Shown here piece by piece: positions 1 through 64,000 of a stretch of 64,000 bases of DNA; position 1 is the stretch's first letter; every line of letters begins with the position of its first letter. A program made the position numbers and the translations under genes. This DNA comes from a virus, in IMG/VR virus record IMGVR_UViG_3300010883_000015, positions 1 through 64,000 of that record. One strand, 5' to 3'. A model generated the notes under the pieces. That model was not told the DNA's origin. It did no database searches and saw only the letters and a list, made by a program, of their open reading frames with translations.

Positions 1-150
1 TCTGCATTATACCTTGAATTGATTTTTTCATAAAATTTACAAGTGGTTGTGGTGTCAAGTGATTTAAGTTGGGGTATTATGTAGATTGATATATTATTTT
101 AAAACTTTAATAGGATAATAGTAATATGTTATCAACAGTTTGAGGTATGA

Positions 151-432
151 ATGAATTGTCCAAGATGCGGTAAGAAGTTTAGGGTAGCAAATACAGCTAG
201 CAGTGGTGATACAACGCGTGTTCATTTACGCAATATAGTTATAGATTCGTTGGAGTGGTATTCTGATGATTTTGTAGTACGCCAGCGTGTATGTCACAGT
301 TGTTTGTATACGACTATAACGGTAGAGATAGAGCATAAAGATTTGATAGCCATGTTTGATATAATTAGTAAAGAGGGCTTACCAGATAAGATGCAGAAGC
401 ATAAGCCACAAGCCAAGGTTAAGAAGAGATGA
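151..432 (+). CDS. NrdR-N-like zinc-ribbon protein
   Basis: MNCPRCG...RQRVCHSCLYTTITVE resembles the NrdR N-terminal zinc ribbon (CxxC...RRRxCxxC..FTTxE); no ATP-cone. Confidence 0.55.
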   Translation: MNCPRCGKKFRVANTASSGDTTRVHLRNIVIDSLEWYSDDFVVRQRVCHSCLYTTITVEIEHKDLIAMFDIISKEGLPDKMQKHKPQAKVKKR

Positions 433-803
433 ATGCAATCTTAAGCAAGAGTTTAAGGTTAAGGTATTTAAATTTATTGGGTTGTAATATATCTATTACT
501 TGTGGTGATGGATGGTATGATTTAATTGATATATTGTGTTGCGGGATTGAGCATTATCAAGATAGTGCGGGTGTTTCTTTAGTTTCGATTAAAGAGATTA
601 AGGAATGTCATGGTGGATTAGTTTATGTTTCTGCGACAGAGGATCCATTTATTTTAGGTATGATTAATCATTGTCAATTAATGTCGTACCGTGTTTGTGA
701 GCGTTGTGGTTGGCGAGCTATTCCATCTGCATTGGATTTAGGAATGAAGACGTATTGTGAGAATTGTATAGGCACGCGGAGGACAAGTGAAAAAGAGCAC
801 TAA
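429..803 (+). CDS. hypothetical phage protein with C-terminal zinc finger
   Basis: CGDGWYDLI, then CERCG...CENC; ATGA overlap with the upstream gene. Confidence 0.55.
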   Translation: MNAILSKSLRLRYLNLLGCNISITCGDGWYDLIDILCCGIEHYQDSAGVSLVSIKEIKECHGGLVYVSATEDPFILGMINHCQLMSYRVCERCGWRAIPSALDLGMKTYCENCIGTRRTSEKEH

Positions 804-855
804 GTTGGTCTTTATTTTATATATTGTCTCTATTTTTATTATTTCTGATTTTGTT

Positions 856-2520
856 TTAAAAAGAAGAAAACGTAGCGGTGTAGGTACTTAGATCAAAAGC
901 AATTCTATCGTATACGTCAGCGAATCTAAAGTGATCAGCAGCACTACCTTCCATCCATATTATTCTTGATTTTTCTTCTGATAGAACTCTAACGGGTGCT
1001 TTCATTTGATCGACAAATCCGAGTACATTCATAACATCTTTTGGGTATTCTTTCTTTCCAAACCTTATCTCATCGAAGGTATAGTCCATTATCTGTGTTC
1101 GATCTGTTGTAACTATTCTGTTCTTGTAGTCTAATTTACGACCATATTTTTCTTTTCCAATTCTTGGTGTTGGATAGAAACGTGCAAGCCATACGTTGAT
1201 ACCTATTTGACTTCCCCAGTCTCTTAATTCTTGTGCTTTTCTCATTTCTGGCATGGAGTCGATTACAACTGTATCTACATGAAATGCTTCTATTAGGCTT
1301 TGTATTTCATCAAATGCTCTACAAGTAATAACGAGAAGTACTTTTCTTTTAGGGATTTCATCTCCTTCATTTTCTAAGTATTGTGTAGATATTTGTACAT
1401 GTAATAGTGCGCCTACATCGATACCCATGGATATGGTAACTTCTTCATACTCGTCTCCACCGCCATAATCTAGTTCGTAACTTTTCATACATTCGTGGAT
1501 CATGCTATTTGTTATTCTGGCTCCTGCGTATTCAAACGGCATTCCAAGTACAGAAGTATAGAAGGTAGAGATCCTAGAAGTGTTTCCTTGTGCAAGAACC
1601 CATTCGACGTATAGTTCGCTTAAATCCTGAGAGAGTATGTCTAATCTGGACATGGTATATCCCGCACGATCTCTTTCTATATACTTAGGAACCCATTCAC
1701 CGAAGTCTTGCCTATCAAATGTTTTCTCACATTTTACACAAACAGGCCTAATTGGCTCTTTAAAATAACTAATATTGCTGAAATTTATATCTTTTATAGA
1801 TGTATCTCTGGGTATGTAATTTCCATTGTCATCTTTTCTTACTATATTTCTGAAGAAGTCTAATGATTGCCAAGTTGAACATCTTGGGCACTTCTGAAAC
1901 CAATACCTTTCATCTGATTCATGAAACAATTTAGAGATCCCAAGGTTAGGAAGAGTGGGGTTTCCTAGTCGAAACATCTTTGGGTCACTAGATGCTCTAA
2001 TTCTATCCTTGGCTTTCGTTAAATTCTCTATATCGCATTGGTCAATTTCATCGACAATTAGAGTATCTGCTGAAAATTCAACAAAATCTCCTGTGGTATT
2101 TGACCCTAAAAACAATAAAGAACCGCTACCAAATCTTTTCATTCTGTTGTTACCTAGATCGTTTCTCCTCGGTAATAAATCTCTGTATGATGGTGTACCC
2201 GTCAAGACTTTGTTGATACGCTGATTTACAAAACGATCACGAACTGAGAATGTTGGAAGGACATAAGCAACAATCCTTCCCTGCCAGCCAGCATGGTACA
2301 AAGATAGGCAGATAAACAATTCTGAAAGTCCTGTTTGTACTGCTTTTCTTATGTCGCATTGCTTTAATTTGGGTATATCTCTGTACATTTGCGGAAGATA
2401 GGGCATGTCTAGGAAAGTCATAGGTTTCCCTCTTGTATTCCTGTGATGCACCAACGCTTGCCCAATAACGGGGAACTCCGACGAAACCTGAGACATTAGA
2501 GACTGATAATTATTCAACAT
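856..2520 (-). CDS. terL: terminase large subunit, lambda gpA-like
   Basis: gpA-type Walker A variant RKAVQTGLSE, Walker B LIVDEID, GNPT coupling motif, CPRC/CVKC zinc ribbon, nuclease MGIDVG and C-terminal DHFRFA. Confidence 0.9.
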   Translation of the reverse strand: MLNNYQSLMSQVSSEFPVIGQALVHHRNTRGKPMTFLDMPYLPQMYRDIPKLKQCDIRKAVQTGLSELFICLSLYHAGWQGRIVAYVLPTFSVRDRFVNQRINKVLTGTPSYRDLLPRRNDLGNNRMKRFGSGSLLFLGSNTTGDFVEFSADTLIVDEIDQCDIENLTKAKDRIRASSDPKMFRLGNPTLPNLGISKLFHESDERYWFQKCPRCSTWQSLDFFRNIVRKDDNGNYIPRDTSIKDINFSNISYFKEPIRPVCVKCEKTFDRQDFGEWVPKYIERDRAGYTMSRLDILSQDLSELYVEWVLAQGNTSRISTFYTSVLGMPFEYAGARITNSMIHECMKSYELDYGGGDEYEEVTISMGIDVGALLHVQISTQYLENEGDEIPKRKVLLVITCRAFDEIQSLIEAFHVDTVVIDSMPEMRKAQELRDWGSQIGINVWLARFYPTPRIGKEKYGRKLDYKNRIVTTDRTQIMDYTFDEIRFGKKEYPKDVMNVLGFVDQMKAPVRVLSEEKSRIIWMEGSAADHFRFADVYDRIAFDLSTYTATFSSF

Positions 2521-2599
2521 GCATACAACCTTTGCACTCCTGAAAAATATTATATTATGTAATTGCCACCTTTACTATTTTATCTCAAAGGAGAAAATA

Positions 2600-4162
2600 A
2601 TGTCCAAAAGCAAGTTTGCTTCAATATTAAATAATTTCACAGAAAAACAATTAAAACATTTAAGAACCAAGGTATTACCTAGCTCTAGATATAACCGATA
2701 TTTTGACTCAACAATGTTTTATAGCACTATATTTGTAAGCAAAGCAGAGCTAAAAGGATTTTGCCAATGGTATAGACTGCAAAACAACCTTAGCTATACC
2801 TTGATAGATAAAAAGAAATCTGAGAAATCTGAAAAAGTAAACAATTTTTCAATAGATGAAGTCTCGTTTGACAATTCAGAAGAATATGACAACCCAGAAG
2901 AGTATAAATCAACAGAATCTCAATTGTCTCATTCTAAATTCTACTATTTCAACAAACAGAAAGATGAATATATTGTCCATTTGCCCAGTAAAAAAAGGCC
3001 GTTCATATTAACGGGTGAATATTGGCGATCTCTAATTGACGCTTATTCAAACTGGGACAATCAAGCAAGTACAATAAATGAAATGTGTAGAAAGTTTGGA
3101 TTGGCTCGTAATACATTAGTTGAATTACTGCGTGTTATGGGCGTTACTCATGACTCTTCCCCTTGGAGTGAAGAGCACTTAGAGAATACAAACGAAGAAA
3201 AGTTAATAATCGATTTACTTAGAAAAAAAGAAGAACGCGTTTTAATGAGATCTCAAGCAAAGGAGTACACAAAGATCCAAAGAGATGCAATTCGTTATAG
3301 AAACTATAAGGAATATGCAAGACAAATCAGGCTTATGATGGAAGGTCTGGAGCCTAAACTAAGAATTGTAGAAGAACACGAGACAGATTCTAATTTTGTA
3401 GTAATTGTTTCTCCAACTGATTTCCATTGGGGTAAGCATGCGACCTCTTACACCAATGATGCTTATAATAGAGACATAGCAAAAAAGAGACTTATGTATA
3501 GTACGGCTGATGTTTTAAGTAGAATTAAACATAGAGGAAAGCCTTCTAGGATTATCTTGGCTATCGGTGGAGACGGTCTACACATAGACAATCAGTTCAA
3601 AGGAACAACTAGAGGAACACCACAAGATTGCGATGGTAGCGCCACTGAACTGGCTTCTTCTTATGTGCGCCTGTGTATCGAGTATGTAGAGATGGTTAAA
3701 GAATTTGCAAAAGTACAAGTTTTTGTAATACCAGGTAATCATGACTTCTATACCGCTACATTACTAAGAGAAGCAATTATGGCATGGTTTAGAAACGATG
3801 TGAATGTTTCCATTAATGATGAACTTAGTCCTAGACAAACAATATTATATGGAAATTCATTAATTTCCTTCATTCACGGAGATACAGGCTCGGTAAAGGA
3901 TTACCCGCATATTATTGCTAGTGAAAAAGCTAAATTATGGGGAAAGTCTGCCTATAGGTTTATATTCACTGGACACTTCCATAGTGAACGAGAACTTCCT
4001 CAGTTTGGAGACACCACGGTATACAGAATGCCAAGTCTAGCTGGAACCGATGAATGGCATTATCTGAAAGGATACAAGTCACGGAAGGCTTTGATAGGAT
4101 ATATAATTGATGAAGATAAAGGTGTAATTGGTACGGAGATATGCCCTATCCTTCCTTCTTAA
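2600..4162 (+). CDS. calcineurin-like metallophosphoesterase with long N-terminal extension
   Basis: DFHWG, GGDGLH, GNHD, HGD and GHFHSE motifs; start moved to ATG 2600, which follows an AGGAG RBS. Confidence 0.8.
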   Translation: MSKSKFASILNNFTEKQLKHLRTKVLPSSRYNRYFDSTMFYSTIFVSKAELKGFCQWYRLQNNLSYTLIDKKKSEKSEKVNNFSIDEVSFDNSEEYDNPEEYKSTESQLSHSKFYYFNKQKDEYIVHLPSKKRPFILTGEYWRSLIDAYSNWDNQASTINEMCRKFGLARNTLVELLRVMGVTHDSSPWSEEHLENTNEEKLIIDLLRKKEERVLMRSQAKEYTKIQRDAIRYRNYKEYARQIRLMMEGLEPKLRIVEEHETDSNFVVIVSPTDFHWGKHATSYTNDAYNRDIAKKRLMYSTADVLSRIKHRGKPSRIILAIGGDGLHIDNQFKGTTRGTPQDCDGSATELASSYVRLCIEYVEMVKEFAKVQVFVIPGNHDFYTATLLREAIMAWFRNDVNVSINDELSPRQTILYGNSLISFIHGDTGSVKDYPHIIASEKAKLWGKSAYRFIFTGHFHSERELPQFGDTTVYRMPSLAGTDEWHYLKGYKSRKALIGYIIDEDKGVIGTEICPILPS

Positions 4163-4177
4163 AATACTAGGAACTAA

Positions 4178-4612
4178 ATGCAAGAGATAACAGACGTAAC
4201 AAAAAGATTTAAAATTCTTTTAGATAAAGGAATCTCAACACCTAATATTATTGAACTCAATAAACAGTCTGATATATTATATGAATGGTTTATTAATTGT
4301 TTGCTATTGCCTGATACATGTTCTCCTCATATTTATACAGATACGGTATTGCCTAGTTCATTAATAAAAAAGAGAATGCAAACTCTTAATTATTACCATA
4401 ATGCGCCCATAACAGAAGGTGGATTTTATATCTGTAAAACACCTATGTATTTTTGGGAATTTGACTCTGAGGGGATTACATTTAGTCCCATAACAAGAGA
4501 AATAGATTTAACTTTTGAGCAATGGTGCTCTAAAAACTTATTTGACTTGCGAATACAAGGTAGTATAGGAATCTTGATTAAAATTCTTCAAAAAATGGGC
4601 GATTCTAAATGA
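4178..4612 (+). CDS. hypothetical protein
   Basis: 144-aa ORF with AGGA RBS; ATGA overlap with the next gene. Confidence 0.6.
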   Translation: MQEITDVTKRFKILLDKGISTPNIIELNKQSDILYEWFINCLLLPDTCSPHIYTDTVLPSSLIKKRMQTLNYYHNAPITEGGFYICKTPMYFWEFDSEGITFSPITREIDLTFEQWCSKNLFDLRIQGSIGILIKILQKMGDSK

Positions 4613-5139
4613 AGAAATATGGAATAATATATGCCGACCCACCTTGGGACTACAAGGGCCAAACACAACATGCTGGCAAAGGTAAGAGTGATACGGGTGG
4701 AGCTATCGAGCATTACTCGACCATGAAACTACCTCAATTAAAAGCATTAAAGCCTATGATTGATGACCTAGTGGCTACGGATTGTCTTATGTTTATGTGG
4801 GCAACCTCTCCACACTTAGATCAAGCAATTGACCTAATGAAGCACTGGGGGTTCAAGTGGTCAACGGTTGGGTTCGTTTGGGATAAGGGTAGGGTAAATC
4901 CGTCGTTTTATACAATGAGCCAGATCGAACTGTGCTTGATCGGCAAACGCGGGAAAATACCACAGCCCAGAGGAGCTAGGAATGTTCGACAATATCTTCT
5001 TTCTCCAAGAGAAAAGCATAGTAAGAAACCCGATGAGGCAAGAAAGAGAATTGAATTAATGTTCCCAACACAAAACAAGATCGAATTATTTGCACGGGAA
5101 AGAGTAGATGGTTGGGATGCTTGGGGTAATGAGGTATGA
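4609..5139 (+). CDS. MT-A70-family adenine methyltransferase
   Basis: IIYADPPW, FMWAT, WGFKWST..FVWDK, HSKKP, KIELFAR, GWDAWGNE. Confidence 0.9.
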   Translation: MKKYGIIYADPPWDYKGQTQHAGKGKSDTGGAIEHYSTMKLPQLKALKPMIDDLVATDCLMFMWATSPHLDQAIDLMKHWGFKWSTVGFVWDKGRVNPSFYTMSQIELCLIGKRGKIPQPRGARNVRQYLLSPREKHSKKPDEARKRIELMFPTQNKIELFARERVDGWDAWGNEV

Positions 5140-5221
5140 AATTTCCAGATAAAAAGTACAATGTTAGGTATACATTCCATAAGACAATAGAGGATCATGA
5201 AGATCAATTGAGGTTATTTTA

Positions 5222-5449
5222 ATGGCACAAAAAACTAAATGTCTAACTCCTGAATGTATATTTAGCACGAGGATCAGCCCCAAAGAAATATCGGTAATAG
5301 TAACGCTACCAGAAGAAATAAATATATCCAAGGAAGAAGCGATTCTATTGGAGAAACTATTACACAATCAAGTAGAGATTTGTCTAAGACCTTACTTCAT
5401 CAGAAATAATTATTCGATTCATTCCCCCAGCACTGTGAATCAAGTATAA
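5222..5449 (+). CDS. hypothetical protein
   Basis: 75-aa ORF with GAGG RBS. Confidence 0.5.
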   Translation: MAQKTKCLTPECIFSTRISPKEISVIVTLPEEINISKEEAILLEKLLHNQVEICLRPYFIRNNYSIHSPSTVNQV

Positions 5450-5474
5450 TCAACATACAGCATATTGATTATAT

Positions 5475-5507
5475 AAAAAAAATGCTTAGCCCGAAGACTA
5501 AGCATTT
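5475..5507 (-). terminator. intrinsic terminator with cUUCGg tetraloop, possibly bidirectional
   Basis: minus strand AAATGCTTAGT-CTTCGG-GCTAAGCATTTTTTTT between convergent genes. Confidence 0.85.
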
Positions 5508-5540
5508 AATTATTATATTCTGTATTGTTTGCTATAATTA

Positions 5541-5702
5541 TTATAGATTAATCACATCAGTTTTTGATATGTTGCTTCTAAGGATAAGGCGCTCAAGTCG
5601 CATTTGAGAGACTTGTAGCTCAGAAATTGCGGTATCTTCTTTAGCGGTATCTTTATTCTTTGAACATGCATTACAGGCCATAAATAGTGTCAATATAATC
5701 AT
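5541..5702 (-). CDS. 53-aa putative lipoprotein (not in the ORF track)
   Basis: MIILTLFMACNACSKNKDTAKEDTA...; TAAGGAG RBS upstream; terminator downstream. Confidence 0.65.
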   Translation of the reverse strand: MIILTLFMACNACSKNKDTAKEDTAISELQVSQMRLERLILRSNISKTDVINL

Positions 5703-5754
5703 AGTATCTCCTTACTAGAATAAGCAATCTACTTAATACTAAAGCTTATGTCTA

Positions 5755-6450
5755 TCAACAATTTGATATTTGTAACATTGCTTTATTGAAATACTCTATG
5801 TCTGCCTCACAACCAATGAAAGACCTATTTGTTTTTTTGCAAGCATTGTATGTTGAGAAACTTCCTGCGAAAGTGTCTAGGACAATATCACCAACATTTG
5901 AATGTTTTTCGATCAATTCCACAAGAAGTTTTATTGGCTTCTGTGTTGGATGAAACCTGCCTTTGTCTTGGCATATTGGATAGCTATATACCCCTCGATC
6001 ATATTGGCTATTGAATGTAGGCTTTGCTTTTTTAACTGCTGTTATTGCAATTTCTCTTGAATTCGTAAGATAATTTATCTTACTATTCAGAGGTACAGGA
6101 TTTGTTTTTATCCATTCTATAAATCGCAACTGTTTAAACTTTGAAGATTTTAAGAAGTCAGCGATAACTGTTATTTTCCATAGATCATAGAATATAATCG
6201 CAGTGCCATTTGGTTTTAAAACTCTGAAATATTCAGATATAACTTTATCAAAATACTCCAATGTAAATGAGTTGTCCCATTCTCCAAACTCCATAGATAC
6301 TTTGAATCTTTCAACACCAGATACGCAACTTTTAAAGCCTGTTTTTCTGCTTATCCCATAAGGAGGGTCAGTTAAAACTAAATCAATTGAATTAGATTTA
6401 ATTTGTGCTAAGAATTCTAAGGCCGATGTATTTTGCATGGTTTTTTTCAT
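5755..6450 (-). CDS. DNA methyltransferase (N4-C/N6-A, beta class)
   Basis: TDPPY, HPTQKP, VLDTFAGS; likely start at MKKTMQ (6450). Confidence 0.9.
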   Translation of the reverse strand: MKKTMQNTSALEFLAQIKSNSIDLVLTDPPYGISRKTGFKSCVSGVERFKVSMEFGEWDNSFTLEYFDKVISEYFRVLKPNGTAIIFYDLWKITVIADFLKSSKFKQLRFIEWIKTNPVPLNSKINYLTNSREIAITAVKKAKPTFNSQYDRGVYSYPICQDKGRFHPTQKPIKLLVELIEKHSNVGDIVLDTFAGSFSTYNACKKTNRSFIGCEADIEYFNKAMLQISNC

Positions 6451-6452
6451 AG

Positions 6453-6532
6453 TATAATACTCCAATATGTAAAATAAACTCAATTTCCTTTACATATAAT
6501 CTCCAATATGTAAAAGAAACGCGATTCCTTTT
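6453..6532. repeat. imperfect ~40-bp tandem duplication
   Basis: TATAAT(A)CTCCAATATGTAAAA..AAAC....TTCCTTT occurs at 6453 and 6495. Confidence 0.7.
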
Positions 6533-6563
6533 ATGCTTATATTAACATGCAAAAGGAGTCGCG
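6512..6563 (-). terminator. intrinsic terminator after portal
   Basis: minus strand CGCGACTCCTTTT...AAAAGGAATCGCG followed by TTTCTTTT. Confidence 0.65.
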
Positions 6564-6611
6564 CTTACTTTATGTGCAGAATACTAAATAATAATCATAT
6601 TACGAATATAA

Positions 6612-8117
6612 TTAGTCTAAATCTGCCTGCTCGCTATCTATTTGTGAGAATCCGTCGTTCATTTCTGGTGCAAAGTCTACAACAGGCTTTATATCAATTT
6701 CATCTAATTCTTCTTTGTTTAAATCAGGATTATTCAAAGCATTTTGTGCTAAATTTTCATTATCAAAATTAGAGACAACTGACATTAAAGGCTGTGGCAT
6801 ACCCGCAACTTCTATCGTTGGAACATCACCACCAACGAGTGGCTGTAAACCAAGATACTCTCTAACTTCATTTCGAGTTAAAACACCTTGTTTTATATAA
6901 GTTGCATAAGTTCCAGATAGCTCTCTTTGTTCAACGGGTGATAGCCTTGATTCTCGATCAAATTTGAATTGAATATATTTGACTAATTCTGGGTTCTTTA
7001 TAAGAGCAGGAATAATCTGAGCATTTATTTTACCTTGAAGCAATTCAAGAATAGGTGTAACTAAATGACTTGTACTAACATCCATCTGCACGGAGGCGGT
7101 AGCTTTTGGCATACCATCTGTCATCCCCATTTCAACGGGCATAATTCCGAATACCCGATAAACGACCTTCCGAATATCATGGATAATCTCTGCCATTGAT
7201 AAATCTTTTGGTGTTCGCCTTAATTCTAGCCATTTAGCGCCCATTCCTTGCGGGTCTGGCGTTGTCATTACTCTGACCTTATGATCTTGTCCCTTTAACA
7301 TTTGCATGTCTGCTTTCGCCTGTTCTGCTGCTTTACCCGCAATACCAGCAAGAACCAATATACCCGGTGGGACCTCGTCTGCATCCAACGCAAGCATGGC
7401 ATGCTCTGCTCCTCGTAATAAAGATATTACTTGATTAACAAGACATTCTATTATTGGATTACCTTCATTATCAGCAGTGTTTTTAAACAAACTTAAATAC
7501 AATATTTGCTTTCTTTTAAACTCAGGATGAATATCTTGACCAACAGAAGGAACAGAAAAGCTATCCCCTTCTTCAAACATATTTTGAACATAGTTCTTAA
7601 GTCGACCAAATGAATCCATAACAGGGCTTATTGTAGACCCTCGTAGTGGAACCAATTCTTGAAGAGTACCTTTTCTGTCATATGCCAATTCTAAGACACC
7701 AGCATCAAAGACCAAGCAGTCAGTAAGCATAGCAGTCATTATTTCTTGCCAAGTATCCCCGTTCCTATTTGGCTTCTGTAAAAACCTAGTCACCTCAGAG
7801 CATACAGTTGCCAATTCTTCATAATTTTCATTCTGTGGAGATACAGTAGGGACTACCATCCAATCAAATGTCGCGACTCTTCTAACTATGCTATCAACAC
7901 AAGCGCGAACATCTGGGGTTCTACGGTAAACAGTCCATAAATCACTATTAGAAAGAATACGATCTTGATACCTATCCAATCCTACCGAATATCCCGAATC
8001 GGTACTTCCATTATTATAATGAAGACCAATCCTTTTTCTTATTTCCATAGATTTTCCCCAAGAACCATAATTTGGAGTTTTATTAATTACTAAATAATTA
8101 CTGTTCATTAACTTCAT
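6612..8117 (-). CDS. portal protein (HK97-like)
   Basis: 501 aa; VRACVDSI, KPNRNGDTW, VFGIMPVEMG, GVLTRNEVREYLGLQPLVGGD portal signature. Confidence 0.9.
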   Translation of the reverse strand: MKLMNSNYLVINKTPNYGSWGKSMEIRKRIGLHYNNGSTDSGYSVGLDRYQDRILSNSDLWTVYRRTPDVRACVDSIVRRVATFDWMVVPTVSPQNENYEELATVCSEVTRFLQKPNRNGDTWQEIMTAMLTDCLVFDAGVLELAYDRKGTLQELVPLRGSTISPVMDSFGRLKNYVQNMFEEGDSFSVPSVGQDIHPEFKRKQILYLSLFKNTADNEGNPIIECLVNQVISLLRGAEHAMLALDADEVPPGILVLAGIAGKAAEQAKADMQMLKGQDHKVRVMTTPDPQGMGAKWLELRRTPKDLSMAEIIHDIRKVVYRVFGIMPVEMGMTDGMPKATASVQMDVSTSHLVTPILELLQGKINAQIIPALIKNPELVKYIQFKFDRESRLSPVEQRELSGTYATYIKQGVLTRNEVREYLGLQPLVGGDVPTIEVAGMPQPLMSVVSNFDNENLAQNALNNPDLNKEELDEIDIKPVVDFAPEMNDGFSQIDSEQADLD

Positions 8118-9358
8118 TTCTTTTTCCTTTTCTTGATTCCAGACTTTCTTTTCTTAAATCCAGATTTCTTTTTCTCTAATTTCAAGTTCCTAATATTTTC
8201 TAATCTACTCTCTATTATATCAATATAATGTTTATTTTGTTCAATTCCGTCACATTCAACCCCAACTTGTTCTGCTGCAACCAAAGTGCTCCCTGATCCA
8301 CAAAATGGATCTAATATTTTTGTTGCTTTATTGGGCTGACTAACCATCATTATTAAATACCTCATTAATTGAAGAGGCTTCACGGTTGGGTGGTCATTGA
8401 ATTTCCCTTTTTCTTTAGAAGTTGGCTTTGCAACATAGAAAAATCTACTAGCGCCCCCAAAGCCTGCGTGTCCTGATGTTTTTACTGTGCGCTTTGCACT
8501 TCCAAATAATGCACTCTTTCCGCTTTCCCTTGTATGTCCAGAACTTTTGCTCAGACCGCTTTGCTTATCTAGTTGCTTTGCTGCTACTGGATCGAACACT
8601 ACATTGCTAGGCCACCTTCCCTTGTGCTGGGTTGTATGGGAAAACGTTGGGTTATTACCTGTTGCCTTGTAGCTTTGACTAAATGAATCTCCTTTGTTGT
8701 GATTGACTGAAATTGTATCATTACCAATTCTTGTAGCCTCAATATTTAATCCAGCAATTCCATGGGTTAGGGCATTGTTGTGGTAGGTTTTATCAACAGG
8801 CTTCATTGCTATAATGATTGGCTCATGAGAAGGGCGCAACCCTGTTCCGTATCCATAAAAATCTTTTGCTTGCTGGGTTACAGGTGTGTCGCTATCTTTC
8901 TCATGATAACCACGCTCTTGAGCTTTTCTGATAAAAGGTCTTGATCCTTGCTCATCACCTTTTCCACCACCTACTGCTTTCTGATTCCTAACCATATTTG
9001 CGGGAATCGTTATCTTGCTTCTTTCTGCACCTAAATGCTCATCAATTTTTGCAGATATATTATGTGATTTTGGCATACCGCTTCCGTAAACCCACATCAT
9101 CATGTCTCGGATCTCCCATCCTGCATCTTCAATAGCAACACATAGTCGGTGGAATGTACGAGATCCTCCAAACGCAAAAATAAAACCACCAGGTTTTACT
9201 ATTCTTAATGCTTCTTTCCAGTATCTAGAATCTGGAATTGTTTTGTCCCAATCTTTACCAAGAAATTCTAAGGCATAAGGTGGATCTGTAATTATAGAAG
9301 TATAAGTTTCAGAAGGTATTTCTTTCATTATTTCTAAACAATTTCCATTATAGATCAT
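8114..9358 (-). CDS. DNA methyltransferase (N4-C/N6-A, beta class, large insert)
   Basis: ITDPPY, WVYGSGMPKS, GRWPSN, HPTVKPL, ILDPFCGSGST. Confidence 0.9.
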   Translation of the reverse strand: MIYNGNCLEIMKEIPSETYTSIITDPPYALEFLGKDWDKTIPDSRYWKEALRIVKPGGFIFAFGGSRTFHRLCVAIEDAGWEIRDMMMWVYGSGMPKSHNISAKIDEHLGAERSKITIPANMVRNQKAVGGGKGDEQGSRPFIRKAQERGYHEKDSDTPVTQQAKDFYGYGTGLRPSHEPIIIAMKPVDKTYHNNALTHGIAGLNIEATRIGNDTISVNHNKGDSFSQSYKATGNNPTFSHTTQHKGRWPSNVVFDPVAAKQLDKQSGLSKSSGHTRESGKSALFGSAKRTVKTSGHAGFGGASRFFYVAKPTSKEKGKFNDHPTVKPLQLMRYLIMMVSQPNKATKILDPFCGSGSTLVAAEQVGVECDGIEQNKHYIDIIESRLENIRNLKLEKKKSGFKKRKSGIKKRKKK

Positions 9359-9477
9359 GGTTTCCTTTAATAAATTATCAATATATTGATAAGAAGAAGT
9401 GTTACGTTACTTATTAAATAAATAATAATATATATTATTGTATAATAGTCGTTTTAAAAAAAAGAGATAAAATTGTC

Positions 9478-12400
9478 ATGGCAAGAGTCTATCAAGATAT
9501 TAACAAAATCGATCTAGAAACAGAGAGGTTATTGAAAGATAATCTCTCTGAAGAGTTTAATTTTGAAATACCTGAACTGCCATACCCAGACGACAAAGAA
9601 ACAAAAGAAGAATTAGAGTATCTTCTTGATATAGCAAAAAATTGCAGATCAGAACTCAGTGATATTATAAGAATGGTTGATAACGACCTTACCACGCTGT
9701 TCTTTGGTTTCCTTAAAATTAAAGGAATGACTTTATCAGATAATCAAAAGTTAAGCATTGCTGAACTTATCAATAAAAGTGTGCCATTTTTATTAAAAGT
9801 TAAATATAAATATAATAGACCTAGGCCTTGGCAAGATGCTAAATTTTTTAAAATTGATTTTTGGGCGATGGAATCTTCAACATCAAATACACCGTCATAT
9901 CCGAGTGGTCATACTTTTCAAGCATATTTAATAGCAGATTTCTTATCTAAGATATTTCCTGAAAAGCTAAGAGAATTCTATGATATTGCAGAAAAGATAG
10001 GAATAACGAGAATTATTGGTGGCTATCATTACCCTTCTGATAATAAATATTCTCAAATTTTATTTAAAGAATATAAATCCAATGAGCCTGACTCTAGGGG
10101 ATTAGACTCATCTTTGGCAGGATTATTTGACACTCAAGTAGTACAGGAAAAGCTAGAATTTAATGATCTAAAAGCAGACATTAAAGACTTCATATTTAAA
10201 CAATCATCTAAAGATGATCTTACTGATTTTCCAAAGAAGGGAGACAATTTAAAAGTTTCTTTATCTAATAGCAATTGGGACGTTTTTCCTGTTAGTTTTG
10301 CAGATAAAATCAAAAAAGATTATCCGGAAATTTGGAAAAAAGGTGGTAATATAAAAGGTAATGATCAATATAGAGATTTGGTTCCTGTTCAGAACAGAGG
10401 AGGAAACGTTGTTAATAAAAAAGAAGAAGATGCTGTTAGACTTCGAGAGTCGTGGGTCGCTAGGCATTTTAAAAACTTTAGAATAGAAGGTGTTATAGCT
10501 CAAATAAAATGGCTAGCAGTTGGTTCTAAAGGATTAAATTACATGAAAAATTTAGTGAGAGATGAAATGAAAAAAATAGATGGAAAGGTAAATCTTGGAA
10601 AAGTTTTAAATGAAGATTTTGAAATATTAGAGGTTGGCTCTCAAGAGAATAAACCTAATAGTTATTTGATTAAATCAAAAACACCTCAGAAGTTATCGAT
10701 GTATATCGATTATATTCAAGTTAGAGATATGACTCCTGACGAAACAAGAGATCTTGGGAATAAGAAAGATAATAATTTCTTAATAAAGGGAATTGCTAGT
10801 TCAACTTCCGTAGATCATTATGGAACTGAAATGTCTCTTGGTGCATTAAAAAGCATGGAAGACCAAATCGCCAATGGAGTTGTTATACTTCCTCGTCATG
10901 AAAGCATGAGTGGAGGAGCAGGTATTGCTGAATGGGATGAAGTCATTGGTCGAACATTATCTGCCAAGATTGTTAGGTCGGATGTAAAGAATAAAGATGG
11001 ATCAAAAATTGGTCATGTTTTAGAAGTAACAAGTCAGTTGTTTGGAGAAGACAATAGAACAAAAAATCTTATGAGAAGACTAAATCGTGGTGAATTGATT
11101 GGTCAGTCCATTGGCGGTTGGTTTGAAAATGTTAGGGTTGAAGAGGGCCTTAGTGGAGAGATAGAGAGAGTTATTGTAGAGGATGTGACACTTGATCATA
11201 TTGCCATTACTAGGGCACCTGCAAATCCTGATTCTTATGGATTGTCTTTACTAAATGTGAGAAACAAATTACAATCATTCCTTAAGGGGAGAAATAAAAT
11301 GAATAGTAACGAAACAGAAGAGTTATTGGAAGATATTTCAGCATCTACTGATTGCTTAGAAAAAAGAAACTTTGATGAACTTGCAACTGTTGAAGATCCA
11401 TTGTCTGGCGAAAAAATGACACATGGCGATGCAAAAGCAGACGATAGTAATGCACAGAATCCTTTTGAAATTGCTCATGATGATATTGAAAAGGTTCGAG
11501 AAGAGGAAAGGAGGGACGTTATGGATGAAGACCTCCAAGAGAAAGAAGATCACTACAAAGGTGGTGAAGATGATGATGTGGATCAGATTGAAAAACTTGA
11601 AGAAGACGAAGATTATGACAAAGAAAAGCGTGAAGAATATGAGCGCATGAAAGAAAACTTTGCACTAATGAAAGAAGAAATGGAGCGCATGAAAAAAGAA
11701 ATGGAGCGCATGAAAGAAATGAAACTTGATCAAAGTGAATTCGATGAAGGTAAAGAATCCGAAGGTACTAAATTGTATGATGAAGACGTTATCAATTCAC
11801 TTCGTTCTGCATTACCGTTTGTAAAAATGTCAATCGCACCGATTGATGTAGAATGGAATTGGGATGCTGCTGCTTCTAATAATGTTTTGGGTGACGATAA
11901 TTGGAATAGATTTGCAAAGGCGCACCTATATCGTATTGATGACTCAAATTTTGAAACAAAAAGTGCCTATAGATTACCTATTGCAAAAATGATAGATGGA
12001 GAACTTAAAATTGTTTTTCGAGCCTTGGTTGCTGTAATGGGTGCATTAAATGGCGCAAGAAACGGTGTTAAATTAACAAAAGAAGATAGAAGTAAAGTAT
12101 ATGAAAATCTTGCTAAATATTATTCTCTTTTTGACAAAGAAGCACCAGAGCTTAGAAGTTATGAAGAATGCTTCGATGACGGCTATGAAGTAGGTTATGA
12201 AGAAGGCTATGAGAATGCTTCTGAGAAATTATCAAAATCCACACAAGATACTGATAATAAATTTGACAATAAAACTAATTTAAATCATGCTTTTACTGAT
12301 GGTGAAGGCGAAGCTTTTGCCAAAGGTAAAAGTAATAATCCTGAAAGATATGGAGAAAATATCATGGAACCCAAAGAACTACAATCAATAATCGAGCAAG

Positions 12401-12792
12401 TTACTCGAAGTGTTGTTGAGACTCTTTCAACAAACACTCCTCAAGTAAAAGAAGAAGAGCCTATCGATAGTGTTGCTGATCTAAAAGCAAGACTTGACCG
12501 AGCAGAATTCACCCTTGCTAAAGTAATGGAAACTCCTGTACGAGCAGGACGGCATCTAAGCACTACAATTAGTGGTATTGGATCTAGGTCTGCTTTTGAA
12601 GATCTAGCGAATCGATCTCAACAAGGTGGTAACGTAGCACTTTCCTGTGTTGTACAAGCTAATCTTGATAAGCTAAGTAATGATAATATTTCTAAACTTA
12701 GCAATCATGAGTTGAGAAGTCTGTTAGCTGCCGGATTACGCGGTGCACAACAAGATGGATTACTCGGTACACCTGTCGCTGGCTGGCAATAA
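9478..12792 (+). CDS. multidomain prohead protease/scaffold with N-terminal PAP2 (acid phosphatase/haloperoxidase) domain
   Basis: PAP2 motifs KYKYNRPRP, YPSGH, TRIIGGYHYPSD; HK97-type protease IKGIASSTSVD..H..SIGG..LDHIAITRAPANPDS; acidic coiled coil; lies directly upstream of the capsid gene. Confidence 0.8.
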   Translation: MARVYQDINKIDLETERLLKDNLSEEFNFEIPELPYPDDKETKEELEYLLDIAKNCRSELSDIIRMVDNDLTTLFFGFLKIKGMTLSDNQKLSIAELINKSVPFLLKVKYKYNRPRPWQDAKFFKIDFWAMESSTSNTPSYPSGHTFQAYLIADFLSKIFPEKLREFYDIAEKIGITRIIGGYHYPSDNKYSQILFKEYKSNEPDSRGLDSSLAGLFDTQVVQEKLEFNDLKADIKDFIFKQSSKDDLTDFPKKGDNLKVSLSNSNWDVFPVSFADKIKKDYPEIWKKGGNIKGNDQYRDLVPVQNRGGNVVNKKEEDAVRLRESWVARHFKNFRIEGVIAQIKWLAVGSKGLNYMKNLVRDEMKKIDGKVNLGKVLNEDFEILEVGSQENKPNSYLIKSKTPQKLSMYIDYIQVRDMTPDETRDLGNKKDNNFLIKGIASSTSVDHYGTEMSLGALKSMEDQIANGVVILPRHESMSGGAGIAEWDEVIGRTLSAKIVRSDVKNKDGSKIGHVLEVTSQLFGEDNRTKNLMRRLNRGELIGQSIGGWFENVRVEEGLSGEIERVIVEDVTLDHIAITRAPANPDSYGLSLLNVRNKLQSFLKGRNKMNSNETEELLEDISASTDCLEKRNFDELATVEDPLSGEKMTHGDAKADDSNAQNPFEIAHDDIEKVREEERRDVMDEDLQEKEDHYKGGEDDDVDQIEKLEEDEDYDKEKREEYERMKENFALMKEEMERMKKEMERMKEMKLDQSEFDEGKESEGTKLYDEDVINSLRSALPFVKMSIAPIDVEWNWDAAASNNVLGDDNWNRFAKAHLYRIDDSNFETKSAYRLPIAKMIDGELKIVFRALVAVMGALNGARNGVKLTKEDRSKVYENLAKYYSLFDKEAPELRSYEECFDDGYEVGYEEGYENASEKLSKSTQDTDNKFDNKTNLNHAFTDGEGEAFAKGKSNNPERYGENIMEPKELQSIIEQVTRSVVETLSTNTPQVKEEEPIDSVADLKARLDRAEFTLAKVMETPVRAGRHLSTTISGIGSRSAFEDLANRSQQGGNVALSCVVQANLDKLSNDNISKLSNHELRSLLAAGLRGAQQDGLLGTPVAGWQ
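11641..11724 (+). repeat. 21-bp coding repeats (heptad MERMKKE) in the scaffold region
   Basis: GAGCGCATGAAA occurs three times, on a 21-nt period. Confidence 0.7.
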
Positions 12793-12816
12793 TTAAATTT
12801 AACTGGAGATATTACA

Positions 12817-13851
12817 ATGTCTAACAATTCCTCTTGGTTCGGATCTGATTCCGCAACTCGTCAAAGATTCCAACGTGCTACTGAATTAACAGTAACAGGT
12901 GCAGGATCTGAACTTCTACAATCTTTTATCAATAGAACTGTCCAGCAATTGACTCTTCGTGAATTTGGTCTACAAGCCATACTTCCACGTCGAGCGGGTT
13001 CTGGGCAAGCAGAAATCATTAACCGAAGAACCGCTGGTACAACTGGTGGGGAATGGGTTGCTGATACTACTAGTACTAACTTCGATGAAGTAGGTGCATA
13101 TACACAGGTTTCATTCACATATAGATCACTTCTGACTCGTGGTAAAGTAACTCGTAAGTTGCAAGCTACTGGTCGATCTTATGCTGATGTTCTTGCTCTT
13201 GAAATGAGCGCAAAAGCAGAAGACTTTGCCAACTCTTTGGAGAATGGTATTGTCATGGGTGATACTGCTGGTAAATGTGGTCTTCCCGCTAGTGCCAATA
13301 TTGCAAATGGCTTTCTAACCTTGATTCAAGGTGTTAGTTCTTTTGATATGAGCCAATGTGTTTCAGCAACCGGAACTTCTGTTAATGGTACAATTACCCT
13401 TAGCAAGTTGGATGCAGCTATTGATCTTGTTAAAGGATCTGCCCAACGTGGTGATCTGGCTATCATCGGTTCATTCGCTGGTATCCGACAGATCAATTCC
13501 CAATTGCAATCTCAACAACAATTTAATAATGTAGTTGAAGTTGCTGCTGGTTTCCGTGTTCGCACTTATGATGGTATACCTCTTATCGTAAGTACTTCCA
13601 TGCCAAATACTTTTGAATTTGGTCTTGGGGTTGCAAATGTTAATACTATTACTGGAAATTCTAGTAATGGTACATGTTTGATGATCCTTAATACTCGGTA
13701 TTGCTTCCTAAGTGAGCTAACACCTACTACTGTAATGCCACTTGCTAAGTCAAGTTCTCAATATGATGAATTTGATATGTATTGGGATGGTGCTCCAGTA
13801 TTGTCAAATACAAAAGGTGGATCGCTTCTTACTAATATTAAAGCAGATTAA
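12817..13851 (+). CDS. major capsid protein (HK97 fold)
   Basis: 344 aa; GGAG RBS; ENGIVMGD, TLSKLDAAID, VRTYDGIPLIVS; follows protease/scaffold; strong terminator after. Confidence 0.85.
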   Translation: MSNNSSWFGSDSATRQRFQRATELTVTGAGSELLQSFINRTVQQLTLREFGLQAILPRRAGSGQAEIINRRTAGTTGGEWVADTTSTNFDEVGAYTQVSFTYRSLLTRGKVTRKLQATGRSYADVLALEMSAKAEDFANSLENGIVMGDTAGKCGLPASANIANGFLTLIQGVSSFDMSQCVSATGTSVNGTITLSKLDAAIDLVKGSAQRGDLAIIGSFAGIRQINSQLQSQQQFNNVVEVAAGFRVRTYDGIPLIVSTSMPNTFEFGLGVANVNTITGNSSNGTCLMILNTRYCFLSELTPTTVMPLAKSSSQYDEFDMYWDGAPVLSNTKGGSLLTNIKAD

Positions 13852-13870
13852 TATTTAAAAAGCATGAATT

Positions 13871-13906
13871 AAAAAGGGGGGCTAAATATAGTCTCCCTTT
13901 TTTTTT
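13871..13906 (+). terminator. intrinsic terminator after the capsid gene
   Basis: AAAAAGGGGGGCTA-AATA-TAGTCTCCCTTTTTTTTT. Confidence 0.85.
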
Positions 13907-13967
13907 GTTTATTTTATTCAAAAACGGTATTACTATAATATATAATTCCAAATAAAAGAGAGGCACA

Positions 13968-14276
13968 GTGTTTGTATTAAGACGATATGATAGTATTCCT
14001 AGAACCGGTAATTTGTTCTGTTCTTATGAAGAAGTGGTAAATACAACGGTTACTAATTATAATAATAAATTAGCAACTACTTTATTTTTAAATACCGTAA
14101 CAGCTAGGGATCTTGCACTTAAACAGGGTTGGCAAGATGAATCAGAAGAATATAATAAACACTTAGAAGCAGAACAAGAAATTGTTGATTCCAAGAAATT
14201 AGAAGATTTTGTGGCTACAATAGAAATTAAGAAAGTAAAAAAGAAAAATACTAACCGAAGTAAAAAAAAGAAGTAA
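13968..14276 (+). CDS. hypothetical protein (head module)
   Basis: GTG start after GAGG; lysine-rich C-terminus. Confidence 0.55.
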   Translation: MFVLRRYDSIPRTGNLFCSYEEVVNTTVTNYNNKLATTLFLNTVTARDLALKQGWQDESEEYNKHLEAEQEIVDSKKLEDFVATIEIKKVKKKNTNRSKKKK

Positions 14277-14279
14277 CAT

Positions 14280-14855
14280 ATGGCTTTAGCAACTAGAATA
14301 AAAGTCAAAAGAATGTTGGGTGTGCCATCTGGTATTACTAGATATGACGAGACAATCGATGACTTATTAACTGTTTCTGATCAAATTGTATTAGATGAAA
14401 CAGGATTTAGTACATTAACGGTAACACAATATTCTGAATTATTAACAGTAGACTATGTGGGACAGAATGAACTTGCTTTGAAGTATTCTCCTGTTGTCTC
14501 TGTTGTTGCATTAACAATAGGTGATCAACTTCAAGTATTAAATACAGATTATAGTATAAATGAAGAGCTAGGATTTATTGAATTAAAGCCATTATATGCT
14601 AACTTCCCCACGGGTAGGGGCGTTGTTGATATAACCTATAATGCAGGTATAGACCCTGTTCCTTCTGATCTCACATATGCCTCTAATCTTATTGCTTGTA
14701 GCCTCTTTAATCAACAATCACATGTTGGTTTCCAAAGTGAAAAAGCAGGTAATTATACATATAATTTAGGCAAAAATACAGGTTCAACTATACCGCAAAT
14801 GGCTAATCGAATCTTAAACAAATATAGGCGATTATTCGCAAGGGGAATGACATAA
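14280..14855 (+). CDS. head-tail adaptor (gp6/gp15-like)
   Basis: LAT..KVKRMLG..YDETIDDLL, PVVSV, ITYNAG..VPSDL, SEKAGNYTY, ILNKYRR. Confidence 0.8.
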   Translation: MALATRIKVKRMLGVPSGITRYDETIDDLLTVSDQIVLDETGFSTLTVTQYSELLTVDYVGQNELALKYSPVVSVVALTIGDQLQVLNTDYSINEELGFIELKPLYANFPTGRGVVDITYNAGIDPVPSDLTYASNLIACSLFNQQSHVGFQSEKAGNYTYNLGKNTGSTIPQMANRILNKYRRLFARGMT

Positions 14856-14856
14856 C

Positions 14857-15177
14857 ATGATCTTATTTAAACAATGGGAAGAGAAAGAAGAATACAGAAC
14901 CAATTCTGGGTTTATCAAGGCTAGAAAGTTTAAAGACTTAGCCTTAGTAGAAACTAATGATCAATTACAGCAAAGGTACTTAATGGTTGTTAAGAAATTT
15001 AAAATGTATCAAGGATCAATGCCTTCTGCTTCTCCATCTCCAAGTAGTTCTCTTATTGAAAGAAATAAATCTAAAAGAAACAAGAAGGTTGGAAGTATTT
15101 CTAGCCAACCAAAGCCAGAAGAAAAGAAGCCTGTAAGAAGAAAAAGTACACTACCGAAGCGACGATTAAAAAAATAA
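14857..15177 (+). CDS. hypothetical basic protein
   Basis: 106-aa ORF, K/R/S-rich C-terminal half. Confidence 0.55.
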   Translation: MILFKQWEEKEEYRTNSGFIKARKFKDLALVETNDQLQQRYLMVVKKFKMYQGSMPSASPSPSSSLIERNKSKRNKKVGSISSQPKPEEKKPVRRKSTLPKRRLKK

Positions 15178-15198
15178 TTTGATAGTTAAATAAAACAT

Positions 15199-15265
15199 TT
15201 CTTATTGATACATGTATTAATTATAATTATATATAATTATATATAATTAATACATGTTCATATAA
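15199..15265. promoter_or_regulatory. palindromic AT-rich intergenic element, copy 1
   Basis: 16-bp perfect inverted repeat ACATGTATTAATTATA (15210-15225) / TATAATTAATACATGT (15242-15257); flanks TTCTTATTGAT and TCATATAA shared with the 61871 copy. Confidence 0.65.
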
Positions 15266-15333
15266 TAAAATTATATAACCACGCTTAATTAATATTCCTT
15301 CTTGGGCGTTTCTTTTTAATAAACAGGTGAATA

Positions 15334-15759
15334 ATGAAAATCAAAATCAAGAAAACTCATCCTAATGCTATTTTACCAAAATATGCAAAGGATGGTGATG
15401 CCTGTATGGATCTTTTTTGTGTAGACACAGAAATAGATCAATATGGTAATACCGTTTGTAATACAGGCGTTGCTATTGAAATACCAAAAGACTATGTGGG
15501 GTTAATTTTTCCAAGATCTTCAATAAGTAAAAATAGCTTATTTCTAAGAAACTCTGTGGGTGTTATTGATTCTGGCTATCGAGGTACAATATATGCTTCT
15601 TTTGGTTCTTATCAAGATGAGCCAAATAAAACTTATCAAGCTGGAGATCGAGTTTGTCAATTAATGATTATGCCGTTTCCTAAATTTGAATTTGAAGAAG
15701 TAGACACATTAAGCGAATCTGACCGTGGCATTGGTGGTTTCGGATCAACAGGAGAATAA
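15334..15759 (+). CDS. dut: trimeric dUTPase
   Basis: ACMDL, FPRSS, GVIDSGYRG, GDRVCQL, RGIGGFGSTG. Confidence 0.95.
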   Translation: MKIKIKKTHPNAILPKYAKDGDACMDLFCVDTEIDQYGNTVCNTGVAIEIPKDYVGLIFPRSSISKNSLFLRNSVGVIDSGYRGTIYASFGSYQDEPNKTYQAGDRVCQLMIMPFPKFEFEEVDTLSESDRGIGGFGSTGE

Positions 15760-15760
15760 G

Positions 15761-16765
15761 ATGACAAAGAGAGCGTTAATTACAGGGGCTTGTGGGTTTA
15801 TTGGACATGCTTTAGTTGAGGATCTTCTAATTAGAACAGACTACGATATTGTGTGTCTTGATAGGCTTGATATATCGGGAACAATGGATCGCATAAAATA
15901 TATATTGGATGCTTATCCTGAGAAGGCTCACAGGGTTTCATTCGTGTTCCACGATCTTAAAGCAGAACTAAACGAATATACAATAAATCAAATAGGTGAT
16001 ATTAATTATATATTCCACTTGGCTGCGGGTTCTCACGTTGACAGGTCTATTAAATATCCATTATCTTTTGTTATGGATAATGTTGTTGGTACAGCACACT
16101 TGCTAGACTATGCAAGGCTTCATTGTTGTAATTTAGACTTGTTTTACTATTTTAGTACTGATGAAGTCTTTGGGCCTGCACAAGAAGAGCCATATAAAGA
16201 ATGGGATAGATATAATTCTGGAAACCCTTATTCAGCCAGTAAAGCTGGTGCAGAAGAATTGTGTATTGCATATTCAAATACATATAGAATCCCTATGATT
16301 ATTACTCATTGCATGAACGCTTTTGGGGTTCGCCAACATAAAGAAAAATATATTCCTATTTGTATTGATAAAATAGAAAAGGGTGAGAAAATATTTATTC
16401 ACTCCAATAAAGATTGTACAAAAGCAGGAAGTAGATTTTATATCCATACAGAAGACATAAGTGATGCTGTTTTGTTTTTGTTGGATAAGTGGAATGAAGG
16501 AGAATTAAACTTTTGTGATAAATACAATATTATTGGGAGTCAAGAATTGGATAATTTTGAAATTGCCGAATTGATAGCTAATTATATGGGTAAATCATTG
16601 AATTATGAATTTGTTGATTTTCATAGCGACAGACCGGGTCATGATCTTAGGTATTCTTTATGTGATGAAAAAATGAATAGATTAGGATGGAAGCCTAAGT
16701 CTATGACTGATAGATTGCATAAAACCATCGATTGGTATTTAGAAAATAAAAAATGGCTAAAGTAG
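15761..16765 (+). CDS. rmlB: dTDP-glucose 4,6-dehydratase (RmlB-like SDR)
   Basis: ITGACGFIG, HLAAGSHVDRS, STDEVFG, YSASK, RPGHDLRY; start at ATG 15761 after AGGAG. Confidence 0.85.
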   Translation: MTKRALITGACGFIGHALVEDLLIRTDYDIVCLDRLDISGTMDRIKYILDAYPEKAHRVSFVFHDLKAELNEYTINQIGDINYIFHLAAGSHVDRSIKYPLSFVMDNVVGTAHLLDYARLHCCNLDLFYYFSTDEVFGPAQEEPYKEWDRYNSGNPYSASKAGAEELCIAYSNTYRIPMIITHCMNAFGVRQHKEKYIPICIDKIEKGEKIFIHSNKDCTKAGSRFYIHTEDISDAVLFLLDKWNEGELNFCDKYNIIGSQELDNFEIAELIANYMGKSLNYEFVDFHSDRPGHDLRYSLCDEKMNRLGWKPKSMTDRLHKTIDWYLENKKWLK

Positions 16766-17301
16766 GCTGCATTATATTTTCTGATAGAGTTTACGGGATA
16801 GTTCGTAATCGTTACTCTTTAACAGAACTAATTCGTAAAGATCATCCCGATATTTTCTTTAGGAAACTTACCGCTAAGAATATTTCTGTTCTTAGTAGGG
16901 TCTATACAAGCAAATTAGAGGATCTGAGGAAATTTGCTCAAGGCAATGATAAAACGATTGCATTTATAGCGGTTGGATTGTCTGAGTGTGCAGGTGGTTA
17001 TGATTATGGAATGATGAGTGTTCATGTAAATGGGATGATTTCAGAATTAGAAGAGATTGGATGTGAGGTTTGTTTAATCAATGGAAAAGTTAACAATAAA
17101 TTAAATGGTAAGTTTTCAATATTCTATGAAAACCATCACTGTAACTTGTTAAAGATTTCCAAAGAAAGATTCTGTGATATAATAAGACCAGAATTTAAAT
17201 TATTATTCTTGGACAAAAAAGATTATTTAATATCAAGTCATACGGTTCTTTCTTATGTGAATAATATTTGTTCTTATATAGAGGCGAATAAACATGTATA
17301 A
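16753..17301 (+). CDS. hypothetical protein, possibly a degenerate SGNH-like fold
   Basis: 182-aa ORF overlapping the rmlB stop; IIFSD N-terminal strand. Confidence 0.5.
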   Translation: MAKVGCIIFSDRVYGIVRNRYSLTELIRKDHPDIFFRKLTAKNISVLSRVYTSKLEDLRKFAQGNDKTIAFIAVGLSECAGGYDYGMMSVHVNGMISELEEIGCEVCLINGKVNNKLNGKFSIFYENHHCNLLKISKERFCDIIRPEFKLLFLDKKDYLISSHTVLSYVNNICSYIEANKHV

Positions 17302-17439
17302 TGCCAATTTAATCCAACAACACGTGCTGTATTTTGATTGCAAAGCAAATCATCGCGCATTGTATTCAATGCCAATAAGAAATGCCGAAAAAGGCTATTT
17401 TTGCTCGATTCTTGTGATAACAAAAAATACTGGTGTCTA

Positions 17440-18042
17440 ATGATTTTATCAATGTGCTTTACTACCGCAAAAGTTATCAGACAAAGCAATACAAGTGTTT
17501 CTGAAACAACTGTTTCTTCAACAATAACTGTATCTAGCCAACCACAAGTAAGAACAGCAGTAACTCTTATTTTTGCTATTAGGGTTACTGGTAATGCCAC
17601 AATAACAGGCACATTAAGTGGTGTATCTCAAATTGAGATAATATCTATATCTGCAAATAAAATTGGTCAAACGATTAAGCAATTTGATACCATTACAAAA
17701 GTTGATTTATCTAGCGGGATTGTATCAACAGGAACAACTTTTAAAGTAAAATATGCAGGTACTTCAGGTACTTCTGTTCCTATATTAACAGATGTTATTG
17801 ATAATTGGCCTATTCGGATATCACGAGGAAAGTCTTATATTAAGGTTGATATGGACGGATCAACTGAGATGGAAAAGTGTTCTGCAATTCTTCCTTATGA
17901 TACTTTATGGACACCAAAGGAATTTGATATAATAACGATTAAAGAAACAAGCGAGAAATTTATAGTCGTTGGGGCACCAGAAATGGAGCAAGTAGGGATT
18001 AATCAACATTGGAATGTATATTTATCAAGGTATGAGAGATAA
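17440..18042 (+). CDS. putative head-closure/virion structural protein
   Basis: Ser/Thr-rich beta-type N-terminus; C-terminal FDIITI..EKFIVVG..HWNVYL typical of head-tail joining proteins; position in the neck module. Confidence 0.5.
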   Translation: MILSMCFTTAKVIRQSNTSVSETTVSSTITVSSQPQVRTAVTLIFAIRVTGNATITGTLSGVSQIEIISISANKIGQTIKQFDTITKVDLSSGIVSTGTTFKVKYAGTSGTSVPILTDVIDNWPIRISRGKSYIKVDMDGSTEMEKCSAILPYDTLWTPKEFDIITIKETSEKFIVVGAPEMEQVGINQHWNVYLSRYER

Positions 18043-18106
18043 ACAACATATTGAACTTGGTTCGTCTTAATATTTCTTTAATTGTATTATCTCAATAGGA
18101 TTATAC

Positions 18107-18520
18107 ATGAAAAGCACTAGCGAAATGAAAGCCATAATTACCAGAAAGTTTTTCTATTCTGATATAGAACTGTTAGAAGTATTCCAGTCTGCATTATTAA
18201 TTTTTGTAAATCCATTTAATCTATCTTCAGTTGAATGCGCAGACTGCGGTACTTATCTTTCTTATATGTCTATCCCCAGTTTTATTATAGGAATTATAAC
18301 CATTATAAGTGTAATTTTTGATTACCATATAAAATCACGAATTAGAGTTGCAAGGCTTCACTGGGTTTTGTGTGTTGTCATAACTTCATTAATGTTATGT
18401 AGCACTGATCATATAGGTACCGGATTATTGTCTTATTATATTGTTCAGTGTGTATTTTGTGCATTTATTATAATTAGATTAAATTCTGAATTTTTACACA
18501 ACAAAAGAACAAGAGGATAA
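18107..18520 (+). CDS. multi-pass membrane protein (holin-like)
   Basis: about four hydrophobic segments and a basic C-terminus. Confidence 0.5.
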   Translation: MKSTSEMKAIITRKFFYSDIELLEVFQSALLIFVNPFNLSSVECADCGTYLSYMSIPSFIIGIITIISVIFDYHIKSRIRVARLHWVLCVVITSLMLCSTDHIGTGLLSYYIVQCVFCAFIIIRLNSEFLHNKRTRG

Positions 18521-18524
18521 TAAA

Positions 18525-18857
18525 ATGAATGAAATGGTTATAACTGCTATCCTTTCGTTAATTGGCGCTTTTTTTAGTGCCAAAGGTTGGGAATACTGGC
18601 GAGCTAGAGAGCAAAACAAAAAAGAATTGGACATGAAGGAAAGAGAGGATGTTCACTTGTATCGAGATGATTTGCGCATAGAGGTAGGAAGACTAAGAAC
18701 TGAACTTCAGGGAGTTTATATTAAACGAGAGGAGGAACTGCTTAAACTTACCAAGTCAATTGCTGATCTTCGTGCCGAACTAGCGAGTTTTAAAACACGC
18801 GTAGAATTTCTAGAAAAAGAAAATCAAGAATTGCGAGATGCTCTTAATAAAAAGTAA
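18525..18857 (+). CDS. single-TM coiled-coil protein (lysis accessory-like)
   Basis: N-terminal hydrophobic helix, KGWEYW, long heptad coiled coil. Confidence 0.55.
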   Translation: MNEMVITAILSLIGAFFSAKGWEYWRAREQNKKELDMKEREDVHLYRDDLRIEVGRLRTELQGVYIKREEELLKLTKSIADLRAELASFKTRVEFLEKENQELRDALNKK

Positions 18858-18931
18858 AAAAATTATATTGTTAATAATTAATTAAGACAATATGCTTTAT
18901 GTAGGTTCGAGAAACCATTACAGGAGTTAAT

Positions 18932-21793
18932 ATGTATAGTCACGCAATAGTTATTCCCACATGTGGAAATTATGAAACATTAACAGCAGGATTGCCCCGC
19001 TTTTTTGAGCACGCGAGCAAAGAAGTAATTATAATTTTAAGCATTAATCCAGTTATAAAAGTAGAAGCAGAAAGAGCATTAAAGATGATTACTGCTTTTT
19101 ATGATGGGATTGATGGAGATAAGCCAGCATTTGACCATATATGGTCTGATAAAGCTATCGGTTTTGGTAATGCTGTAAATAAAGGAATTGACTATCTAAG
19201 GGAAAAGTATGGCATTACTGAATTTATAACCATAGCAAATGATGATTTATTGGTTACGGAAGATTGGCTTACTAATCTTGAATTAGCTTTTAGTGCCAAA
19301 GAAATTGTGACAGTATCAACGCTTACTAATTCACAAAATAACCCTAAAAGAGATATTTCTTTTTTGAATGGTAAAATTGGAATGACAGGACCTACCAGTA
19401 ATGGTGTTTTTAATGATCAACGGGCTTATAATGCTGATTTACTTAATAAGGAAGGATTAGATCGTTATGCGAAATCAGTCTCAATAACAAATTCAGGTCA
19501 TTACATTCCGACCTCTTTTCTTAGTGGTTTCTGCATTACATTCACTAAGGAATGCTTAGAAGATCTTTGTGATGAATCATTTAATTATAATGGAATTTTT
19601 GATACGAGATTTAAAGTTGGTGGTTTTGAAGATGACGACCTAGCACATAGGGCATTAATAAAGGGGTGGAGACAGGTTATATCTGTTGCTGTTTTTGTTG
19701 GTCATGCAGTATCCAGTACCCTGAACCTTTACTTTGAAGGACAGAGGGGTGGTGTTGCCAATTGGGTTGATTATCTTTTAAAGTGGGAAGATTACACCCA
19801 GAAGGAACCTAAAATTATTGGAGCATATAGGGTTTCATTAAAGTGCGTTAATGATTTAAATCAATTACGCGCATCCTTAGTAAGAGCGGGAGATGTTCTG
19901 GATGGGGTTGGATTTGTTTTAACAAATAACCCAAAAGAAATAGTCGGTTCTTTTGATAATATGTTTATAAGTCATCTACCACCAGACGATCAGGCTTTTT
20001 TGGAAAAATGTAAATTACTTCCAGACGATATTAAAGAATGTTCTAATGAATTAAATGAATTGCTTAATGAATGGTTAACCAATTTATTAAGTAATACTGA
20101 AAGAGATATGGATGTAGCTTGTAAGGTTTGGACAGAAGTATTTAATGAGAGAGATGAAAGAAATCTAACTCATGAACTTTCAGAAAGTTTAAACTCAGAT
20201 TGGATAATTTCTATTGATGCTGATGAAATATTTGAAGATCGGCTTACTAGAAAACATCTGGTTCGTATTGTTACGAATCCAAATCCTTCTAGATTTTGTT
20301 ATAATGTAGGATTCTTAAATCATTGGGAATCAATGAAACTTCTTCGCCAAGATAGCAATTACGGTCAGCAAACAGGAGCTAGATTATGGAGATCTTTTCC
20401 TTCTAATCCAAGGATTGTTGGGGGTAATGAAGTCGGGTTCCATTGTGGAAACTCACCAGAACAAGGGAATTACTGTAGAAGAATTAGCGGGATAAGGATG
20501 AGGCATTTATCACACGTCCGACAGATAGACCGACATAATAAATATGAATTTTACAGCAAAACAGATACCGATAAACAGGTAGCTATGATAGGTGCCCAAA
20601 CTTATCAGCACATTGTAAAGTCAGATAATGTTGTTGTTAGTTTGTATAATCCAAATAATGGAATTGCATTTTTCATGCTTTGTTATGAGCAAGAAGATTG
20701 GATTAATATCACAAGATGGTTGGATCAAGTCTATTCCGTTGCTGATAAATTAGTTCTAACATGGACGGGTGAGTGGGATCTTAAAGATAGGGCATGGATT
20801 GAAAACATGGGATCGATAAAAGATTTGTCTGAAAAAGATTTCAATGAATTGTATAAGACTGGCCCTCGGTGGCACCTTGCTCAGGTTTCCAGACTTTTTA
20901 AAGTTGAATGGGTTTATAGTAAATTTGATTATGAAAAAGGTTTAGCGGAGTGTAGGAATTCTGCAATAAATCATATTCATGATACCAATGATGGAACATT
21001 GGGGTGGTGTTGGTTTATGGATCCAGATGAAACCGCACAAGATATAGGAGTTATGTCTGGTTCAGCCCTAACGATAGCTCAAACCAGCGATAATATTGGT
21101 TATATGTTTAAATTTCTTAATCCAACAGGGGATTCTGAGCGACCTGCAAATAGTGAAAGTATACGGTTGTTTAAATTAGACCCCAATCGTAGCTTGCAAA
21201 TGGAAGGAAGAGTTCACGAAAGTTTTGAGGCATCTCTTAAGAAAATCAGAACAGAGAATTATATACCTAATATAGATTATTTCCCCGGTATTTTTATTAA
21301 TAGTGGCTTGTCACAAAGTCCTGAGCGAATGGCTGAAAAACTATTGAAGTATCGAGATCTTCTGGTTGTTCAATTAAAAGATGACATGTATGATACGGGT
21401 GCTTGGGTTTCTCTTGGGTTACAATATTTGAATGATGACGATATTGATAATGCTGAACATTGTTATGATAACGCCCTTAAATGTGCAGGTGGTGCTTACT
21501 TACCATTTAAAGAATATGGAATTCATTGCTTAAGAAAGGCTGTTGTCCTTCTTCAGGAAAGCCATAGAAGAAGTAATTCTTCTGTTGATTTTCATAAATT
21601 AAGTGAAGAAATGATCTCTACCTTGATAGGTTGGGATTTGTCCATGCCGATTGTAAATACAGGTGGTATATCTATAAGTGATACAACAATAATGCCTGAA
21701 TTTATTGACCCCTCCAAAGCAGTAGAGAATCAAAGCAACCCTTCCGAAGAGGCTATTAATGAAATTATCCCTGAAGGTGTTAAAGGGTCCTAA
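18932..21793 (+). CDS. multidomain glycosyltransferase: three GT2/GT-A domains plus C-terminal TPR
   Basis: domain 1 VIPT, GFGNAVNKG, NDD, GFEDDDL; domain 2 WIISIDADE; domain 3 CRNSAI..WFMDPDE..GRVHE; TPR-like AWVSLGLQY..AEHCYDNAL. Confidence 0.8.
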   Translation: MYSHAIVIPTCGNYETLTAGLPRFFEHASKEVIIILSINPVIKVEAERALKMITAFYDGIDGDKPAFDHIWSDKAIGFGNAVNKGIDYLREKYGITEFITIANDDLLVTEDWLTNLELAFSAKEIVTVSTLTNSQNNPKRDISFLNGKIGMTGPTSNGVFNDQRAYNADLLNKEGLDRYAKSVSITNSGHYIPTSFLSGFCITFTKECLEDLCDESFNYNGIFDTRFKVGGFEDDDLAHRALIKGWRQVISVAVFVGHAVSSTLNLYFEGQRGGVANWVDYLLKWEDYTQKEPKIIGAYRVSLKCVNDLNQLRASLVRAGDVLDGVGFVLTNNPKEIVGSFDNMFISHLPPDDQAFLEKCKLLPDDIKECSNELNELLNEWLTNLLSNTERDMDVACKVWTEVFNERDERNLTHELSESLNSDWIISIDADEIFEDRLTRKHLVRIVTNPNPSRFCYNVGFLNHWESMKLLRQDSNYGQQTGARLWRSFPSNPRIVGGNEVGFHCGNSPEQGNYCRRISGIRMRHLSHVRQIDRHNKYEFYSKTDTDKQVAMIGAQTYQHIVKSDNVVVSLYNPNNGIAFFMLCYEQEDWINITRWLDQVYSVADKLVLTWTGEWDLKDRAWIENMGSIKDLSEKDFNELYKTGPRWHLAQVSRLFKVEWVYSKFDYEKGLAECRNSAINHIHDTNDGTLGWCWFMDPDETAQDIGVMSGSALTIAQTSDNIGYMFKFLNPTGDSERPANSESIRLFKLDPNRSLQMEGRVHESFEASLKKIRTENYIPNIDYFPGIFINSGLSQSPERMAEKLLKYRDLLVVQLKDDMYDTGAWVSLGLQYLNDDDIDNAEHCYDNALKCAGGAYLPFKEYGIHCLRKAVVLLQESHRRSNSSVDFHKLSEEMISTLIGWDLSMPIVNTGGISISDTTIMPEFIDPSKAVENQSNPSEEAINEIIPEGVKGS

Positions 21794-22238
21794 CTTTACA
21801 AACATTAGTAAATCTTTAAAAAAAAGGATGAAGAGAACCAAGAAAGATATTGGTGAAGATATTGCAGATTATATTTTCAGATCAATAATTAAAAATGTTA
21901 GTAGAAAAGATTTTACATTAGAACAATTAAAGCAAATGGGGTATCCTTACTCTAAGAGAGGAACGGGTACTTTACCTAGTAGCATAGCTCCATATATGGT
22001 TCATTCTAGAAGTGGGGAGTTTAGAAAAACATTTACAATGAACAGGCAAGGGACAAACCAGTATCAAGATCAATTTAATATTAAATTTGTACCAAAACAA
22101 AAGTATCATAAAGATATATTTAAAGGTACAGAAAAAATGGTTAGCAGAGATCCAATTGGTGGGACTTTATCAGAGCATCAAGTACAGAAAAAGATTAAAC
22201 AAGCAATAAGAAATAAAATGAAAATGAACTTTGGTTAA
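21759..22238 (+). CDS. neck protein (HK97 gp10-like)
   Basis: basic protein with RSGEFRK..GTEKMVSRD; position between head closure and tail terminator. Confidence 0.6.
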   Translation: MKLSLKVLKGPNFTNISKSLKKRMKRTKKDIGEDIADYIFRSIIKNVSRKDFTLEQLKQMGYPYSKRGTGTLPSSIAPYMVHSRSGEFRKTFTMNRQGTNQYQDQFNIKFVPKQKYHKDIFKGTEKMVSRDPIGGTLSEHQVQKKIKQAIRNKMKMNFG

Positions 22239-22240
22239 AA

Positions 22241-22651
22241 ATGCCTAATACTCAAAACATATTAACTTTAATAAGAAATAAATTACTAGGCGTGGCCTCT
22301 GTTACGGATGAGGTCGAAGATCGCGTACACACTTCACATTTTTATGATCTAGACAATGCCAGCATTGTTTATCCTATGATTATCTTAAATCCAGTAGGTG
22401 GATTTTCTTCTTATAGTAAATCATGGGCAAAAACAGAATTGCATATATATGTATATAGTCAATATAATTTAGATCAATGTTTAAGAATATATCAACTTGT
22501 ATATAATTCGTTACAGGCAGAAGGGTTAAGTAACACCAATATAAGCGATAAGGGTTATCTAAGAGAGACTGCTAGGCCGACAAATGGATACAATGACCAA
22601 ACAAGATCTTATTATTTAAGAGCTACTTATCAAATATATACAGCAGGCTAA
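22241..22651 (+). CDS. tail terminator/completion protein
   Basis: 136 aa; IRNKLL..V..RVH, YPMIIL, IYVYS; canonical position. Confidence 0.7.
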   Translation: MPNTQNILTLIRNKLLGVASVTDEVEDRVHTSHFYDLDNASIVYPMIILNPVGGFSSYSKSWAKTELHIYVYSQYNLDQCLRIYQLVYNSLQAEGLSNTNISDKGYLRETARPTNGYNDQTRSYYLRATYQIYTAG

Positions 22652-22654
22652 ACC

Positions 22655-23002
22655 ATGACGAATAAAGGTTACGAACCAAAAAATAAAAATTCTCAACAAG
22701 ATCTTGATAAGAAGATCCAAAAAATAGAAAGGCATATAAAGGCTTTAGAGGATGAGGTTAATCAACTTTCTTCCGTAAAAGAAACCTTTGAAACAACCCT
22801 GATTAAGCCTATCGATAAATTGTGGAATTGTGTTAAGTGCGGTAGTAGGCTTGGAATATACGATATAAAGACTGATGAATTGCGTGTTAGGTATCGAGAT
22901 TTTTATGCTTGGTGGAAAGCGGGTATTGGTGGATATTTAAAAATAGTGTGTAGATCTTGCTCTCATTTAAATGAGATAAAATATGAAGAAGGTAAAAGTT
23001 GA
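22655..23002 (+). CDS. coiled-coil plus Com-like zinc-ribbon protein
   Basis: WNCVKCGSRLG...IVCRSCSHLN. Confidence 0.6.
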   Translation: MTNKGYEPKNKNSQQDLDKKIQKIERHIKALEDEVNQLSSVKETFETTLIKPIDKLWNCVKCGSRLGIYDIKTDELRVRYRDFYAWWKAGIGGYLKIVCRSCSHLNEIKYEEGKS

Positions 23003-23106
23003 ACTATCTTAAAATAAAGTGATTCATGATATGTTAAACTAGAGTAGACAAAAAAATAATTTACTTATAATTAAATTGATCTATATCGCATTAATAGGAG
23101 AATGAA

Positions 23107-23724
23107 ATGCCTTTAAATATACCTACGGGTAGCAATAATAATATTAGTTTTGGACCCGCCCGAATCCTTATGGACCCTTGGAGTTCTGCTGTTGGCTCAA
23201 CACCGACAACTGACGTTGGTTTTATTGGAGAGGATGGTCTGACCATAGAACTTTCTTCTGAAAAGAAAGATATTACACAGGGAAATCCTCAGCTTATCCA
23301 ATACAGTTTCGTTACTGCACAGTCTGCAACAATTAATTTTACATCTATTGAGTGGAATTTTGAAAACTTTAGACTTGCTCTTGGTGCTGGTGCAACATCT
23401 ATTGGTAATGTTGCCAAGCCTCCTTCTGGTGGAGCAGCAACCACTGTTGCTACATTTAACTTTGGTGGAAATCCTTTGAACACTTATGTTGCTCTTCAAG
23501 TTCAGCATAGAATGGCTCAAAGTGCAGGAACACTATATGCTTATATTTGGAAAGCCCAATCAGAATCAGGTTTCTCTCTTCCGTTTGGAACAGATGAGCA
23601 CACTTTTGAATTCAGTTTCAAGGCACTTGCTGCTACGAAAAACTGGAACGGTGTAACTTTACCTTTTGATCAGTGTTTGATGAAACTAGAAAGAGAATAT
23701 AGTAGGACTCAAATTCTTACTTAG
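23107..23724 (+). CDS. major tail tube protein
   Basis: 205 aa; ISFGPARI, DVGFIGEDGLTIE; precedes chaperones and tape measure. Confidence 0.8.
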   Translation: MPLNIPTGSNNNISFGPARILMDPWSSAVGSTPTTDVGFIGEDGLTIELSSEKKDITQGNPQLIQYSFVTAQSATINFTSIEWNFENFRLALGAGATSIGNVAKPPSGGAATTVATFNFGGNPLNTYVALQVQHRMAQSAGTLYAYIWKAQSESGFSLPFGTDEHTFEFSFKALAATKNWNGVTLPFDQCLMKLEREYSRTQILT

Positions 23725-23775
23725 AAGTTTAAATAATTTACCTTGACATTAAATGAGCGAGACTCAGGAGAAAAT

Positions 23776-24306
23776 ATGTCTGATGTACTAGAAAAAGAAA
23801 AAGCAGTTGAAGCGGTTGAAGAAACTATTGATATTGCCGAAGCCTCTCAGAACATAACAGATGCAGTAACAAGTTTACTTGAAACACTAGTTCCACCAAA
23901 GGACATTCAAATCGTGGATGTTTTTGGAAACGAGTATGAATTGCCAACTTCTGTATCTGCTAGAAAACAAATTAAGATACTTCGAGAGTTTGAAAAACTT
24001 AAGGATATACCCGCTGAAAAGTTCTCAATAAAAGATGGAACTCCAGCGGGTATTGTTTCTATGATTGTTGATATAGCAATGAATGAAATAGTATTTGATG
24101 TTATTTGTAAATGTTTTTACACAGCGCACACGCTCACAGTTTTAAAAGCTAAAACTGTTGCAGATGAAGAGGGCGTGGAAGTAGAAAAAGACCATTTAGG
24201 GGTAGGAGACTTGTTTCCTATTGAAGAGATAGTTTCAGGTATTGTCCCTTTATTTATACGGTTGGCTCGAAGGACAGGAAGCGCACTAGCGGTTCTGTCG
24301 AAATAA
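23776..24306 (+). CDS. tail assembly chaperone (G)
   Basis: ATG 23776 after AGGAG; lies between tail tube and tape measure; contains slippery heptamer. Confidence 0.75.
   Translation: MSDVLEKEKAVEAVEETIDIAEASQNITDAVTSLLETLVPPKDIQIVDVFGNEYELPTSVSARKQIKILREFEKLKDIPAEKFSIKDGTPAGIVSMIVDIAMNEIVFDVICKCFYTAHTLTVLKAKTVADEEGVEVEKDHLGVGDLFPIEEIVSGIVPLFIRLARRTGSALAVLSK
24246..24252 (+). other. programmed -1 ribosomal frameshift site C CCT TTA
   Basis: X XXY YYZ heptamer in the chaperone frame; the -1 frame is open from 24225 to 24668. Confidence 0.75.
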
Positions 24307-24668
24307 GTAAAAATACTTCGCAGTCAGCCGACGAGGTCATAGATTCCATTGAAAATTTAATGGGTATCTTATTGTCTTCTGGGCTTTCTTTAGATAAAAT
24401 TTTAGAAATGTCATGGGATCAAATTCACTTCACAGCAATGTGTATCCAAAAACATAAAGTAAGTATGATTGAAATGGTAATGACTCCCATTGCCGAAGGA
24501 TTAGGAGGTAAAAGCTCTAAGAAATCTAAAAAGATGACGAAGAAGATGCAAGACCAAGTAAATAATATGACTCCAGAACAAAAAGTAGAAAGAGATTTAC
24601 ATAGACAACACAGGTTACATCAACAACTTCATCTTGCAGGTATTAGAGTGCACGATAAACCCAGATAA
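24252..24668 (+). CDS. tail assembly chaperone frameshift extension (GT)
   Basis: open -1 frame containing the 24360-24668 ORF (ILEMSWDQI), whose ATG lacks a good RBS. Confidence 0.7.
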   Translation: MYTVGSKDRKRTSGSVEISKNTSQSADEVIDSIENLMGILLSSGLSLDKILEMSWDQIHFTAMCIQKHKVSMIEMVMTPIAEGLGGKSSKKSKKMTKKMQDQVNNMTPEQKVERDLHRQHRLHQQLHLAGIRVHDKPR

Positions 24669-24684
24669 AATTTGAGAGACTAAA

Positions 24685-27600
24685 ATGGCAGAACGCACAT
24701 GGAAAGAACAAGTAATTGTTCAGATTATGGGAAAAGATGCAGGTTATAACAAACTTGTATCTGATGCAACCAGAAGAACAGATCGATTTGGTAAGTCTCT
24801 TGAAATACTCAGTACACGGGTAACCAATCAATTTACAAAAGGATTGGCGAACATGGCAACTGCCGTGTCTGCTTTTTCTAAAGATATGGTTGTGGCTGGA
24901 GCAAATTTTGAGCAAGCGATAACTACACTTAGCGCAATAAAACCGTCAACAAGTAGTTCGGCCTTAGCAGGCCTTTCTGATGAGGCAAGAAAGTTAGGTG
25001 CCACGACTGCATATACTGCTACTGAGGCAGCAGAGGGTATGCAACAATTGGCTCGTGCGGGATTTGAAGCAAATCAAGTTCTAGCAATGACTGGCCCTGC
25101 ATTATATTTCGCAGGAGCGAATGCAATAACAATGGATATGTCAACGAAATTGTTGGCATCCTCTTTAAAGCAGTTTAATCTTGTTGCTTCTGATTCCAAT
25201 AATGTTCTGGATGTTTTTACTGTTGCAACACAGAATTCATTGTTTGATGTAGAATCCTTAGCGGTAGCTATGCGATATGGTGGTTCAGTTGGTGCTTCTC
25301 TTGGTAGGTCCCTTGAAGAAACTGTTGCGGTTATGTCGTCATTTAGAGATTTGGGCCTTGAAGGTTCGATGGTGGGTACTCGCTTTAGGCAAGCGATGCT
25401 TTCATTAATTAATCCTACCGCAGGTGCTAAAAAGATAATAAAAGATTTAGGATTAACCTTAGAAGATGTCAACCCTTCTATTGTTGGCGCAACTGAGGCA
25501 ATCAGAAATCTTGGAAAGGCGGGAGCCACAAGCCCAGATGCACTAGCGCCTATTGTTTCTAAAAGGGCAGCAGGTAGTGTTTCAAAACTAGCAAAAGATT
25601 TGGCAGAAGCATTAAGCATTGATGAATTAGAAATGTACTTTTCAAAATTAGGAAAAGATTTATCACTTCAAACTGTTGAAGATATTGCAAACGCAGAAAA
25701 GCAAATAGGGAAATCTCTTCACCAAATAGATCTAATGCAGATGAAGTTTCAGAGATCTGCTGGGATAACTGCGCGAACCTATGAGACAATGATCTCAACG
25801 GTAGAAGGTCAGTATAAGATATTGACCTCTGCTATTCAAGAATTGCAAATTACAACATTTAAAGCCTTTAATACAGATGTTTTCAGGGGAACAAAAAAAG
25901 AAATAGAAGAAATTGGAAAAACATTTAGCGGTACAATACCTGAAATTAATAGTTTTTCTTCTATACTTGAAGATTTAAAGAAAGTTGTTGATGACGTAAC
26001 AACCGTTATTTCTTTTCAGGGTATTGAAACAACATTATTCTTCACTGAAATGACCGATAAGATCAAAGAATTAGTTGATACATTTGGAACCACGGAAAGT
26101 ATAACTATTCATTTTATAGAAATGAGTAAAGCAATTGTCTCTGCTTCTCTAAATGTTGCTTTATTTTTAAATAATTTCAGATTTTTAATTGATCTAGCAC
26201 AGACATTTGTTGCTATAAAACTTGGGTTTATGTTTAAGAATATTGCCGAGTATATGCTAAGAAGTGCTGGAGCGATGACCGTGACTGCTGGTGCCATGGT
26301 AAACCTTACAGGGGTGCAGGGTGCACTAAATGTAGCTTCTAAGGGTGATATAGCAATAAAGAATATACAGCGAACCCTAATGATCCAAATGCTGGAATTG
26401 ATGATCGTTCAGACCCAAGCATTTGTTGCGTTAACAGCAGGGCAAAGTAGGGCAACAGTAGCAACTAAAACAAATACCGCAGCATTAACTACGCAAATCA
26501 TGGCAATGAAGGCTAGTGTTGGTCTTTTAAAAAAGCAGATAATAAGCGCAGGAGCAGCAAGTGCCACTATACCGGTCGCGACTGTATCGATGGGGCTTCT
26601 AGGTAGGGCGACACTGAAAGCAGCCGGGTTCTTTCGTGCGCTTGCGGGTGCTTTATCAGGCCCAATAGGACTTCTTTTTATATTTGCACCCTTATTAATG
26701 GATATATTTTCAGGCTGGAGCGACATTGCAGATGAAGTAGAGGCTACCACCTCAAAAGTTAATTCATTACGCCTATCACAAGAGGCATATAATAAATCAT
26801 TAGCTACCTCTGCTGGCGGGGATAAAGTTGATCAACAAGATGGGATAAATGCATTAAAGCAACAATTAAGAGATAGAGAAGAATATACCTCAGTTATTAG
26901 AAATGAACTAAATTTAGTAAAAGATCTTACTGATAAAAAACGACAAGAACTTCTATTAGAGGGAAAATTATTTAAAGTTCAATATGGTAAGGAAAATATT
27001 TTATTATCGGCTAATGCTGCTCAGGCATTAAGGAATACTTATTTAGAAAAAGAGCATGGGATTCTGGCTCAACAAGAAAAAATTGCTGAAAGTATGACCG
27101 CTAATGCAGATGCTTTAAATAAAAAAGTTAAAGATGGAGCATCAGGATTCACATCATTAATATTACACCAAAAAGAACTTAATAAAGAGTCTGGATGGTT
27201 TGGGAATTCATGGAAATTAAGCCTAACTGATTTAAATGATTTTAATAATATATTAAAAGAAACATCAGCATCCATGGGTTCAGTGCTTGTTGCAGGAGAA
27301 AAGCATAGCAACTTAATGTCGGCTATTGCTAGCAAAGGTTTAAATGTTTATAGTGCTAGTGATTATTCTGAGATAGTAAAATTATCTACTGAAGTTTATG
27401 AAACACTTGAGTCTCAAGCTAAAGCCACATCTAATCAAGCCAATGTAATGGGGAACGCCCTTACTGATGCAATAGATAGAGTTACAAATGCTGGACAGAA
27501 AAGAATAGAGTCGAATAAACGTATAGGGAAAAGCAACAATGATCTAAATAAAGCAATTGAATCAAGGTTAAAGTTAGAAGAAAAGCTTAGGAAAGCCCTA

Positions 27601-30600
27601 GAAAAAGCAAAAGCAGTAAGAACACAAGAAACACTTGCTATTGAATATAAATATAGAATTAAAGAACTTCAAAAAGTTTATGAAAAAGAATTAGCACTTC
27701 TTAAAAATAATTTAGAGAAAAAGAGGGCGCTTGAAGCACGTTATGCAAACTCTGTAAGGATGGTTCAGGATACTTATGAACAGAAATACTTGGCTGGTCA
27801 TGACAAGATGCGAGAGCGGATTCTACAAGATATTGAAGAGAGTTCAAAAAGTGAAATAGGGCTTTTAAAGTCAAGTCATAAGGAAGAAATCGACGAAATA
27901 AAAGATAAATTTAAAGATGAAGAAAACCTGATAAAACAACAATTAGGCATTAGAGATGATAACTCAGCATTGTCTGCTGATATCATAAATAAACATTTAG
28001 ATAATGAATATGACATAACAATAGAGTCTTTTGATAAAAAAGCCAAGGCTCAGTACAGTGCAAATAGTGAATATGTAAAGAATAGTATAGGTGATAATGC
28101 CTCACAAGAGAAAAGACTAGAATTATATGAATCAGATTTAGCTAAAATTACAGAAGAAGCAAACACAAAGAGGGAGGCCCAGAAAGACAAATCACTCAAT
28201 AGATTGGCTACTTTAACTACTAACCATCAATCGCTGCTGGTCTTAGCCGAGAAGAAGAACAGCGCAGAAGTTTTAAAGGCTACTGGCGAGTTGCAAGATG
28301 AATTATTTAAGAATGATATCGAGAGCATGGAGTCAAGGCTAGGTGTGTCTCTTCCTGTTTTAAATTTAATAGTTGAAGAAGAAGCATATAAAAAATATCT
28401 TAAAAAATTAGAAGATAGTGGTGATATCTCTGCGAATAGAAGGGGACAATTAGAGCAACTATATACACAAAAAATATTAAATCTCAGGAAAAGTGTTCTT
28501 GACCAATCTCTAGGTTTTGATTCTAATTATCTGAAATCTCACAAAGAAGATATTGCAACTCTTCTCAATGAAGAAAACGCAATGTTTAATAATTCGCTAA
28601 ATCTTACTGAGGATTTATCGAACAATAGATTACTGAAAATGCTTGGCTATTCTAAGGAAGAAATAAAATTACTTGTTTCTAGAACGCAGATAGCAAAGAC
28701 CATATCAATAGAAGAATTAAAAATAAAGAAAGAGACTGCGCTAAAGCTTCTTGCATTAGATAAATGGTACAACGGAGAAGCACAAGCAGTAGCTCGTCAG
28801 GCTGAGGTAGATAAAAGAGAAGAAGTTAAAGCTAATATGACTACTCTTTATGAGTCCAGAAGACGTGCAATTGCAGAAGGAGAAAAGGAAGAAATAGAGG
28901 AACTTTCAAAATATAACGATGAGAAGATTTTAGAAAATAAGAGATATTTTAAAATATTAAGCAATATATTCTCACAAACACTTCTAGCAACCCGGTCTTC
29001 TTTAAATAAAATAGCAAAAATAGTCGGTGGTGCAACTATTGCATTAGGCGCTCTGTTTTCATTACTATCAGGAGAAAAAAATTCATCTTCAGTGAAGGAA
29101 TTTAAAAAATATTTAGCTGGAATAACTAGGTCATTTAGTGCTTTCGGAGCAAGACTAGAGAAAACAGGGTCAGAAACAAAAGATTTCTTCAAGGGATTAG
29201 GTGACGGAGTAAAAGGTGTTAGCAAAAGTGGAGTTACAAATATAACTACTTTGTTTGCTGGAATAATATCATTATTTAAAGAAGGAGGATTAAAAAAGGG
29301 GTTTTCTTCATTATCAAAAGGATTAGGAGACTTGGGGAAATCCACTAAGGAAAAGGGATCAAAAGGAGACCTGCTTAAGGGATTGGTCGGTGGAGTAAAT
29401 AAAGCCAGTAAGGCGCTAGGAAATGTAGAATTAACTACAGGTGGTGGGCTTGCAGGAATGGCTAGCAATACAAAAGCAATATCAGGTGCGCTTTCTGCAA
29501 TTGGTGGAAAGTTGGGTGCTATCTTGGGTGGAGTTGCTTCTACACTAGGATATGCAGCTATTGGTGTGGTTGTATTAGGCAAGGCATTAGGCAAAATATT
29601 AGGAGTTGTTGGAAAGGCAATTTCAAAAATAGTAGAGTTGAGCAAGCAAGCCTTTGATTATATAACTGGTGGATTTAATCTAAATGTTTTCACTGCAATA
29701 TCAAATATTACTAGTGATATTATATCACAGCAGACCGCTGCTATTGATAAAGCGAAATCAGACTTAGAGTCCTTGGAACAGCAATTATTGGCGAGGAAAA
29801 TAACTAAAGAAGAATATGACGAAGCAAGAGCAGGTGGAATCGGATCGGTAGATGAAGTTGATATTCAGGGTGAAACAGAAACTGCGGTAAATGAACTTTT
29901 TAAACAAGCAGAAATGTTTATGGGTGTGATACTTCAAGTTGCTCCAAGAGTAATGGAGATGTTTGCGGAAAAACTTCCTGCTTTATTTACTATGTTTAAA
30001 AATGCTGCAATAAGTCTTTTAGGCACAATCGAAGCCTACATGCCTAATTTAGTTATAAGTTTTGTTGATTCTATATTCAGAATTGCTCCTTCTATTTTAT
30101 CTGTACTGCAAGAAGTCCTTCCATCTATACTTACATTTGCTACCAATTTAATTGTTAAAGAATTACCTGCTCTTGCAAATATGTTTTACAGCATACTCTT
30201 AACTTTTGGCGATATTATAATATCTTCTTTGCCGGATATTGTAACTGCAATAATAAAGCTTGTTCCTACTGTGACTTCGATAATACAAAATATGTTAAAA
30301 ATATTTGGTGTTGTTGTAAAGGAAGTAATTAAAAATGCTGATGAAATAACTAAAGTGATTACCGATGCGATTGGGCCAATTCTTGCGACACTTGCAGATC
30401 AATTGTTTCCATTACTAGCTAGTCTTCTAAGTGTTTTAGTAAAATGGGCATTATCCTCTGCTACCAATTTGACTAAATTTGCTATCGATCTGATTGTTGG
30501 GTTTATGAACGCCCTGCCTGATATAATCACCAAAGTAATTGATTTACTACCACTAATAATTGAAGAATTAATATTAAGCATTGGGGATATAATAATTGCA

Positions 30601-31317
30601 ATAGTTATGGCAATTCCTCAAATAATACATGCTATTATTATTTTAATACCAACATTGATCGCTAGTATTATAAAATTAATTCCTGATATTATTGGCGCTC
30701 TTGTAAGTAGTATAGGTATTGTCGGTAAGACAATGTTTGATTCATTCACATCAGGTATCTGGGATATGTTTACTGATATTGGCAAACAATTCGGTGAAGC
30801 ATTTAAAGACACCTTGTTTAAAAATGATTGGCTTTCTGGGCTTAGGGACACAAACAATTCAGACGATGATGGGTCTTCTGTCGGGGGTGCAATCAAGGAC
30901 TGGTTTGGAAGACAAAAAGATAGATTTGAGGGTAATGCCTCCGTATCGCTGAATGAGTATAATGATACTCCATATGCACTAAGGGCTGGACTAGATGGTT
31001 TTGCTGCAAAATTTGCTGCTGGTGATTATATTGTCGCTGCTCAAAATCCTGCTGGATTATTACAGCAAGCATTAGATAATTTCATTAATACTACAAGTTC
31101 AAGAGGCTCATTTTCAGGGATGGAGTCAATGGGCAATTCAGGTGGCGCAATGCCCCCAATCGATATAGCTGTTATAGCCGAAGGAAGGCTGTTAGATGCC
31201 GTTCAGATTACAGCCCTTGATCGAGGTCACGCCCCAAGAATGGAGCGTAAATTACGCAGAGCTAGCGGGGTCAATGTAGGCTTCGATAGAGGCCGATTCA
31301 ATAACTTTGGGAGATAG
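24685..31317 (+). CDS. tail tape measure protein (TP901-type)
   Basis: 2210 aa; ARKLGATTAYTATEAAEGMQQLARAG, GLEGSMVGT; long helical and coiled-coil regions; C-terminal I/L-P repeats. Confidence 0.95.
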   Translation: MAERTWKEQVIVQIMGKDAGYNKLVSDATRRTDRFGKSLEILSTRVTNQFTKGLANMATAVSAFSKDMVVAGANFEQAITTLSAIKPSTSSSALAGLSDEARKLGATTAYTATEAAEGMQQLARAGFEANQVLAMTGPALYFAGANAITMDMSTKLLASSLKQFNLVASDSNNVLDVFTVATQNSLFDVESLAVAMRYGGSVGASLGRSLEETVAVMSSFRDLGLEGSMVGTRFRQAMLSLINPTAGAKKIIKDLGLTLEDVNPSIVGATEAIRNLGKAGATSPDALAPIVSKRAAGSVSKLAKDLAEALSIDELEMYFSKLGKDLSLQTVEDIANAEKQIGKSLHQIDLMQMKFQRSAGITARTYETMISTVEGQYKILTSAIQELQITTFKAFNTDVFRGTKKEIEEIGKTFSGTIPEINSFSSILEDLKKVVDDVTTVISFQGIETTLFFTEMTDKIKELVDTFGTTESITIHFIEMSKAIVSASLNVALFLNNFRFLIDLAQTFVAIKLGFMFKNIAEYMLRSAGAMTVTAGAMVNLTGVQGALNVASKGDIAIKNIQRTLMIQMLELMIVQTQAFVALTAGQSRATVATKTNTAALTTQIMAMKASVGLLKKQIISAGAASATIPVATVSMGLLGRATLKAAGFFRALAGALSGPIGLLFIFAPLLMDIFSGWSDIADEVEATTSKVNSLRLSQEAYNKSLATSAGGDKVDQQDGINALKQQLRDREEYTSVIRNELNLVKDLTDKKRQELLLEGKLFKVQYGKENILLSANAAQALRNTYLEKEHGILAQQEKIAESMTANADALNKKVKDGASGFTSLILHQKELNKESGWFGNSWKLSLTDLNDFNNILKETSASMGSVLVAGEKHSNLMSAIASKGLNVYSASDYSEIVKLSTEVYETLESQAKATSNQANVMGNALTDAIDRVTNAGQKRIESNKRIGKSNNDLNKAIESRLKLEEKLRKALEKAKAVRTQETLAIEYKYRIKELQKVYEKELALLKNNLEKKRALEARYANSVRMVQDTYEQKYLAGHDKMRERILQDIEESSKSEIGLLKSSHKEEIDEIKDKFKDEENLIKQQLGIRDDNSALSADIINKHLDNEYDITIESFDKKAKAQYSANSEYVKNSIGDNASQEKRLELYESDLAKITEEANTKREAQKDKSLNRLATLTTNHQSLLVLAEKKNSAEVLKATGELQDELFKNDIESMESRLGVSLPVLNLIVEEEAYKKYLKKLEDSGDISANRRGQLEQLYTQKILNLRKSVLDQSLGFDSNYLKSHKEDIATLLNEENAMFNNSLNLTEDLSNNRLLKMLGYSKEEIKLLVSRTQIAKTISIEELKIKKETALKLLALDKWYNGEAQAVARQAEVDKREEVKANMTTLYESRRRAIAEGEKEEIEELSKYNDEKILENKRYFKILSNIFSQTLLATRSSLNKIAKIVGGATIALGALFSLLSGEKNSSSVKEFKKYLAGITRSFSAFGARLEKTGSETKDFFKGLGDGVKGVSKSGVTNITTLFAGIISLFKEGGLKKGFSSLSKGLGDLGKSTKEKGSKGDLLKGLVGGVNKASKALGNVELTTGGGLAGMASNTKAISGALSAIGGKLGAILGGVASTLGYAAIGVVVLGKALGKILGVVGKAISKIVELSKQAFDYITGGFNLNVFTAISNITSDIISQQTAAIDKAKSDLESLEQQLLARKITKEEYDEARAGGIGSVDEVDIQGETETAVNELFKQAEMFMGVILQVAPRVMEMFAEKLPALFTMFKNAAISLLGTIEAYMPNLVISFVDSIFRIAPSILSVLQEVLPSILTFATNLIVKELPALANMFYSILLTFGDIIISSLPDIVTAIIKLVPTVTSIIQNMLKIFGVVVKEVIKNADEITKVITDAIGPILATLADQLFPLLASLLSVLVKWALSSATNLTKFAIDLIVGFMNALPDIITKVIDLLPLIIEELILSIGDIIIAIVMAIPQIIHAIIILIPTLIASIIKLIPDIIGALVSSIGIVGKTMFDSFTSGIWDMFTDIGKQFGEAFKDTLFKNDWLSGLRDTNNSDDDGSSVGGAIKDWFGRQKDRFEGNASVSLNEYNDTPYALRAGLDGFAAKFAAGDYIVAAQNPAGLLQQALDNFINTTSSRGSFSGMESMGNSGGAMPPIDIAVIAEGRLLDAVQITALDRGHAPRMERKLRRASGVNVGFDRGRFNNFGR

Positions 31318-31319
31318 AA

Positions 31320-34300
31320 ATGCCAAAAGCACCATCGCAATTTATGATTATCAATGATAATTCATTCGTAAACGCCTTATTAACATCAACCAATAGTTAT
31401 AATGAATTAAGGTTGGATGTTGCAAATGCTGAAAGTACTAATTCAGGTGAGTTATCATTATTTTGCACAGGATTTAATCTGGGTGCTTTAACTAGTGATC
31501 CTACTAGTTATGAATTTAGAGTTCAAAATAGTGGGTCCTTAGATTCTGCTACATGGATATGGTCTAAATCACCATCTTCCGCTGCATCTTCTTGGTACGG
31601 AGAGCCAGATCTTCGCTATCCAAATGTAGTTGACAATGCAAACGTTAAGACTATTGCTTATGGTGCGACAGGTGTGTATTCTAGCAAAGAAAATGCAATA
31701 TTATTATATTATGGATCTTCAACATCAAATAGTATAAATGTAAGAAAAAAAGCATTAGGTGAGGAATCGAGAGAAGGTTATTGGGGCACCAGCACAATTG
31801 ATATAGCTGCTATTGCAGGGTATGGGATTGATCATTCTAATGATCAAAGTATAACACTAGATGTTTGTGAGCTACCTAATGGGACGCTACTAATGCTTGT
31901 CGGATATAACGATGATTTATTCATATACGATAGTCTTGATGGTTCAACATGGAGTCTTTATGCAAATGAAATTGCTTCAAGGTTTGCAGGAATTAAGAGA
32001 CAATTCCTTGATTGCAAAATAGAAACTAGCGGAAGTTATGTCAGAATTATTGGCACATATCCTAACACTATATCTACTGGTGTTCAAACATATAATACTA
32101 CTTACCCTTTGTTCTCCATGGTTTCATCAGATAGTGGCGCAACATGGAAAGACGTAACAACTAGTGACTTTCAATGTATTGAGATTTCAACTTCAGGAGC
32201 AGATAGATTTTCATTTGATATAGCAAAATATGATAACAATGGAACCTTCATAATTGTTGGGATGACTAATTTTCGTGCAAATAAAATATATGATACGTTT
32301 ATAGGTAGTGGAAATTTAGCATTACAATCAACATTGGAGTCCCCACATGCCACCTTAGATCCATCGGGCGTATACATTACAGATTATGGAGATTGGATCG
32401 TATGCGTTCAGGTCGGTGCCATATCTAGACAAGATTTATTTCAAGATGCTCAATTTATAAGTAGTACGAGTGTAAATAATAACCCGGCCTTACCGACCCT
32501 TACTGTAATAGGTAGTAAAATAACAATGTATGAATTCATTTTTCAATACATTGATAAAACAGAAAATCCTTTGACTGCAAAATGGAAAAGTCTAAATGAT
32601 TCTTATGCTATTTCAGGATATTATGGATCTATGCGATATGTCCCATCTAGGGGTGCTATATTTGATACAGGGAAAGGGTTATCTTTCTTTTCTGCGCTTA
32701 GGGACATTGAAGAACCTTTGCAATTTGGATATGTTAAAGGAGCATCATATAGAGAGTTTTCTGGATGGGGAACTAGGCCAGTAAGAGATTACAATATTGA
32801 TAATTTCGCAAGCGAATTAGATGCTACTGCCAATATGTCTGTTGAAATAACAAACCCTCATCAGCCCTCAGGTCGGTTTATGAGGCCTCAGTGGGATGTT
32901 GGGGGTGGATGCCCCGACCAAGGAAGCAATGGTGGTATATATACTCCGTGGGAAAGAATAAGGTCATCTGGTGCCAGATCAAATATAGACTGGAAATTTG
33001 GTCGAAGTATGGAGATTTATGATTGGGCTGGATCTTCATTGACTCAACAAAATTATTTTAGATTTATTGATCCAAACTTTTATGACCTACAGAGAACATT
33101 TAGCATTCAATCCATTGCCGATGATCATTATAGTGGGGTTACTGGTGTCACTAATTTCTATGGATATAGTGATTATATAAAAGCAAGCGGTGAAACTCCT
33201 TACGCAGCATCATTTAATGCACAAAAAAGCACACCCTTAAGGAATTGGGTTTTCTTACCACAAATAGATACTTCATCAAATATTACATCTAATTCACAAA
33301 CAAGCAATTCATACCCTCATGGCTCTTGTGTTGTATGGACAGCCAAATTCGACGATGGGACTACAGCATTTGACGGAACCCAAGACTTTATGGTTGTTGG
33401 GTTAAGTTCTTATAATATATTAACTAGATCATCAGGAGCCACAGATAAGTATGCGGTTAATTGCGTGGTTCGGCATTCTGAATATAAAGCAGTTGTTTAT
33501 GATAAAATTTCTAATGTTGCGTTGGCAACAATAACACCTGATGCCTCTATTTATGGGGCAAATCCCTTTAGAGATGAATTTTGGGAATTCAGATGGGCTT
33601 GGTATCCATTCAAAGGAGGTCAGGTAATATCCAATACAACAAGTAATTGGAAAGGAAAATGTGCTCTGATGTGTAGAAAGTTAGGGTCTGATGATTGGCT
33701 TTCTACAAGCGTTTTAACGCCTAGTTATGATGACATATCTGCAATAACTTCTGCTGATATTAATTCTAGGCTTCTTAATCAAATGATTTATTTTGGTAAT
33801 TATGAAGGTAATCCTTATCAAAAATCTAACTGGAAAAACTTAGGTGTTCATACAGGTAATGATCTTGGTACTTTTGCTTATATAAATGCAAGTATTTCTC
33901 CAGTTGCTTCTTTACAGCCTATTGATGCAATACGAGGAAGAAAGCTAGGAGACTCCCCAATAACTTTTGATAGTAAAGTAGCAAGTAGTCAAACGTCTTT
34001 TGCTAAGGCTGTTTGGGGCGGGGCTGGTGGTGTTTATAATGATCGATATACTTGCAATATAAAATATGTTTATCCACCAACAAATATGAATCAATTTTCG
34101 TCTCCAAGAATAAAATATAGAACAAAAAAGTCTTCTGCTCGGAATACAACAAAAACTGCAAATGTTGTATTTAAGAGTAAAAATAATGATGTTTTTTATC
34201 ATGACTCTGTTTCCTTTATTAATACGAATTTGGCTAGTCTTCATGTTTCTTATTCCATGGATAATTCAACATATAGCGCAGGTAAAACAATTGATTTTAA

Positions 34301-35069
34301 AAGAATAGGTGGTGGACTAATTACTGCAGCAACTAGCAATATTATTACAATTGATTTTCCTAATAATAATTTATTCCCAAGTGAAATATCAAGTAGCGAT
34401 AAGAAGAAATTCTATCTTCAAATTGATATTGCAACAGCAGGCACAACTTATGATAAATATTTAATACAAAAAAGTTTTGGAAATAATACCTTTGTTCTTG
34501 ATCAAGAAAATTCAAATATTACCTCAGTCCCTTCTGGGATGGTAGGTTCGACTGTAAGTATATATAATGACCGTGGATACGGGATTTATTCTGCTCCTGA
34601 ATATGGCAAGTATATGAAAATAACAATTCCTGAATATAACAGAACGAATACAACTTATGGAGAAATCGGAAGCATTGTAGCAGGGGTTTCCTTTAATTTC
34701 GATGTTCCTTTATCTTGGTCTTTTACAGATACAGAGAAAGCGAATCAGCAAACCTTTAGAAGTCGCTCAGGAATACAATGGTCTTATAATCAAGGGCCCA
34801 GTACAAGGGAATTATCATTAACAATGATTGGTGATGTTAGCCAGCAAAATAGAAGAACAATTAGAGAGCAAATTAAGTCTATAAGTCAATACGGTAAAAA
34901 TAATTTAGTTTTCATAACAGAATCAGGAAGTAAGGATTCTGATATGATTTTTCATGGTAGATATGAAGATTCAACTCAATTAAAAAATGACGGATGGTAT
35001 TATGACGAAACAAATAAGTTGTGGAGACCCATAGGTAATATGGGGATAAAATTAACTGAAATTAATTAG
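31320..35069 (+). CDS. large tail-tip protein (Dit-like C-terminus, Asp-box propeller N-terminus)
   Basis: follows the tape measure; SLDGSTW and SSDSGATW Asp-box motifs; C-terminal YGEIGSIVAG..GPSTRELSL. Confidence 0.65.
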   Translation: MPKAPSQFMIINDNSFVNALLTSTNSYNELRLDVANAESTNSGELSLFCTGFNLGALTSDPTSYEFRVQNSGSLDSATWIWSKSPSSAASSWYGEPDLRYPNVVDNANVKTIAYGATGVYSSKENAILLYYGSSTSNSINVRKKALGEESREGYWGTSTIDIAAIAGYGIDHSNDQSITLDVCELPNGTLLMLVGYNDDLFIYDSLDGSTWSLYANEIASRFAGIKRQFLDCKIETSGSYVRIIGTYPNTISTGVQTYNTTYPLFSMVSSDSGATWKDVTTSDFQCIEISTSGADRFSFDIAKYDNNGTFIIVGMTNFRANKIYDTFIGSGNLALQSTLESPHATLDPSGVYITDYGDWIVCVQVGAISRQDLFQDAQFISSTSVNNNPALPTLTVIGSKITMYEFIFQYIDKTENPLTAKWKSLNDSYAISGYYGSMRYVPSRGAIFDTGKGLSFFSALRDIEEPLQFGYVKGASYREFSGWGTRPVRDYNIDNFASELDATANMSVEITNPHQPSGRFMRPQWDVGGGCPDQGSNGGIYTPWERIRSSGARSNIDWKFGRSMEIYDWAGSSLTQQNYFRFIDPNFYDLQRTFSIQSIADDHYSGVTGVTNFYGYSDYIKASGETPYAASFNAQKSTPLRNWVFLPQIDTSSNITSNSQTSNSYPHGSCVVWTAKFDDGTTAFDGTQDFMVVGLSSYNILTRSSGATDKYAVNCVVRHSEYKAVVYDKISNVALATITPDASIYGANPFRDEFWEFRWAWYPFKGGQVISNTTSNWKGKCALMCRKLGSDDWLSTSVLTPSYDDISAITSADINSRLLNQMIYFGNYEGNPYQKSNWKNLGVHTGNDLGTFAYINASISPVASLQPIDAIRGRKLGDSPITFDSKVASSQTSFAKAVWGGAGGVYNDRYTCNIKYVYPPTNMNQFSSPRIKYRTKKSSARNTTKTANVVFKSKNNDVFYHDSVSFINTNLASLHVSYSMDNSTYSAGKTIDFKRIGGGLITAATSNIITIDFPNNNLFPSEISSSDKKKFYLQIDIATAGTTYDKYLIQKSFGNNTFVLDQENSNITSVPSGMVGSTVSIYNDRGYGIYSAPEYGKYMKITIPEYNRTNTTYGEIGSIVAGVSFNFDVPLSWSFTDTEKANQQTFRSRSGIQWSYNQGPSTRELSLTMIGDVSQQNRRTIREQIKSISQYGKNNLVFITESGSKDSDMIFHGRYEDSTQLKNDGWYYDETNKLWRPIGNMGIKLTEIN

Positions 35070-35077
35070 GTTTTATT

Positions 35078-36766
35078 ATGGCAAATTTAACAGACTTAAA
35101 AGAATTATTATTTAATAGAATAAAATCAATATCCTCAATAAATTCATATTGGGCTACATTAATTAATTCTGATCCATATTTAAAAGAATCTTTTACTACA
35201 ATAGATTTGGTTTTTGGAAATGGAAAAAAAGTTAGCTTTTCTACAAATAATTTGGAGTGTAGTGATGATAATGATAATAAATACATATATGAGCCTTTTT
35301 TGCAAGAAGAGATTACTATTTCTTCTTCCTACAAATTTGGCGGAGGACAAGCCAGCCAAAGAGTCCTATCGTTATCAATCGATGGGAGGAAGGTGGATGC
35401 TTTAAGCATAATTTTAAACGGAGATTTCTTATCGGGAATAGGCGAAATTTGCATACAGAATAATAATGGAGATTTTGAAAGCAGGTATGTGATTTTAAGA
35501 GGAGAAATGAGGGGGTCAATTAATTTTGGAGTAAAAGATGAATTGATTCAATTGGAAGTAGGTGATCCTGATTTAAGAATAAACAAAACAATACCAGAAT
35601 TTTTAATTACGAAAGAAGACTTTTATGCTTTACCTGATAATAATACAGGATTAAGATTTCCTGTTGTTTTTGACAATTGCTACGCAGGAGTATCAACAAT
35701 AAGAACATCCGAATATGAATGGGGGCCTACATTTATTATTGCGTATGGACATGATATTACCGTAATTGAGGTGTATTTAAATGGGATTCTTGTTCCCAAT
35801 AATGACCAAGCAAGAGGTTGGGAAATATTATATGAGATTACAGATTCAGGGATTCCCTATACAGCTATTGATTTTGTTTTTGCAAACGGGCAAATAATAA
35901 CTCAAAATATGTCCAACGGACTTCCATTTTCAACATCAGTTGATATACCACCTTGGGATAATTCTGATTCTGTATATGTAAGAACAGAGTCTAAAAGTGG
36001 AAAAAACAGATCCATAATAGACTTAATAAGGAATTTATTAAGAAATAACATAGTTTATGGGGCCAACCTAATTGATGAAAAATTATTTGGAAAATCCGAA
36101 GGAAAGGTTCCTTTTCTTTTTGGTCAAGTAATAATAAATGGATCATCTTCTAGTACTGTAACAACTGCACTAGAGTATGTAGAAAGCGCCATATGTCCTA
36201 GCTTTCCTATGATCTCTATGGTGTATAGCGGGAGTGGGATAGGTTGTGTTGTTACCGACAGAAGAAGCAATGTTTTCTTTGGGACATTCATTGTTGGTCA
36301 AGAATTAATATTTGATAGAATTACTGGGATTCAAGAAACCCCAAAAGAAGAAATATATAATTCTTTTACACTTAGATATGGATATAATTCTTTATCAGAT
36401 ACTTATGAAAAGAGTGTTACAAGAAATAAATCTAATTCTTATGTTTGTGAGATATCAGAAAACAGAACAGGTAAGCGAGATTACGATCAAATAGATAGCA
36501 TATTGATATTTGATGATTCGACTGCTAATTATGTAATTGAATGGCTGTCTGCTCACTTCTCTTTACCTTCATATTATATTGAATATTTAGCAATCCCTTC
36601 TTTGTTTTTTAAATTAAATTTAGGTGACAATATAAAAATAACTGACAATGAATTGGGGTTTATAGAAGAAGTTGGGACTATTGAAAAATTAGAGTATACA
36701 AAAGGAAGCCTAACAATAGGAATTCGATTTTGGATACTTTATACTAAATTAACAAATTCGCATTAA
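35078..36766 (+). CDS. tail hub/baseplate protein
   Basis: GLRFPVVF, IYNSFTLRY, C-terminal LNLGDNIKI OB-like segment; position. Confidence 0.65.
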   Translation: MANLTDLKELLFNRIKSISSINSYWATLINSDPYLKESFTTIDLVFGNGKKVSFSTNNLECSDDNDNKYIYEPFLQEEITISSSYKFGGGQASQRVLSLSIDGRKVDALSIILNGDFLSGIGEICIQNNNGDFESRYVILRGEMRGSINFGVKDELIQLEVGDPDLRINKTIPEFLITKEDFYALPDNNTGLRFPVVFDNCYAGVSTIRTSEYEWGPTFIIAYGHDITVIEVYLNGILVPNNDQARGWEILYEITDSGIPYTAIDFVFANGQIITQNMSNGLPFSTSVDIPPWDNSDSVYVRTESKSGKNRSIIDLIRNLLRNNIVYGANLIDEKLFGKSEGKVPFLFGQVIINGSSSSTVTTALEYVESAICPSFPMISMVYSGSGIGCVVTDRRSNVFFGTFIVGQELIFDRITGIQETPKEEIYNSFTLRYGYNSLSDTYEKSVTRNKSNSYVCEISENRTGKRDYDQIDSILIFDDSTANYVIEWLSAHFSLPSYYIEYLAIPSLFFKLNLGDNIKITDNELGFIEEVGTIEKLEYTKGSLTIGIRFWILYTKLTNSH

Positions 36767-36778
36767 TAAGGAGAAGAA

Positions 36779-38371
36779 ATGAGTTCAGGTGGTAATTTAA
36801 CAATCGATAGGCCAACTGCAACCGCAGCAGTGTTAAATTCTTTTTGGGATATGGCAGTTGCAAATATAGCAACTATGATGCCTACCGCCTTGAGGTATAT
36901 TGATTCAAGGGCGTTTGATGATCTTACAATGGATGAAGATGATGTTGAGGCTATTTCTATATTACGACAAGGAGATATATTACAAGCAATAGCAAATAAA
37001 GCAAATCGTATGTTTTTTAATACACCGAGCCTGTCATGGGATCTTGATGATGATGGAATTGGAATAGTAGATCTTTATGATGATGCCTATGATTTAGGTG
37101 TAAATGTTTTACCTAATTTTTTCGATACAGAAGGATATGAGGTTAATGAAGAATTAAAATATTATGAAGCGAATCCTGATTGGAGTTCTGATTTCTGGGA
37201 TTTACAAAACAATATAAGTCAATTAAATAAATGGTTGATCGACGGTTCTCCTTATAGGGTAACCGTTTATGATGATAGTCTAGATCCAGAACAAGGATAC
37301 TTTAGGGATATGATCTATGGGAATAGATACAGAACAAATACTCAATACCAAAATGGATACTTATCCCAGGTAGGATCCGTTCCTTTAGATGGAACAATTG
37401 TTACAGGTTCTAATAATCAATCTTCTCAATATATGCAGTCTGCATTATATAAAGCTAGTAATAATGTCATGCAGACAACATTTTCCATGACAGGAAGTAA
37501 TAAACAAATAAACATGCCCACAATGAACATGTCTTTAAAAGAAAGACTTAATATTTCTGCTGAATTTAAAAGAAGCGGGCTTGGGGGGTGCAGAACTAAT
37601 GCGTGTGCTTTATCCAAGCCTATATCTGACTGTATAAATGTTACTGACCCTAATGCCATAATAGATAATGCATATATGAAGTTATCAACTGGGGATTTAT
37701 TTCCGCTAAGATTTCTACCAAAAACTGCATTTGAGAATGCCATCTTGCAGAAGGCAAGAACAGAGAGGGGGTCTGATGTTAGTACTTCAACTGCAACACA
37801 AACTATTGCAACTATTACTTTTGATGTATCTGTTATTGGTAATCCAATAGTAACTAAAACAGATAAGAGAGTAAACAACACAACAGGAATAGGATGGTTT
37901 TCTAATGGGTTTTTAGGCTCAGAAACTTTTGATGGAACAGGAAGTAAAAAAGAATGGAATCCTGGTGATTCAAGAATTCTATCTAGGAATAATTTAGGAT
38001 ATAAAAATACAGATCTAAATGTAATAAAATATGATTATGGAAATGGATATAATGAATGGTTTTCAGATAAAGCATATAAATTAGGGGAATCAGAAAGATT
38101 TGAAGGTGGCTGGAAAGAAGGGAGGACACCTTCTATACCTAATAATAGCCTTGATTTATTATATGTGACTGAAAACTTATCCTCTCAATGTACGGGATCA
38201 AATGCAATATTTAAATTAAGTTCCTTGTATGAAACAGGAACGCTTCATGTTTATTGGAATGGAGTTAGACAGAGTGATATTCAGATAACCGAATTAAGTT
38301 CAACAACATTCGGCACTTCGTTTGTTCCATCTTCAATTGGTGTGCTAATTGTAGATTACATGCCTTTGTAG
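36779..38371 (+). CDS. virion tail protein
   Basis: 530 aa; TAAGGAG RBS; C-terminal LHVYWNGVRQ beta module. Confidence 0.55.
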   Translation: MSSGGNLTIDRPTATAAVLNSFWDMAVANIATMMPTALRYIDSRAFDDLTMDEDDVEAISILRQGDILQAIANKANRMFFNTPSLSWDLDDDGIGIVDLYDDAYDLGVNVLPNFFDTEGYEVNEELKYYEANPDWSSDFWDLQNNISQLNKWLIDGSPYRVTVYDDSLDPEQGYFRDMIYGNRYRTNTQYQNGYLSQVGSVPLDGTIVTGSNNQSSQYMQSALYKASNNVMQTTFSMTGSNKQINMPTMNMSLKERLNISAEFKRSGLGGCRTNACALSKPISDCINVTDPNAIIDNAYMKLSTGDLFPLRFLPKTAFENAILQKARTERGSDVSTSTATQTIATITFDVSVIGNPIVTKTDKRVNNTTGIGWFSNGFLGSETFDGTGSKKEWNPGDSRILSRNNLGYKNTDLNVIKYDYGNGYNEWFSDKAYKLGESERFEGGWKEGRTPSIPNNSLDLLYVTENLSSQCTGSNAIFKLSSLYETGTLHVYWNGVRQSDIQITELSSTTFGTSFVPSSIGVLIVDYMPL

Positions 38372-38412
38372 GTATGTGTTTTAAATTAATATTCTAATAA
38401 GGAAAAAATAAC

Positions 38413-39132
38413 ATGGCTGATAATATTCAAATTAAAACGGGTCAGATAACTGATGATGCCGTTACCGCTGACAAAGTAAATCTTGCCGCTGGTGCATATG
38501 ACTTTAGTTCTGGTGGTGTTCTAAGTGTCACAACTCAAGCTGCAAGCACTAATTCTGTTCTTGCTGCATCTACCGCTTATGTAGATGCTGCTGTTGGTGC
38601 CGGATACAGTGCTGGTGTTGGTATTGCGATTGCTGGTGGAGTAATTACCGCTAAAGCTGCTATCAATGCTGGTATTACCTATGCTGGTAGTGCTGCTGGT
38701 GATGGTGCTCAAGTTGTTCTTGATGCAACTAAATCTCTTTCTGTTGACAGTAATGGTATTGCAGTTGAAGTACTTACCGCTGGTGGGATTGCCCATTCTG
38801 GTAGTGCTGGACTTTCTCTCCGTTTGGGTGGGATGATGCAGATCGCTTCTGGTGTTCTTGAGCTTAAAGATGATAAAGTAACTCTTGCTAAGATGAAATG
38901 GTCACCTAAGTATGAAGAGTTTACTGCTCAAACAGGAACTACTATTACAGTAGCCGGATCGATACCTGTTGGATATGAACTAACTACTGTAGTATACAAA
39001 AACGGATTGAGACTTTCTTATGATGCAGATCCAAGTACTAATAATGAATATAAAGCATTAGGAACTACTATTACATTTGGTGCCGTTTGTGATACCGCTG
39101 ATCTTATCCAAATTCAATACGTTAAGGAATAG
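38413..39132 (+). CDS. Gly/Ala-rich fibre or decoration protein
   Basis: ITDDAVTADKV, ASTAYVDAAV, C-terminal VYKNGLRL module; codon usage like the capsid gene. Confidence 0.6.
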   Translation: MADNIQIKTGQITDDAVTADKVNLAAGAYDFSSGGVLSVTTQAASTNSVLAASTAYVDAAVGAGYSAGVGIAIAGGVITAKAAINAGITYAGSAAGDGAQVVLDATKSLSVDSNGIAVEVLTAGGIAHSGSAGLSLRLGGMMQIASGVLELKDDKVTLAKMKWSPKYEEFTAQTGTTITVAGSIPVGYELTTVVYKNGLRLSYDADPSTNNEYKALGTTITFGAVCDTADLIQIQYVKE

Positions 39133-39139
39133 TAAACCT

Positions 39140-39185
39140 GTTTAAATCTAAGGTTTAAATCTAAAGTTTAAATCTAAAGTTTAAA
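39140..39185. repeat. 3.5 tandem copies of a 13-bp unit
   Basis: GTTTAAATCTAAR at 39140, 39153, 39166, partial at 39179. Confidence 0.85.
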
Positions 39186-39211
39186 GCCCCTTCATCTGGA
39201 GGGGCTTTTTT
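39183..39211 (+). terminator. bidirectional intrinsic terminator ending the tail operon
   Basis: AAAGCCCCTTC-ATCT-GGAGGGGCTTTTTT between convergent genes. Confidence 0.85.
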
Positions 39212-39212
39212 C

Positions 39213-39872
39213 TTAAGATTGACCCATGTTCTTCATCATAGAATCATAGTTAAAATGTTGACCAAGACATTCTGAAATATTAACCATTTTATCTTCACAG
39301 AATCCAGTCACCTTTCCATTAAATGTATATACATATTTGGCAACCTTAATTCTTCCTTTAACAAAATCAATACCTTCCTGAGTGGGCCTCCACATTCCAT
39401 TTGTTCTTGTGTTTCTATCTGGGTCAATCTTTGTTTCTGCCAATCCCCAGTAAGCCAGAGCGGGATAATCTCTACTTGAAAATTTACATTCTTTATAATG
39501 TACCCAATCATTTCTATTTTCAAATTCCCTAACAAGAGAAATTAGGAATTTAGTACTATTGCTAGAAATATTACGCTTGTATTCTTTCGCTAATTGATCA
39601 CAAGTTGGACAGTATACACCTCCGTTCCTTCTATCTATTTGTACTTTATTTTTTAAACTTAAAGAAACATTATCTTCTATAAACAAAATCGCTTTAGGAT
39701 AAAAAGCTTTAAGGAAAGAATATATTTCTTCCTCTTTATTGCTTTTTAATTCTTGCAAGCAAAACATAAGTACCTTGCCTTTTGATATTTCATTTATTTC
39801 AAAATAAAGAGAAGCATTAGAAATGAATTTCTTTAAATAATTTAGTTTTTCAAGTTTTAATCTTGATGACAT
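39213..39872 (-). CDS. hypothetical phage protein
   Basis: CPTCDQ, LAYWGLAE, GMWRPTQEGIDF; AGGAG RBS. Confidence 0.65.
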   Translation of the reverse strand: MSSRLKLEKLNYLKKFISNASLYFEINEISKGKVLMFCLQELKSNKEEEIYSFLKAFYPKAILFIEDNVSLSLKNKVQIDRRNGGVYCPTCDQLAKEYKRNISSNSTKFLISLVREFENRNDWVHYKECKFSSRDYPALAYWGLAETKIDPDRNTRTNGMWRPTQEGIDFVKGRIKVAKYVYTFNGKVTGFCEDKMVNISECLGQHFNYDSMMKNMGQS

Positions 39873-39893
39873 TTAATCTCCTTTTGGCGTAAG

Positions 39894-40277
39894 TTATAAT
39901 TCAATTCTAATTTCTTCATAGTCTGAAATTTTACCCATTTTTTCAGCGGTATCATTTAATACAACCCCATTATTCCAACATTCAAAAGTAAGGTCGAAAG
40001 TAACGGATAAAGGGTTTAATCTTTCAAATTGAACTAATATTTTACATCTTTTATGTTTTTCATTTGTTTCAATATCAAAATGATCAAACGCCAATTGAAC
40101 TAATGCAAATTCTTGGTTTTCGTCTAATTTGTTAATAAATGTATCATCTAAAACTGAATAATAGTCTTTTTCTAAAGAGATATTGTTAGCATTTATTATT
40201 AATTCATTAGGCAATGCAATAAAAAGCTTCTTTCCATTTTTAGTAAAAAAAGAATTGAATAGATTATTATCTGACAT
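39894..40277 (-). CDS. hypothetical protein
   Basis: ORF in the minus-strand operon; likely start MSDNN. Confidence 0.55.
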   Translation of the reverse strand: MSDNNLFNSFFTKNGKKLFIALPNELIINANNISLEKDYYSVLDDTFINKLDENQEFALVQLAFDHFDIETNEKHKRCKILVQFERLNPLSVTFDLTFECWNNGVVLNDTAEKMGKISDYEEIRIEL

Positions 40278-40569
40278 AATTATTACCAATAGATTCTACT
40301 GATGTAATCTCAATCAAATCAGTAGAGATCGTAACTTTAACATCTAATTCTTTTAGTAAATATAATATACACCAGTCTGGGCATAACCTTAATTTCTCAT
40401 TTGAGATTGAACAATAAGCACTAAGATTTGAAGGGTTTATTTGTAATAACCTAGCTAAATCTTTTGAGTTTTTAGTTGGATTCCTTAAGATCCAAAGATC
40501 TCTTAATTTTGTAAATATGTCATTTCTAGGTAATTTTATTTTTTTATCACATTCTGATATAGTCATCAT
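40267..40569 (-). CDS. XRE/Cro-like helix-turn-helix protein
   Basis: SKDLARLLQINPSNLSAY HTH pattern; AAGGAG RBS. Confidence 0.6.
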   Translation of the reverse strand: MMTISECDKKIKLPRNDIFTKLRDLWILRNPTKNSKDLARLLQINPSNLSAYCSISNEKLRLCPDWCILYLLKELDVKVTISTDLIEITSVESIGNNYVR

Positions 40570-40582
40570 GTCTCCTTGTTGA

Positions 40583-40909
40583 TTACAATTTTATTTCTAT
40601 GGGGCTATCGGGTTTATTAATTAGACAACTTATATCTATTTGCATCTCGTCATCATTCTCAATTGATTTTTCCATATGAGTGTCAGTTCTAATAACTTTT
40701 TGACCGCTAAACATATTTTTAAAGTCTTTTTCTGATACCCAAAAAGAAATGGTGAACTTTATTGGTTTTCCAAATGTATAAGAAAAACCTCTATTTACAT
40801 TTAGATTAAAAGTAAATAATATAGATTGTTTGGATAAGTTTAAAGCGAATTCAAGAATTCGATTTTGTAGTTTTAATTTTGTATCAATAGTAGATATTTT
40901 TACATCCAT
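40583..40909 (-). CDS. hypothetical protein
   Basis: GAGGT RBS; first gene of the leftward operon. Confidence 0.55.
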   Translation of the reverse strand: MDVKISTIDTKLKLQNRILEFALNLSKQSILFTFNLNVNRGFSYTFGKPIKFTISFWVSEKDFKNMFSGQKVIRTDTHMEKSIENDDEMQIDISCLINKPDSPIEIKL

Positions 40910-41111
40910 AGGGCACCTCTGTCTTAATAATTAATTCTATACAATGGAACATTCCAATTTGTGTATATGTATATATAGCACATACAGAAGACAATTCAAT
41001 AAATTGTATGTTCTGTTGACATAGAATTAACAAGAAGGATTATATGTAAAGCTATTACTAATAGTAAACAACTATAATTACATCATTTATGTTAAATAAA
41101 ATGAAAAATAG

Positions 41112-41177
41112 CTTGTTGATACATGTATTAATATAATATAATTATAATTGAATTAATATTACATGTATCATGTTCAA
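41112..41177. promoter_or_regulatory. palindromic AT-rich intergenic element, copy 2
   Basis: 11-bp perfect inverted repeat TGATACATGTA (41117-41127) / TACATGTATCA (41160-41170) around an AT-rich core. Confidence 0.6.
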
Positions 41178-41202
41178 TGTTCATTATTAACAACAAGGAT
41201 TA

Positions 41203-42549
41203 CTATTCTTGTACAATTGGAGCATATGAATAATAAGGGTGACTTGTTGGGAGCCTTACCCACGTAGCATATTTGTGAGCCAGATAACCTTCAATTAATT
41301 GGCGGTTTTCTTCGTTACATTCACCATTTACCAATATAACTTCGGCAATATCACCTTTAAAGAATTGTGAAGAGCCATTTTTACCCATAAGTAGCTCATT
41401 CGCATTATCAGCACCTGCTCCCATATATTTATGATTTATTTTGCTACCATCTAAAAATAATCCACCTGTTCCTGCGCTTAATTTATCAGTTATGGCTTCT
41501 GACATTTGATAAGTATTTGTAACGCCTGTAAAGCTTGCTGCATGCGAATTAGAATCACCCGTCATTGAAAGTCCGACAGTTGATACATATCCTAATGAAT
41601 AAGTTAGATCTTTCACTAATAATGGATTGTTCCCAACTGCCGGATCAGTAGGGCTATTAATTATAAATATACTATATCCATTTGTAATTAAATCTAAGGT
41701 CGCAGAGTCTGCTGCACTTAGAAAATCATTAGTTCCATCAAATTTAATAATAGAATAATTGTTTAAAGCATTTTTATATTCAACAGGTTCATTTCCTACT
41801 CCAGCAGCAGACATGGTATTACTATTTGCACTAGAGTCTGACCAAGCTGTAACTGTTGATCCAGTGACGGTGACTCCAAGATCTGCTTTATACCATGAAG
41901 CAATTGTTACTCCTGTAATATTGTTTGGATTCCATAAAGAAGGAGACGTTCCTGTTTGTGTATATTGAGAAACAGTAAATGTATCTAAATATACAGTTCC
42001 ATTTTTTACTTGAATCCCTGGAACTCCCCCTGTTAGTTTAGAATCATTAATATCGCCAACATTAGCAACAATAGTTGAGTCTAATAGCAATTGAAGAGTA
42101 ACTTGGTCTTTACCATAACACCTAAATTCCATTGTATGCTTTGCGCCCCTAGATATAGAGGTGTTTGGCATTGTAGCGTCTACTAGAATAGTTTCTTTAT
42201 TTCTAACTCTTCGACATATCTGTACTTTCCTTTGCTCTACATTTAATTTTGCAATATAACATGAGTAAGCACTTTGAGGGTCGCCTTGAAAATTAGTAGA
42301 TCTTGCTATAAGCCCTAATGTTCCACCCATAAATGGATGAGTTTCATTATAATTAGGCCAAGCATAATCAGTATATACCGAGTAGCTAGTTGCAGACATT
42401 GTTGTTGTTGTTCCAACAACTGTTAATAAATAATCTTCTGTTTGGGTGGTTAAGCCTGAACTTGCAACTAGGCATCTTCCGCTTAGAACACCTGTTGGGT
42501 CATTTATTGCTCCCCATCCTGACGTTCCTTTCCAATTACTTTTACTCAT
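41203..42549 (-). CDS. LamG/concanavalin-like beta-sandwich virion or adhesion protein
   Basis: WYKAD..VTAWSDSS..NNYSIIKFDGTND..FKGDIAEVIL..IEGYLAHKY..LP..HPY; start at MSKSNW after GAGG. Confidence 0.7.
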   Translation of the reverse strand: MSKSNWKGTSGWGAINDPTGVLSGRCLVASSGLTTQTEDYLLTVVGTTTTMSATSYSVYTDYAWPNYNETHPFMGGTLGLIARSTNFQGDPQSAYSCYIAKLNVEQRKVQICRRVRNKETILVDATMPNTSISRGAKHTMEFRCYGKDQVTLQLLLDSTIVANVGDINDSKLTGGVPGIQVKNGTVYLDTFTVSQYTQTGTSPSLWNPNNITGVTIASWYKADLGVTVTGSTVTAWSDSSANSNTMSAAGVGNEPVEYKNALNNYSIIKFDGTNDFLSAADSATLDLITNGYSIFIINSPTDPAVGNNPLLVKDLTYSLGYVSTVGLSMTGDSNSHAASFTGVTNTYQMSEAITDKLSAGTGGLFLDGSKINHKYMGAGADNANELLMGKNGSSQFFKGDIAEVILVNGECNEENRQLIEGYLAHKYATWVRLPTSHPYYSYAPIVQE

Positions 42550-42629
42550 GATATCCTCACATAATTTACCCCATGACAATCACAAGGCTCGCATCCACAG
42601 ACTAGGCACTCATATCTAAAAAATAGCAT
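42546..42629 (-). CDS. 27-aa cysteine-rich micropeptide (not in the ORF track)
   Basis: MLFFRYECLVCGCEPCDCHGVNYVRIS*; fills the intergenic gap; ATGA overlap with the next gene. Confidence 0.55.
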   Translation of the reverse strand: MLFFRYECLVCGCEPCDCHGVNYVRIS

Positions 42630-42634
42630 ACCTT

Positions 42635-42976
42635 TTATTTCTTAATCTGAGAAATTCTATCTCTTAAACTTTTAGGTATCTTTGCTTTTTCAAGATTAGA
42701 TCTTTCTTGTTTTCTAGCCTTCCTGTCTTCTGGGGACTTTTTGGAGAAGGAAACTGCTATCTTAATTGCAGTAGCAAAAATTAACCCATCTATTGCTTCA
42801 ATAGCTGCGCCCATAGGGTTTTTGACTATTGCATTAAAATCAATAAGTTCATCTAATAAAGATGACAATTGATCTATTACCTCTTCTTCTGGTATTCCTT
42901 TTTCTAACAAAAGGTCTGCCATATCCAATATTTCTTTCCAAGGTAATTTACTTAAATTTAAAGCAATTTTAGCCAT
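42635..42976 (-). CDS. hypothetical protein
   Basis: 113 aa; GGAG RBS. Confidence 0.6.
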   Translation of the reverse strand: MAKIALNLSKLPWKEILDMADLLLEKGIPEEEVIDQLSSLLDELIDFNAIVKNPMGAAIEAIDGLIFATAIKIAVSFSKKSPEDRKARKQERSNLEKAKIPKSLRDRISQIKK

Positions 42977-42992
42977 GATATCTCCACGTAGT

Positions 42993-43310
42993 TTATTTTT
43001 TTATTGATTTTCTTTTCTTATCTAATTCTTTGTTGATTGATTTATCAGTTTCACTCTGTATCATTTCTTTTAAATTATCTATAGGCTCTACTATTGATCT
43101 TGTTATATATAAAACATTTCTTTTCCGAACATGCACTTCATTCATATCGAATTTAGGAAATCTATTATCGGACATTGTGGTTACGTTTATTAAAACAAAA
43201 GCATCCTCCAATAAGGCAGATGTTTTTACTTCATCACATACACATGGTAACCAAAATTCAGGTGTTGAAAATTCTGCATATACAATATATTTCTTTACTT
43301 CATCACTCAT
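42993..43310 (-). CDS. hypothetical protein
   Basis: 105 aa; AAGGG RBS; divergent from the lysin-like gene. Confidence 0.55.
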   Translation of the reverse strand: MSDEVKKYIVYAEFSTPEFWLPCVCDEVKTSALLEDAFVLINVTTMSDNRFPKFDMNEVHVRKRNVLYITRSIVEPIDNLKEMIQSETDKSINKELDKKRKSIKK

Positions 43311-43386
43311 AAATCCCTTGTTATTTTACATATATTTATATAGAGTTAGTGCTACTATAACATATATATCAATTTGGAGTATAAAA

Positions 43387-43971
43387 ATGACACCTAAAAT
43401 ATTAGAGATAATAAAAAATAAAGGATACAAAATATTTCTAAATGGTTCCTATAATATAAATATTATAGGCGTTAGGGGCGATTCTTTAATATCAAATTCA
43501 TTTGATGATTCATTGTTTCTTGTTTTTAAGGATAGCGAAGGGCTTTGGGTCGAATTAAAATTTAAAATAACAACTGACCCCGGAAAATATTGGTTGCAAA
43601 ATCCTTCTCGTATTGAAGGTACGGCAATTCTTGTTGAAGGTCAATATAGTGGTGCTTATCGAATAGATAAACATCGTGGAAGTTATGATGCACTATGTCA
43701 GCGTGGTGCTCAAGTACGAATATATAGAGATAATAATAAAAATATAATATTAGACAAAGAAATTGAAGATATTAATTCTGGTTATTTTGGTATAAATATT
43801 CATAAAGCTAGTGCAACAAGAACAAGTACACAAGTAGATAAATGGTCAGCAGGATGCCAAGTTTTCGCTAATCCAGATGATTTTGAACTTTTTATGAGTA
43901 TTTGCAGAATATCTTCAAGTAAATACGGGAATTCATTTACTTATACATTAATTACCGAAAGCGATTTATAG
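43387..43971 (+). CDS. putative endolysin, L,D-transpeptidase (YkuD)-like Cys/His enzyme
   Basis: NIIGVRG, FDD, TTDPG, YRDNN, GINIH...WSAGCQVF; real start ATG 43387 after GGAG. Confidence 0.6.
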   Translation: MTPKILEIIKNKGYKIFLNGSYNINIIGVRGDSLISNSFDDSLFLVFKDSEGLWVELKFKITTDPGKYWLQNPSRIEGTAILVEGQYSGAYRIDKHRGSYDALCQRGAQVRIYRDNNKNIILDKEIEDINSGYFGINIHKASATRTSTQVDKWSAGCQVFANPDDFELFMSICRISSSKYGNSFTYTLITESDL

Positions 43972-43978
43972 GATAGTC

Positions 43979-44962
43979 ATGGAAGACTCTGACTTTATTT
44001 TAAAAATTGGTGACTGCATTGAAGAATTGAAATTATTAAAAGAGAATTCTATTGATTCTATTGTTACTGATCCTCCTTATGCCGTATCCATAGACAAAAA
44101 TGATTGGGACGATTTTAAATCTTTACGCCATTTTCAAAAGTGGTGTGAGAAATGGGCAATAGAATGCTTTAGGGTTCTAAAGCCCGGTGGTTATATTGTT
44201 GCATTTAGCTCGGGAAGAACGTATCACAGGTTAGCTTCGGGCATAGAAGACGCTGGGTTTCAAGTTAAAGATACAATTAATTGGGTGTATTTTAGCGGGA
44301 TGCCAAAGGGGTTACGAATAGATAATTTAGGTACTCAATTAAAGCCAAGTTGTGAGCCTGCGGTATTGGCCCAAAAGCCTATATCAGAAAAAACCTATGC
44401 TGATCAATTAAAGAAAACAGGTACAGGGTTTATGAATATAGATGAATGTAGATTCCATCATAAAGACCGTTGTTGGCTAGGCCCTAAAAATGCTGATTTT
44501 GTTAAAGCTTGGGATAAGCCGATAATGAGTAACTTTACAGGAGACGGAGCTAAGTTATTCGTGGCTGATAGTAAAACAAATTATCAAATAAGAGATATTT
44601 CTAAATATAAACCTACTGGTGGTAGATTTCCTGCGAATATTTATCATTGTAAAAAGCCAAACAAAAAAGAAAAAGATGCAGGAATAAGAGCATCGAGGGA
44701 TAATAACCAAAATGGAAGAAGAAACTTCCACCCAACAGTAAAGCCCTTAAAATTGATGAAATGGCTTGTTAGGCTAGTAACGCCCCGAAACAACAATGCT
44801 GTTGTCTTAGACCCATTTCTAGGCTCAGGAACAACGGGTATGGCTTGTTTATTAGAAGGATACCGATGCATAGGGATTGAGCGTAATCCTGAGTACAAAC
44901 ATATAATAGAATCTAGGATAAAAATAGCTAGAAAAAGTATTTCTGATAAAAATCTTGACTGA
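43979..44962 (+). CDS. DNA methyltransferase (N4-C/N6-A, beta class)
   Basis: VTDPPY, SGMPKG, LKPSCEP, GRFPAN, HPTVKPL, VLDPFLGSGTTG. Confidence 0.9.
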   Translation: MEDSDFILKIGDCIEELKLLKENSIDSIVTDPPYAVSIDKNDWDDFKSLRHFQKWCEKWAIECFRVLKPGGYIVAFSSGRTYHRLASGIEDAGFQVKDTINWVYFSGMPKGLRIDNLGTQLKPSCEPAVLAQKPISEKTYADQLKKTGTGFMNIDECRFHHKDRCWLGPKNADFVKAWDKPIMSNFTGDGAKLFVADSKTNYQIRDISKYKPTGGRFPANIYHCKKPNKKEKDAGIRASRDNNQNGRRNFHPTVKPLKLMKWLVRLVTPRNNNAVVLDPFLGSGTTGMACLLEGYRCIGIERNPEYKHIIESRIKIARKSISDKNLD

Positions 44963-44984
44963 ATATATTCGTATAGTTTATATT
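44955..44984 (+). promoter_or_regulatory. sigma70-like promoter
   Basis: TTGACT-N18-TATATT. Confidence 0.5.
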
Positions 44985-44990
44985 AATATA

Positions 44991-45099
44991 AGCCTCGTAC
45001 CGCCTTAATCACCTCCTAGCTCGTACACGGTCACCTAGTTTGTAATGATAGAGTATTTGTGAAAGGATCGCTGTTTATGATAGCGATCCTTTTATTTTT
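44991..45099 (+). ncRNA. candidate ~105-nt small RNA with anti-Shine-Dalgarno seeds
   Basis: lies between a promoter and a terminator; no ORF; C-rich segment containing ATCACCTCCT. Confidence 0.45.
45062..45099 (+). terminator. intrinsic terminator
   Basis: AAAGGATCGCT-N9-AGCGATCCTTT followed by TATTTTT. Confidence 0.85.
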
Positions 45100-45222
45100 A
45101 TATTTTCGGACATATTCTGTCTTGATCATGTCAATTCAATGTAAATCGCTTTAAATTATATGTTTAATCCAATACAATTAAACATGTCAATAAGACATTA
45201 ATATAAATAATAAGGTGGTAAT

Positions 45223-45579
45223 ATGGTAGATAAATTTTACTTAGGAAGTGTCGTAGTTACGAAGTCTTTAAATAATTTCTTAGAAGAAAGCGAGTCTTTT
45301 CAGAAGGTAATATTTGGGTGTCTCGAAAAGCATAAGTCTGGGAATTGGGGTGACACTGCCCTTAATGATTGTGAACTTAATAACAAGGCAATTGAAGAGA
45401 AGAATGGAGATAGAATTGTTTCAAAATATGAACTCTCTAATACGACTCTGAATTACCTTAATTGTGATTCGATTCCGAAAAGAGAAAGTGATCTTTATTC
45501 TTCTATTTTTATAATTACTGAAAATATTGGAATTACAGAAAAAACGTTAACAACACTACTGTTTTGTTCAGAATATTAA
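45223..45579 (+). CDS. hypothetical phage/plasmid-type protein
   Basis: LGSVVVT..KHKSGNWGD..N..AI..RIVSKY..IITE..TTLLF..EY; TAAGGTGG RBS. Confidence 0.65.
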   Translation: MVDKFYLGSVVVTKSLNNFLEESESFQKVIFGCLEKHKSGNWGDTALNDCELNNKAIEEKNGDRIVSKYELSNTTLNYLNCDSIPKRESDLYSSIFIITENIGITEKTLTTLLFCSEY

Positions 45580-45588
45580 GGAGTTGTA

Positions 45589-46935
45589 ATGAAATATAAT
45601 AATATGGAATTACATTTAAAAAGATATGAATATCCTGAAATGATAAAAAAGGGACTGATATTTCCTGTCTCATACAGTGAAATAAAAACTTTACCTTGTT
45701 CCAGAAAGTATGCATTTAAATATATAGAAGGCTTTTCTTCTAATTCTTATAGTAGGCCATTAACATTTGGAATTTCTTGGCACTATGTCTGTGAACAAAT
45801 CTTAATCAAAACAATAAAAACTGATCAAATTATGGACAATAAAGAAATAAATGATGTTTGTGATAAATATTTAGTTCATTTCCTTGAAGGTGAATTAAAA
45901 AACAAGTATTTCTATGAAGGTGTAACAATAAAAGGAGAAATAGAAAGCATAGTTACACAGATAAAATTAGGAATAATAGGATGGGCAAAGAATTGGTCGG
46001 AAAATATACATCCCAGATATAAAGTTATTGCTGTTGAACTTGCTTTAGGCATGCCTATTTCGTGCGACGGAAAAGTTCTCCGTAAAAAGATGACTTTTGT
46101 AAAGCATGAATTTAAAGATTGTGAAATATTAAGACTTCCTGTTTCTGGCGAGTTGGATAAAAATGGAAAATCTTTTTCAAAAGACAATTATGTACCTGAA
46201 ATTCAGATGGGTGATAAAATATCAACTGAATCGTTAAAAAACACTTGTATTTCTAAACAAATTAAATTCTTTAAAGTTGGAAAATTGGACTGCTTATTGC
46301 AGTCAAGAGAGACGGGTGGGCTATGGATATTGGATCATAAAACGTCTGGTTCACCAAAAGGGTACAAAACTAAGATGCAATTTAATCTTCAACTTCATAA
46401 TTATTGCTCTCTTGTTAGGTACGCCATTAAAGAGGGAAGGTTTTCTGATTTAAATTCAGATAATTTAATTGTTGAAGGGGTCATGTGGGATATCGCTTCT
46501 TCAAAATACAACCCGATGCAATTTGATTCTGATGGAAAATTAAAAAAGTTAAAGAGACCGATCCCTCCTTACCATATCGTTAAAGAATATGTTGAGAAGA
46601 ATAAGTTAGAAGACTCATATTCTGATTATTTAGATCTTTTAGAAGAGAAGAACCTCGACAAATATTTTTTAGTTGAAGAGATGATCTCTGAAGAAGATAT
46701 GGACAGATGTGAACTAGAAGATTACTGTTATGTTCAAGAAATGATCATAAAGAGAAAAAAGGCAGAAATCGTTAATTTGCGATCTCCTTCCGATCTTAGC
46801 GTAAAGATTCCACGTTTTACAATTTGTGAAACGTATAATTTTTGTCAATTCTATATCAATTGTTTTGCAAATACAGCAATGCACAAGATACAATATAAAC
46901 GTGAAGCCAATATGTTTTGGCGAAGCATTCTATAA
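45589..46935 (+). CDS. Cas4/AddB-like PD-(D/E)XK exonuclease
   Basis: SYSEI..CSRK, FGISWH, GKLD..ILDHKT, QLHNY, C-terminal CETYNFCQFYINC Fe-S staple. Confidence 0.8.
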   Translation: MKYNNMELHLKRYEYPEMIKKGLIFPVSYSEIKTLPCSRKYAFKYIEGFSSNSYSRPLTFGISWHYVCEQILIKTIKTDQIMDNKEINDVCDKYLVHFLEGELKNKYFYEGVTIKGEIESIVTQIKLGIIGWAKNWSENIHPRYKVIAVELALGMPISCDGKVLRKKMTFVKHEFKDCEILRLPVSGELDKNGKSFSKDNYVPEIQMGDKISTESLKNTCISKQIKFFKVGKLDCLLQSRETGGLWILDHKTSGSPKGYKTKMQFNLQLHNYCSLVRYAIKEGRFSDLNSDNLIVEGVMWDIASSKYNPMQFDSDGKLKKLKRPIPPYHIVKEYVEKNKLEDSYSDYLDLLEEKNLDKYFLVEEMISEEDMDRCELEDYCYVQEMIIKRKKAEIVNLRSPSDLSVKIPRFTICETYNFCQFYINCFANTAMHKIQYKREANMFWRSIL

Positions 46936-46963
46936 ACACAAACTACACTACAAGGAAACCAAT

Positions 46964-47746
46964 ATGGCTATTGAAATAAGAAGAGCAAGCGAGGCTCTAA
47001 AGAAAGGAAACACTCATGCAAAAATACTTGTCTGGGGCAATTCTGGGGTGGGCAAGTCGTGGCTCGCTGCCAGTGCACCGAACCCTTTGATTGTCCTAAC
47101 AGAGTCTAACGGGGCTGTCTCTGTTGGTCACAGCAACCCAGATGCCGATGTCATAGTTATCGATAATATTAAAGACTTGAGAACTATTTGTGGTATGGCT
47201 AAAAGTGGAAAGTTGAACAAATATGATACCATTGTATTTGACAGCCTTACAGAGTGTCAGAGGTTATTTAAAGATGAAATCCTTGGCGATAGGGATACTC
47301 TGAAAATACAAGATTGGGGCTTATTGGCTACTAGGATGTTAAAATTCATTCGCTTGGTTCGCGACTTACCTTTCCATATTGTCTGTACTGCTTTGGCAGA
47401 CAAACTTACAGACTCTGAGGGTGTCATAACAATGAACCTTCCTCAATTTGAAGGCAAGAAAACAGCTAATGAGATTATGCAATATTTCAGTGCTGTTGGG
47501 TATTATTTTCAAAAGAGCACAATCGTAAAGACAAGTGATGGTGATGAACATAAACAATTAGTTCGTAATCTTATGTTCGAGAACACAACAAAATGGATGG
47601 TGAAACCTTGCCACCCACTAACAAATGTATCTGATCCTAATATGACAGATATTATATCCCGCATAATTTCTGGTTCAAATACTACAGAGATTATTAATAA
47701 AAACAAAACTAAAAAAAATCAAAAAGTTGAGGTGACACATGGCTAA
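46964..47746 (+). CDS. Sak4-like AAA ATPase / ssDNA-annealing recombinase
   Basis: KILVWGNSGVGKS Walker A, TIVFDSLTE, QDWG; between exonuclease and SSB. Confidence 0.85.
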   Translation: MAIEIRRASEALKKGNTHAKILVWGNSGVGKSWLAASAPNPLIVLTESNGAVSVGHSNPDADVIVIDNIKDLRTICGMAKSGKLNKYDTIVFDSLTECQRLFKDEILGDRDTLKIQDWGLLATRMLKFIRLVRDLPFHIVCTALADKLTDSEGVITMNLPQFEGKKTANEIMQYFSAVGYYFQKSTIVKTSDGDEHKQLVRNLMFENTTKWMVKPCHPLTNVSDPNMTDIISRIISGSNTTEIINKNKTKKNQKVEVTHG

Positions 47747-48344
47747 AATAAACCCTAGAAAAGATGGAAGTATTTCCGATTCTGGATCAAGACCTAAGAA
47801 AGTAACGGCAGGTAATAAAATATTTGCCCCTATTGGAATAGCATACACAAAATCAGCAAACAAAGGAACTGTTTGTCTGCATGTATACTCTATTGTTATT
47901 AAAGACCTAGAAGGTGATAATAATGAAGGTATAATTCACATTGAAAAGTTTTGGCAAACAGGAAAGGCGCTTTGGAAGGTTGCTAATTTTGCATTATCAA
48001 TGAGATGTGAAATTGAATTTGATTCAGAGGATAGGAATGATGTTGAGAAGATGATAGCCAATGGTGTGTGTTTCTCTGGTGAAATCGCTGTTAAAGATAG
48101 CGGTGAATATACTGTTAGAGAGATCGTTAATTTTAATATACCTAGTGATGTAATAGATGATGGTAAATTGAAGTTGACACCTGAAATGGAAGAATATATT
48201 GTTCAGGGAGAACAAGCGTTTCCTAAATATATTCAAAAACAAAAAGAGTATGGTGTTAACTTTATAGAACCTAAAAGTTCTGTTAAGATAGACTTATCAT
48301 CTGACGAGGAAGAAGAATATCAACATGATAGTATCCCATTCTAA
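47739..48344 (+). CDS. single-stranded DNA-binding protein
   Basis: follows Sak4; acidic tail ending DSIPF. Confidence 0.7.
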   Translation: MAKINPRKDGSISDSGSRPKKVTAGNKIFAPIGIAYTKSANKGTVCLHVYSIVIKDLEGDNNEGIIHIEKFWQTGKALWKVANFALSMRCEIEFDSEDRNDVEKMIANGVCFSGEIAVKDSGEYTVREIVNFNIPSDVIDDGKLKLTPEMEEYIVQGEQAFPKYIQKQKEYGVNFIEPKSSVKIDLSSDEEEEYQHDSIPF

Positions 48345-48891
48345 AGTATTAGTTGGCATTGACCCTGCAACCGCAGGATCAGCAGTTGTTTTAATCGGAA
48401 CTTCTGTTCCTGCGGTTATACTTTGGAAGAAGGTTACTAGAAAAAAAAGGAAAGTATTTAGTGTTAGTATCTCTTTCTCAAATTCAAAAAATGTACAAAC
48501 AACATTATGTAGAACCCCTGCTCATATTGGAGCAGTAATATCTGGATTGAGTTGTTTAAATATAGTGAATGGTATTTCTATTGAAGATTGTTATTTTCAT
48601 AAGAATCCTAAAACCACTATTATGTTGGCAAGATTTGGAACTGCTGTTTCTGCTCCCTTGCAGATAAAATGCGGATTTGATCCTGTATTTGTTGCACCTA
48701 CTGAATGGAGGAAGTCAGTCATAGGTGTGAGAACTAGAATAAAAAGAGAAGAAGCAAAGAGATTATCGTTAAAGCACTTACCTTTATTACTGCCCGAATT
48801 AGAGCATCACTTAAACCTCTTAGGTCGCTACGATCATATAACTGATGCAGCAGGTATAGCCTTATGGCTGTCATACAAATACTCTAAATAA
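48325..48891 (+). CDS. RuvC-like Holliday junction resolvase
   Basis: VGIDP, SIED, VAPTEWRK, DHITDAAGIA. Confidence 0.85.
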   Translation: MIVSHSKVLVGIDPATAGSAVVLIGTSVPAVILWKKVTRKKRKVFSVSISFSNSKNVQTTLCRTPAHIGAVISGLSCLNIVNGISIEDCYFHKNPKTTIMLARFGTAVSAPLQIKCGFDPVFVAPTEWRKSVIGVRTRIKREEAKRLSLKHLPLLLPELEHHLNLLGRYDHITDAAGIALWLSYKYSK

Positions 48892-48922
48892 TTTAACATA
48901 ATAATAAAAAAAAGGGATTAAC

Positions 48923-49240
48923 ATGAGGGTAACATACCAACATGATAGGATATCTACGCCTATAAAAATAGCAAAACTGTTTGAATTGTGGCTTCACATA
49001 CACAGATGGAAACGAAGGCCAAGACTAACAACGCGGAGAATTATTATTTTTAATTCTCAAATTCAGGAAAAGGGATTCGCTGAGATTTCTCAGGTATTCT
49101 ACTTTCTTATAAAGGATAATGATTATTCAAATCATATCAAAAGCAATGGTCATACAAAATTAAGAAGTATATTTAATCGGCACAATTGGGATGAAAAGGT
49201 TCAACGTTCAACAGTAGGTAAAAAAAATGAGTGCATTTGA
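48923..49240 (+). CDS. hypothetical protein (possible replication accessory)
   Basis: 105-aa basic ORF overlapping the primase-helicase start. Confidence 0.5.
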   Translation: MRVTYQHDRISTPIKIAKLFELWLHIHRWKRRPRLTTRRIIIFNSQIQEKGFAEISQVFYFLIKDNDYSNHIKSNGHTKLRSIFNRHNWDEKVQRSTVGKKNECI

Positions 49241-58777: not shown

Positions 58778-58951
58778 ATGAAAAAGAGCAAAAACAAAAT
58801 AAAAACAACAACACAAAATAGATCTGAAATATTAGAAGGCAAGCCTGAAATATTAGAAAATAAAAAAATTATAAAAAATAAAGAAGAACGAGACTGGAGA
58901 TATCCTTGGGAAAAGGCGTGGAAGACTGATCTTAGAATAAAGTGGAATTAG
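58778..58951 (+). CDS. 57-aa basic, Trp-rich small protein (not in the ORF track)
   Basis: TAAGGAG RBS; MKKSKNK...DWRYPWEKAWKTDLRIKWN*. Confidence 0.55.
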   Translation: MKKSKNKIKTTTQNRSEILEGKPEILENKKIIKNKEERDWRYPWEKAWKTDLRIKWN

Positions 58952-59101
58952 ATAAAAATAAAGATCAAGCAAATTAAGAACTTATAATAAATTACTAAAA
59001 ATTATCAAATCCGTTTAGTTGTAAAAAAAATGTAAATTAATCAATTAAATTGTTGATTTAACATACTGATTAATTTAAGTAATAATATAAGGAGAATTTT
59101 A

Positions 59102-59560
59102 ATGGGATATCAAAGTACAAAAATATTTTCAGGATATAGCACAGCCTTCAGGCAGTGGAAAGCAACTCATTCTCATTGTAAATTTATGCATGGATATGCA
59201 TTAAGTTTTAAAGTATGGTTTGAGGGAGACATAGACGAAAGAAATTGGGTAGCAGATTTCGGGTCTTTTAAAAAGAATGGAATTAAAGACAAATTAAGTA
59301 ATATATTTGATCACACTACCATCATCGCTAACGATGACCCTCTTTTGGCAGACTTTGAAAACCTGCATAACAAAGGTGCAATTCAGATTATTATAATGGA
59401 AGATGTGGGGTGTGAAGTATTTGCTAAATGTGTATCAGATATGATAAATACAATAATAAGTAAAGAAACCAATGGAAGGGTGCAAGTCAAAAGAGTTGAA
59501 TGTTTTGAAGGCTCTACAAGCAATAGTGCAATTTATGAGGCTAATAATGAGATCAAATAA
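59102..59560 (+). CDS. queD: 6-carboxy-tetrahydropterin synthase (QueD/PTPS)
   Basis: FRQWKA..HCKFMHGY, WVADFG, FDHT, GCE, E..SNSA. Confidence 0.88.
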   Translation: MGYQSTKIFSGYSTAFRQWKATHSHCKFMHGYALSFKVWFEGDIDERNWVADFGSFKKNGIKDKLSNIFDHTTIIANDDPLLADFENLHNKGAIQIIIMEDVGCEVFAKCVSDMINTIISKETNGRVQVKRVECFEGSTSNSAIYEANNEIK

Positions 59561-59834
59561 TACTCAAATTGCGACTATAAGATTGAATTTATTAGATCTA
59601 AATAAAAGCGCGAATGAGCCTCAATTTAAATCTTTAATAAGCGATGGATGGACTGTTATTTCTTCATTGGCGGTACAAGAAGAAGAACGACCTACTTTAA
59701 TTTTACTGTTGGCTCCCCCTAAAGAAGAAATCAGGGTTAAAGTTGAAAAGGAAATAAAGATAAAACTAATAATCATGATTATTATTCAAATATTAATAGC
59801 AATTGTTTTAATAAAGGGAGGCCTGTATGCCTAA
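59547..59834 (+). CDS. small protein with C-terminal TM anchor
   Basis: start MRSNN after GAGG; hydrophobic C-terminus. Confidence 0.5.
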   Translation: MRSNNTQIATIRLNLLDLNKSANEPQFKSLISDGWTVISSLAVQEEERPTLILLLAPPKEEIRVKVEKEIKIKLIIMIIIQILIAIVLIKGGLYA

Positions 59835-60462
59835 GGTAATAGAAGAAATAGAAGTAGAAGAAGGTCAAAAAGTAGAAACAGAAAAAGTAGGGGAATGGGT
59901 GCACCTAGATCAATTGGTGGAATGGGATCAGAATCCAAGATTTAACGACCAAGCGATAGATCAAATTGCTGATAGTATAAAAAAGTTTGGTTTTTCTTCT
60001 CCTATAATTGCTAGAAAAGCAGATAACAAAATAATTGCAGGACATACAAGATTTAAGGCTGCTCAGTCCTTAGGTATGCAATTTGTTCCTGTCCGATTTA
60101 TGGACTTGTCAGAAACAGAAGCAAAGGCTCTTGCCCTTGCCGATAACAGGCTCGGAGAGATAGCATCTTGGGACGACGGGCTGTTAGGTGACGTGCTATC
60201 TGAATTAAAGAAAGAAGGCGTAGATATGGACATATTGGGCTTTTCTCAACAAGAAGTCGATCAATTGTTAGGAAATTGGACTGATCCTTTTTGGGATGAA
60301 GATGAACTTAATAGCAGTGAATTAAATGATGACGAAATAGAAGATAATGGTCAATCAATAATCTATATCACCGTAGCTATAAATAGAGCCAAAGATACTA
60401 GTGATCTCATTACAGAATTGCTAAATAGCAACAACATAGAACATACAATTAAATTAAAATAA
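59827..60462 (+). CDS. ParB/Srx N-terminal-domain protein
   Basis: NPR, SIKKFGFSSPII, IIAGHTRFKAA, LADNRLGE. Confidence 0.85.
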   Translation: MPKVIEEIEVEEGQKVETEKVGEWVHLDQLVEWDQNPRFNDQAIDQIADSIKKFGFSSPIIARKADNKIIAGHTRFKAAQSLGMQFVPVRFMDLSETEAKALALADNRLGEIASWDDGLLGDVLSELKKEGVDMDILGFSQQEVDQLLGNWTDPFWDEDELNSSELNDDEIEDNGQSIIYITVAINRAKDTSDLITELLNSNNIEHTIKLK

Positions 60463-60475
60463 AAGGATTTACAAC

Positions 60476-60952
60476 ATGACTGATGATGAAAAATATGAGT
60501 CTCATGGGAATTCTTCGCAATTAAAATCCCTTGGGAATGCCAAAACTAAATACCCAACAACGCCAGACGAGGCAGAGTTAGAGAAAATACCGTGGAAAGG
60601 AGAAGGCTTTAGTTACGTTACTTGGGAATGCCCTGAATATACTTGTGCTTGTCCCAAAACAGGCCAACCTGACTTTGCAACAGTCTATATACAATACATA
60701 CCAGAAGCATATATTGTAGAAAGTAAATCATTGAAAATATATTTATTCTCTTTCCGTAATTATGGTCATTTCCATGAAGTTGGGATTGAAAGAATTGCTA
60801 AAGATATATTTGATTTTATACAACCTAAATTCTTAAGAGTAGTTGGAGACTTCAATAAGAGAGGAGGGATATCAATTGTCCCTATTTCAGAATTTGGAGA
60901 TCTTTCTTTATCTAGCTCTATACCTATTCCTAAAATAACATATGGCTCTTAA
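60476..60952 (+). CDS. queF: preQ0 nitrile reductase, type I
   Basis: CPKTGQPDFA catalytic Cys/Asp, QueF motif ESKSLKIY, FHE, RGGI. Confidence 0.9.
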   Translation: MTDDEKYESHGNSSQLKSLGNAKTKYPTTPDEAELEKIPWKGEGFSYVTWECPEYTCACPKTGQPDFATVYIQYIPEAYIVESKSLKIYLFSFRNYGHFHEVGIERIAKDIFDFIQPKFLRVVGDFNKRGGISIVPISEFGDLSLSSSIPIPKITYGS

Positions 60953-61842
60953 TGCCTATTAAATTCCATAATTTAGTTTCTTTTGCATTATTTGGAGATC
61001 GAATTAATGAAGGCTTGCATCCAGAATGGAATACTATGTTGGATAGCGGGGGATTTACAAACTTTGTAAGAGGTAAAGATATTGTTACCTTGAAAGATTA
61101 TTGTATGTATCTTAAAACCGAAAAGGTAAGGTTTTGGGAATATATGGCTCTCGACCGAATTGGGGATAAAAAGATCAGCGGGGAGTATCTTAATAAAATG
61201 ATAAGCGTCGGTCTTGCTCCTGTTCCAATTTATCAGAGAGGAGAAGGAAGTGCCAAAGAATTAACTAAGATGATAGAAGCAAATAGATTAATTGCTATTG
61301 GTGGAATCTCTCAAAACCTTTCAGCCAAAGCCGAGCAAGAGTACCTTCGTAACGTAATGAGGGTGGTAAGAAAAGTTCCGACTGCAAAGGTTCATCTTCT
61401 TGGGGTAGGTGTTAGAGAAGCCAAGCTATATTGCCCTTATAGTTCAGATAGTAGCACTTGGGCTAGTCATTTTAGATTTGGGATTATTCGTCTTTGGCAT
61501 CAAGGTAAATTGTTAGACTTCCAAAAACATAAGACTGCTCAACACGCCAAGAGATATGTTAGGCCGAATCCAAATTACACACGATGTTTAGCTAAATATA
61601 GCCTGACTTGGAATGATCTATATGATAATGCCGATTGGTCTAAGCCTGAAAGTAAATTAAGCATAGCAGCAACTAGGTCTTGGATAAGGCAATCTAGGTC
61701 TTTGTATCGAAAAGATAGCAGATATTTATTAGCAAGTTTACCAATAAATGTTCAAGCGATTAAAGAGGCTTGGAATTATGAAAGAATTTCATGGGGTTGG
61801 CCTAAGTCTAAATTCATAAGTATACCATCTGAAAAGAAATAA
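60952..61842 (+). CDS. TGT-fold DNA 7-deazaguanine transglycosylase (DpdA-like)
   Basis: MLDSGGFT, LDRIGD, PVPIYQ, IAIGG, KVHLLG, SSDSSTW; coupled to queF. Confidence 0.75.
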   Translation: MPIKFHNLVSFALFGDRINEGLHPEWNTMLDSGGFTNFVRGKDIVTLKDYCMYLKTEKVRFWEYMALDRIGDKKISGEYLNKMISVGLAPVPIYQRGEGSAKELTKMIEANRLIAIGGISQNLSAKAEQEYLRNVMRVVRKVPTAKVHLLGVGVREAKLYCPYSSDSSTWASHFRFGIIRLWHQGKLLDFQKHKTAQHAKRYVRPNPNYTRCLAKYSLTWNDLYDNADWSKPESKLSIAATRSWIRQSRSLYRKDSRYLLASLPINVQAIKEAWNYERISWGWPKSKFISIPSEKK

Positions 61843-61870
61843 TTGTTATATTGTTGTCAATTGTTTCTTG

Positions 61871-61938
61871 TTCTTATTGATACATGATCATGTATTGATA
61901 TAATATATATATAATATTATTTATACATGTTCATATAA
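61871..61938. promoter_or_regulatory. palindromic AT-rich intergenic element, copy 3, overlapping a sigma70-like promoter
   Basis: TTCTTATTGATACATG...TACATGTTCATATAA, ends identical to copy 1; TTGATA-N16-TATAAT. Confidence 0.65.
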
Positions 61939-61976
61939 GATATTTATCATAAATGTAATAATTAATACTTAAGCAG

Positions 61977-62040
61977 TAATATAAATATATTTTAAAAGAC
62001 CCTATGAATAATATAAATATATTTTAAAAGACCCTATGAA
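61977..62040. repeat. perfect 32-bp tandem duplication
   Basis: TAATATAAATATATTTTAAAAGACCCTATGAA twice, immediately before an AGGAG RBS. Confidence 0.9.
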
Positions 62041-62051
62041 AGGAGATCAAA

Positions 62052-62369
62052 ATGGATTGTAGGTGGGCAACAACTGAAAGTATTAAAGAACTTAATTTCT
62101 GGTCTTCATCTTTTAAAATGAAAAGATACTTTACTGATAGATTAATTTCAATATTAGACCCTGAGGGTTATCATCTCTGTATTGGAGTTGTTGTTTACTC
62201 TAAAGGGAAGGGAGATTCTCTTGTTGATTACTATAGAACTCAATGGATGCTGAAATTAAAAGATCAAAAAAGTCCCCACATGGACTATATGGATATAGAT
62301 ATTAAAGAATTTAAAAAATTAACTCTTTCTAAGCCCGCCCCTTCTGATAAATTTAAATATAAAACCTAG
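62052..62369 (+). CDS. hypothetical protein
   Basis: AGGAG RBS; 105 aa. Confidence 0.6.
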   Translation: MDCRWATTESIKELNFWSSSFKMKRYFTDRLISILDPEGYHLCIGVVVYSKGKGDSLVDYYRTQWMLKLKDQKSPHMDYMDIDIKEFKKLTLSKPAPSDKFKYKT

Positions 62370-62383
62370 CTCTTTAAATAATT

Positions 62384-62581
62384 ATGAAATGTGAATTATG
62401 CCATTATTCAGAAAGTATTGAGTTGTTGGAAGATATAAAAAAAACCAAACAACATGAAAGTAGTATAACAATGATTTTTAGAACAAAAGAAAGTTTCATG
62501 TTGGTTTGCAAAGCCTGTATAAGTGAAAATGAAGCGATTATGAAATTATACAATTCAGATTTAAATAAAGGAAAAAAATGA
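62384..62581 (+). CDS. small zinc-finger protein
   Basis: CELC...CKAC. Confidence 0.5.
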   Translation: MKCELCHYSESIELLEDIKKTKQHESSITMIFRTKESFMLVCKACISENEAIMKLYNSDLNKGKK

Positions 62582-62925
62582 ATATTACAAATCTCGGCAA
62601 TGAATTAGATCATGATGAAATCAAAAAAGAACCCGAAGAAAGTCATGTTGATTTAAATACAGTTTCAAGTTTTTTCTTACTTTATAGGGATGATAATGGA
62701 AATATATCTTTATCAAATAAATCTTCATCGGCTGACGATAAAGTATTACTGATGTGGCATGGGTTCATGTTATTAATAGAGATACTTTCAGAGTGTATTA
62801 ATATAGATATAAAATACTCAAAAATATCCAATATAGCTTCTACGATAATAGAGGCTTTATCAGAAAATGGGATCTACACTTATAATGAACTACATTCAGA
62901 GCCAGAGAATATAGAAGAAGAGTAA
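62578..62925 (+). CDS. hypothetical protein
   Basis: ATGA-coupled; AAGGA RBS. Confidence 0.55.
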   Translation: MNITNLGNELDHDEIKKEPEESHVDLNTVSSFFLLYRDDNGNISLSNKSSSADDKVLLMWHGFMLLIEILSECINIDIKYSKISNIASTIIEALSENGIYTYNELHSEPENIEEE

Positions 62926-62926
62926 G

Positions 62927-63346
62927 ATGCAAAGCATGATAGATTTAAAATTGCTATTTAAATTTGGAAAAATAACAAGTTCCGTTTTAGATAAAATTAC
63001 TATTCTTGATTTTTCAGATTACTTGGATCCAATAGAATATTCTATATTAAGTATATTTATTAGCCATAGGACATTAAAGGGCGCTGATGATTTAACCTTC
63101 CAAAAGATAACATCGTCTAATATTTTAAATTCTTTTTATGACCACCTTAGTGCTAGTCTTTTATTTATAAGTATAAAAAGATTACCTTCTGGGTATTTAG
63201 TTATTAAACCTTATAGCTCTAATCAGGCTTTTGATTTTATGAGAGATGTTCCTCTGCATGTGGCATTGTACTCCTTTGGTGTACCGGGTAATGATGTTAA
63301 ATTTTTCATTAGAAAAAGACTTAAAGAAAATGATAAAAAAGAGTAA
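62927..63346 (+). CDS. hypothetical protein
   Basis: 139-aa ORF, tightly packed in the operon. Confidence 0.55.
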   Translation: MQSMIDLKLLFKFGKITSSVLDKITILDFSDYLDPIEYSILSIFISHRTLKGADDLTFQKITSSNILNSFYDHLSASLLFISIKRLPSGYLVIKPYSSNQAFDFMRDVPLHVALYSFGVPGNDVKFFIRKRLKENDKKE

Positions 63347-63348
63347 AA

Positions 63349-63951
63349 ATGAAAGTATTAGGATCTTCTGTATTAAGAAGTAAAAATTCAGAAAAAAGAG
63401 AAAAGAATGATTTTTATGCCACGGAACCTTGGGGTGTTGAATTGTTTTTATCTTGTCATAAGATGAATAATAAACTATGGGAACCTGCTTGTGGGCAAGG
63501 CCATATAGCCGAAGTTCTATCTAAACACGGCAAAGAAGTAAGGTCGACAGACCTTATAGATCGGGGCTATGGTAATAGGCTTGATTTCTTGACCGCAGAG
63601 GGTACTTGGGATGGGGATATAATAACAAATCCTCCATTCTCATTGACAGAAAGTTTTATAAGAAAGGGAATGTCATTACTTGAAGATAAGAATCAACTTA
63701 TGCTGTTTTTAAAAATACAATTTTTGGAAACAAAATCCCGATATAAACTTTTTAAAGAGTATCCCTTAAAGTATGTTTATGTTCATTCTTCTCGTATTGG
63801 TACTGCAAAGGATGCTGATTTTGAAAAATATAATGCTAAAGCAATGTGCTATGCTTGGTTTGTTTGGGAGAAAGGTTTCAAAGGGGAGAGCACACTAAGA
63901 TGGGTGCCTCCATCTTTAGATCAAGAAGATCAGTTTCAGATGTTTAAATAG
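63349..63951 (+). CDS. phage-type amino (N6-A/N4-C) DNA methyltransferase
   Basis: DFYATEP, WEPACGQG, IITNPPF, YAWFVW. Confidence 0.85.
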   Translation: MKVLGSSVLRSKNSEKREKNDFYATEPWGVELFLSCHKMNNKLWEPACGQGHIAEVLSKHGKEVRSTDLIDRGYGNRLDFLTAEGTWDGDIITNPPFSLTESFIRKGMSLLEDKNQLMLFLKIQFLETKSRYKLFKEYPLKYVYVHSSRIGTAKDADFEKYNAKAMCYAWFVWEKGFKGESTLRWVPPSLDQEDQFQMFK

Positions 63952-64000
63952 CCTATAATTCAGATTAGATATACACATGAAGCATAAGATTATAGACCGC

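Follow-up and report, generated by a model that had tools for sequence, protein, structure and literature searches.

A conserved, C-rich 3' end of a marine phage methylase operon as a candidate anti-Shine-Dalgarno small RNA

Does the short intergenic region behind a methylase gene of a marine virus simply close an operon, or does it encode a small RNA that silences translation with a copy of the ribosome's own 16S rRNA tail? An earlier note, made from the letters of the DNA, had proposed the latter, namely a phage RNA that mimics the 16S tail and silences phage or host messages, or else a cis-acting translational switch on read-through transcripts.

The window, that is the whole stretch of DNA analysed here, takes up the first 64 kb of a marine virus record from IMG/VR that is 80,695 bp long, and the best holder of the stretch was a marine metagenome. 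Searches with blastn (44700-45500 against the INPHARED phages) returned no relative. No close relative was found by protein-pattern scans of IMG/VR (118-aa ORF, exonuclease, methylase and an exonuclease alignment), in JGI metagenomes queried with the methylase or in GTDB genomes queried with the exonuclease alignment, and an exact-word scan of IMG/VR with a 19-mer of the C-rich element treated below gave 0 matches. Protein searches in ENA and Logan yielded two homologues of the exonuclease (34-36%), while the 118-aa ORF had a single one (34%) among 5.8 billion proteins. Matches to cultured phages by tblastn (primase/helicase and a 547-aa exonuclease-like ORF) were distant only, at no more than 31% identity, which made a host assignment impossible.

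The region in question is the 260-nt 3' flank of the methylase gene (44963-45222), which carries the element and lies between the following features:

43387-43971, plus strand: 194-aa protein, PHROG 3000 (endolysin-like), first gene of a two-gene operon with the methylase
43979-44962, plus strand: N6/N4 DNA methyltransferase (Pfam PF01555, E 5.7e-43; PHROG 67), last gene of that operon
45122-45191, plus strand: promoter/operator-like region of the downstream operon, TTTAAA-N17-TACAAT with direct and inverted repeats
45223-45579, plus strand: 118-aa ORF without Pfam, PHROG or NCBIfam family, first gene of the exonuclease/Sak4/SSB-like/RuvC-like operon

The downstream operon continues from the 118-aa ORF with a PD-(D/E)XK exonuclease, a Sak4-like annealing protein, a 201-aa SSB-like protein and a RuvC-like resolvase. 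Its putative control region contains the direct repeat TT[G/A]A[T/A]CATGTCAAT in two copies (45122-45135 and 45178-45191) and the 9-bp inverted repeat ATGTTTAAT/ATTAAACAT (45160-45185), which together bracket TTTAAA-N17-TACAAT. From this arrangement, 45122-45191 is likely the regulated promoter/operator of the recombination operon. The genes of the phage are led by Shine-Dalgarno sites, AAGGAG for example occurring 33 times on the plus strand.

The 201-aa protein (47739-48344, 3' of the Sak4-like gene) had been called ssb. It has no Pfam, PHROG, NCBIfam or PDB sequence match and matches no SSB family, but its C-terminus ...DSIPF (SSDEEEEYQHDSIPF) forms an acidic SSB-type tip that makes the name plausible, and the protein may be a very divergent SSB. 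Two further non-coding regions lie in the genome outside the window. The first (71784-72509, 726 nt) combines a strong terminator with a long tract of A/T-rich tandem repeats (~72170-72290) and two copies of TTGACAATTGCT, and may represent a replication origin or a major regulatory region. The second (66907-67633, 727 nt) is very A/T-rich, contains no ORF of at least 45 aa and has a terminator at its start.

Signals delimiting the candidate RNA

The candidate RNA would extend from a promoter-like site at the end of the methylase gene to the terminator behind it:

44955-44984, plus strand: sigma-70-like promoter match TTGACT-N18-TATATT (10/12), predicted start near 44991
44991-45104, plus strand: candidate non-coding RNA of ~110 nt, with no ORF, a fold z of -3.4 and no Rfam family
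45059-45104, plus strand: intrinsic terminator, a 17-bp hairpin (45059-45095, dG -20.8) with TTTTATTTTT

The promoter site described in the earlier note is present, its -35 overlapping the methylase stop codon (TGA, 44960-44962) and its end lying 7 nt 5' of the C-rich element. Matches as good as this one (at least 10/12) number 56 genome-wide, 38 of them inside genes, and the interval 43800-46000 holds 7 promoter-like sites against 10.6 expected from shuffles. Because matches of equal quality are common and two-thirds of them intragenic, the promoter-like site is only mildly supportive.

The terminator is as strong as had been claimed. With its 17 pairs it ranks among the three strongest of the genome, and the hairpin directly precedes a U-tract with 9 U in the 10-nt tail. 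A terminator is, however, required at this position anyway, to end the methylase operon, and this counts against reading it as the mark of a small RNA.

The coding potential of the region is low, in keeping with the proposal of an untranslated RNA: just two ORFs of at least 20 aa occur in 44963-45222, both of 31-32 aa and both running through the terminator hairpin. Read on the minus strand, AGGAGGTGA runs into TTAAGGCGGTACGAGGCTTATATTAA, where neither ATG nor GTG nor TTG occurs at usable spacing. The Shine-Dalgarno-like motif of this strand was thus rightly described as having no suitably spaced start codon, and a translated minus-strand ORF was not found. The single match to the 19-mer of the element in JGI metagenomes lies in an unrelated G+C-rich contig (L002, 8231-8249), where its reverse complement forms an RBS with a GTG start; it was rejected as a relative and ascribed to chance, and it illustrates the RBS-like character of the element's minus strand.

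The stretch could accordingly be taken for the relic of a minus-strand gene start, with AGGAGGTGAT as the former RBS of an ORF since lost. The minus-strand motif is the genome's best Shine-Dalgarno match, and the same 19-mer does serve as RBS in the unrelated contig. However, the minus strand offers neither a start codon or ORF nor a promoter-like site, both neighbouring genes lie on the plus strand, and the stretch is conserved, whereas a relic should drift. We therefore hold a relic to be highly improbable.

Rfam gave no match on the element even at E values up to 10, only the terminator hairpin being touched, and nothing at gathering score in the whole genome. Among the runs listed as holding the stretch, none is on record as RNA. 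With its -35 over the methylase stop codon and a single terminator, the geometry fits a small RNA derived from a 3' UTR. The architecture as a whole, in which the promoter-like site is followed by a 5' part rich in C, a linker rich in A/U and the strong terminator, likewise appears to fit that of a small RNA.

The C-rich element and its 16S-tail-like motifs

The 5' half of the candidate RNA had been called unusually C-rich, and so it is. In a genome with a G+C content of 34% and a C fraction of 0.149, positions 44993-45038 (46 nt) contain 19 C and 7 G and form the joint most C-rich 46-mer of the plus strand. The remaining windows of highest C content are found beneath minus-strand genes; this one alone is located within a plus-strand transcription block.

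A C-rich, G-poor tract at this place might load Rho, as a rut-like site that backs up termination after the methylase. Its position just 3' of the stop codon, its composition and its many YC dimers would suit such a role. The tract is, however, short for a rut site and would be redundant with a strong intrinsic terminator less than 60 nt downstream. Rho loading would also leave the exact 16S-tail identity described below unexplained, and we give it very little credence.

The internal repeats recorded earlier all exist, with CTCGTAC (44994, 45020), TCACCT (45009, 45031) and CCTAG (45015, 45034) each occurring twice. They make the element an imperfect tandem duplication, in which CTCGTAC-N8-TCACCTCCTAG is followed by CTCGTAC-N4-TCACCTAG. 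Two visible tandem units of this kind may also suggest a site that acts as DNA and is bound by a phage or host protein in regulation, replication or packaging. The short palindromes (GTAC and CTAG, each twice, and GGTCACC), the conservation of the element and the adjoining replication/recombination module are consistent with this idea. On the other hand, the motif is found nowhere else in the genome, the units are just two, differ by an indel and are spaced at 26 bp, which is off helical phase, and for DNA the strand-asymmetric C-richness and the exact 16S-tail match would be meaningless. A DNA-level site thus seems decidedly unlikely.

At the level of RNA, the element contains the following features, with the 16S rRNA 3' tail taken as given in PMC5732282 and PMC5427494:

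44992-45031, plus strand: 5' hairpin from fold prediction (GCC/GGU, GUAC/GUAC, GC/GC) with the 15-nt loop CUUAAUCACCUCCUA (45004-45018)
44998-45007, plus strand: seed 1, TACCGCCTTA, complementary to the RBS of gene 45223 and agreeing in 8/9 letters with ACCUCCUUA (16S end)
45008-45017, plus strand: ATCACCTCCT, ten letters of the 16S rRNA 3' tail GAUCACCUCCUUA, unique in the 80.7-kb genome
45030-45036, plus strand: GTCACCT, third 16S-tail-like motif, unpaired probability 0.55

The identity of 45008-45017 with the 16S tail was corroborated, as only 0.065% of composition-matched shuffles reach a 10-nt identity. Within 46 nt the element holds three tail-like motifs, one of them a perfect 10-mer. 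Three such sites occur in 2% of composition-matched shuffles, and a total of 21 nt covered by tail-like motifs in 0.18%. The motif content is therefore unusual beyond composition-matched chance; the proposed targets, considered in the next section, are not.

According to the predicted fold, the palindrome GTAC from both tandem copies would form the hairpin stem and place AUCACCUCCU inside the 15-nt loop, with an unpaired probability of 0.96. When the changes found in a marine relative were applied, the predicted hairpin stayed the same and this value was 0.98. Seed 1 has a mean unpaired probability of 0.56.

Three other identities of the element were considered and rejected. A boxA/nut-like antitermination site was discarded, as the element agrees in ~5/8 letters with what we take to be the boxA consensus and has no boxB-like hairpin. 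A fragment of a 16S gene was dismissed on the grounds that the identity ends at 10 nt. A 16-nt A/T-rich inverted repeat (44972-44987/45197-45212) is of low complexity and crosses the helix proposed with gene 45223.

Conservation of the region and its proposed targets

The relative just mentioned is ~93% identical and is represented by short Logan contigs of two other marine studies (runs X3 and X8), which belong to one lineage. Over the 287 nt of 44933-45219, the differences listed comprise 5 substitutions and 1 indel (~2%), a partly inferred count in which the best-supported rows are those listed and rows of equal depth are reasoned to be as shown. The changes are 45027 A>C, 45053 G>A, 45061 G>A, the loss of one T at 45095, 45107 C>T and 45191 T>G. 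The flanking coding pieces show 6.65% differences over 2,858 nt, and the intergenic count departs from this coding mean with P ~1e-4. Among the methylase differences listed, 16/18 fall at third codon positions, which gives a third-position divergence of ~22%. At that rate ~10 changes would be expected in the 46-nt C-rich element, where 1 is listed, and third codon positions in this ~93% relative have diverged roughly ten times as far as the intergenic region as a whole. Judged by these divergences, the intergenic region is shown to be under purifying selection.

All three tail-like motifs and the promoter-like site are free of change among the differences listed, so that the conservation of the seeds, which speaks for the earlier proposal, holds in this one lineage. 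Through the change at 45061, a G-U pair in the stem of the terminator becomes A-U. Conservation is equally high in the downstream half of the intergenic region, where 45122-45191 is the same apart from 45191 among the differences listed; the constraint thus extends over the entire intergenic region and does not single out the C-rich element. The 5' part of the 118-aa gene (45220-45356) behaves differently, with a divergence of at least 16% versus 6-8% in neighbouring genes, and the alignment of the relative breaks at 45356, inside the gene. By this comparison, it is a fast-evolving first gene of its operon.

The same gene provides the target that had been proposed for seed 1:

45211-45220, plus strand: TAAGGTGGTA, RBS of gene 45223, pairing with 44998-45007

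The ten contiguous pairs between TACCGCCTTA and TAAGGTGGTA, one of them G-U, do exist, and a helix this good or better with this particular RBS was found in only 0.9% of 1,000 shuffles (P ~0.009). Targeting is nevertheless doubtful, as half of the shuffles (P 0.50) formed an equally good helix with any of the 109 RBS regions of the phage. The expectation that the seeds would pair with phage RBSs beyond shuffled controls was not supported: 15 of the 109 RBS regions had a helix of at least 7 bp, compared with 14.6 in shuffles. The complementarity of GTCACCT to AGGTGAC at 47730, in the RBS of 47739, is correct in its 7 letters and trivial as evidence for a target; with four copies of AGGTGAC on the plus strand, this "ssb" match carries no weight. 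A second RBS with AAGGCGGT at genome position 78685 was given no weight because the shuffle test showed no enrichment. The perfect complement of seed 1, TAAGGCGGTA at genome position 73595, lies inside a gene and was taken as chance.

Covariation between seed and RBS, which had been named as a check of the pairing, is not seen in the relative. Its RBS/start region of gene 45223 is altered at 45220 (A>G, leaving a U-G pair), 45222 and 45226 while the seed is unaltered, and the predicted duplex is weakened from -18.8 to -14.5 kcal/mol with no compensation. On the basis of these modelled duplexes, the target-region changes appear neutral to mildly negative for a specific pairing. The RBS of gene 45223 may still be considered the best single candidate target, though a weakly supported one.

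The same helix could instead work in cis, as an insulator by which 44992-45007 pairs with the RBS/start of gene 45223 on read-through transcripts, so that the gene is translated only from its own promoter. The minimum free energy fold of 44963-45240 does contain the long-range 10-bp helix, with a 3-bp extension around the start codon, and the P value for this one RBS points in the same direction. Against this stand the great strength of the terminator, the separate promoter/operator-like region found between it and gene 45223, and the relative, in which the helix is weakened with no compensation. A cis insulator is accordingly very unlikely, and the cis-acting switch offered in the earlier note, which faces the same terminator and a downstream operon with a promoter/operator-like region of its own, is not upheld.

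A simpler explanation deserves more weight, namely that the region is an ordinary 3' UTR with the terminator of the methylase operon and no action in trans. The C-rich stretch would then be structural (for example in 3'-end stability) or a leftover, and the low divergence would be due to the neighbouring promoter, terminator and operator signals or to a recent recombination tract. This reading draws on the upstream operon's need for a terminator, on other terminators of the genome that likewise lie 70-110 nt beyond a stop codon and on the frequency of promoter-like matches. The RBS pairing statistics, which equal those of shuffles, and the equal conservation of the downstream half also agree with it. 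It does not account for the 16S-tail identity and the triple motif above composition-matched chance, nor for the near absence of change in the 46 nt relative to the third-position rate, and the low-divergence tract ends near both coding boundaries, which is unexpected for a random recombination tract. We consider an ordinary 3' UTR possible, though somewhat unlikely.

Proposed action and known systems

According to our analysis, the lysin-like/methylase operon has this conserved stretch as its non-coding 3' end, and to judge from its signals the stretch most likely yields an RNA of ~110 nt. We tentatively prefer the reading that this RNA is an anti-Shine-Dalgarno small RNA which ends at the terminator of the methylase operon and acts in trans. 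Its start would be the promoter-like site over the methylase stop codon and its end the strong terminator; alternatively, it would be the methylase mRNA's 3' UTR, with the same end. The hairpin in its 5' part would present AUCACCUCCU, the anti-Shine-Dalgarno letters of the ribosome, open in the 15-nt loop, flanked by two more tail-like motifs. By pairing, the RNA may then cover the Shine-Dalgarno sites of messages from phage or host and deny 30S subunits access to them, as has been found for small RNAs with C-rich loops. Transcription from the promoter-like site, action in trans and every target are what we infer from these features. Of the original idea of a small RNA mimicking the 16S tail, the architecture, the tail copy, its predicted exposure and the conservation have thus stood, and the specific targets are doubtful.

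The RNA might go further and be a true mimic of the 16S tail, which competes generally for Shine-Dalgarno sites and is not a gene-specific antisense RNA. From its motifs we judge this to be unlikely. If it were so, messages with strong Shine-Dalgarno leaders (host or early phage) would be shut down while those with weaker or different leaders escape, and the phage would make a decoy of the ribosome's docking strand. To our knowledge, very little has been mapped of the small RNAs that lytic and uncultured phages make. If the preferred anti-Shine-Dalgarno RNA is real, it would add a marine case in which a phage borrows the docking sequence of the ribosome to steer translation, perhaps to time the switch from one class of genes to another. 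In practical terms, the locus contributes a single instance to what may be a recurring class of phage anti-Shine-Dalgarno RNAs.

A type III toxin-antitoxin system with ToxI-like repeats was rejected, there being only two units, of 26 and 19 nt, that differ by an indel. The Rfam search of the element gave no match to ToxI, and the 118-aa ORF had no match to Pfam toxin families (ToxN/CptN/TenpN-type sought) and only one weak PADLOC match, PDC-M15B (E 0.005).

Among 3'-UTR-derived small RNAs, those of the DapZ/MicL type are transcribed from a promoter that lies within the preceding gene or at its end; they are enterobacterial, Hfq-dependent and have mapped 5' ends. The candidate resembles them in that its promoter-like site overlaps the last codons of the preceding gene, and it would use the terminator of the mRNA and have its seed near the 5' end. 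It differs in that its promoter is a consensus match only.

The phage c4 antisense RNA pairs with the ribosome-binding region of the first gene of its target and is cut from the same transcript as that target. In phages P1 and P7 it silences the operon just downstream (PMC8198154). The candidate is loosely similar, as a phage RNA whose template directly precedes the operon that it would silence, but it has no match to the c4 Rfam family and is separated from its target by a strong terminator and a second promoter-like region.

The closest comparison is with the bacterial small RNAs RsaE/RoxS (PMC6158497) and mycobacterial 6C (PMC6486639), which carry C-rich-loop/anti-Shine-Dalgarno motifs. In these RNAs, the loop motifs pair with G-rich ribosome-binding sites and block initiation (PMC6158497, PMC6486639). 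The candidate differs from them in matching no Rfam family, whether by sequence or by covariance model, in copying ten letters of the 16S tail in its loop where they have a CCCC or UCCC motif, and in being phage-encoded and known here from its sequence alone. It would share with them the form of a short RNA ended by an intrinsic terminator, and it has C-rich loop motifs that are likewise unpaired, in its own case by prediction; a translation-silencing small RNA of this already known kind is a credible, if unproven, account of the locus.
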